This document shows positions 1 through 52,692 of a stretch of DNA of 52,692 bases, one piece after another. The stretch comes from Ministeria vibrans ATCC 50519. Taxonomy: Eukaryota > Protista > Filasterea. The stretch covers positions 9,435 to 62,126 of the forward strand of contig CALSCP010000986.1 in assembly GCA_943704425.1 (NCBI GenBank), given 5' to 3'. A program made the translations under genes and the position numbers. The notes beneath the pieces were generated by a model. The model was given only the letters and a program-made list of their open reading frames with translations, did not search any database and was not told the origin of the DNA. How positions within the stretch are numbered: position 1 is the first letter of the stretch; every line of letters starts with the position of its first letter.

Positions 1-3000
1 GTTCTCGCACGGCGACGACGCACACTCGTCCACGTCTGTCGCGCACACGCTGTCGCTGTAGCCCGCAGCACAGGCACACGCAAACCCATTCACCGCGTCC
101 GTACAGGTAGCACCGTTCTCGCACGGCGACGACGCACACTCGTCCACGTCAGTCGAGCACGTTGCATCGGTAAATCCAGACGCACACGTACATACGAAGG
201 CGCCGATAGTCACCTCGGCGCAGGTGCCGCCGTTCTGGCACGGATTCGAAGCACACTCGGCAATATCGTCGGCGCACGACCCACCCGTGTAGCCTTGCGG
301 ACAGATGCACAGAAAGCCGTCCAGTACGTCGTCGCACGTCGCTCCATTCTCACACGGTGACGACCTACACTCGTCGGTAAGAGACGCACATTCCAAGCCA
401 AAGTAGCCACTGGCACAGGCACAACTGAATGCGCCTGCAAGGTCCTGGCACGTGCCACCGTTCTGACATGGCTGTGACGCACACTCGTTGTTGTCAGTCT
501 CACACTGTCCACCCATGTAGCCCATCAGACAAGTGCACGTAAACCCATTGATGCCGTCCACACATGTGGCACCATTTTGGCATGGCTGTGACGCACATTC
601 GTCAATGTTCGTTTCGCATTGGACATCAGCAAATCCCGCTACGCACGCACACGAAAACGACCCAATTGACTGGGTACACGTTGCACCATTGCTGCAGGGC
701 GACGACGCACATTCATCAATGTCCGTCTCGCACACCTCCCCGCTGAAGCCCATGAGGCACGTACAACTGAAATCGTTCACATTGTCCACGCAGGTAGCGC
801 CGTTGAGGCACGGTGTCGAGCCGCACTCATCAAAATTGTTGGCACACGTGGCTCCATTGAAACCCAATGCACAGCTACACGCAAAGTGCCCGTTGCCATT
901 GACACAGGTACCACCATTCGAACACGGCGACGACGTGCACTCGTCAATGTCATCCGCACACAGCGATCCGGTCAGACCCACCGCACACACGCAACTGAAG
1001 CTATTGATATCGTCCACACAGGTCGCCGTACTAATACAAGGCATGGAAGCGCACTCGTCAATGTCCGTGCCACAGTTTGCATCTGTGAATCCTGCCATGC
1101 ACAGGCACAGATAACCGCCACCGCTGGACATCTCCGAGCACGTCGCACCATTCTGACACGGCTGCGAGGCACACTCAACAATGTCAATGTCGCAAGCAGC
1201 GCCCGTAAAGCCCGCGGCACACACACACATGTACGCGTCAACCAAGTCGACGCATGTGGCGGTAGCGAGGCACGGAGTTGACTGACACTCGTCAATGTTC
1301 ACACCGCACCTCGCTCCCGTGAAACCGGCAACACACTGGCAAGTAAAAGTTGCAGCTCCATCCACACAAGTGGCACCATTCTCGCATGGTGACGAAGCGC
1401 ACTCATCAATCACCTGATCGCATGTGACACCTGTACGGTCGGTGGGGCATGCACACATAAACAACCCCATTGCATTCTGGCTGCATGTCGCACTGCCGAC
1501 ACACGGCGACGACTCGCACTCGTCCAGGTCTGACTCACACAGTATTCCAGACGTGCCGGTCATACAGGTGCATGTGTACCCATCCATTGCGTCCACACAT
1601 GTTGCCGCATTCTGACACGGCGACGACGCACACTCATCAATGTTGACTGAGCACGTAGCATCGATAAATCCCACCGGACAAGTGCACGAAAAGGCGTCGA
1701 TCTCATCGACACAAGTGGCGCCATTTTGGCAGGGCGACGATGCACACTCGTCGATGTTGACAGAACACGAGGGCGACGTGTATCCCGCCACACACGCGCA
1801 GGCGTAGCCATCGACTTGATTCATGCAGGAGCCACCATTGGCACACGGCGTGGACTCACATTCATCGATGTCTTGATCGCACAGCGAGCCGGTAAAGCCA
1901 GGCGAACAGTTGCACGTAAAACCGTCAATGCCATCAATACATGTTCCCGAGGCAGACGCACACGGCAACGATACGCACTCGTCAATGTTTTCAGCACACG
2001 TTGCACCTGAGAATCCCAGTGCACACACACAGGCAAACATGCCAGCGAGATTATCGCATGTGGCGCCGTTGGTGCATGGCGACGAGGCACACTCGTCCAT
2101 GTCGGTGGTGCAAAGGGTGTCCGTGAAGCCTTGAGCACAGACACACGAGTATCCATTGATGTTGTCGAGGCACGAGGCGCCATTGGCGCAGGGAAACGAC
2201 AGGCATTCGTTCACATCGATGTCACAGGTGATGCCGGTAAAGCCCGCGGAACACACGCACTCAAAGCTATTTACGCCATCAACACACGTGGAACCATTCT
2301 CGCATGGTGACGACGTACACTCGTCAACGTTGGTCTGACACTCGGTACCGGTAAAGCCAGCCACACACAAACAGCGAAAAGAGTCGGCCTCGTTGATGCA
2401 CAGCGCACCATTTCGACAAGGTGACGAGGCACATTCGTCGAAGTCCTCGTCACACTGGATGCCCGTCTTTCCCGATGGACACAGGCACGAGAAGGCATCA
2501 TCAGCGTTGGCACACGTGGCGCCAGTTACACACGGCGACGATGCACATTCGTCCAAATCCTGGCCGCAGTCTGGACCCGTCAGTCCCGACATACACATGC
2601 ACACGTAGCCCGTAGCCTGATCGTCGCACGTGCCCCCATTCAAGCAGGGACTCGAGAAGCACTCGTCCGTCTCCGATGCACACGTAGTGCCAAAGAAACC
2701 GGAAGCACACGTACAGGAGAATGCACTAAATGCATCCGTACACGTCGCGCCATTGAGGCACGGGTTCGAAAGGCACTCGTCGAGGTCTTCGTCGCACACG
2801 GGACCACTAAAACCTGCGGCGCACGTACAGCTAAATTCGTTGAGAGCATCCACGCAGGTGGCACCGTTCGCACACGGTGTCGAGGCACAGTCGTCGACGT
2901 TGACTTCACAAAGAGTGTCGGTGAATCCCGTGGCACAGGTGCACATAAAGAAATTTGCAGTGCCACTCGAATTGATACAAGTGGCGCCGTTCTGACAAGG

Positions 3001-6000
3001 CGACGATGCACACTCGTCAATGTCGTCAGTACAGGCAGCGCCGGTAAAGCCTGCGGCGCACACACACGAGAATGCATTGTCACCGTTCACGCAGGTGGCA
3101 GCAGCCGCGCACGGCGACGACGCACACTCGTCAATGTCCGAGTCGCACAGGATGCCCGTGGTTCCCGGGGCGCACGTGCACGAGAAGCCATCTGGATCAT
3201 TCTGACAGGTGGATCCGAGAGTACACGGTGATGAGAGGCACTCGTCAATGTCGCCCGCGCAAGTGGCGCCAGTAAAGCCCGAGAGGCACTGACACACAAA
3301 CTTGCCGGCGTCGTCGACGCAGGTGGCGCCGTTGGCGCAAGGCGACGAGGCGCACTCGTCGATGTTGTTGGCGCACGCGGGTCCATTGAAACCCGTGACA
3401 CACACGCACGAGAAGAGCATGGGACCGTTGAGACAGGAGCCACCGTTGTGGCATGGCGACGAGTCGCATTCGTTGGCATCGCCGTCGCACAGCGAGCCGC
3501 TAAAGCCCGCGGCGCAAGTGCACGAAAACCCATCGACGAGCTCGACACAAGTTCCGCCATTCAGACAGGGTGTCGACGCACATTCGGCAAAGTCTGCGCC
3601 ACAATCGGCCCCCGTGAACGCAGCGGTACAGGTGCACACAAAAGTGCCTACGGCATCCGAGCAGGTACCTCCGTTGAGGCATGGCGACGAGAGACACTCG
3701 TCCATCTCCGTTTCGCAATGGTTTCCAGTGAAGCCCTGATCGCACGAGCAGGTGAACGAGGCGTCAGTGTTCACACATGTGCCTTGCGCGTTGCACGGGT
3801 CTGTCAGGGTGTTGCACTCGTCAATGTCCGTGGCACACTGAGCACCCGTCCAGCCAGCGGGGCACGTGCACACAAACTTGCCGAGTGTGTCAATGCAAGT
3901 GGCACCATTGGCACAGGGCGACGAAACACACTCATTCATGTCCGTCTCGCATGCGGGTCCCGTGACACCCTGGCGACAAAGACATGAATATGACGATCCC
4001 TGGTTGAGGCAAGCGCCGTTGACACCACACGGCGAGCTGGTGCACTGATCGATAACCTCGTCGCAAAGCGAGCCGGTGTGGATGTCGGAGCAAGTACAAG
4101 TGAATCCCGGCGAGTTGAGGTCTTCGACGCAGGTACCGCTGTTCTGACAGGGTGACGAAGGGCACGTTTCAAGCGAAAACGAGCAGGTCTCGTCGGTGAA
4201 TGTGGAAGGACATTGACACGTGAAGAGGGTGTCGCCGTCAACACAGGTGCCGCCATTAAGACATGGGTTCGATTCGCAGTCGTCAATTTGCGTCTCGCAC
4301 AAGTCCCCAAAAAAATCCGAAGCGCAGTCGCAAGTAGTGCTACCGACAGTGTCCACGCAGGTGCCGCCGTTGAGACAAGGGGAGTTGGCGCACCCGTCGC
4401 TGTCGGCGTGCCACAGTTCGCGGCCGTCGACGCCATTGGTGGCGCTGAAGAGCACAGTCGAGTGGAAGAACACAATGCTGTCGGGCAACGAGTTGGCCGT
4501 GCCTGGGTTGATGTCGGAGACGAGTTTGAAGCCGGTCGCGGTAAAGTTTGAAACGAACAGCTCGAAGCCGGAGGCGACGGTGCGAGCGCGAAAGAAAAGC
4601 AGCTCGTCGGTGGAGACAAGACGGCCCGGATTGCTGCTGGACGAGCCAGGTTCGAGGTCCATAAAAAGGTGCGTGGTCGCCGTCGTGCCCTCGGTCACCC
4701 ACATTTCGGCGCCGTTCGTGGACTCAAACGCGGCAAAGTAGACTTTGTTGCCGTGCAAGTGAAACGCGTTGGGCGTCGACGATAAGAAACCCGGACGAAT
4801 GTCAAGTAGCTGCAACGTGGTCTCATTGGTGCCTTCGGACGCGTACAATTCGTCGCCTGTAAGCCCATCGCTGGCCCTGTAGACAACTTTGGTGTCGGAG
4901 ATGGCGGTGAGTTCGCGTGGAAGGCTTGATGTCGATCCAACGTTGGTGTCCTGCACGAGAAAGGTCGAGAGCGTCGCAATGTCGGTACGCCACAGCTCGA
5001 CGCCCGTCGCAGCCTCAAGGGCATGGAAAAAGACAAAGTTTGCAACAGGCATGCAGAAGAAGCCGCCCGGCGACGAGCTGGCGGAGCCCGGACGAATGTC
5101 CAACACAAGCTGAGTGCCCAAGGCGGTTCCGTCGCTTCGCCACAACTCGGCGCCCTCGTTGAGGGTGGTCGCCGAAAAGTACACGAAGGCGTTGCAAGTA
5201 GTCATGTCGGAGGGATTCGACGATGAGTTGGAAGGATTGATGTCCTTGACAAGCTCAATGGAGGTGCCATCGGAGCGAAACAGTTCGCGCCCCACGTCGT
5301 TGCGAAAGGCCGAAAAGTACACATGCGAGCCTAGCAAGGCAAGGTCCTCCGGTTTGGAACTCTTGCTGCCAACTTCAAGGTCGTCAACAAGAGTCGATGG
5401 GGCGCCATCCACAGAGATGTACTAAAAAAAATAGTTTGAATGAGTTTTCTTTCCTAACGACAAGGTGCGTATGCGCGTGCCGATGATGCTGCGGGCGNNN
5501 NNNNNNNTGTCGTTGTTGCGCCCGCACAGACCACAAATGGGGTTATTGTGCCCGCACAAACCACTGATGTCGGTGGCAGTTGCAGAGTGTTAAGAGAGTG
5601 GAAGATCGTCTGATGGGTTATTTTGTTGTGAGGTATAATGAAACATGAATAATTAATGTTGCGGAGGAGGTGACTGGGATGGGGAAGCGGGGAGGGCAGT
5701 GTACCAGCTCTGTCCCCGTGCTGGCTGCCGTTGCGGCAAAGAGGAGCGTTGAGCCGGTGAGCAGTGTCAAATAGTCCGGGTTGGACGAGGCAGCGCCCGC
5801 GTAGATGTCGGACACGATGGCGGTGCCGCCCCGGGTGCCGTCCGTCTTGTACAGCTCGCGCCCGGTCAGGCCGTTGGTGGCGACGTAGTAGACGAGCAGA
5901 GGAGTGACGATGAGCTTGTCGGGATCCGACCCGGACGCCCCTGCGTACAGGTCGACCACCTGCGTGGCGACCAGCGCAGGCAGCTCCGTGCCCGATGTAA

Positions 6001-6052
6001 CCGCCCACCCGAGGAGGCTTATTACAAAAAGGACGCGTGTTTTTGAGCCCAT
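1..6052 (-). CDS. Large secreted/cell-surface protein: signal peptide + ~9 ELWxxDGT-type beta-propeller repeats + ~38 or more tandem Ca-binding EGF repeats (3' end outside window)
   Basis: Exon 1 6052-5705 (MGSKTRVLFVISLLGWAVTSG..., RELYKTDGT). GT..AG intron 5704-5422. Exon 2 5421-1 appears open: TEL|YISVDG, RELFRSDGT, AELWRSDGT, VELWRTD, DELYASEGT, EMWVTEGT, RELWHAD, then from ~4400 the repeat DIDECxSxPCxNGxTCxDxxxxFxCxCxxGFTGxxC with a ~114-nt period. EGF count estimated from length. The exon-2 frame is absent from the ORF track. Confidence 0.9.
5498..5507. other. Assembly gap (10 N) inside intron 1 of the EGF gene
   Basis: Run of N. Confidence 0.99.
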
Positions 6053-6740
6053 CTAAATGAGGTGAGAAGAATTCAAAAAAAAAAAAAAAAAAAAAAGAAG
6101 AGAAACGATCGAAAGAGATTTGAAACACAGCGAAATTATAAGGGCGTTGAGAGTTGCTGGAACCCGGGTGCTGGGGGGCGGGGAGTCGGAGGAGTCGGTA
6201 GCAGGCCGTCGCGCGGGGCGCTGCAGAGCCGAAATGTACAGCAGAGCAAAATCAAAAGCGTACCGTAAAAATAGGAAAAAAAAAATTAGGACTGGCGACA
6301 GATTGCCACGACAACACGCAGTTCCAGTCTGCTTCACTCTCTGTCACTCACGGCGGTGGGTGAAGAAAGGACAAAGTCTGAAAAAAAGTTTTGAAGATAA
6401 GATAAGATTTAAACATTATGAGAACCATTTTGGTCAAAAGGGTTCACACGCAAGTTGTAAGAGACACGTAAGAGAAAGGGGCTGGGGAGTACTCGTTGAC
6501 TTGTGAACTTATTGGTGCTTCTTGGAACATGACGGTGGCAAGAGGACCAGTAAGTAGCCAGTTCAATTGAAATTTATCTTCTCTTCTCTTCACTCTTCAG
6601 TCAGTTCTCTCACTCTTCAGTCTTCCGTGATCAGTTCAGTCTTCACTGAGTCTTCACTCTTTAATCTCTTTTTCTCTTTCTTTTTCTCTCGTATCGGTGC
6701 CTTTGGTATAAACAGCGTCTGCCTTTTGCTTCAACCCAAA

Positions 6741-8497
6741 ATGCAACGGCACGCGTCTGTGACAGTACGATTTTGGCTGAGTGATTGTGTTGTGCGTTGG
6801 CTCAGTTTCATCCCTCCGACAGCTCGGCTCGAGTCTCCTCTTTGCTCCAGTAAACGAAATTAAGGCGGGCTCGCCCCATCTGAGCGCAGGATTTCGGGTA
6901 GGTGGCTGAAACGATCTTCTTACTCTTTTTTTGACGTGATTGTCACACTCTCTCACACTAAAACGAAACCTACGCGCTACTGAATAGGCACTGGTGCACG
7001 CAGGCTTTATCCAGCAAAGCGGTGCGGGATTGTACTCGTACTTGCCGATGGGACACACTGTCATGAACAAGCTGAGCCAGATAATCGATCGCGAGATGCA
7101 GTATGCGACGAAAGCACATTACTGAATGGTCTCGCGCCGTTTTGATTCGTCGTCTTCTTCTTCTTCTTCTTCTTCTTGTTAGACGCCTCAATGCCTCCCG
7201 CGTGACCCTTCCAACACTGATTTCGCGGAGTCTGATGGAAAAGACGTCGCGATGGGACAGGGTGGGCACGGAGTTGATGAAGCTGCGAGTGTCCAACCGC
7301 GACTACTGTCTGGCGCCCACACACGAAGAGGTGGCGACGGTGGTGGCTGCGGACGCATTGGTGTCGCCACGAAGTTTTCCGATTCGCATGTACCAGATTG
7401 AGAAGAAGTTTCGCGACGAGGCACGACCGCGCGACGGTCTGATGCGCAGTCGCGAATTTGTGATGAAGGACCTGTACACGTTTGATGCGACTGCGGCGGA
7501 GAGTCTCGCGACGTATCAGGACGTGTGTGGTGCCTACGAGCGTATTTTTGAGGCTATAAAACTGCCTTGGCGTAAGTGTCTTGCGGACACGGGTGTGATG
7601 GGGGGCGTGCAGAGCCACGAGTACCACGCCGAGTTGGCGCACGGCAATGCCAAGTCGGTGACGTGCAGTCACTGTCGTGCCTCTGTTGCTGCCGAACTGG
7701 CCAAGGTGCACATTGCACCCGCCGATCCGCTTGTTGTTGTACCAAATATGGCGGCGAACACGGAGACGATTGAGTTTGAACATGCACATGTGTCAGTGGA
7801 GGTTCCCAAGGGACGTACGGCAAGTATGGAAAAGGTGGCGGCTGTGCTGGCGCAGCCAACCGCGAATATGTCCCGAGAGCAACTGGTGGACCAGGCGCTG
7901 ACGAGCGGCAAGGTATGTGCGGGACGGCCGCTTGATCTGGTGGTGGCGGAGGGTGGAGATGTGTGTGGCTACTGCCAGGAGGGTTCGTACACGGCGACCA
8001 TGGGCGTTGAGGTTGCACATGCCTTCCAGCTGGGCACCAAGTACTCGGTGCCCCTTGACTGTCACCCGTTGCACCAGAAACAAAATCCTGCCGAAATGGG
8101 CTGCTTTGGCATTGGAGTGTCGCGTCTGATGCAAACACTGGCCGAGACGAGTTTGGACAAGTTTGGGCTGGTGTGGCGGGCGCGTGAGCTTGCGCCCTTT
8201 GATGTGGTGGTCGAGGCGGGTGCACACGCGAGCGAGGGTGCCGAGTTGGCGCACATGCTTTCCCAGCAACTTCCTGCCGACATGCGAGTGCTGCTGGAGG
8301 ATCGAACGTACATCAAGACGCGTCTGCTGATTGGCCATGCGGCGCAGTGTGGCATTCCGTTCCTTGTCAGACCCAAGAAGGATGGGCAAGTTGCCGTGCG
8401 CACACGGCAGTCGGGCGATCTGGGACCGTACGGCGACAGCGTCGTGGGTTCTCTCGCCGCGGCTGTTGAGTTGCTAGTTGAAGCAAGCAAAACGTAA
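6741..8497 (+). CDS. PARS2: Prolyl-tRNA synthetase, bacterial-type/mitochondrial
   Basis: Spliced 5' part ...ALVHAGFIQQSGAGLYSYLPMGHTVMNKLSQIIDREMQ. Motif 2 FRDEARPRDGLMRSREFVMKDLYTF, motif 3 MGCFGIGVSRL, C-terminal anticodon-binding domain. The start at 6741 and the first two introns are inferred. Confidence 0.9.
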
Positions 8498-8827
8498 ATA
8501 ACGTGTAAATTTTTTATCAGACTTTTCAGACTGCAGGGCTCTGTTTCTGTTCTCTTCCTCTTTTTCATTTTGTCTTCACGAAGGAGTAATTAATATTGCC
8601 GTAAATTGCAGCTTGAAATGCAAAGGTTGACCGCTGACGGTCTGCTTTATGTGTTTTTTGTAGAGTTTTGCGAGTGGGTTGGGAGTAATAACTAATAAGC
8701 TGATCTTGAAATTAAAATTATTACAACAATGAACAAAATAATTCTTCTTCAGCCGTGCGTTAACACCTTGCACGGTGTCTGTGTGTCTGTGTGTCTGTGT
8801 GCGTGTGTGGCGCGTGGAATCTGACGA

Positions 8828-9251
8828 ATGGGGGGCCTCCTTGGCTGCCTGCGCAAGCAGCCAAGCGACGAGAGCCGCCAGGACTTGCTCCGACAAGAAC
8901 ACGCCGCATCGCTGACCTATGGCTCTGGAAGCTCGCGTCGTAGCTCCAGCAGAAGAAAGCTATCGTCGACGAAGACTACGCCGACCGCAACTGCCGCGAT
9001 GCCCTCGTAAGCTGCAAATGCTGCTCCACTTTCGCATTTTGTGTTTCCGTGTGACTGACCTGTTGCGACGCATTTTGCCCTTCGCGTGAGGAGCAGGTGT
9101 TGTGAAATGCAGTGGTCGACATAATTCGTCCGAATCGCCCTGTCTACGTGCGCAAGAGTGCTCTTGCGTCAGGGTTGATGACACTTTCCTTTGCTTCCTG
9201 CGTTCCCTTTCCAATCCCTCTTTATTCTTACTCGCCTTGTTCTTTCTCCCT

Positions 9252-9296
<45 letters not shown>

Positions 9297-9429
9297 GCTC
9301 TCTCTCTCTCTCTCTCTTCTCTTTCAAACTCTCTCTCTCTTTCTATCTCTCTCTCTTTCAAACTCTCTCTCTTTCTAACTCTCTCTCGTTCACCTCTCTT
9401 CACACACACTCACACGTTTCTTTTTTTCT

Positions 9430-9468
<39 letters not shown>

Positions 9469-9548
9469 TCCCTCTTTCTTGTTTGATTAGATGGGAGGAC
9501 ATTGAGGCAGAGTCGATTTTCAAAAGAAGGCGAAAAGAAGATATGTAA
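8828..9548 (+). CDS. Small putative N-acylated protein of unknown function (exon structure unresolved)
   Basis: MGGLLGC start (myristoylation/palmitoylation-like), acidic-dileucine-like DESRQDLL, GTAAG donor at ~9007, candidate last exon after TTAG at ~9490. I could not join the exons unambiguously. Confidence 0.3.
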
Positions 9549-9572
9549 CTTCCAAAAATGTAAAACAAAACT

Positions 9573-9987
9573 TCATTCGATTGGCTGAAGGGTCACAAGG
9601 AAGGTGCCATGAGGAGCAACTGTAGCGGAGATGGAGTCGTGGACAGTGCCAATGTCGGAGCGAGTGAAGACATTGCGGGCAAAGGCGGACTTGAGACCAA
9701 CGAGTGAGAGAGACGCACGAATGGCAGTGCTCTCTACAATGTATAGATAACGTAGGTTCGTGAGTGAATAGAAAAGGGGAGTGAAAGAGATACCTTCTCC
9801 GGCATTGTACAAAGCAAGAGCCACGCGATTGCGGTCAAGAGGACGGCTCCAAATCTGACAGTGGGTTGCATTGGCACACGAGTGATCGTACGCAGTGCGT
9901 CCGCCGGCAAGACCCAGACGGTCCTGCGAGATGTTGAGCAGTTCGTTCTAATGGTGGGGTGAGTAGTGAGTGCGTGCGTTGGTGTGT

Positions 9988-10018
<31 letters not shown>

Positions 10019-11755
10019 GGTTGTACGTTGAGAAGGAGACTCTGCATTATCGCAGTCATGTTGCGAATGTCAGTTGCAACAAGGAGAGGAGCCTAAACAG
10101 AAAGAAACAGATAGACAGAGAGAAAGAGATAATATAGCAAATGAGAAAAGGTACAACTATGAATGCGCGTGTGAGCGTACAGCCATAATGGTCCACAGAG
10201 CAATCTCTGTCTGGTACTCAGTGTCAGTCTGTCCTGGGCAGTGTTCTCCGACTGGCCCTTCCTCACACAGAGAGAAAGCAGAAGAGTGTGTGAGCATCTC
10301 AGTCTATTTGATATCAAATAGCTCATTCTGGAATAGTATACCAAGTTTGACGCTACTGCATCCCTCTCCGCCCGTAAAGATAAAATCAGGATCCTAAAAG
10401 CAAGCAATCAATCGTCTCACTTGGTTTCTCTCTCACACACATACACACACACACTCACTCACTCTCTATCCCTTTTTTTTCTTTTTCTCTTTTCTATCTA
10501 TCACTTTGAGGCTCTCGTCCTCCTCTTTCTGATCTATCACATTGCTTCTTTCTCCCTCCCCCCTCCCTCTCTCTATCACTGTGCTTCTTTTTCCCCCTCT
10601 CTTCTTACATTCCATCCACCGGGACCCGCATACTTCCCGAGATTGGCCGATGCCTCAATGACACTGGCAGTGGACGCCCAGCTGTCGTGGTGATCTGCGC
10701 CCGTGCGCCACATGTTCATCCACTGCGCACAATATTAATTCAAAATACTCAGTGACACTGAGTGACTTTGTGAGTGTACCTTTCCAGCCCATTCCCACGG
10801 ATTATCCACTACAAACAACCGTAGAAAGTATTATTCACCACGCACTTATAAGCACCGTTGTTTCTCTCTTTCTTTGTCTCCTGACCACCCCACTCGCACG
10901 AGTTGAAAAGAATTGGTCGTCCAGTTGCATTGAGTGCGCGCGACATTTCCGGATAGACCTGACGCGGATCCAACTGCGTGCCGTTCTCCAGCTTTGTATT
11001 GCACCAGTCCATCTAAAACACAAAGTTGCAGAGAGATTAAACTAAGGGAGGGGGGGAAGCTCGTGCGACATAGAGAGGAACCTTGACAAAGTCGACGCCC
11101 CACTCCGCATAAGTGTTTGCGTCCTGCTCGTAGTGGCCGTACGAGCCGGGAATCTTGTAGGGCCGTGTACCAGAGGAGCATGTGTACAGACCAGAGTCCG
11201 TGTACAGCCCAAACCGCATTCCGCGCTCATGGATGTAGTCCGCAAGCGCTAATTTAATGCTCTGTTTCAGTGCAACGCACAACAGTTTGTGTGTGAGCAC
11301 CTTTCATGCCAGACGGAAAGCGCCGCTTGTCCTCGACAATGGTTCCTTCCGCATCCCGATGGTCCGCCCAGCAGTCGTCCAGATTCACATACTGATAGCC
11401 CAAGTCGCGCATTCCATTTTCGACCTAAAGCAAACCAAACTTTTCTTTTGTGTGTGTGTGTTTGTTCAGTTTCAAACCATAGCGTCGGCAATAGAGCGGA
11501 TTTCTTCCTCATTGCAGACATCCAACGCACACCTACAGCAACAAGACGCTAGAGCACATGGAAGCAGAGCCATCTCATTGCGTACTTTCCCTAAAACAAA
11601 CCCAAACAAGACACAAGTTCTATTTGTTACTACTGTGATCGTTTGCAAACCTGTGTGCACCATGTGTTCCATCCAAGGGGAGGCAGACGGGCCAGGCCGT
11701 TGTCTGAAGCGTATGCAACCGCAGAGAGGGTCAACAACAGTGCAGCAACTTTCAT
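9573..11755 (-). CDS. Secreted/lysosomal alpha-galactosidase / alpha-N-acetylgalactosaminidase (GH27)
   Basis: MKVAALLLTLSAVAYASDNGLARLPPLGWNTW, YVNLDDCW, FPSGMKALADYIH..GMRFGLY, WGVDFVK|MDWC (nucleophile Asp), WRTGADH, AGPGGWN|DPD, C-terminal beta domain VAPHG. About 10 introns. Confidence 0.93.
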
Positions 11756-12014
11756 AACAGAAATTTTAAAAATTGTGAAAATGTGAAATTGATTGAGATC
11801 GATGATCGCGAATGAAAATAATGATCATAAAGCATTAGGCAAAAATTATAACAATTAACAGATTACCACTTTAACACTTAACAGTAGTGTTTCACAGTAA
11901 ATTTCACAGTTACAGTACTTTTACTATTTACTCAAATAACTCAATGGTCTTTGGTCAATATTAATCCTTTAAAAATATGACTTTAATTCATTATTAATTT
12001 TCTTTATTACCAGA

Positions 12015-13238
12015 ATGAGCAAAGGGCGACGCCGCAAAGAGAATGTCGCGCGCGCTACTGCAGCGGACCCGCCTGTGATTGAGGCGTTGCCACTTCGAGC
12101 GTACGTCTTACATTGATCAAATGGCACTTTGTTGCTTAGCAACAGTCTATAGCGCACTCTCTCCGCCGAAAGCCGATCTGCGACATCTCACTCTGCCGTG
12201 GCTCGTTGTTGATGCGCCGCTTATGGACGAGCTTGCATGTCTTACCGACACTATAGATGTTTCACGGCGTCTCAGGAGACATTTTTTCCCCTCCAGTTAC
12301 GACGATGGCGCTCTACCTTTGAGCGTCGGAGACAGCGCTCTCTTGGAGTACTATGTGCATCTGTATTGGTTTGCAGCTCGCGAACAGCGATTTCCTGCCA
12401 ATGTAGCGTCAGGCGTGCTCTCGGTGGGTCGCATTCTGATGCGTCTCATTGAACGGCACCTGTGCTCTCCGGCGACCTGTCTCTCCGTGCTTCGCTGGCT
12501 CATTGGCATTGATCCCGAAAGCAACGCATCTATGACACCCGAGCCACTCTTTTCCGCTGTGCAGGCGACACTGATTGCCGAGTTCTTTGACACGACGCTG
12601 TTAGCGCACATTCGACTGTACCAGAATCTGTTTGCAAGTCGCGCGCGCAATGGTAGCCATGAACCCACTGCGCGCGTCTTTTTGCATCTCGACTATCCCA
12701 TACTGCCCGATGCTGAGCCACTTTCACACGCCATTACATTGGTAATGGACTCTACAGGCGGCGAATGATGAAAGGAATTTGAAAGCGTTTGCACATGTAG
12801 GATGAGTATGAGGAGCGTGTGCGGATCGAGGCGGACCGACTAGCGGTGGAACAGAGGCGGGAGGCAGAGGAGGCGCTTAAGCGCGAGTTGGAGCGTGTCA
12901 GTGAGGGCAAGTTGAGCGGGGCACTAATTGACACACTGCGACGGATGAGTACTAGCGCGAGCCAGGATCAAGAGAAGGAGGAGAAAGAGGAGGATAAGCT
13001 TGCTGCACGGATGGTGGAGCTAGCTGTGACCGCAATGAGACACACCGTGAGTGTGGCGGTGGGGAGTGTGCGAGAGGCAAAGCAAGCAAGAGCACACGCA
13101 ATGGAGCGACTTGTAGGTGAGTTGGAAGAGCAAGTCGACCAAGAGCGACAACGGGAGGGGCAACTAGAGTGGGAAAGGTGGAAGAAGGAGGAGGAGGAGA
13201 AGACGAAGAAAAAAAGAAGAAAAAAAGGGAAAGTATGA
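12015..13238 (+). CDS. Flagellar central-pair C1a-32/CLAMP-domain protein (C8orf74/CABCOCO1-like) with coiled-coil tail
   Basis: LLEYYVHLYWFAAREQRFP and PLFSAVQATLIAEFFDTTLLAHIRLYQNLF match the CLAMP-family pattern as I recall it. Charged coiled-coil last exon. Intron boundaries approximate. Confidence 0.6.
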
Positions 13239-13331
13239 AAGTATGAGAGTGAATTGCAACTGAATAAATAAAGTTTAAAATTATTGCATTCTTTGTACAG
13301 TCGTGTAAACCCCTGAGTCGTATGATCCTTG

Positions 13332-14181
13332 ATGGTTTCAAGACGCGTGCTTGTCGTTGTCTTGTTGGCGTGCGTCGCTGCCGCTGCGACTGAGGAAGTC
13401 GCCACAATCTCAAACGCTGACGGAAATTTACTGTTGTCGCCCGTCTCCAATGGCACGGTGCTCATTGAGGGCCATGGGGATCTCCTGGGGCGCCTTGGGC
13501 AGCTCGAGCAGCGGTGTGGGGCGCGGCAGTGGACGGTTGTCGACCGGCTCTTCCCCACCCTCACCAGCGCAGGCTCGTCCAACACCTTCACCCAGTTCGA
13601 CATGGCTGCCGACGTGCCTGCCAACGCCACCGAGATCCGCCTCATGGTTGCCTATCGCGCAGCCGGCTCTTCCGTCGGTACAACATACACCGAACCAAAA
13701 CTTAGCATCTTCCTTATCGCTCGCACGGCCGTCGCACTGCCGTCTGGCGCAACGGCGTCTCTGGAGGGCGACACTGTGACACACTGCGCCTCTTGTTTTG
13801 CCTTTTGTCGTGCTTGCCTTGGCACTGAGTGCAGCACTATGATCACTTTTAATCTTGTTGTTCCTGCCGCAACAAACAAAGAGTTTTTTATTGTGTTATA
13901 ATTATATTATATTATTTTAGTTATTGTGACTTGCTCTTCTGATCTACTTCTTCGTGCTTACCATAGGAACGGGCTACGTGTTTGCTCGAGCCGACCCTGG
14001 CATTGGATTCCAGCGTGTTATGTACTTTCAGGTGGCCTCAGCGACAAGTGATGCATTCACGTCGGATAGTGTGAACGTCGACCTCATCATCGACGCAAGC
14101 GCACGCCAACTGGATGTGTTTCTTCATAGAGAGACTGGCGTTGTTCCAAATGTCTGGGTGTGGATTACAGGCTATCGCTAA
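13332..14181 (+). CDS. Small secreted protein: signal peptide, cubilin-N-terminus-like segment, short coil, beta-rich C-terminal domain
   Basis: Hydrophobic N-terminus VLVVVLLACVAAAA. A phase-1 intron 13678-13966 joins ...AGSSV-G|TGYVF...WVWITGYR*. Confidence 0.7.
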
Positions 14182-14487
14182 TCTCTTTTGATTATAATTT
14201 TTATGTCTTTTGACAGTGAAGTCCATTTAGTCCTCACCAACATAATTATACCATAGTAGACACAAAGTATATAAAATAAGATTGGTTCGCAACCCTTGAC
14301 ACACCCTTAATAGTAAGAAGAATAATAATAATACTATTATAGTACAGGAATAAATGAAGTGTATGATTATAGTATATAAGTCTTTAATCTGAGGAAGAAG
14401 AAGGGAAACACTAATCAAATTAGTAGTCATCTTTCAGAAAGATTCAAAAGGATTAGTCGATCAATTTCAAATTACAATTTTCTGAAT

Positions 14488-15811
14488 ATGAGCCAACAAC
14501 CAGAACGCCTGCGACGGAGCCAACTGTACGGCATGCTTGTCCCTTCGATGCGGCACACGGTGGTTGCTATGCGGAGTCTGTGGGGCGCGCTGTACTACCT
14601 TGAAGATTGTACGCCCCGCTTTGTGCCGCAGCTGCTTGTCCATGCCTTCTTTCTGCTCCCTTCGACCCTCCTCATGGTGTTCTTCTCGGGTGTGCGCGAA
14701 CGTCGGTTGGCGCAGGCCGATGCAGACCCCGACGAGCGGGATGTGCGCAAAATGTTCAATGTCGTTGAGAACAGCGCTCTCCTGACCGCAATTGCCCGCA
14801 TTCTCTCGCCGTCCATGGATACTGAGACGTACATTACCATTGCCGGTGTGCCGTGCCTCGTTTTCTACCGCAAGGGAGCTACGTCGCCTCCACTTCGCGA
14901 CATTCTTGTGGAGGTCTGTCACCACAACAATCCCATTCATTGTCCAAACCGACTCACGCTCTCCTTGTCGCCCTCTTGGCACGCGTAGGTCCATGGCGGT
15001 GGGGCGGTGGCATGCACACCCAAGGGGCATGCGGCATACCTGCGCCAGTGGGCCGTACAGCTGCACCGTCCCATTGTGGCCATTGATTACAGCCTGTCGC
15101 CCGAAGCAGTGTACCCTACAGCCCTCAACCAGGTGGTTGGCGTCATTGAGGCACTGTCGCAAGACGCATCGCCTGTTGCACGCGCCTGTGGCTTGACCGT
15201 TGCTAACGATCAACCCGTGCGTCTTGTGTGCACTGGCGATTCCGCCGGCGGTCAGCTATGCGCAGCGGCACTTGCCCGTCTCAATTCGCATCCAGCTCGC
15301 TCAAGTGTTGTTGGCGTCGCCCTTGTTTACCCGGCCCTCTCGTACGACGACGACCCACCTTTTGAGTCGCGTGTTCTCTACCACAACGATCTCATTCTTG
15401 GTGATGGTACAGCAAAAAAAAAAAAAAATAGAGAAGAGAGTGTGTGCACACCCACACTCACACATGTTGATCATTTTTTTTACAGGTCTGCGACGGTTCT
15501 GCCGACGCGCATACAGTGGCCAGGGTGACCGCAAAAATGACGTGGGTCTCTCGCCCATTGTTGCATCCGACTCCATTCTCGCGTCGTTTCCTCCTACCGC
15601 CATTTTCGTCGCACAAGTCGACCCTCTCTACAGCGAAGGAATTGCTCTCTACGACCGCCTGCGCTCTCTGCCCTCCACCGCTTCCACATGCTCCCTTCGC
15701 ATCTTCAATGGCCTTCCTCATGGATTTCTCAACTTCTCGTCTGCTTCGCCTGAAGGTAAAAAGGCTGTCTCCGAAATTGCCACTGGCATTGCAAAGCTCT
15801 TCGATTGTTAA
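14488..15811 (+). CDS. Hormone-sensitive-lipase family alpha/beta hydrolase (LIPE-like)
   Basis: After splicing: VE|VHGGG oxyanion motif, IDYSLSPE, GDSAGG nucleophile, DPL acid, LPHGF histidine. Two introns. Confidence 0.9.
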
Positions 15812-16099
15812 CTAAGGTTTGTCAACTTGTGTTGTCGCTTTTCGTTTTGTAACTGATTGACGATTGTCCATTGAAGAAGACGAATGTATTTTTTCTATGA
15901 TGTGCTCACTATAATGATAATAGAAGAAGAAGAAGAATGCAACCCATTTATGAATGATACAGTCACTCAAATGAAGATAATAAATAAAAATCACTCTGAT
16001 AGTCTCAGTAGACTCTAACAAAACACACCATACGAAATACACTCAGTGGCTGTCCACTACCCCACTGAGTGTTCACTGTCCACCCCAGAGAACCACAGT

Positions 16100-16137
16100 C
16101 CAATCGGACTGCATGCGGCCAATACATGGCCATTGGC
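16100..16137. promoter_or_regulatory. Cluster of CCAAT boxes upstream of the KMT2 gene
   Basis: CCAATC, GCCAAT and ATTGGC within ~40 bp, 120-160 bp upstream of the ATG at 16256. Confidence 0.35.
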
Positions 16138-16255
16138 AATCGACTCGATAAACATTTGATTACTTTTACGAAAAGCGCGCCATTTTTTGTTATTTTTTTT
16201 TTTTGCTCTGTTCCCGCTGAAGCTTTCTTGCGATACACTGCCAACGACGATCCCA

Positions 16256-19200
16256 ATGCAGTCGTACGACACTGTATCGTACACGCAGGGACTGGCAGCG
16301 CCTGCTTTTTCGCGTGATGCGACTGCATCGACTTCCTCGGTCGCTCTGCCCTTCGCAGCCGCTCCAGCACGCCCGGCCGTCGCAGGCTTCCAAGGCTACG
16401 CCCCCTACAGCGGACTGCCTTTGGGCGGTACTGCGCCCCCGCCAGCGCTCGATGTTTCCTCCACAACAACATCTTTGCTACAACAACCGTCCTCAAGTGC
16501 ATCTGCGCTGAGCCGCTCTTCACAGCCCTCGGCGCCGACCCCCTTGTCAACGGCATGGCACAGCCCACCGCTGGAACCACGGGCACCCCGCGAATCGTCC
16601 ACAGCAGCAGCAACGACGGCCTCAACGGTTGACTTCACTTCTCCAACCTTTGCCTCGACACTCTCGTCGCTACGCCCGCCTTCCAGCTCGCCACACTCTC
16701 CCGCCAGTGTCTACACTCCCTACCGCGACCACGTCGCTCGCACCGCACTTTTTCCCGCACCTAAAGCGTCGTTGTCTTTCCCGCAACACCAACAGCACAC
16801 CGAGACATCAACAACACCCTCCACAACCGGACTCCTCTCCGCCTCCGCCTCCGCCTCTCGTCCTCCCCCTTCCTTTTCTTCTTCTTTCTCTGCTGTGCCT
16901 CCCACCTCCACCGCAATGTTCATGCCTCAACCATGGGTCATGTCCACCGCCGCCACAGGCGGCGAAGCTGGCTCGGGCGCCTTTATGCCCCCGCAGCGCA
17001 CGCCAAACCCAATGCCACAGACCGCGCCTGTCAACAGCCAGCCGCCAGTCAAGGAGAACCGCAAGAGGAAATCCAAGAAACGCCCACGCGTCCATGGCGG
17101 CGTTGGTGACGACAACTGCAACGACGACAACTGCAACGACGACGACTTCAACGACGACTTCTTTGACGATGAGACGTCGTGGCTGCCCAAGCGCACGGCC
17201 AAGTCATCAGTAGCGGCTGCGGCCGCGCTCATCACGTCAATGAAGGACGACACAGCGTTGAGCTCGCAACAGCTCGTGCTGAATCTACTCAAGACGGGCA
17301 TAGTGCGGCGCTCGAGTGTGCTGCGCTTCAAGGAGAGCATGGGCTATGTCACAGGCACAGGCATGATTGTGGCGCGCGAGTCCCGCAATATGTTTGTCAC
17401 GCTCGAGAGTTGGCTCGAGTCCGAGGGTCACGAAGGGCGACTGTGGCCTACGGCCAAGTGTGGTCGACGCACATTCAAGACACTCGAGGCGGAGCTAAAG
17501 CTGCTGCGTCGGCGCGCAATGAAGGCTGTCGACGAGACAAAGTGGAAGGCACTGCGCCAAGAGAAAATTGCACAGCCAGTGCTGCAGACGGCAGGCATGT
17601 GTGTGCGCTTTGGCATTGGTCCTACACTCGGCGTCACCAATGTGTGTTCGTCGCGAGGCTGGGGCACTGTGCGCCCCGACACCTTCGTCGAGGCGTGCTT
17701 CAACTGTGGTAGCAGTGGCAGTGCGCGCGAGCCCTTTGTTCGCTGTCGCCTCTGCTGCGAGCCTTACCACACCTACTGCGTCGATTTGCCGGCCAAAGAC
17801 GCACGCAAACCCGGTGTCCACGACGCTGTCGACGCGCCCGGTTCTCTGCCGGCGCTCATAAGCGACTTCCGATGTCTCAACTGTCTCGTGTGCGAACAGT
17901 GCTCGTTGGCCGAGCCCGAAAGTGAGCTGCTTGTGTGCGACGATTGCGAACGCGGCTATCACTGTCGCTGTCTCGAACGACCTCTTGACTCGGTCCCCGA
18001 CGGCACTTGGCGCTGCGACCTCTGCGTGCAGTGTCAAGTGTGTGGCACCCGTGACCCGGGCCCGCGCCTCAGCGACCGGTGGCAACTTGACTACACGCAC
18101 TGTCAGTCATGTGCAGACTCGCGGCGCAAGGGCAACGTGTGTCCCGGCTGCGACGGCGTCTACTCTGACGACGACTGGGACATTCGTATGCTGCAGTGCG
18201 ATGGCTGCGACCGGTGGGTACACCAGGCGTGTGCGCAACTCAGCGACGAGCAGTACGATGCCATTCAAATCAACGACAACTCGCTCTTCTTTTGCGAATC
18301 GTGTGGCCTTGCACACGATCGTCAGCAGTTCAATGCTCTGCGCGACGCCAACGATCACGTACGCGAGTGCTTCGATGCGGACAACACGGATGACGCTTTC
18401 CTCGGCTGGAGTCAGGAGGCGCTTTTGAGCGACCGCATTGCGCTGCATGCTTCCCTTGCGCGTGTCCTCGAGCGTCTCTGCGAGTCTCCTTCCTCGACGG
18501 TGCTGTTTGGTCGCCAACAACGAGAGACGTACGAGCAGGGAGAACCATTGATGGTAGACAGGCCAGTTTCTGAGTCAGTTGAATCTATGGAGGCAGAGGT
18601 GTCGCAAGGTGACGTGGAGAAGCAAGTAGGACTGGCGGAGAAGGCACAAGGACCGCGTGATGACGGCTCTGTCGCGAACGAGCCAGCTGTTGATGCTGAG
18701 TCGTGCGGAGTGGTTGAGTTGACACACGTTCGAGTGGTTCTTGTCGAGCCGGAACAAGACCTGCCCGATTCACGATGGATTCTCAGTGAGATTGTGCATC
18801 GCGTCACACACGGAGCGTACGGGTCTGTTGCTGACTTTGTCGCCGATGTGCGTGTGTTGTTCAGGACGATTGTTGGCGAGGCATTTGACTCGCCAGTGTG
18901 CCTCGAGGCCTGCAACGATGCCCATCGATGCTTTGCGATTGAGTTGACACGTGAGTTTGGCGAAGACATTGTCCGTGCGTGTGGCTGCGAGGTGTTTGTG
19001 GCTCCGGCTGCCGAGGTTGCAGAGGCAGTGCACACAGACGATGTCGATGGCGACGACGACCGTGCCACCGACGATGACGACAACAACGAGTGTGACGGTC
19101 CGTTGGTTCTCGCTGTGAGTGTTGCCCATCATGTTGCAGCGCTGGTGTCCTCAGGAAAGTCTTCGCGCAACAAACGCCATCGAAGCTCCCTCTCGAGCGG

Positions 19201-22026
19201 GTCGAAAAAACGAGGGTCCAAGGCGAAGAAGGCAGCAGCAGCTGCTGCTGCTGCTGCTGCTGCGGCCACTACGGCTACAACAGCTGCTCCTGACCCTTCA
19301 CCTGCGTCCTCGATGGTTGAAGGCACGACGAATGCCGAGGACGGAACGAGACTTGCAGTAGCGGGAGTGGAGGATGCTGAGCCCATTACTCGGGCTACAC
19401 CTGTGACACCTGTTGTGGTGGTGAGTGTTGAAGAGGAAGAGGAGGAGGAACGTGACCAACTGGCAATGGAGTCGTACCCGACGCCCGGCGACTCGCTAGT
19501 GTCGTCCACCTCACCCGATGCGACCACGACAACCGTAGTGGCAGCAGCAGCAGCAGCAGACGAAGAAGGAGACACGAGCGAGGCGGCTGACGTGGTCGAG
19601 GCTGAAGCGGCAACTGCTGCCACCGGCGACACTCGTATGTGTGCACTCTGTGGCGCAGTTGGTGATAAGGCACTCAAGGGCATGGGTCGTCTGGTTGTGG
19701 CGCAGCATGGTGAGTGGGTTCACATGGCGTGTGTGTGGTGGAGCAGCGAAGTGTGCGAACAGGGTGACGGAGCGCTAGTGAACTCGGCTAAGGCGATTCG
19801 ACGAAGTCGCACTCAGGCATGCACTGAGTGCACTGCGTTTGGAGCGACTATTGGTTGCTGCGAGGGCAAGTGTCTTGCCATGGTGCACCTGCCGTGCGCC
19901 AAGCGCAATGGTTACACCTTCCACGCGGACAAACGGGTCTTTTGTGCGGAACACGCAGCGCTTGGCGAGGGCCTGCCGCGCTTTAGTCTGGACACGCGAC
20001 GACATGTGTTTTACGTGGACTCGTCCTTTGTCAACCGGTCGCGACTGGCGCCTGGTGCGGATGCGCCTGAACTTGAGCGTGTCGAGCTTGTCCACGGCGC
20101 ACTGACTGTGCTCTCGATGGGTGTGGTGACGGCACGCCTGGGCTACCACACGAGCGAGTATCTTTATCCCATTGGCTTTTGTTCGCGTCGTTTCTTCTGG
20201 TCGACGGTGCGTCTCAACATTATTGTGTCCTATGTGTGTCGTGTGTGCGAAGGCGAAGACGGTCCCCGCTTTGAGTTGCAGTGCGAGGCAGATGGGTTAT
20301 TTGAGACGGCGGACACGCCCGGTGAGCTGTGGAAGCTGCTTGACGAACGTGTGCGCACCTTGAACAAGGGAGACGACGAAGAGGACGACATTGATGAGGA
20401 GGAGGAAGGAGATGGAGGAGAGAGAGACAACGACTCGACAACGACAGCAATGACGACAGCCGCAGCAGCAGCAAGAACGGCTTCTGGCGCGGCGGCGGCG
20501 GGGACAGTGGTGAAGCCTAAGAATGCGCACAAGGCGCTTCCTCTTGTGAGCATGGATGGCCACAGTTTGTTTGGCCTGTCGATGTACACGGTGGTGGAAC
20601 TTCTCGAGTCGCAGCCGGACGCGGCCGAGTGTGTTGGCTACGTATTTCGTGTGCGTCAGCGGCCGCCAGGTACGCCGTCACAGCGGGCGATTGAGTTGAG
20701 CAAGCCCATGGAGCTGGAGCACAATGCGAGTGGATGTGCGCGTGGTGAGGTGTACACGCGTCGTCGTCCGCACGACATGTTTGATTTCCTTCATGGCCTC
20801 CAGAGCCAGCGAAGTGTGCGCAATGCGTCTGCGATGCGACGGAATGCGTCTCAGTCAATGGACAGTGGCGCTGGCAGCGTCGGAGGCAGTGCCGACGATG
20901 GCGGTGCAGGCGCAGGTGGAGGTGTCGGAGGAGTTGGCAATGGGGGAGGTGGTGGTGGGAGCAGAGTGAGTGGCGGAGGCAGCAGTGGCATGGGTGGGTC
21001 GCTTGCGGGCGGTGGCGGTGCGCTGCCGTCGTCAATGAGCGAGGGCACGACCGTGGCAATGGGCGACTGTCAGCAGCTGCCCATGTCGATGCAGTACCGC
21101 ATGATGCGTGCTCACAGCAAAGCCGTGGCGGTAATTGTTGCTTACTTTTTCCATCGACTTTTTCTTACATTTTTTTTTGTATCACCATTCCTCCCCCTCT
21201 TCTATTAATTTTCTTTTCTCTCTTGTTTATCATTTCCTCCTCTTTTATCCCTTTTTTCTCCTCTCTTTCTCTATTGCTTTGTTTTTTCTCCTCCTCTCCC
21301 TCTCTCTCTCTCTGTGTGTGTGTATGTGTGTGTGTAGAAACGGTCTGGAATTCATGGAATGGGTTTGTTTTGCATCGAACCATACGAAGCGCACGAAATG
21401 ATCATCGAGTAAGCATATCACTTTTGTTCTCTCTCTCTCTCTCTATTTTTTCATTTAACTCCTCTGCGTTAGGTATGTTGGTACACTGGTTCGTAATCCC
21501 GTTGCGGATGCGCGAGAAAAGGACTATTTTTCACGGGTACAGAGCCATTTTGTTTGCGAGTGCGTTCGTCTCAATTCTTTCTTACTCTTTATTTCAATTT
21601 CTCGCTCGCTCGCTCGCTTGCTCACTTTTTACTTTTGGTGTGCTGTATGTTTATTAGGGCATTGGGACGTATCTGTTTCGGATTGAGGACGAGCTTGTCA
21701 TTGATGCGACTGTGGCGGGCAATGCCGCTCGTTTTATCAACCACTCATGCGATGTAAGTCATCTTGAGTAATGACCGTCGTATTATGTCAAACTCATGTA
21801 TAATTATTATTCCTTTTTGTGTGTGTGTGTTGAAAATGGGATTCAGCCCAATTGCTACTCGAAGATTGTGACAGTGGAAGGGCGCAAGAAGGTGATCATC
21901 TTTGCGCTGCGCAATGTGCATCGTGGAGAAGAGCTGGTGTACGATTACAAGATGGCGGAGGAGCCGGCGGAGGACAAGATTACTTGCTGCTGTGCCGCCC
22001 ACAACTGCCGTGGCACAATGAACTGA
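16256..22026 (+). CDS. Histone H3K4 methyltransferase, Trithorax/KMT2A-B (MLL1/2)-like
   Basis: PHD finger cluster (CFNCGSSG...CRLCCEPYH...CEQC...CDDCERGYH...CPGC...CDGCDRWVH), bromo-like segment, ePHD (WVHMAC...GATIGC), FYRN/FYRC, Win motif SGCARGEVY followed by HDMFDFL and [11 protein letters not shown] assembled over 4 introns ([29 protein letters not shown]|[12 protein letters not shown]), post-[11 protein letters not shown]. Confidence 0.92.
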
Positions 22027-22053
22027 ACTGAGGCTCCGCCGGTCGGCGCGTGA

Positions 22054-22155
<102 letters not shown>

Positions 22156-22197
22156 TGTGAGACGAATGCACAAAAAACGGATTGATTCGATTCGGAC

Positions 22198-22557
22198 CGG
22201 CCAGAGGGCCCGTTCGCTCCTGCTTGCGGATAATAATGATGCCCTCAGGGTCTGTTTCGGTTCCGTCCAACACCTTGTACTCAATGCCAACCATTCCTCT
22301 GGAAAGAGCGAAAAAGACGCAAAATAAGACTCTTTTCTCTCTCTCTCTCTCGCTTTGTGTTTTGTGGCTTAGAGATCACAACTCATCGCATACTCGAGTG
22401 CCTTGTAATCAAGCTGCTGCATGCGAACGATCTCATTGTTGCACTGTGGATCGTAAAAGCCACTTTGTGAAAAATAAGTCAACGCAGTGAGTTTGTTGAG
22501 AGGATAGGACGAGAGAAACTGCTGGTCTCTGAAGTTTGTTTCAAGGGGGTTGCTCAT
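22198..22557 (-). CDS. MED6: Mediator subunit 6, only the first two exons visible
   Basis: MSNPLETNFRDQQFL...YFSQSGFYDPQCNNEIVRMQ...|GMVGIEY...IIIRKQER. Intron 22393-22299. No downstream YQAP-containing exon was found. Confidence 0.85.
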
Positions 22558-23090
22558 GGCGCCGCGCGAGGAAGAGACCGAGAAAGAAGAAATATTATAA
22601 TGAATTTTCGAATTTCGATCTGTTTTCCTCTTTAGATCCACTTAGATCAAGTTCAAGACGCACACTAACACGCACAGTCTCCCACACACACTACTGTAAG
22701 GAAATTGTAAGAGTTGGAGAGTGTTTGGGCGGTCTGGCGAGTGTGGCGTCAGTGTGAGTGTCTTTGTTGGGGTTGGTCGTCTCTCCCGTCCGCTTTCCTG
22801 CTCACTGTAGCTGGCCTAGTTGCTGTTTGCTTTAAAACTACTTGTCCTTCTCATATATCAAATCTTAAGCGTACAAGAAAAAACGCCGGGTGGGATGTGA
22901 ACTCGTCAATTTGAGAACAATTTGATGATAATTATTTTGCGGGTCAGACTCTTTTTTTGCTAAACCACAATTTTTTTTCGTGTTTTTGTGTGTGCCGCAT
23001 CCCTCTTAACCGAGTTAACTCTTTGGCCTTTTATGAACTCCCATCTCTCCCAACTCCCCAATCCAATACTTTCGCCATTTACTCTGTGAC

Positions 23091-25593
23091 ATGTCCCATT
23101 TCAATTTTCCACGCGATCTCCGCGAGAGTCGAGGTAGGCTGCTTCTCTGCCTACCGTCGTTATGCATCACTACCAGTCTATGTCCTATGACCATGCTCCG
23201 CTTCGCCCCAGCGGCGTCCCTGTGACTTGAAGTTCACGTCTTATTTTTGTTGTCGTTATCTTTATCGTCCTTCCCCCCCGCACCATGTTCCTGCACTTCC
23301 TGCTGTTTGCTGTTTTTTATACGTGCGTTGATACACCTTCTCAGTCAAAGAAAAGAGGAGCGGTTATGGCGTAACTTTGGAAGAGAAATATATAAACGAA
23401 ATATAAACAACACCAAAATCCCTCTTCACAGGTAAACTGGCCTACGTTGTGTCACCTTCGGGGCGTGAAGGCATCAGTCGTAGCAACACATCCGTTGCCA
23501 CTGCTAAACTGTGCATATCGCTTGTTCTGGACGGCTTCCGAGTTCAGTGTGTCTCCGACCGACCGGCACCGGCATGCGCACAGGCAGGTATCACGCTGAG
23601 GCGTCTCACATGGAGCCACTACCCACGCCTTACCGTCTCAAACATCGAGAAGTCGTTCCGAGCCACGGGTGCATTGACTTTGGTCTACCTCATTGGCGAA
23701 AGTGCTCTGGTGAACGGCCAAGTGGGCCTCCGTCTCGGCGACCACGACGCTGTTCTCACGTCTCACCACCTGCGCAGTTTCATTCTGTCGTCGAGTTGCC
23801 GCAATTTTCTTGTTGTTGCCGACTTTGCAGAGTCCGACGCCTGGCTCGGAGATGACGGAGATCTTGTGGAGCTTTTCGGTGTGTACGACAATTTTGACAA
23901 CGACGCTCTGGCGCAGCTGTGGCAGCCCTCCGTCGAGCTTCTGTGTGCACCCGGAAAGCCCCTCACTTCCTCCTATCAACACGGCACGCTTTTGGTGGGT
24001 GCTCTCTGTCCAAGGGTGTGGGGCCACGCCGCTGTGTTTGGTGACCGCAGTGTGGACAACTTCAACGCGGAAATGGAGTGCGCCACCCTGCTCCATTTGC
24101 AACTCTCGATTGAGCTCGCAATGCAAGACGACGCCGCTTCCATTGGTCACTTCGCCGATGTCACCGCAATGATTGGGCGGTTTCCTATGCCCGCCGACTT
24201 CAACAACGCGGGCGCCTACCTCCTGTGCTTTGCGGCGTACGAAGACGCCATGCTTGTGGAGCCGCCACCGATGGTCGACGCCCGAGACGATGAGCTCATC
24301 TACCTCGCTGGACAGGAGACGATTGAGCTCCCCCGCAACGTTGGGCACGCCGCAAACGACCCGTCCGAGGCTGCCTTCTTGCACGCGCTGAACAGCATCG
24401 TTGCGGTGATCGTGGAGCGAGACCAGCGAGACATGTGGTCGATTGCGTCCGTCGCGAGCTCGTCAGGCGCGGAAGAGCGCTCATTCTGCAGCTTCCGCGT
24501 GATTCGCGAAACAACCATAGAGTGCATCTTGGGCGACTTGACGAAGATCAAACTGGCGGCGCGCAACGGGCGACAGCGAGACAAACGCAAGTACGAGTTA
24601 ATGGAGGATTTGCTCTCCCTGCTGCCCTTTGTGAGCAGCACCAGCGACGAGGGTGTCGCCCATGACTTGCTCGTCTGCAGTATGCCTTCGCACAGGCACC
24701 ACGCCCCTCTCCACGACAACATGCGCTTGAGAGCGCTTGAGTATCTCGCCGACCATGACCTCATCGAGTGGCTACCCGGCAGCCGTCTCGTCGCCTTCCG
24801 TGTGGCTCCTCGTGTGCTTTCATGCATTTGCGACGTCTTTGGCGTGACGCAGAGCTGGGTCCGCGTGATGAGCATGCTCGACTATGCCGCAGTGCAACTC
24901 ACAGCGCAGCCCATCAACGAAACCCTTGCGCGCCATGCAAAAGAGGTCATGAAGTGGGCCCTGTGTGCGTTGGGGCTTACAAACCTCGACGACCGCGTCA
25001 ACCGGGGACCGTACGTCGTTGCGCGCGACTGCCACTGTGAGGCACTCACTGCACTCGCGCACTCACTGTGCGACTGGTGCTACACTCACGAGCGCACAAC
25101 AGTGTCTCTTAACATGCTGCAGACCATTGGCGAGGCTGCCTTGCAGTTCAGCAGCAACTACTGGGAGACGTGCAAAGAGGCAAAGCTGCAGCGAATCAAT
25201 GTGTTGACCATCCTCGGTGCAGGCGAGGCCGAGGCCATCCGAGAAATGGTCTCGCACGGCGACCACAGCGACGGCAACACGGTTGCTCAGCTCGAGCGCG
25301 ACGCTGTAAAGCACTTGGATGAAGCAACGATCATTATCAGTGGACTCCGCTCCAACGAATGCATTGTTCCCCTCAGTCGCATTGGCGGTGCCTATCCTAA
25401 ATTGCCGCACCGTGAGAGTACGTACCTCGAAGCTTTCACGCGCTTTACCCACTTCTCGCACAGCTTCCCTCCCACTCCTCTCTCTCCCGCTCCTTCCCCT
25501 CCCCCCACCGTCATCCGTCCCAACAATACCCTCGACTCTGCTTGCGTTTGCATTGACTTTATGGCCCACCACAGTGTTGAGAGCTACGATTAA
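23091..25593 (+). CDS. Uncharacterised ~730-aa protein with a degenerate caspase-like (CHAT/metacaspase) N-terminal domain, a STAND-type winged-helix-like segment and a helical C-terminus
   Basis: Exon 1 23091-23133, phase-1 intron to 23431, then a 2.1-kb open frame with coding-like composition. Domain calls come from pattern resemblance only. Confidence 0.7.
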
Positions 25594-25654
25594 TTTTGCG
25601 CGTGAAAATTATAACAATAATAATAAAATTAATACAAAGACACTCGTTTGGAAA

Positions 25655-28539
25655 TCAGTCGTCACAATCCGACCAAAAGTAGTCCTGCGGCTCCTCATCG
25701 GCACTTTCCCCCTCCCTCTCCTTCTTCCTCGTCTTCGCATCTTCTTCCGCTCTCATCAGTTTCACTGCCTTTTCCATTCGTTTCTTTGTTGTCTGTTGAC
25801 TTGTCTTCTTTTCTTTCCCTGGCGATTTCACCCTATAAAAAAGCAGACGCGTCAAACTCTTCTCCTTTGTTCTTTCTTAGTGTTCCCTTTTATACTTTTT
25901 CATCGGGACATTTCGGCGAAAGAGTTTCTTTCGCGTCGCATTGACAAAGGACACATATCGGTCCGTCAGAGTTCGGTCAATGGGCCGTTGCATCAGATTG
26001 CTCTGTTTGCGCAGCGGACTCCCGTCGAGAGACGACACACTTGACGCCACAGAGAGCGCAGAGTGAGGGGTCTGTACTCTACATAAGACACAAAGGTAAG
26101 CGGTTCGGTCAATTTTTGTTTGGGTATTTGATTGTGGTTATTTTGTTTGGGTATTTGATCGTGGTTACTGAATTCGGGCGGATATTCGAACGGGCGTTTT
26201 GAGATCTGTTGTTGAGTCGTCGCGTGAATCGCTTGTGGCGTCCGCAAACAAGTCATCTTCATGTCCCTTGTTTGCTGCATCCAACACAGCGCGAATCTAT
26301 ACAGTGAAAAAAAACACAAAAAAAAAACAAAAAACAAAAACAAAACAACAAGCAGCGTGAGTATATAGCAAGTCACCTTCATGTGTATTACCTGCTGAGT
26401 CCGTTTCTGTGTTCCCACTCCCGCAGTAATCATAACCTTCTCTTCTTCCTCCATTTCCTCTCCTCCTCCATCTTCTTCCTCCTCCTCCTCCTCTCCTTCT
26501 TCTTCCGATGCCTCTGAGTCGCTCTCTGAGTCGCTCGCTTGCTTGGTGTGCTCCTGAAAACACTCAATTGCCGTTTTGCTCTCGACAATCTGTGAAATCT
26601 ACAAAAATAATAAAAAAAGAGTTTGAATCGCACGTAATATTATATATATTATATATTTAAAAAATCTAGAATATACCCGCAGCCAAAAGTTTGATTTGGT
26701 GGGATGAACTTGAGCGATTGCCTTTGCCAGACGCACTTTCTCGGCGATACTCCACTTTCCCTCTGTCTCCTCCTCACTACTACTGCTACAACCACTCATG
26801 CTACTACTCTCTCTTCTCCTCAGCTGTCTCTGATTCCTCTTCTTCTTCTTCTTCTTCTTGTGACGCGTCCCTCCCGTCATCGCATACTCCTCATCACTGC
26901 TCTCACTCTCCTCCTCACTACTACTCCATATTTCTTCTTCTTCTTCTTCTGCCTTCCTCTCACTGCTCTTCTCCTTCTTCTTCTTCTGCTGTTCTCCCTT
27001 GCGCACTTTCCGTCTCTTTTGCTTTGCCACCTGCACAATCTGAAACAAGTTTGGTTTGCGTAACACTCGTCCCTTCAGACTCACTCTCTCCTCCTCCACT
27101 TGTGCCTCTTCTCTAGCCCCTTCCTCCTCCTCCTCCTCCTCCTCCTCCTCCTCCTCTCTCTTTCTCTTCCGCCCTTTTTTCTCCTTCTTCTCCTTCTTCT
27201 CCTTTTTCTCCTTCTTCTCCTTCTCCTTTTTCTCCTTCTTCTCCTTCTTCTTTTGTGGCTTCTTCTTCACCTGCTCTCTTCCTTCCACACTCCCCAACGT
27301 CTCCTCTTCCTCATCAAACCACACTGCTCCCTTGGTGCGCTCTTCTCGCGCCCGAATCTTCTCATACTCAATCCGCTCCAAATTTCTACTCACACAAACC
27401 ACAACACTCAAACGTGAGTAACATGTAAAACGAAGCAATTTGTTTGTTACTGGAAGTAGTGCTCAAGCGGCACAAACTGGCCCGAGGCGTCACGAACAAA
27501 CTCGTTTTTCACGCCAGGAGGAGGATTGCGCATGCGACGCACGGTGAGGGTCGCCAGGACAGCAGAACGATCAATAAGCCCACGCGTAGAAAGAGCCATC
27601 GTGGGTGGCGGTGGTGGTAGTGAGGGATGTCGGTAGCGCGTGGCGGTAGTCGAAGTAGTGGATTGATAAGGGCGAAGTTGCGGTTCTGCCGTCTTTGGCT
27701 GACTAGTGTAGCGCTGCTTTTGGGGGGTTGCCAATACAGTGTGTGAAAACGGTTCAAAAACAAGTTTGATGTGTGCCTTACCTTGGTCTGACGAAGCGAC
27801 TGTAGTGAAAGGGGAAGGAATGGAAGAAGAAGAATTTAGGTTTAGTGTGTTTGTTTGCGTCTTATTACCTTTTGGGTTGGACTGTTTTCGTTTTCCTTTT
27901 CCCGACTCGCATCCACCAAGGCACTGATCCACTTCGTCCAACTGCAATGGAAACACACGATGCGAGTCAAGAGGCGTCTGTCTCGTTCCTCTCTTCTGCG
28001 CTCTTACTGCTTGGGAAAGCCATGCGTGAACTTCTCGACAAGTTGAATGTTGACTCCTGTCTGCTGCAGACACGCCTCGCGGTCCATCGGGCCCGCCAAG
28101 TGATAGATCGAGCCCGAAGCAGTGGCGACGTATCGTGAGCCCAGACGCTTTGTGATCACAGAGGTGGTCCAGAGCATTTCGTTGCTGGACGAATGCCCAA
28201 CGTCGTCGTCGTCGTCGTTGCCGCTGCTCTCAGCGTCCGGCCGTGTGCGCATACCAATCACAAGGATCTGCACTGTTCTGATACCCGCAGAATGAGTCAC
28301 GTGGGGGCGCAAGTACCACTTTCGCAGGAGAATGGCTGAAAGGAATATTTGAATATTTTTCAAAAATGCAATTGAACTTGAGAGGCTCAACGCGTACTGT
28401 TTTCGGGTGGTGCACAAGGGATCGTAGTGGTAGTGGTCGTTGTGGTGTGTTGGAATGGCCCGGCGGCGGTTGCGGCGTTGGGGTCGTCTGAAGAGAACAG
28501 CGAGCGCGCAGCATGCCACGCAGCGGACCACACGGACAT
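25655..28539 (-). CDS. MIS18BP1: Mis18-binding protein 1 / KNL2 (CENP-A loading factor)
   Basis: SANTA domain (LLRKWYL...WTTSVITKRLGSRYVATASGSIYHLAGPMD...FTHGFPKHW), SANT/Myb (WSIAEKVRL...SNFW...KTAIEC), and C-terminal ITAGVGTQKRTQQ|IRAVLD...HEDDLF resembling animal M18BP1. Multi-exon. Confidence 0.85.
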
Positions 28540-28953
28540 GGCGGCTGCAAGGACGACTTGAAAGAGTGCTAGAGAGTCAAAGGCTCCAGAGTTGGGGCTG
28601 AGAATTAATGATTTATGAAATATGACTTGTGAGTAATTTGCTTAAGTTATAATTTGAGTACAGCTCTTAATTTTTTTTATTTTTTCTCACTTCTGTCTTC
28701 TGAACTTTGGGCTGTTAATGGCTTTTCCGTACGTCTTTTGTTTTGTGATTGATAATACATATTGTCATACGAAAATATAATCAAAAATAAAATAATTTAT
28801 TATGAAAGTAAAATATTTATTATTATAAATAAGGAGAAGAATTATACAATGCTTGCGCCATATACCAGCCCCCAAAAGATGGACCACCCATAGACCCACA
28901 AATATGCTCCCGTAGCAAATAAAATGAGAGAAAAGTTTACTCAAAAATAAGAA

Positions 28954-31900
28954 TCAGACACACAAGTGACACAACAACTTGTTGACGGCAACATCCCAGG
29001 ATGGACCCAGCTGTAGACGGTAGGGCAGTGACGGCGTGGTGCGTTCGGCAACTTTAAGCCACAGATTGCCGCGTACCATCAGATGCTGCTGCGCAGAGTC
29101 AACAAAGCGTTGGGTCGCAAAGTAGGCACGCAAGACGGCCACCACAAGCGCCGTGCCAATAAGCGCATAGGCCCTCTCGCTTGCCTCCACGCCCAATGAC
29201 CGAATCCCCGCCATGTGCAGCATCTCCATAATTCGCTCGAGCGACGTACCCAACGCCCCGTGGAGAGACACGTCACGCACGTCCCACGCGCCGTCCGCAC
29301 GACAGCAACTCTTCAGACGTTCCATGTCCACTCGCGCTGCACACATTTTGATGCCCCGTGTCAGCTCGTCCGCCACCGGCACGTCCACACACAGCACCTT
29401 GTACATCAACCTGCCATCGTAGCCCCCTCGGTCGCGTGTCTGACTCTCCTCAAACCCAGTCGCCGTCTCGATAGTTGTTTCCTTCTCGGTGTTGCTCGAT
29501 TTCATAAACTGCTTCGATGACAACCGCCTCTGCTCCACCTCCTTCTTCATGCGTCGTGGTGACACACACTTCTCACTATGTACGTTGCGTATCACCTGGT
29601 CTCTCTGTTCTTCAAGTTCCCGCACGGTATCCGCCGGAATACTCTCCGTCTCCACCAACGATTGGAAATTCTCACGACGTCCACGTTCCTTCGGTTCCGC
29701 ATCTCCTGTCGACTGCACCTTGCTACGCAACCGCAGTTTCTTCAATGGCAACGGCGCTGTCACACTCGTCGGAGTGGGCACAACAGGCGTTGCTGCTACT
29801 GCTGCGGGCTTCTTGGGCATTGGCTTAGCCTTGGGCCGCGGCGCAACATTGAGTGCCTCACTCAGTTCTGATTCTTCTCGACTGTCACAAAAGCGCGCCT
29901 TAAACGAATGCGCTGGTGGCACAGCAGCAGCAGCGGCGGCAGCAACAAATAATTCGTGGTGTGCTGTTGATTCGGTCGTTTCCTCCTTGTCCTTGAAGAC
30001 CTCCCTGGCAATCTTGGAAGTACCACCACCATCCCCATCAGAACTCCAATCTTCATCGCTGCTACAATCATCGTCATCATCATCATCACCACCACCACCA
30101 CCACCACCACCACCACCATCACCACCACCACCAGGCCCACTTGCTTTGGTACTGCCGGCAAGTGTTGAGCGCCGACTCGACAGCATCGAGAGTAGACTAT
30201 CAAACGTGTCGGTGGGAGGTGCCTGTTCCGCGAGGGGCTTAGAGTCACGCGTGACAGGCGTCTTTGACAGAGACTTTCCGAAGCGGATGCTCGACAGTAG
30301 TCCCGCCCTTTCGCTTGTACTGGTCGATTCTTGCGCCGGAGCAGAATCTCTAACGGTAGCAAAGCCACTGGATGGTGGGGCCGGCGGCGGCGGCGGCGCT
30401 TGCACACAGGCGGGAGGCGGACAGGGTGCAGGCGAGGCTGCAGTGGCCTGGCAAAATTTGTTGCCACGAAGGCGGTCCGAAAGCGAAGCCATCTTGCCAC
30501 CACGAGAGGCACCCTTGCCACCCAACTTACCAAACAAGCCAGTGCGAGCGGTTTCCGTGGTCGGAGGTGCAGGAGGCGGAGGCGGACCGGCACCAAACGC
30601 AAGTCTTTGAGCAGGTGGTGGAGGCGGAGGTGGACCAGCACCAAACGCAAGTCCTTGGGCAGGTGGTGGAGGCGGAGGTGGACCACCGCCACCGACACTG
30701 GGTGGTGATGGTGCAGAAGAAGGTGCCGGCGGCGGAGAGAGTCTTCGGTGATGACTCCTTCCTAGTGCCACACGTGGCTCTTCCTGTGCCACCTCCAGCT
30801 TAGGTTTGATCACCAACATGTTCTTTTGCTTCTCATCAGGCAACGTGAAAAGTGAGGTCTCACCCGCATCGTCATCACACAGGTCCATCGAAACTTTGTG
30901 AAATCCTCCAAATTTGCGCTTCTTCATCTTCTTCTTTGTCTCTTCCCGTCGGTCCTCCTCTTCTTCCTCTTCTTCCTCCTCTTCTACTTCTTCTTGGCAC
31001 GCCTCCTCTAAATCGTACTCGCATTCATCCGCTTCGCCGCCCTCAAAATTGATGGCGTTCCCATACGCACCAGGTTTCCCGTTTTCACAGCTGTGCGAGT
31101 CCGAGAAAAACGACGTATCACTACGCATGTCACCGCCTTCTTCCTCGTCCATCGACGCGGAACCCCAAGAGTCAAGCGAAGATGCATTGTTCTCGTCTTT
31201 GATCTGTGCACTTCCAACGCTACCACTCGAATGACGGCGACTGTTATCGGCGGGTGCTGGCATGGCGGCCATCGCAAACGATGACGAGTCGGGAATCGGC
31301 GGACGAGGCGCACGCTCAAAAGGGCTGCGCAGCGAGAGAATGCCGCGCTTGCTGACCGCCTCATCGCCAATGTAGCTGTCCTTCTGGCCCATGCCTACCA
31401 TCACCCCTTGATGGCGGGGCCGTCCTACCAGCGACCGAAACACCGTATCGGGTGCTTCGTGGCCCGCAAACCCAGCCTATGAAAAATCCACAAAATGGAT
31501 CGTAATAATATTATAAATTAATACTAATAAATTTATTATTATTATTATTATTATTATTAAAATAATACTTTGTACCTTGGTTGTGTCCGCGCCCATGTCA
31601 ATGACACAGGGAAGAATATCGTCTTCCTCCATTGCCTGTGCTTCTTCCATCGATGCAAAAAAATTGTTGTCGTCATTCTTCTCCATGGGCTCGGGAATGG
31701 GTGGCGGAGTGGGGGCGTCGGCGCACTCAAACACAGACTTGTCCTTCACCGAAACAGCATCAACTAATTTGGGCGCATGAGGGGACCGTCGGTTTCGCCT
31801 TAGCGACTCCTGCCCCGCCGCTGGATCCATCTCTTTCTTGGGTTCACCGCGCAAGCGCAACACAAGGTGCAGAGTGGCATCCTCGCCGACGTTGTAGCTC

Positions 31901-34900
31901 TCCAGCAGATCCGAGTCCGCTCCCAACTGACGTCCACCAAAGATGATGCGTTGCTGGTCGGCTGGGATTCCTTCTTGATTCTGCACGGACCGCTTTAGAT
32001 CGGCCACAGTGACAAGGTCACTAACAGTGATTGTCTTGCCCGTGAGTGACTTCACGTGCAGTCGTCGTCGAGTGGCACGGTTTCGCGAGGGCACTCGTAA
32101 TGATTCGGCACTCGATTCTTGCACACGTCGACGCTCCTCCTCGCGTTCTCGCTTCAACTCGAGCTCGTCAAGACGCTCAGCTTCACGTTGCTCCTCAACG
32201 CGACGCTGCGCTTCGTCCAAAATCTCCTCGGCATAGCCCGACGACCCTCGCAGTTCGGCTGCAATCGTCGAGTGTTGCTCGGCGAGTCGCAGAAACTCGC
32301 TTGCGTACTCTTCGGCTTCGACGTGCGATCGCTCCTGCAACGCCATGCTCCACAGCTGTGCTGCACACTGCATACGAGTCCACACACAATCGTCATTGGT
32401 AGATTCGTTGTCATCGTCATCATCGGTGATCGTAATTTGCTCGGCGGCTCGCTCGTACACATTGCTGAGCATCAGGCGCGCACGCAGTGCATTGCCCATG
32501 GTAAACGCCTGGTCTGCCTCGCCCACAAGCTGCAACACGCGCACACGGTCGTGTACATCCACCGGACCACTAGTGCCACCACTCCCATCACCATCATGCG
32601 CAGACGACTCCTTGCTGTCGTCGTTGAAGCCGATGTACGCGAGCTCATCAACCGTCTCGGCAGCAACCAGCTCGGCAACAGAGGGCGCATCACGTGGTAC
32701 CTCTTCACCCTCGTGACGTTCCTCAATCGCCACAAAGCTAGTGTGCTGCGTGACAATCTGATACTCAATGCTCATGCGCGTAATAGCGTCCTTGGTGGTT
32801 CTCTTGCGCATCTTGCACTCAACGGCATCGTCCGCAAACGCGCCCTCTTCCCAGTCACGAATCATGCTGCGCGCCGCCAACTGGTGCAACGTACGCCCAT
32901 GGCGGTCCTTGTGGCCCTCGGCCGTGACCACCGTCTCAATGGGCATGCCATTGGCGCGAGCGTGCAGCTTCGCCTGACGACAGTACCCCACAAAGCCATA
33001 GATGAGCTGACGCGTGCCCGAATAGAGCGACACAATTCGAGCGGGTGCTTGCACGTTGCCATTGTCATCGCCGTCCGCATCGTCTCGGTGCGTGATCCAT
33101 TCAACACGCACATCGCTGAGTGCCATGCGACTCGCACGTTCAACTTGTGCGCGCAACTGATGCCGCCAGCGCGACTTCTTGTCGTCCACAAGCACCTCGC
33201 AACAGCCTCCGCCACACCGCGCCAGCGCACGTACCATGTAGCGTGCACAGCCTTCGCCACAGCCCACAGTGAACACACGCCACTGTTCACTGTGCGTGCG
33301 CACCTGTGCCTGCACCTGCACACCTCCACTTGACAGATTGCCATCTGTAAATACAATGGCATTGCGCACGTGCGATGATGACGACGACGACGACGACGAC
33401 GACGACTTGCACACGTGATGTTCTGTCTCGGTAAGCACATAAAGCGACTGAAGTGCGCTCGCAAGGTCCGAACCGCCCCAATTCGCTTGGGCGTGCGTTA
33501 CATAGTCAATCGCACGCAAAATGGAGTCACCATCGTGACACGGCTGTGCGGTGGGAAAGAGATAGTCGTGACCCGAACCAAAGGTAAGCAGATTGAAGCG
33601 ACAGGAGGACGCGAGGGTGGGATCGTCACGGAGCGACTCGAGCGTTCCAATGACGGCTGTTTTGAGCGAGGCCAGAGCGCCTTGTTCTGCCATGGACGCC
33701 GACTGATCCAACACAAGCACAATGTCGGTGTGGGCGGCACGCGGTGCTTCAAACTCGGGATAAAACGCGAGCATGCACGCCTGATGGCCCGACGTTGGAT
33801 CCATTTCAACAGTCATGCGCGGCACATGAATCTCGGCAAGGCCTACCAGAAGGGTAAAGTCACCGCCAAGCGAACAGGAGCCGGCATGCACCAATCGTGC
33901 CGTCGCGAGAGTGTCGGTGCGCTTGAGACGGACCGAATCGGCATGTGTGGGACTGACCAGGGTGCGAATAGGAAAGGGCATATTGACTGCGACCTCAATG
34001 GACATCTCGCCGCCATCATCTCCGTCCGTCTGCACCGTCTGCACGTCACGCTGAAGTGTTGTCGCAGCAGCGGCGTCGCGCTGACCGGGAGCCACCGAGC
34101 CCGGCAGTGTAAATGCAATGTCGTCGCCTTCGCACGCGAGCTCGGCCACATACGTGATCTTGATGAGCACCGTTGCCTTTGGCGGGAGATTGCCAACGCT
34201 CACAGTGAACACGTCGGGAGTCTCTTCGTCCATGAGGTAGGCGCCATGGCCCTTGCTGATGGCCTCGCGGTACTCGCGACGTGCCTGTTCCTTCTCTTTG
34301 ACAACTCCCACAACGTGTTTGCCATTGATGTACGCCTCAAAGCCACAGACGGCGGCGCGTTCGTCGAGCGGAAACACATACTTGGCCTCGATGGGCACCG
34401 TCGACTGGTTCTGGTAGCGTTGCAGCACGACCACACGCGACACCATGTCCTGCATGCGGGCACGCACATGGACAGCACGCAGCGGTAGACGCGCGCCACT
34501 CTTGCTCTGCAGACCCGGCACGATCTTTTCCATGGGGTTTGCCTGACTCAGTGGCTTTACGGCACCCTCACTGATATTGCAGTTGTTGTCGTTGTCTGTG
34601 GTTGGCGCTGAGACATCAAGAGTGAGAGGAGACGCCTCCGGCTGTTTTTGTTGTTTTTGTTGTTGCTGACTGATGTACTCGGAGAGGGACTGAGCGGGAG
34701 GTGGGTCAACGGGAAGGCGAAAGCGAATGAGATAGCGAAGGCGCTGTTGGGCTGGGGTATAGACGCAAAACTCGTTGCGGACAAAGTCCGACTGTGCGAC
34801 GCCCATGCTGCTGTGGAAGCCATCGGGGGCGCTGGTGAGGTGCGACTGGGGGCTCGTGAACTCTTTGGACTTGCCCAGAGCAACGTCACACACAAAGACA

Positions 34901-36727
34901 GAGCGCACACGGCTGGTGGGACCGGGCAGGGCAAAAGGAAGGGAGGTGGCAATCTCGTCGGCAAAGTAGATGCCACTGCCCAGCATGCCGCCGTCGGAGC
35001 GTCGCACACCATGGTCATCGACAGCAACGCTGGGCATGAGTAGACCGCGTTTGAGGATACCAAGGACATTGGCGGGGCGACTGGCGTGCAGCAGTCTACG
35101 CTGGTTGGGCATAGCGCGTGCATAGCGACGGTCGTCGGAGCGCCGGAGGACCTTGTAGACAGCGTCCACAATGAGAGTATCATTAGAAGTGGCAGCGCAA
35201 TCGGTGTTGTTGTTGTTGCTGTTGTTGTTGTACAGTGATGCACACACGTTGGCGTATTCTTCCGAAAGTGCGGCAACGGGAACAAGTTCGGCGCCCAGAG
35301 CATTGTAGCGCTGGTCCGTCTCGTTGCCCGACGAGCCACCGGCGGCCGCATGACCACATGACTCGGAGACGGTCGCTAAATCACGCATCAGTTGGCAAAC
35401 CTCGAGTTGTTGTGCAACCGCTGCGAGCGTGGTGAGCGGTGGTCGCTCAGGAGAGGGAACAAGGGCGTAGTAGTCGTTGGTGAGACGCTGAAGTGTCTTC
35501 TCTGTGGTCGTCGCATTCGTGTGGCGCAGAGTGTTTTCAAGCTGACGCAGCACCGCCTCGGCATCTTCAATGTGCGACAGAGCCAGGGCGCCCACGGGGG
35601 TGCTCACAAGATTTGCAAGTTCCGTTTCGGCGTCGGCAAACAGCTCGTTGACGACGTGCTGCAGAGCCGGCTCGAGGCTGGACGGAGGTGCCGCAGCACG
35701 GGCCCGAGGCGAACCAATGCGAACAGCAGTGAGACGCATCTTGCGACAGAGTGCGGGGGCGGCGGTAAGCTCCTGGTAGACGCAAGCGTAGAGTCGTTCG
35801 GCGTCGTCAAGGGTGTTGGCGTAGCGACAGGTAAAGGTTCCACCCATGGCTGCATTGCTGGTGTCCTTGTCGCTAAGTAGTGTCGACCGATCGATGCAAT
35901 GAGTAAAGACGCGATAGGGGAAGCGTCCACCCGTGAGCGCTTTGGCGGAGACGACGGTGGCGACGTGCAGTTCGACCGCACGATATTCCAGTGACTCATC
36001 AAAATGGTCATCGGCGTCATCATCGCGCGGCAGCGTAGCGGCAACGACACAGCCGCGCGCAATCGAGTAGGCGTCGTCGTCGAAGCACTCGGTGTTCCTG
36101 TCGGAAGGGAACGGCGTGGGTGTGTAGCGACGCAGAAAGTCTGAGTCGGACAGGACAGCAAGCGGATGGCCCGACGACAGAGCGGAGTGCGCAGGGGTAC
36201 AAGGAGTTGTCACCTTGGATGGTAAGGACGCTGCCCCAACGCGACCCTTCCTAAGCTCGTCGCTTGCGCCCAGTGCGACGGGAGCAAAGTCGCGAACTTG
36301 CTGCACAACGCCCGCGCCAAGCGACGCGCTGACGAAGCGCATCGTCACGATGGGGATGCCCCGCTTCTGCGCCGACTTGTACTTGAACGACGTTTCTTTC
36401 AGCCCCTCCGCGACGACGTGCGTGGTCTACAACAGACAGACAGAGGAACAAGCGAAACAGTCAGCAAAAAAAAAACCATAACATTTCCTTTTTTTTTTTT
36501 TTTTGAGTTGCGTTATTCAGAGAGGAAGGGAGTTTGAAGGAGCAATGGGAGAGATACGCGCGTACGTCGTCGGTGATGATGAAGGAGACTACGCCTCCGT
36601 TGCGTGTGATGGCGTTGCGGAGCTTTTGTTTTTCTTTGTAGCCCATGGAAGTGGGCAGATCCAGAGCGAACTGGAGGCCCTCGAAGAGTGTAGAGGGAGG
36701 GTCCTCCTGGCGACGCTGAGTTGGCAT
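28954..36727 (-). CDS. PARP4: Vault PARP (PARP4/VPARP) with inserted ubiquitin-like, actin-fragment and polyPro-WH2-C-A modules; ~2,510 aa
   Basis: Exons 36727-36566, 36426-31576 and 31476-28954 (both introns phase 0, GT-AG). BRCT; regulatory helices; catalytic H-Y-E (LLHAS, GIYFAD, RNEFCVY); VIT ([19 protein letters not shown]); VWA ([12 protein letters not shown]); C-terminal MVP-binding-like DGAW...GIRSLG...RLQLGPSWD. Confidence 0.92.
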
Positions 36728-36900
36728 GGTCAATGTGGAAAGTAAAAATTTTGATTTTTGACTTTTTTGACATGACATAGACAACAGAACCTTTCTGAAA
36801 CTGTTGATATTAAAATGCTCCAACTCCGAATATAATCAGCATTAAGAAAGTAATGAGCATAATTTATTGAATCATTGTAGACGGGTTTGGGGTTTGAGCG

Positions 36901-36904
<4 letters not shown>

Positions 36905-36987
<83 letters not shown>
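36905..36987. repeat. Long pure (GA)n microsatellite
   Basis: Direct reading, about 40 units. Confidence 0.97.
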
Positions 36988-36990
<3 letters not shown>

Positions 36991-37015
36991 GTGTGTGAAA
37001 TAGCAGTTTTGTCGC

Positions 37016-37846
37016 TCAATCAATCGGCTCGCAGTACGCCTCGGGAAAGATTCCCTCTTGGCCGTTACATCGGCCCTTCCTAGAATACACAGTAGTGAGC
37101 TTCAGCACAAAATACACACCAAGCCACGTACCACCAGCCATCTTCGTATTTGGCAGTGACGTCTACAATGTCCCCCTCCATAATGTTCAGCTCGTCTTCC
37201 TTCTGCGACTCATAGTCAAACAGCACACGTGCATGACCAATCACCGGTTCTTCCTCCTCCTCATACTACAGAGATGGAGTATGTTGAGAATAGTGAGTGT
37301 GAGCTCAAAAAAAGGTGTTGATGTTTCATACGTATTGCGCCTCTTGTTCGTCGTCGGAAAACTCATCTTGCGCAGACTGAGTGCTCGGTTGATGTGCTAC
37401 ACAGACAACACACAAAACAATCAGAATGCAACTATTATTCAAATTGTTATATCTTTCTGCGTACTGAGATTGGGTTTGCGCTCGTAACCGCCCACAGAAG
37501 AAATATCTTCAACAGTAAACAGCGCTTGTCTACACGCATTTTTTTAGCACGTCCCGTCCCATCAATCCGTGCACAAAAAAAACAGTGAAAAACTATTAAT
37601 TGAATGTTACCTATGATCGTGCGAATCCTGCTGGAGAGTAATCATGGTCTTGAACTCGTGGTCTGGCTTGCTCCGGCCCAGTGCCTCGCACAGCGAACTC
37701 TCCATCTTGTAGATGGTCGCCCGCAGGGACAAAATCCGCCGTTTGTTGTCGTTTAGTTGCTCCATCACATCAGCCTAAGCATTATAACATCATTATAATT
37801 ATTATATCACCTGGATACTCTCTCCTTCTATATCTCTTTGTATGTG

Positions 37847-37881
<35 letters not shown>

Positions 37882-38953
37882 CTGTACCTGGCCCTGCTCG
37901 TCCGCAAATGACGGTGTCTGGTTGTAGCGTTCAGCGAGGTTCTCAATTCCAGCAAGGGTCTTCTCTGTGGCTCTCAAGTCCTCCTCAAACACCCGAATGC
38001 GCTGCTCGAGACGCGTCTGACGCCGTTGCGCGTCCATTGGATTGCGCTTATCCTCCTCCTACATACATATATGTACACACACAGAGAAAGGAGGAATGAA
38101 GAGAGGAATAAAGAGAAAGAGAGAGAGAGGAGAAAGAAACAAAGTGATAGAGAGAGAGAGAAAGTGTGTGTGTGTGAGAGAGAGGAGGGAGAAGGAAAGA
38201 CACAAAGTGAAAGTGATAGCAAAAGACAGTAAAATAAATGTGAGTGAGTGTGTGCAACTCGCATAAGAGCTGATTGTGGTACGTAGCAGTCGTAAAGGAC
38301 CTCGGGCGGTCGTGTAGAGCCCGTTCCTTTAATTTCAGCCGCTTTTTGAATATCTCCAAGTTCGTCAATGGATGTCACAGCAGATTCCAATCGAGAACAT
38401 CCCTATAAAAGAAGAAAAATGAGTTCGTTCATTCTATTCGTTTTTTTTTCTCTATCATGTTTGGTACCGTTTCGTGTTCGTGAAGGAACGACTGCAGATT
38501 CTGTTGGTACTGCGACAAAAGAGCCTTCAAGTAGCTTAATCGCGATGCTTCAAGCACTTGCAATTCCTATAATACAATAATGAAAAAATAAAATACAATA
38601 GATTAAAGCCCATCCTCGCTGGTTCTCTCTCCCTCACACACAATCTCATTGGTCGCTCCTCTCCCACACCCAACGTCGCCCAAACATCTCTCTGTCACTT
38701 GTCTCTCACTGCGTACATGGCACCCGTGCTCCATTGCGGCCTCCCACTGCCGTCGTGCCTTCTCCAGCTTCTTCACGCCCACTCGGTACTCCTTGTCCTT
38801 CTTCTCAACCTCCTCCTCCAGCTTCTTCGCACTCTTCAGATACTTGGAAATTTCCTTGTCCGTGTACACACGCCCCTTGCCACTGTTGGCGCTCGTGTAC
38901 TGGTCCCAAGCCGTCTCCATATCGCGCACTTTGAAAAAGTACGATCTCTTGAG
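37016..38953 (-). CDS. NOSTRIN: F-BAR + HR1 + SH3 protein, NOSTRIN-like (5' part lost at the assembly gap)
   Basis: F-BAR C-terminal half ([17 protein letters not shown]), PEVLYDCY|[15 protein letters not shown]1 ([17 protein letters not shown]...IYKM), SH3 ([21 protein letters not shown]...DGWW|KG...GIFPEAY). Confidence 0.8.
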
Positions 38954-39056
38954 CTGTGTGTACGTACAAACACACACACAAAAAGAGAATCAGACATTCT
39001 ATCACTTTGACTCTCGCTTTGGCTTCTTTCTCCGTCCTTTCTCTCTCTCTCCTCCT

Positions 39057-39132
<76 letters not shown>

Positions 39133-39141
39133 NNNNNNNNN
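39133..39141. other. Assembly gap (9 N) next to a (CA)n(TA)n tract
   Basis: Run of N that truncates the genes on both sides. Confidence 0.99.
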
Positions 39142-39205
39142 CAGGTCAAGTTAGACGCCAATATGCTTCGGCGTCACCTTGAAACTAAACGTCGTCTTTT
39201 GTTAC

Positions 39206-39770
39206 CCTCCTCCGCTGCGAGGCTCACGGCGTCCGCCACTGCGCGAGAACTCCACAACAATCCTAAGAGTGGGACGGGGCCCAGGGGAATGCGATGTGGT
39301 GAGGAGAGCGACAGCACGAGCGAAGTGAGTCACTTCAGACTAACACAGAGAGAGAGAGAGAGAGAGAGGGAGAGACAGATAGACAGACAAACAAACAAAC
39401 AAGACCCGATCGGGCTGCCTGCCGGCGGGGGGGTGCGCAGGCAGGGCGGGGGGCGGAGGGCGCGTACCGTTCGCCGCAGAAGTCGCGGCCGTTGAGGTTG
39501 TAGACGGCGTCGTCGGCATCGCGCGGATCGTCAAACTCAAGAAACCCATAGCCCTGCTTTAATGCCATCGACCGGATCTACCAGACCAGAGCGCGCTGTG
39601 TGTTAGCCGTCCCCATCCCCCTGGCCCGCCACGTGTCCAACGAAGCAGCCATTGTATTTTTCTTTTCTTTTTTTCTTATTGATTACTCGGCCGTATTTTC
39701 CAAACGCGCGTTCTACGTCGCGTTCGCGAGCACTGTGGTGGAGGCGGCCAATATAGATTCGATTGCTCAT
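39206..39770 (-). CDS. SR splicing factor SRSF4/5/6-like, RRM1 only (3' part lost at the gap)
   Basis: MSNRIYIGRL...ERDVERAFGKYGR|IRSMALKQGYGFLEFDDPRDADDAVYNLNGRDFCGER|IVVEFSR. Exons 39770-39687, 39577-39468 and 39262-39206. Confidence 0.9.
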
Positions 39771-39940
39771 ATTGAAATAAACTGTAATCCAATTATCCAA
39801 AAAGAATATAAAAGATGCAATTTGAAAACAAAAGTTATAATGTACGACGTGAAGATGTTGATCATGATGCTGCTGGGGATAGTAGTAGTAGGAGGTAGTG
39901 GTGGTGGTGGTGGTGGTGTTGGTAGTCGGTGAACGCTTGA

Positions 39941-40836
39941 TCATAATTCAACGACAATCGGCCCCACATCGGTCGTTTGCACTGCGCCCACCGCCGATGC
40001 AATCCGCTCCGCAACGGCACACACTTCGGCAATCTGAGAAGCGGCACTTGGTGCTTGCAACGTGGCAAGAACAGATGAAATGGGAGTGCCTTCGATGCGA
40101 GCGCTGGCGCTGGCGCTGCTGCTGCTGCTGACGGCCACCTTGGCAAGTGCACTACACAGCATCATTCGCAGTCAGGGTGCAACGTCACCCTTGGTTGCGC
40201 TCGTTGGTTTTCTCTACCTGTACTCTTCTGCGCGGTCCACCCCTGTCTTTCCGGACACAGACTGTTGGTTGATGTCGATTAAATTGCTGCACAAGAAGTG
40301 TGTGTGAGTGAAGACACTCTTTGTGTCGACCCCAACGCATTCACAGCACAGCGATGCAGCGCAGCACACAAAGCGCGCGGTGGGCGGTCGCGGGTGTGGG
40401 GGTGTGTGACGGGGGCGGAGGGGGCGCGAGGCGCGTCGCGTCTTTCGGTGGACATGCGACCGTTTTTGAGACACGCTTACTCGGTTGTTCTCTGGATGAT
40501 GGCGTTGAAGAAGTCCTCGTTCTCGTCCAGCTGCTGGTCTGTGTATGTTCTCGGTCGACTAGGCGGGCGGACAGCGAGGGTGAGGCGCGTGAAGAGTGGT
40601 TTTTTTTCCGTTTTTACCTTGGGGAGTCTGCGGCACCGTACGCGTCACCCGCCGATAAGCCTTGGCCCGAGTACGCGTCGTGGGCATTGGCGGGTGTGCC
40701 GCCAGCATTGGCCCCAGCAAACTGCGAGGTCGGTGCGCGCTGACGGTCTGAGTCTGCAGGAAGAGGAAGAGGATCAGTCGTGCGAGGGCCCATGCAGCCG
40801 CGCCCCACCGTCTGGTTTGCTAACGGGGCAGCCCAT
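39941..40836 (-). CDS. LAMTOR1: Ragulator scaffold LAMTOR1/p18-like
   Basis: MGC lipidation start, ENEDFFNAIIQRTTDNLIDI, DRAEEYS, and C-terminal VAERIASAVGAVQTTDVGPIVVEL, which parallel LAMTOR1 motifs. Five exons. Confidence 0.75.
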
Positions 40837-40968
40837 GTGGGTGAGAGAGCGTTAGAGTGTGACGTGTAAGGCCGAGTGCCGAGTGAAATATGAATAATCA
40901 ATACTGTTGTTTTGGATTTTGGATTTTGGAACTTTGGTTCGAGCAAACGACATGTTTTTTTTTTCATT

Positions 40969-42621
40969 CTATTCGTCGAGGGGCTGAGGCTCATAGAGAC
41001 AGTCGATGAAAGTGCCGGCAAGCTCACCGACAAGAGAGCGGTCGGGAATGGCCTGGGCCATGCCGTAGATGGCGGCCGAGCCTGACGCCTTGGTCGACGG
41101 AGTGCGGAGGATCTCAGCAAGCGACTCGCGCACATCGTGGAGAAAGCGGTCGGCGACGCCCTCCTCGGTGTGGAGACGGGTGCAGCACAAGTGAATGCTG
41201 CGGAGGAAGAAAAAATTGGAAGGGGGATGGTGTAAGAAAGAGGGGGCTTACCTCGAGGGGAACTGAAGGGAGTTGAGGTTCCAGCCGCGTTCGGTGAGCA
41301 TTCCACCAAGACGGTAAATGTCGAAAATAGGACTCTCAAAGGCAACTACCGACACAAGTGGAGTGCCACAGAGCGCAAGACCTTCCATTCCCTTGATCCT
41401 ACACACACAGTCAGAGAAAGAAACAAAGGGAGACAGAGAAAAACAAAGAGAGACGGAGAGAAAAACAGAGAGACGGAGAGAAACACGCGCACACACTGTC
41501 ACTTACTCCTCTGCAATGTAACGGGCAGTCTGGATGATCTTGCGCGTATACTCAACATACCCCGAGTGGCCAATGTGCATCATGGCCGCCCAGGTCGCCG
41601 CAATCAGTCCTCCAGGACGACTGCCCGCCACTACAGACAAAAAAAAAGAGACAAAAAGAAGGAAGAAACAAAGTGATAGAGAGGAGGAGAATACCAACAA
41701 CAGACTGTCAGTGTGGTGTCTATGTGTGTGAATCGCGTGTGAATCGTACATGAGGGACTGGCATAGACTCCTCCGGTCCAGTCAGGACACACAAAGTACT
41801 GGAAGAAGCGCAGACGACGTGAGTTGTACAGGATAGTCGAGGTACCCTTGACGGCATAGCCATACTTGTGCGTGTCGCACGAGATCTATACAATAGAAAG
41901 AGAGAGAGTACGCGTGTGTAAGTGTAGTGAGGAGATACAAACAGACATGGAAGATTGGCGTACAGAGGAGACGCCCTTGAGGCGGAAGTCAAAGGGCGGA
42001 ATGGGGAAGCCAGCGTCCTCCATGAAGGGCACAAGGAATCCGCCTAGACAGCAGTCGACGTGCAGACCAATGTTGTACCGCACAGCCAGGAACGACAACT
42101 CTTCGATCGGGTCCATGATACTGCACACACAACACAATAGAAGCAGTGGGTGAGTACATGTTGTGTGTGACGCAGTGACAGACAAAGTGAATAAGTGAGT
42201 GTTGACTCAGTCACAGCGAGTGTGTAAAAGAGTGTGACTGAATAAATGGGTGTGTCTTGTGCGCATACCCATGAGGAAACCCAGGGCACGATCCGACGAT
42301 GAAGGCAGTGTTACGGGTAATGGCACGCTCCACATCGCGAGGGTTGCAAGCACGTGTCTTGTAGTCGACGGGAACGTGGATCATCTTGATGTCCAGCATC
42401 TGTGCGGCCTTGTCAAATGCAGCGTGTGCCGACACGGGACAGATACTGCACGAAAGAATGGTATATTTTGGTGTCAGTGCTGAGAGAGAGAGAGACAGAG
42501 ACAGATTTCTCAAACGAGTCGCATGCTCAAACAACTCGCACGCTCCTTTCCCTTCCTCTCTCATCTCTCTATCAAATGCACCCTTCTTTTTCCTCTCTCT
42601 CTCTCTCTCTCTATCACTTTG

Positions 42622-42652
<31 letters not shown>

Positions 42653-44064
42653 ATCAGACGTATCATTCTTTGTCCTCTCTCTTTCTTTCTCTCTCTAACC
42701 CGAACCCTCTCACACGCACACACGTACAACTCTGGGTTCTCAATGCCTCGGTCGCGTGCTCGGTCGCGGTACGCCTTGCATGCCATAATAATGCTCTCGG
42801 TGCCACCCGACGTCATCGTTCCGCAGCACTCGGGCGCCTCTCCGTGGTACATAGCAATGACCATGGCAACTACCTCGGCTTCCATACGTCGCACTCCCGG
42901 GAACACATCCGGGTGCAGTGGGTTTGTCAGCGCAAAACGCGAGTACGCAGTGCACAGAAACTCTGTCAGCTGATCCCCGCCGTGGTACACCGCCCCCGAG
43001 CACGCCCCTCCACGCCAGTCCACATGGCCCATCGATTCCAGAAATTTCAGATCCTACACCATCAACAAACCCAACAGAAAAAAAAACAAAGGAAAAGAAA
43101 CAACAACAACGACAAAGGATATTAATATTTCGCTTTTGTGTCGAATGGAGATCGCGCATGCAAAATTGGGTACCTTGAGAAGTTGTTTTTGCGTCGTTCC
43201 ATTGGGCGGCAGCGCCGTGATCACCTTCTCGCCGGGCACTTTTGTGAGTAGGCTGCGCTTCACGTCCATAGCCGACTTGTCCACTTCCTTCTGGATGAGT
43301 GCTCCAATCACGGGGGCGGTGCGCAGCGTGCGGAAGAACTGACGACGAATACGCGTGAGGAGCGCTAAGCACAAGGCACACCCGTTACACACACACTCAT
43401 GAACTTCCTTTGCTTTTTCGTTTTTTTGCTTTCTTACAGTCACGCTTGAACAGAAAGGCGTGCAGTTTGACGGCAAACAGTGTGGCAAACACGGAGAGCA
43501 CGATGAGCTGCCAGACGGCGTACTACGGGATCAACAGCGAATGAGACGGACGCAGTTGATCGCCCAACGGAGCCCCCAGGAGCCCACGCGAGCCAGCGGA
43601 CTGGCGGGGGGAGAGGGGGGTACGCTGCTGTGGTCCTGGACATCCGTGGTCATCAGAGTGATGTCGTGTGTTGATGGATCATGGGATGAGGTTTTGTGTT
43701 TTTTTTTTTTCACGTGAAGTTAGTGGGCCAAAGAGAAGCGGAGTTTGCTCTTGATTTGGCCACGCATGGGTGGGTGGGATAGGTGGGGCAGCGGGGTGGG
43801 GAGCATCGAGCAGCAGATGACGAAATGGCGTTTACCGAAGAGCCGAATTGGTTGATGCGGTCGCGCAGGCACTCCCAGTGCGGGCGCGCCATGGCCAGGA
43901 CGAGGGCGACATCCTAGGGGGCGGTTGAGGGGTGGGCGAGGCAATGGAGGATGAATTGGGAAGTGTACCTTTTGCTCGAGGAGTGAGTGGACAAAGGAGC
44001 AGACGCTGCCGTGGAGCGGCTGCGACGCAAACAGGGCCAGGACGGCCGAGAGCATGCACATCAT
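40969..44064 (-). CDS. SGPL1: Sphingosine-1-phosphate lyase (PLP-dependent)
   Basis: TM segment [84 protein letters not shown] (PLP lysine), AGSRPGG, AIYGMAQ. The start codon is uncertain. Confidence 0.95.
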
Positions 44065-44205
44065 CGTGCAGTCAGTCAAATAAAAGTACCTTGGTTCTAT
44101 TTATTTTTTTAAGGAGCGAAGTTAAGTCCTAAAGGTTGATTAACAGATCGATGAGTGATTTCAAAACACTTTTAGTCTCTCTCTGTGTCTCTCCCTTTCT
44201 CTCTC

Positions 44206-45329
44206 ATGCAACGCTTAACGCCCCGCGCCCTGTCGGGCATCAAAACAGTTCTGTTTGATTGTGACGGGGTTCTTTGGAGGGGAACGGAGTCCATTGAAGG
44301 CGCTGCCGAAGCAGTGAGTGCTCTCCGCAAGGCAGGCAAGCTGGTACGCACTACACGACACACTCGCTCGCCCATCGCCGCCCGCTGCTCACCGCTCCGC
44401 ATGCTCCTTCTGTTCCACTAGGTGTTGTTCTTGACGAACAACAGCACGAAGAGCCGGCAGCAGTACGTGGAGCGCCTTGCACGGGCGGGCATTCCCGACA
44501 CGCCGAGCCATGCCATCTTCCCGTCCTCCTTCATTGCCGCCGACCATCTGGCCACGCTCGTTGCCAAGGACGAGCGAGTCTTTGTCGTGGGCGACGTGGG
44601 ACTGGAGCAAGAGTTGGATATTGCTGGAGTGGCCCGCACGGGCGGCACAGGGTTCACGGAGCAGTGGCACTCGGTGGCGGACGCGGTGCTCGACACACTC
44701 GATGCAAGCGTGCGCGCCGTCGTCGTCGGTTTCGACATGCACGCGACCTATGCCAAGATTGCCACGGCACATGCACATCTAATGCGACAGAACAGCGCCA
44801 CCGGTGAGCCCGCATGTGTGTTTGTGGGCACCAACGGCGACCGATCACTGCCCGTCACGCAGGGCCAGACAGTCCCAGGCAATGGTTTTGCCCTGGCGGG
44901 TCTCAGCGCGTCGACGGGTCGCACTCCCACTATTGTCGGCAAACCCGCTCGGTCCGCTTGGGACTGCATTCGTCGCACTCACCCGTCTATTGCACCCGAG
45001 TCCACGCTGATGGTGGGCGATCGCCTCGACACAGACATTCTCTTTGGCCAAAACGTAACAGGAGATAGATAGATAGATAGAGAGGGAGAAAGAGGGGAGG
45101 GGGGGGAGAGACAGGGAGAGACAGAGAGAGAAACAAAGTGATAGAAAGTGAGAAAGTGATAAGTGGGAGGGAATTGTAACATTCATGTTTTTCATAGGCA
45201 AATCTGAAGACGCTTTTGGTACTCAGTGGAGTGACGTCGCACGCACAGGCGCACAGTGACGCCACGCGCACCGTCACACCCGACTTTGTCGCAGAGAGTG
45301 CCGCTGAGCTCATGCATTGCCTTTCTTGA
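44206..45329 (+). CDS. HAD subfamily IIA phosphatase (phosphoglycolate/pyridoxal-phosphate phosphatase-like)
   Basis: LFDCDGVLWRG, FLTNNSTKSR, VGKP, MVGDRLDTDILFG, TLLVLSGVT. Two introns. Confidence 0.93.
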
Positions 45330-45386
45330 CCCCCATTTGTGAATAATAACAAGTCGGTTGCGTGGTTTTGTACAAAGAAATGCCAA

Positions 45387-46576
45387 TCAATCGGGTGATT
45401 CGATTGATTTGAGAGAGGAGTTTGTTGTGATGGGGAGAGTCGAGGGTTTGTGTTTGTGGGGGAAAAGCGGCTGGGACTGCGACGAATCGCTGTTGGAGAG
45501 AAGGAGCGGTGTGGTAGGACTACTTTCGGTCGAGGTCGGCTGAGTGGGGTGGGAAGGAAGGAGGAAGGCGCACCAGAGGGCGTTTGCGTCGGCCGAGTGT
45601 ACTGATGCGGCGAAGATGGCAACAATGGCGAGGATGTCAAGGGGCAGCAGGATAACCGAGACGTAGGTGGTGATGCGGTGGGTAAGTTGCAGTTGGAGGA
45701 GCGTCGAGAAGACGATGAGTGGCAGGTAGCGCAGTGTGGTGGCTGTGGTGCGCAGACGCCAGTCGAGCATCGTGTCATGCGTGACGCGCCGCGACATGTG
45801 CACGCGAACCAGTATCACAGCGTGGTAGACAATCAGAAGAAAGGCGCTTGTGGTGGCTACTGATAGCGGTATCAGCAGAAGATCCCAGTCCGTGCTCTGA
45901 AGTACAATGCCGCCGAGACGAAGGCCAACAACGACCGACTCGCTCGCAATGGCAAGCGAGAAGAGCAATGCGACAGCCGCATCGCGCATGGTCGACGCAA
46001 TCTGCACGTCACTTGCTTCTGCGCCCGCCTCCTCCTCTTTCTTGGCGGCGTGGCAGAGGACCGTGTGCAGCGGTTCGGCACAGCGGACAAGACCGAAAGT
46101 GCACAAAAAAATCCACGTCGCTAAAGTTGCGCCGTGTCGCCCTGACAAAGCCAGTGGCAGTGTGAGCGAAGCAGCCAAGAGTAGCAACACAAAAGGCACT
46201 CTGTGAAGAAGCTGGAGCAGGCTGGGACGCAACAGTTCGCTGCGAGTAGTTCAAAGAAACCGAAAACGAAAAGAAAAGATGGAATAAAAAGGTCAACACA
46301 CACAAAACTCGAATTATTTCCACTTTCTCACCTGGTTGCGTCGTCAAGGCGTCTCCATACCATCACCCCAATCACGGCTCCAACGCCCCACAGCAGAAAG
46401 AAGAGCCAGAGCGGCGCCATGGCGACGTACGGCGAGGGAATCCATCCGTCCAGATGGAAGCCAAACAGGAGAAGACTCAGCAAAGTCGCAACGGCACCCG
46501 CGAGCTTTTCCACGTCGTGCCGTTGACAGAACGGCTGGCTTTGCTCATCGTGGTGTGTACCAGACTGCGGTGGCAT
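45387..46576 (-). CDS. Multi-pass membrane protein, TMEM185/TMEM60/TMEM203-like
   Basis: Repeated hairpin motif: LLFGFHLDGWIP...APLW, LRLGG...WDLLLIPL, LQLTH...VILLPL. One intron near 46330-46240. Confidence 0.65.
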
Positions 46577-47135
46577 TGTAAATATTAAATATTTGAATAA
46601 ATATCGAATCAAACAAACGGAAATCGCGATTTGTAAGCTCACGCATAACGTGCGCATAACTCCCTCGCTCTCCCTTGCCCAGCGCCAGCCTTGTGCCAGA
46701 ACATGGATTATGGACTTGTGGTGTTTTTGGACCCTATCGCGCCACTTGTCTAGCCATCAGTCACTAGGCGGTGACTCAGGGTGTGAGTGGGAAGGGGGGG
46801 GATTAATGCTCGTTGGTAGTTGTCAGTGGGGAGGGAGAATGTGTGGTCTCGCTGTGATAGAGGGGAGGGGGCCAGGGGGGGTACTACCCTGTTAGGGAGG
46901 CGGGTGGTCCCATGGAATTTGTGGTGTGGTGGCCGTGTGAGTAGCGTGTGAGTAGATGTGAGATCGAAATTTCCACTTTCTTTTCTTTCCTTCGCCTTTT
47001 GTCCGAAATTCCGCACACTCGATCGAATTTAGAGTGCGTTGTGCCCTTGTGGCTGTGTTTACATGTCAGAGAGTCCCTTTGTGGTGGTGGAGTGGATCAG
47101 TTGCTGATTGTGTGTTTGTTTTTATAGATTTGATT

Positions 47136-51800
<4,665 letters not shown>

Positions 51801-52216
51801 TTACACATTCATTGTTCATTTACTAATTCGCCTGCATGCTCCAAATCCCCACTCTCTCCGACCTCTTTCTCTTTCTCCCCGCCGTCGCCAACCCCAACAA
51901 ATTCAACTCTATTATTCTGTTTAAATTAAACTTTCAGGTGAGTTTCATTGGTATACAAGCCAACAACAGTCTCTCGATTACAACACTGCATATCAATAGC
52001 AGCATTGCTGACTAAGTTTTCTCAAGGCACCCATCCCTCTCACTCCACAATCCGCACTCGTGTTGTTCAGCAAGAGTTCTACAAGTTCGTTTTCTCTTAT
52101 CGAACACAAAAACACAAACATCACTCCTCTTCATATGGAAACCATCAACACTGTGGAGGGGTGTCATGAAGTCCCGTGATATAGTGGGAATATAGTGGTC
52201 CTTTCTCTCTCTCTCT

Positions 52217-52280
52217 CTCTATCACTTTGTTTCTCTCTCTATCACTTTGGTTCTCTCTCTATCACTTTGTTTCTCTCTCT
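52217..52280. repeat. Three tandem copies of a 20-bp unit CTCTATCACTTTG(T/G)TTCTCT within a CT tract
   Basis: Direct reading; the same core is dispersed elsewhere in the window. Confidence 0.9.
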
Positions 52281-52292
52281 CCCTCTCTCTTT

Positions 52293-52327
<35 letters not shown>

Positions 52328-52692
52328 GGTACCACATGAAGCACCTTTTACCGCCCCTTCGGTGAGTTTCGTCGCCTTTGTCACCCTCTTTCGCTTCGCA
52401 AACTCCTCGGACACAACTGTTTGACTTCTGCCCGAGGATTTCAAAAAAAAAAAAAAAAAACTGTTTGACTCCGACGCGTCGCGCAGTCGCCCATGGTCAG
52501 TCGCATTTCCGATAGAGCACTGATTGTACTCACCAAAAATCAAGCAGCCGCTTCAGATAGATGGGTAGAAGATTGTCTTGTACATGAAGCTTTTGCCCGA
52601 GGGCTTCCAAATCGCATCTCCTACACAGTCGTCATACTGCCGTTGTGCCGTAACCCCTTCTCATGTCCACATTCGTGTACTTAAGTCTACTC

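Follow-up and report, generated by a model that had tools for sequence, protein, structure and literature searches.

Within the window, a 52,692-nucleotide stretch of a Ministeria vibrans contig, there is a single intact gene for PARP4, the vault PARP, which occupies positions 36727-28954 of the minus strand in three exons and comprises 2,511 codons. The encoded order is BRCT, PARP regulatory, PARP catalytic, VIT, VWA, a helical region, ubiquitin, actin residues ~5-72, a proline-rich region, WH2-C-A and, at the C-terminus, the MVP-interaction (MINT) domain. Comparison across lineages shows the modules between the head and MINT to be inherited parts of an ancestral non-vertebrate PARP4 linker, not a local insertion. 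On balance, this linker is probably a string of docking modules that would bring clients, here mainly the actin machinery, to a vault-anchored ADP-ribosyltransferase.

Gene Structure and Identity

The exons, introns and PARP4-type domains are as follows.

36566-36727, minus strand: exon 1, 54 codons starting with the ATG at 36727, encoding the first half of BRCT (Pfam BRCT weak, E 0.008); translated without stops
36427-36565, minus strand: intron 1, 139 nt, GTACGC...TGTTGTAG, phase 0; BRCT in frame across both sides
31576-36426, minus strand: exon 2, 1,617 codons in one unbroken ORF, from the BRCT end through the start of the actin piece
35305-35682, minus strand: PARP regulatory (helical) domain (PF02877, E 8.6e-11)
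34669-35262, minus strand: PARP catalytic domain (PF00644, E 4.8e-20)
34150-34482, minus strand: VIT domain (PF08487, E 1.2e-38)
33199-33726, minus strand: VWA domain (PF13768, E 2e-11; PF00092, E 2e-10)
32599-33198, minus strand: post-VWA region common to PARP4 proteins (phmmer against 20 PARP4s)
32074-32598, minus strand: helical-repeat region with a long terminal helix (AlphaFold2, mean pLDDT 84, six helices)
31477-31575, minus strand: intron 2, 99 nt, GTACAA...CATAG, phase 0, 13% GC, separating the codons of actin K18 and A19
28969-29331, minus strand: MINT domain at the extreme C-terminus (profile 55.7 bits, E 1.1e-16)
28956-28954, minus strand: stop codon

Exon 2 encodes the end of BRCT, the PARP regulatory and catalytic domains, VIT, VWA, the post-VWA and helical regions, ubiquitin and the start of actin. 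The last three bases of intron 2 (TAG) are in frame, and retention of the intron would therefore truncate the protein where the ORF ends. The unbroken ORFs, the actin homology spanning a canonical phase-0 intron and the PARP4-type sequence on both sides of the modules (post-VWA region and MINT) bear out the view of an earlier note on this DNA that the whole belongs to one gene rather than to several neighbouring ones. L003, the nearest relative, has a single exon where intron 2 interrupts the stretch here.

The domain set, best matches to PARP4, the MINT profile and an intact H-Y-E triad show the gene to be the PARP4 orthologue of a non-animal relative of animals. The triad, already reported as intact in that note, was located by alignment with eight PARP4s (H in LLHAS, Y in GIYFA, E in NEF), and a tree of the core placed the protein outside the animal clade, beside Capsaspora. 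The post-VWA region scored 84-150 bits against the 20 PARP4s and was colinear in all of them. Foldseek returned only weak, TPR-like matches for the helical region (best E 0.02), and neither a 14-3-3 profile nor hhalign matched it to 14-3-3. The C-terminal 120 residues matched a MINT profile built from 45 PARP4 C-termini and seeded with Panthera (cat) PARP4; their top PDB match was human PARP4 residues 1570-1704 (E 0.023), and BLASTP against sponge and cnidarian C-termini gave E-values of 1e-8 to 2e-11.

Modules of the Linker

The linker carries the following modules.

31837-32061, minus strand: ubiquitin module (PF00240, E 2.9e-17; 39/76 identical to ubiquitin)
31576-31644, minus strand: acidic run and actin residues ~5-18 (aligned to actins and to 27 actin pieces from PARP4); nucleotide-binding loop degenerate
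31312-31476, minus strand: actin residues 19-72, whole subdomain 2, D-loop letter for letter (PDB actins, E 4e-20)
30514-30768, minus strand: proline-rich repeats, polyproline then an L-A-F-G-A-G-type motif, ~2.5 copies (read from the sequence)
30253-30312, minus strand: WH2-like motif, V (Pfam WH2 E 0.0036, which falls under the Pfam curated cut-off; dictyostelid V profile E 0.0023)
30151-30210, minus strand: C-like (Central) amphipathic motif containing an RR pair (E 1.4e-5 with the dictyostelid C-A profile)
30028-30087, minus strand: acidic (A) motif with a single tryptophan (DEDW) and a poly-Gly run before it (C-A profile; motif reading)

All described features were confirmed at these positions, with matches far beyond chance. 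The earlier note had read a ubiquitin-like domain at 32061-31843, actin residues ~1-72 across a phase-0 intron, and polyproline runs with a WH2-central-acidic segment at 30312-30031; each was recovered, the actin homology beginning near residue 5.

The PF00240 match covers ORF residues 1430-1500 (window 32061-31849). The module retains the L8, I44, H68 and V70 positions, has R for K48, and terminates in LRLRGE-P, compared with LRLRGG in ubiquitin. Among 17 PARP4 ubiquitin modules, nine end in GG-Pro and 13 are without K48. L003 has no recognisable ubiquitin module.

In the actin piece, the ~14 codons that close the upstream exon (to 31576) align with actin residues 5-18, and the 55 codons that open the downstream exon (31476-31312) match residues 19-73 of PDB actins at ~80% identity; the corresponding stretch is contiguous in L003. 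Pfam Actin matches over profile positions 18-67 (E 2.5e-8). Subdomain 1 is short of two strands, and AlphaFold2, given no alignment, produced a useless model (pLDDT 45), so that the piece may not fold by itself.

Polyproline runs lie at 30661-30681, 30613-30633, 30571-30585 and 30382-30396, and PARP4 of Hydra and of dictyostelids has similar polyproline and FG-type repeats. When V and C-A were profiled separately on dictyostelid PARP4-like proteins, each profile ranked the segment at 30312-30028 best of 1,286 tiles from all ORFs of the window; a combined V-C-A profile missed the site when whole ORFs were searched. The sole PDB match of the segment was to the WH2 repeats of N-WASP (E 0.028), and the C-like motif searched alone against PDB had no match. 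At the equivalent place, Oscarella PARP4 has a WH2 above the curated cut-off (E 5.5e-8). The order of motifs (proline-rich, V, C, A) is that of WASP-family activators.

Conservation and Origin of the Modules

The actin pieces of Ministeria and L003 are 78% identical, sharing 45 of 58 residues but only 19 of 58 codons (pS 0.72, dN 0.20). The resulting dN/dS of ~0.08, far from the ~1 of neutral evolution that the earlier note had raised against its own reading, indicates that the piece is under strong purifying selection; the surrounding linker and the rest of the C-terminal half are unalignable between the two genes. L003 lacks a recognisable ubiquitin module and its acidic motif is without the tryptophan, so not every linker module would seem indispensable.

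An actin piece occupies the same position in PARP4 of Capsaspora, a ctenophore, sponges, cnidarians and molluscs, and also in hemichordates, crinoids, a tunicate, an acoel and flatworms. A D-x-G-M/S...KAG loop replaces the DNGSGMCKAG of actin in all PARP4 actin pieces aligned, SPFER replaces YPIEH in those of non-bilaterians, Capsaspora and Ministeria, and the acidic run before the piece is conserved. Because the copies share changes absent from actin itself, they point to one ancient origin for the PARP4 actin piece.

The equivalent linker of other lineages holds ubiquitin, full or half 14-3-3, WH2, the Hsp70 substrate-binding domain, EF-hands, synaptobrevin pieces (the SNARE motif) and ribosomal P-stalk tails. 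The search for related inserts that the earlier note had proposed thus found them across lineages, in a set that varies by lineage; its term "insertion" gives way to one of ancestral parts, which vertebrates lack. Its caveat that invertebrate fusions might already be annotated was well placed: many annotated PARP4 models carry them, and module additions to PARP4-like proteins have been briefly noted since 2014. Actin, actin-binding, ubiquitin-related and 14-3-3 additions were then recorded, with Salpingoeca rosetta and Acanthamoeba among the species, as domain cartoons only, without boundaries, conservation analysis or mechanism (Perina et al., 2014; PMC4245714).

Sponge proteins are the closest in layout. 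Dysidea avara isoform X2 (P0199) has the same order with ubiquitin, actin piece, WH2 and MVP-interaction domain, and adds a synaptobrevin SNARE piece and a P-stalk tail motif. The order is also kept in Oscarella lobularis isoform X4 (P0210), with half a 14-3-3 in the place of ubiquitin and two WH2 motifs. Their cores are 37-38% identical to the Ministeria protein and MINT is alignable; the actin piece is ~73% identical in Dysidea and ~39% over a longer 180-residue stretch in Oscarella. Capsaspora owczarzaki PARP4 (P0205) has the actin piece and half a 14-3-3 but no ubiquitin match, and its core is clearly diverged from that of Ministeria (tree path length 2.24).

Only the Ministeria protein and those of dictyostelids showed a clear C-A segment that includes the tryptophan. 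The dictyostelid PARP4-like proteins (Cavenderia P0048, Synstelium P0005, P0046, P0049, P0058) have PARP-VIT-VWA followed by polyproline, V, C and acidic-Trp in the same order, together with a full 14-3-3, RNA polymerase II CTD-like heptads and several P-stalk tail motifs; searches found in them no actin or ubiquitin piece and no C-terminal match to MINT. Labelling around the vaults of Dictyostelium picked up PARPs and 87% of ribosomal proteins (PMC13100048). Amoebae also carry BRCT-TIG-TIR-like-NACHT-TPR proteins with a full actin at the end.

Human and other vertebrate PARP4s have BRCT, PARP, VIT, VWA, post-VWA and C-terminal MINT in common with Ministeria. The human MVP-contact residue S1614 is conserved, whereas K1618, which forms a salt bridge to MVP, is Glu in Ministeria. 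No ubiquitin, actin or 14-3-3 module was found in vertebrate PARP4s, and a loose WH2 pattern had no match in their linker. The equivalent mammalian region is, as the earlier note had stated, fast-evolving: a proline-rich, disordered exon under positive selection and a proposed host-pathogen interface (Daugherty, 2014; PMC4038475).

Possible Roles of the Linker

The modules lie in a long linker, a presumed flexible tether, and would place other proteins beside a catalytically competent ADP-ribosyltransferase and the vault. Polyproline could bind profilin-actin or SH3 proteins, WH2 could bind G-actin, and C and A could bind the Arp2/3 complex. With its intact D-loop and subdomain 2 displayed, the actin piece could fill sites into which an actin subunit normally inserts its D-loop. 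Ubiquitin-binding domains would be the partners of the ubiquitin copy; since it has neither K48 nor the terminal GG, its removal and its extension at K48 should both be impossible. The presumed output is ADP-ribosylation, or vault capture, of the recruited clients.

The likeness to the VCA of WASP and Scar/WAVE extends to the proline-rich region, WH2, an amphipathic basic C helix and an acidic stretch with one Trp, in the same order; the C-A part resembles Scar/WAVE. Unlike those proteins, the Ministeria protein has no WH1, SHD or GBD regulatory head, and its WH2-C-A is internal, ~360 residues before the C-terminus, whereas VCA forms the C-terminal end of WASP and Scar; activation of Arp2/3 is putative here. 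The MINT domain of human PARP4 anchors the protein within the vault shell. If MINT likewise holds the Ministeria protein in the vault lumen, access of the linker to actin filaments or Arp2/3 is hard to explain.

The earlier note had offered two functional ideas, tethering of vaults to the actin and ubiquitin machinery and display of baits for pathogen effectors. Tethering is the best fit to the binding motifs. As baits, the linker modules would show hub surfaces that effectors target or need, and an engaging effector would be ADP-ribosylated or trapped in the vault; we regard this as unlikely, its support being circumstantial. The pieces are fragments with recognised surfaces, not working enzymes: an actin piece with D-loop but degenerate nucleotide loop, ubiquitin whose end is unusable, only the substrate-binding part of Hsp70, a SNARE motif without membrane anchor, EF-hands and P-stalk tail motifs. 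They remain unusually close to their parent proteins, and the set differs among lineages, much as plant NLRs with integrated decoy domains (NLR-IDs) carry copies of domains from unrelated host proteins in lineage-variable sets. Positive selection on the mammalian exon, the amoebal NACHT proteins with terminal actin, and the vault partner TEP1, a NACHT protein with a TIR-like NADase domain (bioRxiv 10.64898/2026.05.01.722283), also fit. However, PARP4 is not a STAND/NLR-type receptor, its chassis being an ADP-ribosyltransferase instead of a STAND NTPase, and no effector is known. The actin piece is hundreds of millions of years old, static and strongly constrained, with nothing at that site to suggest an arms race, unlike the recent and variable domains of NLR-IDs. 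WH2, C and A are binding motifs and atypical effector targets, and ordinary recruitment of host partners also accounts for every piece.

Compared with docking of clients at the vault, regulation within the molecule seems distinctly improbable. The actin and ubiquitin pieces would then be pseudo-substrates or acceptors of automodification, or would fold back on WH2-C-A or VWA and keep the protein inactive until release. VCA motifs of the WASP family are classically auto-inhibited, and an active triad, conserved pieces and the conserved acidic run before actin all lie in one chain, as such regulation would have it. However, the known ADP-ribosylated residues of actin are outside the piece or unconserved in it (position 28 is Asp here), and the piece lacks the WH2-binding cleft, so direct contact between WH2 and the piece is not expected.

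Misassembly, read-through from a neighbour, or exon-shuffling remnants tolerated as neutral debris in a disordered linker can be dismissed as highly improbable: some long "actin fusion" database models do resemble read-through (e.g., fish Nup133-actin) and the Pinctada EF-hand fusion is a draft model with an abrupt end, but here the ORFs are unbroken, the actin piece is constrained at the dN/dS given above, and the order of modules is repeated in an independent metagenome contig as well as in dozens of genomes and transcriptomes obtained independently.

PARP4 Gene Model and Vault Anchor

Between 36727 and 28954 on the minus strand lie two very long ORFs, 99 bases apart, which belong to a single PARP4 orthologue with an intact catalytic center and a C-terminal MVP-interaction (MINT) anchor. 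The gene model has three exons (36727-36566, 36426-31576, and 31476-28954), 2,511 codons, and no internal stops, with exons of up to 4.8 kb and introns of 99-139 nt:

36565-36427, minus strand: intron 1, which splits the putative N-terminal BRCT domain
31575-31477, minus strand: intron 2 (99 nt, GTACAA...CATAG, phase 0), between the codons for actin K18 and A19

Intron 2 has a GC content of 13%, against ~55% for the window overall, and holds an (ATA)n run. Its last three bases form an in-frame TAG, so that without splicing, translation would stop before the C-terminal 840 codons. The splice junction is independently confirmed by the nearest relative found, a 7-kb metagenome contig (L003) whose PARP4 core is 54% identical to that of the window, since its 1,350-codon ORF holds the actin piece (actin residues ~5-72) in a single exon across the intron-2 site. 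All searches were run exon by exon, with the two sides of each intron taken separately; support for the BRCT domain and for the first 14 residues of the actin piece consists of their separate halves and of relatives having them contiguous.

The upstream ORF matches PARP_reg, PARP, VIT, VWA, and ubiquitin in Pfam. The large exon finds its closest matches in PARP4 proteins, with 35-46% identity across the core, and its PARP regulatory (PF02877, E 8.6e-11) and catalytic (PF00644, E 4.8e-20) domains are followed by VIT (E 1.2e-38) and VWA (E 2e-11). The H-Y-E triad, reported as intact in the earlier note, aligns residue for residue with those of eight PARP4s. Homology extends ~200 residues beyond VWA (84-150 bits against 20 PARP4s), and a search with exon 1 by itself gave a BRCT match under the Pfam cut-off (E 0.008), the domain being split by the intron. 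At the other end, a MINT profile was built from 45 PARP4 C-termini with cat PARP4 as seed and is thus independent of the window; the final 120 residues encoded by the downstream exon score 55.7 bits against it (E 1.1e-16, profile positions 10-144 of 159). In the PDB, this C-terminus best matches the MINT domain of human PARP4 (residues 1570-1704). PARP4 sequence therefore stands on both sides of the linker modules, core and post-VWA region upstream and MINT downstream, which bears out the earlier note's view of one gene; its feature coordinates were all correct to within a few codons. Its observation stands, then, and its interpretation holds in part.

Human MINT docks PARP4 onto MVP repeats 3-5, where K1618 forms a salt bridge with MVP D214 (PMC12280208). 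The window protein conserves interface residue S1614, but human K1618 is replaced by Glu (~29180-29190); if the window protein binds MVP, this contact would have to be made differently or be compensated in MVP. No MVP gene was found within the 52.7-kb window. Among Nematostella isoforms (locus L001), only the longest, X1 (P0172, compared with P0024, P0171, P0174, and P0175), reaches MINT; X2-X5 keep the actin piece and end before the polyproline region and MINT, and some PARP4 isoforms may thus be without vault anchoring. A Mytilus edulis locus (L002, 55118-55505) has MINT (Pfam PARP4_MVP-ID) called as a separate gene right after the PARP4 model, probably a split gene model, as other Mytilus records have MINT in one protein.

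The Actin Piece: Extent, Origin, and Constraint

The end of the upstream ORF aligns with actin residues 5-18 and then runs into GTACAA, and the first 55 residues of the downstream ORF correspond to actin residues 19-73 (~80% identity, E 4e-20 against PDB actins; Pfam Actin E 2.5e-8). Subdomain 1 is represented by its first three strands and subdomain 2 in full, with the D-loop (H40 to D51) kept letter for letter and the first phosphate-binding loop degenerate (D-M-G-A-D-T-T-K). The complete four-subdomain ATPase fold with both phosphate loops is absent, residues ~5-72 being all that is present.

Alignment of the PARP4 actin pieces argues for one ancient acquisition, as opposed to repeated capture or continuing gene conversion by actin genes, because derived residues are shared among them. 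Every copy starts at about residue 5, behind an acidic run, and the copies share a D-x-G-M/S-x-x-x-K-A-G loop, a departure never shown by actins. S-P-F-E-R replaces the Y-P-I-E-H of actin in the non-bilaterian, Capsaspora, and window copies, and bilaterian pieces end near residue 58. Shared intron positions were considered as proof of common origin and set aside as uninformative, since positions differ by lineage (K18/A19 in the window, ~7/8 and Q41/G42 in Nematostella, none in Mytilus or L003).

The piece is also strongly constrained. Between the window and L003, 45 of 58 residues are identical (78%) but just 19 of the 58 codons agree, giving a saturated pS of 0.72, a dN of 0.20, and a dN/dS of ~0.08; neutral evolution of the inserts, which the earlier note had named as a finding that would count against its reading, does not describe the actin piece. 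The rest of the C-terminal half is unalignable between the two, except for a weak MINT match. AlphaFold2 without an alignment gave an unusable model (pLDDT 45) for the contiguous L003 copy, and the actin piece may not fold alone.

The Ubiquitin Module and the Preceding Helical Region

Residues 1430-1500 of the upstream ORF (window 32061-31849) form a ubiquitin module (PF00240, E 2.9e-17) that is identical to ubiquitin at 39 of 76 positions. Pfam and alignment indicate a beta-grasp fold with the I44 patch, the L8, I44, H68, and V70 positions being kept and position 48 being Arg. The module lies within the chain and has no free or cleavable Gly-Gly, ending in LRLRGE-Pro. Ubiquitin that is followed by Pro, or that is without Gly76, resists deubiquitinases, and without K48 it cannot be extended at that position. 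With Pro after the module and neither Gly76 nor K48, we infer a permanent, non-removable ubiquitin surface. Ubiquitin was not Pfam-detectable in the L003 relative, which makes this module less fixed than the actin piece.

Upstream of it, the region 32074-32598 was modeled by AlphaFold2 as helical (pLDDT 84) and is weakly TPR-like in Foldseek (best E 0.02, TM 0.4). A 14-3-3 module, as in Capsaspora, sponges, and dictyostelids, was considered for the window and rejected as unproven; a profile from PARP4 14-3-3 regions found no match in the window, and hhalign gave a probability of 0.1%.

Proline-Rich Repeats and a WASP-Like V-C-A Segment

Downstream of the actin piece, a proline-rich region is followed by a WH2-like motif (V), a C-like motif, and an acidic stretch with Trp (A):

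30514-30768, minus strand: polyproline repeat, ~2.5 copies
30253-30312, minus strand: WH2-like motif (V), from Pfam and profile
30151-30210, minus strand: C-like amphipathic motif with an RR pair, from the C-A profile
30028-30087, minus strand: acidic run with a single Trp (A), from the C-A profile

The Pfam WH2 match is weak alone (17.4 bits against a cut-off of 23.1, E 0.0036), and the sole PDB match of the stretch is to the WH2 repeats of N-WASP (E 0.028). At the equivalent relative position in the PARP4 of the sponge Oscarella, WH2 passes the Pfam cut-off (E 5.5e-8). Separate V and C-A profiles were built from dictyostelid PARP4-like proteins, C-A having no curated model, and were searched against 100-residue tiles; each gave its best match here among the 1,286 tiles from all window ORFs (V, E 0.0023; C-A, E 1.4e-5). 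A single V-C-A profile run on complete ORFs did not recover this segment, poly-Gly linkers dominated the PDB hits when all of V-C-A was the query, and the C motif alone had no PDB match. A V-C-A-like motif is common to the window protein and dictyostelid PARP4-likes. Unlike WASP-family proteins, the window protein has no WH1/EVH1, SHD, or GBD regulatory head (no Pfam match), and whereas their VCA is C-terminal, that of the window is internal, with ~360 residues, including MINT, after the acidic motif.

Directly upstream of PARP4 on the same strand (37083-38400) lie exons of a TOCA/CIP4-family gene (HR1_TOCA E 3.8e-7, SH3 E 1e-10). This family activates N-WASP and Arp2/3 in animals; it is a curious neighbor for a PARP4 with a V-C-A-like motif, although their adjacency may be a coincidence.

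Modules in Other PARP4 Linkers

An exhaustive profile search with the PARP4 core gave ~115 PARP4-like cluster representatives, on which local searches were run together with a search for long proteins bearing the actin piece; the yield was roughly 60 PARP4 linkers. After the post-VWA region, the actin piece occurs in PARP4 of Capsaspora, the ctenophore Bolinopsis, six sponges, five cnidarians, many bivalves and gastropods, two hemichordates, two crinoids, a tunicate, an acoel, and a flatworm. In full-length models, Nematostella isoform X1 being one, the order is core, actin piece, polyproline, WH2-like motif, MINT. The earlier note had taken the modules for an insertion; the same actin piece at the same place in so many lineages speaks otherwise: they are an ancestral feature that vertebrates have lost, and this genome did not gain them. 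The note's caveat that invertebrate PARP4-like proteins might already have such fusions annotated was borne out by the searches, and the set of pieces varies by lineage.

PARP4-likes of sponges, molluscs, an acoel, a flatworm, a diplonemid, and Euglena have ubiquitin at the corresponding position, and those of dictyostelids, Capsaspora, sponges, lancelet, hemichordates, and gastropods carry 14-3-3 modules. The Hsp70 substrate-binding domain is found in the linkers of oysters and Dreissena. Pinctada (P0236, 1405-1535) has four calmodulin-like EF-hands directly behind the actin piece, which may be a fusion artefact, as the model ends abruptly, and Dysidea (P0199, 1653-1708) has a synaptobrevin SNARE motif farther along the linker. 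The C-terminal motif of the ribosomal P-stalk, an acidic run and then M-G-F-G-L-F-D, is present in linkers of dictyostelids, sponges, oysters, and a crinoid (P0005, P0046, P0048, P0049, P0058, P0076, P0135, P0199, P0213, P0225, P0237, and P0238), for which the window has no more than a degenerate acidic-SLF motif, at residue 201 of exon 3. Dictyostelid linkers also carry YSPTSPS heptads like those of the Pol II CTD. Directly after the actin piece, Dreissena P0221 (~1480-1497) has 15 residues that, by eye, we take to be identical to the histone H3 tail (residues 2-17). Not every long actin-matching protein is real: the fish and coelacanth Nup133-actin models (P0194-P0197) are most likely read-through of neighboring genes.

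An architecture with actin, ubiquitin, and WH2 modules was already known for PARP4 outside vertebrates. Perina et al. (2014) described PARP4-like proteins with appended 14-3-3 and ubiquitin-related domains, and actin or actin-binding domains in those of Salpingoeca rosetta, Capsaspora, and Acanthamoeba, limiting their inference to a general link with the cytoskeleton (PMC4245714). A literature search found no paper defining the actin piece, its conservation, or a V-C-A motif in PARP4. New here are the exact extent, single origin, and strong constraint of the actin piece, the non-removable form of ubiquitin, the V-C-A motif that dictyostelids also have, and the wide range of hub-protein pieces present in the linkers of PARP4s.

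A Putative Docking String Between Enzyme and Vault

Recognizable modules of the linker are conserved and the intervening sequence is not. With moderate confidence, we favor a reading in which the linker is a string of docking modules that would bring clients to a vault-anchored ADP-ribosyltransferase. WASP-family proteins bind G-actin and the Arp2/3 complex through WH2, C, and A, and profilin or SH3 domains through polyproline; the motifs of the window could act likewise. Within a filament, the D-loop of one subunit inserts into the cleft of its neighbor, and several actin-binding proteins contact it, so that a constrained D-loop copy would, most simply, occupy sites that receive the D-loop of actin. 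Clients in this organism would then be mainly the actin-assembly machinery. The 14-3-3, Hsp70 substrate-binding, EF-hand, SNARE, and P-stalk modules of other lineages would fit the same docking logic, as would the ribosome-rich, membrane-associated surroundings of Dictyostelium vaults (PMC13100048). Confidence stays moderate because the binding is predicted, because the actin piece may not fold alone, and because anchoring inside the vault lumen may keep the protein from reaching filaments.

This gene and its dozens of relatives show that PARP4 outside vertebrates has recognizable, strongly constrained modules between enzyme and vault anchor, among them a D-loop identical to that of actin, a non-removable ubiquitin, and a WASP-like V-C-A. 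The architecture gives direct handles on vault PARP function and turns a vague question into ones that can be tested at the bench in tractable species: does the V-C-A drive Arp2/3-dependent actin assembly, which partners bind the ubiquitin and actin pieces, and are these partners ADP-ribosylated or captured by the vault?

The Decoy Reading

The earlier note had proposed that the gene encodes an integrated decoy, which we consider unlikely. The pieces do bear recognized surfaces instead of enzymatic function and remain close to their parent proteins, and the set of host-derived pieces (ubiquitin, actin, 14-3-3, Hsp70, EF-hand, synaptobrevin, P-stalk) varies by lineage. That the actin piece is old and static, however, is equally predicted by ordinary partner binding. 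The vertebrate counterpart of the linker is under positive selection (PMC4038475), and the vault partner TEP1 combines a NACHT domain with an active TIR-like NADase domain (bioRxiv 10.64898/2026.05.01.722283). Amoebal BRCT-TIG-TIR-like-NACHT-TPR proteins end in a complete actin. The window protein has no NACHT or NB-ARC (Pfam) and so no STAND/NLR chassis, its own being PARP-VIT-VWA. Support for the decoy reading is all circumstantial, and a literature search found no paper proposing a bait function or an effector-triggered response for PARP4 modules.

Its widest form is a shade more doubtful still: that the non-vertebrate PARP4 linker is an ancient, lineage-variable bait string of conserved hub-protein pieces, comprising ubiquitin, the actin D-loop, 14-3-3, the Hsp70 substrate-binding domain, calmodulin-like EF-hands, the P-stalk tail, Pol II CTD heptads, a SNARE motif, and possibly the histone H3 tail. 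Vault, PARP, and TEP1 with its NACHT and TIR-like NADase domains would together catch or sense pathogen effectors that attack these hubs or make use of them, and vertebrates would have swapped the string for a fast-evolving disordered exon doing the same job. If true, this would give the vault an immune role older than animals.

A complete C-terminal actin (Actin E 1e-134) was seen in P0204 (Balamuthia mandrillaris), P0193, P0200, P0202, P0203, P0206, and P0207 (the last six from transcriptome and JGI records), their architecture being BRCT, TIG, DUF4062 (the TIR-like NADase domain), NACHT, NPHP3-type TPRs, and actin. These are STAND/NLR-like proteins fused to a whole actin and may be relevant to actin as a sensor or bait domain.

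Tree Position and Neighboring Genes

A quick maximum-likelihood search of the PARP4 core, midpoint-rooted and with a window row of unusual composition, recovered animals as a supported clade and placed the window protein and L003 outside it, beside Capsaspora. On the plus strand, 7103-8494 encodes a single-exon mitochondrial-type prolyl-tRNA synthetase whose best relatives are 31-48% identical, none above 48% among 5.8 billion protein clusters; the source lineage may be poorly sampled. An ORF at 12079-12765 (plus strand) matches C1a-32, a subunit of the flagellar C1a complex (CLAMP, E 6e-6), and hints at a flagellated organism. Taken with the TOCA-family gene and the tree position, it makes a flagellated unicellular relative of animals the likeliest source; a human origin is rejected from the 4.8-kb exons, the introns of 99-139 nt, and the protist-like neighboring genes. 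Farther along the same strand, a 1,673-codon ORF with PHD fingers, FYRN, and FYRC (16187-21205) is an MLL/KMT2-like histone methyltransferase gene. Long microsatellites of (GA/CT)n and (CA/GT)n lie at 36864-36998 and 37830-37960, between the PARP4 start and the TOCA-like gene.
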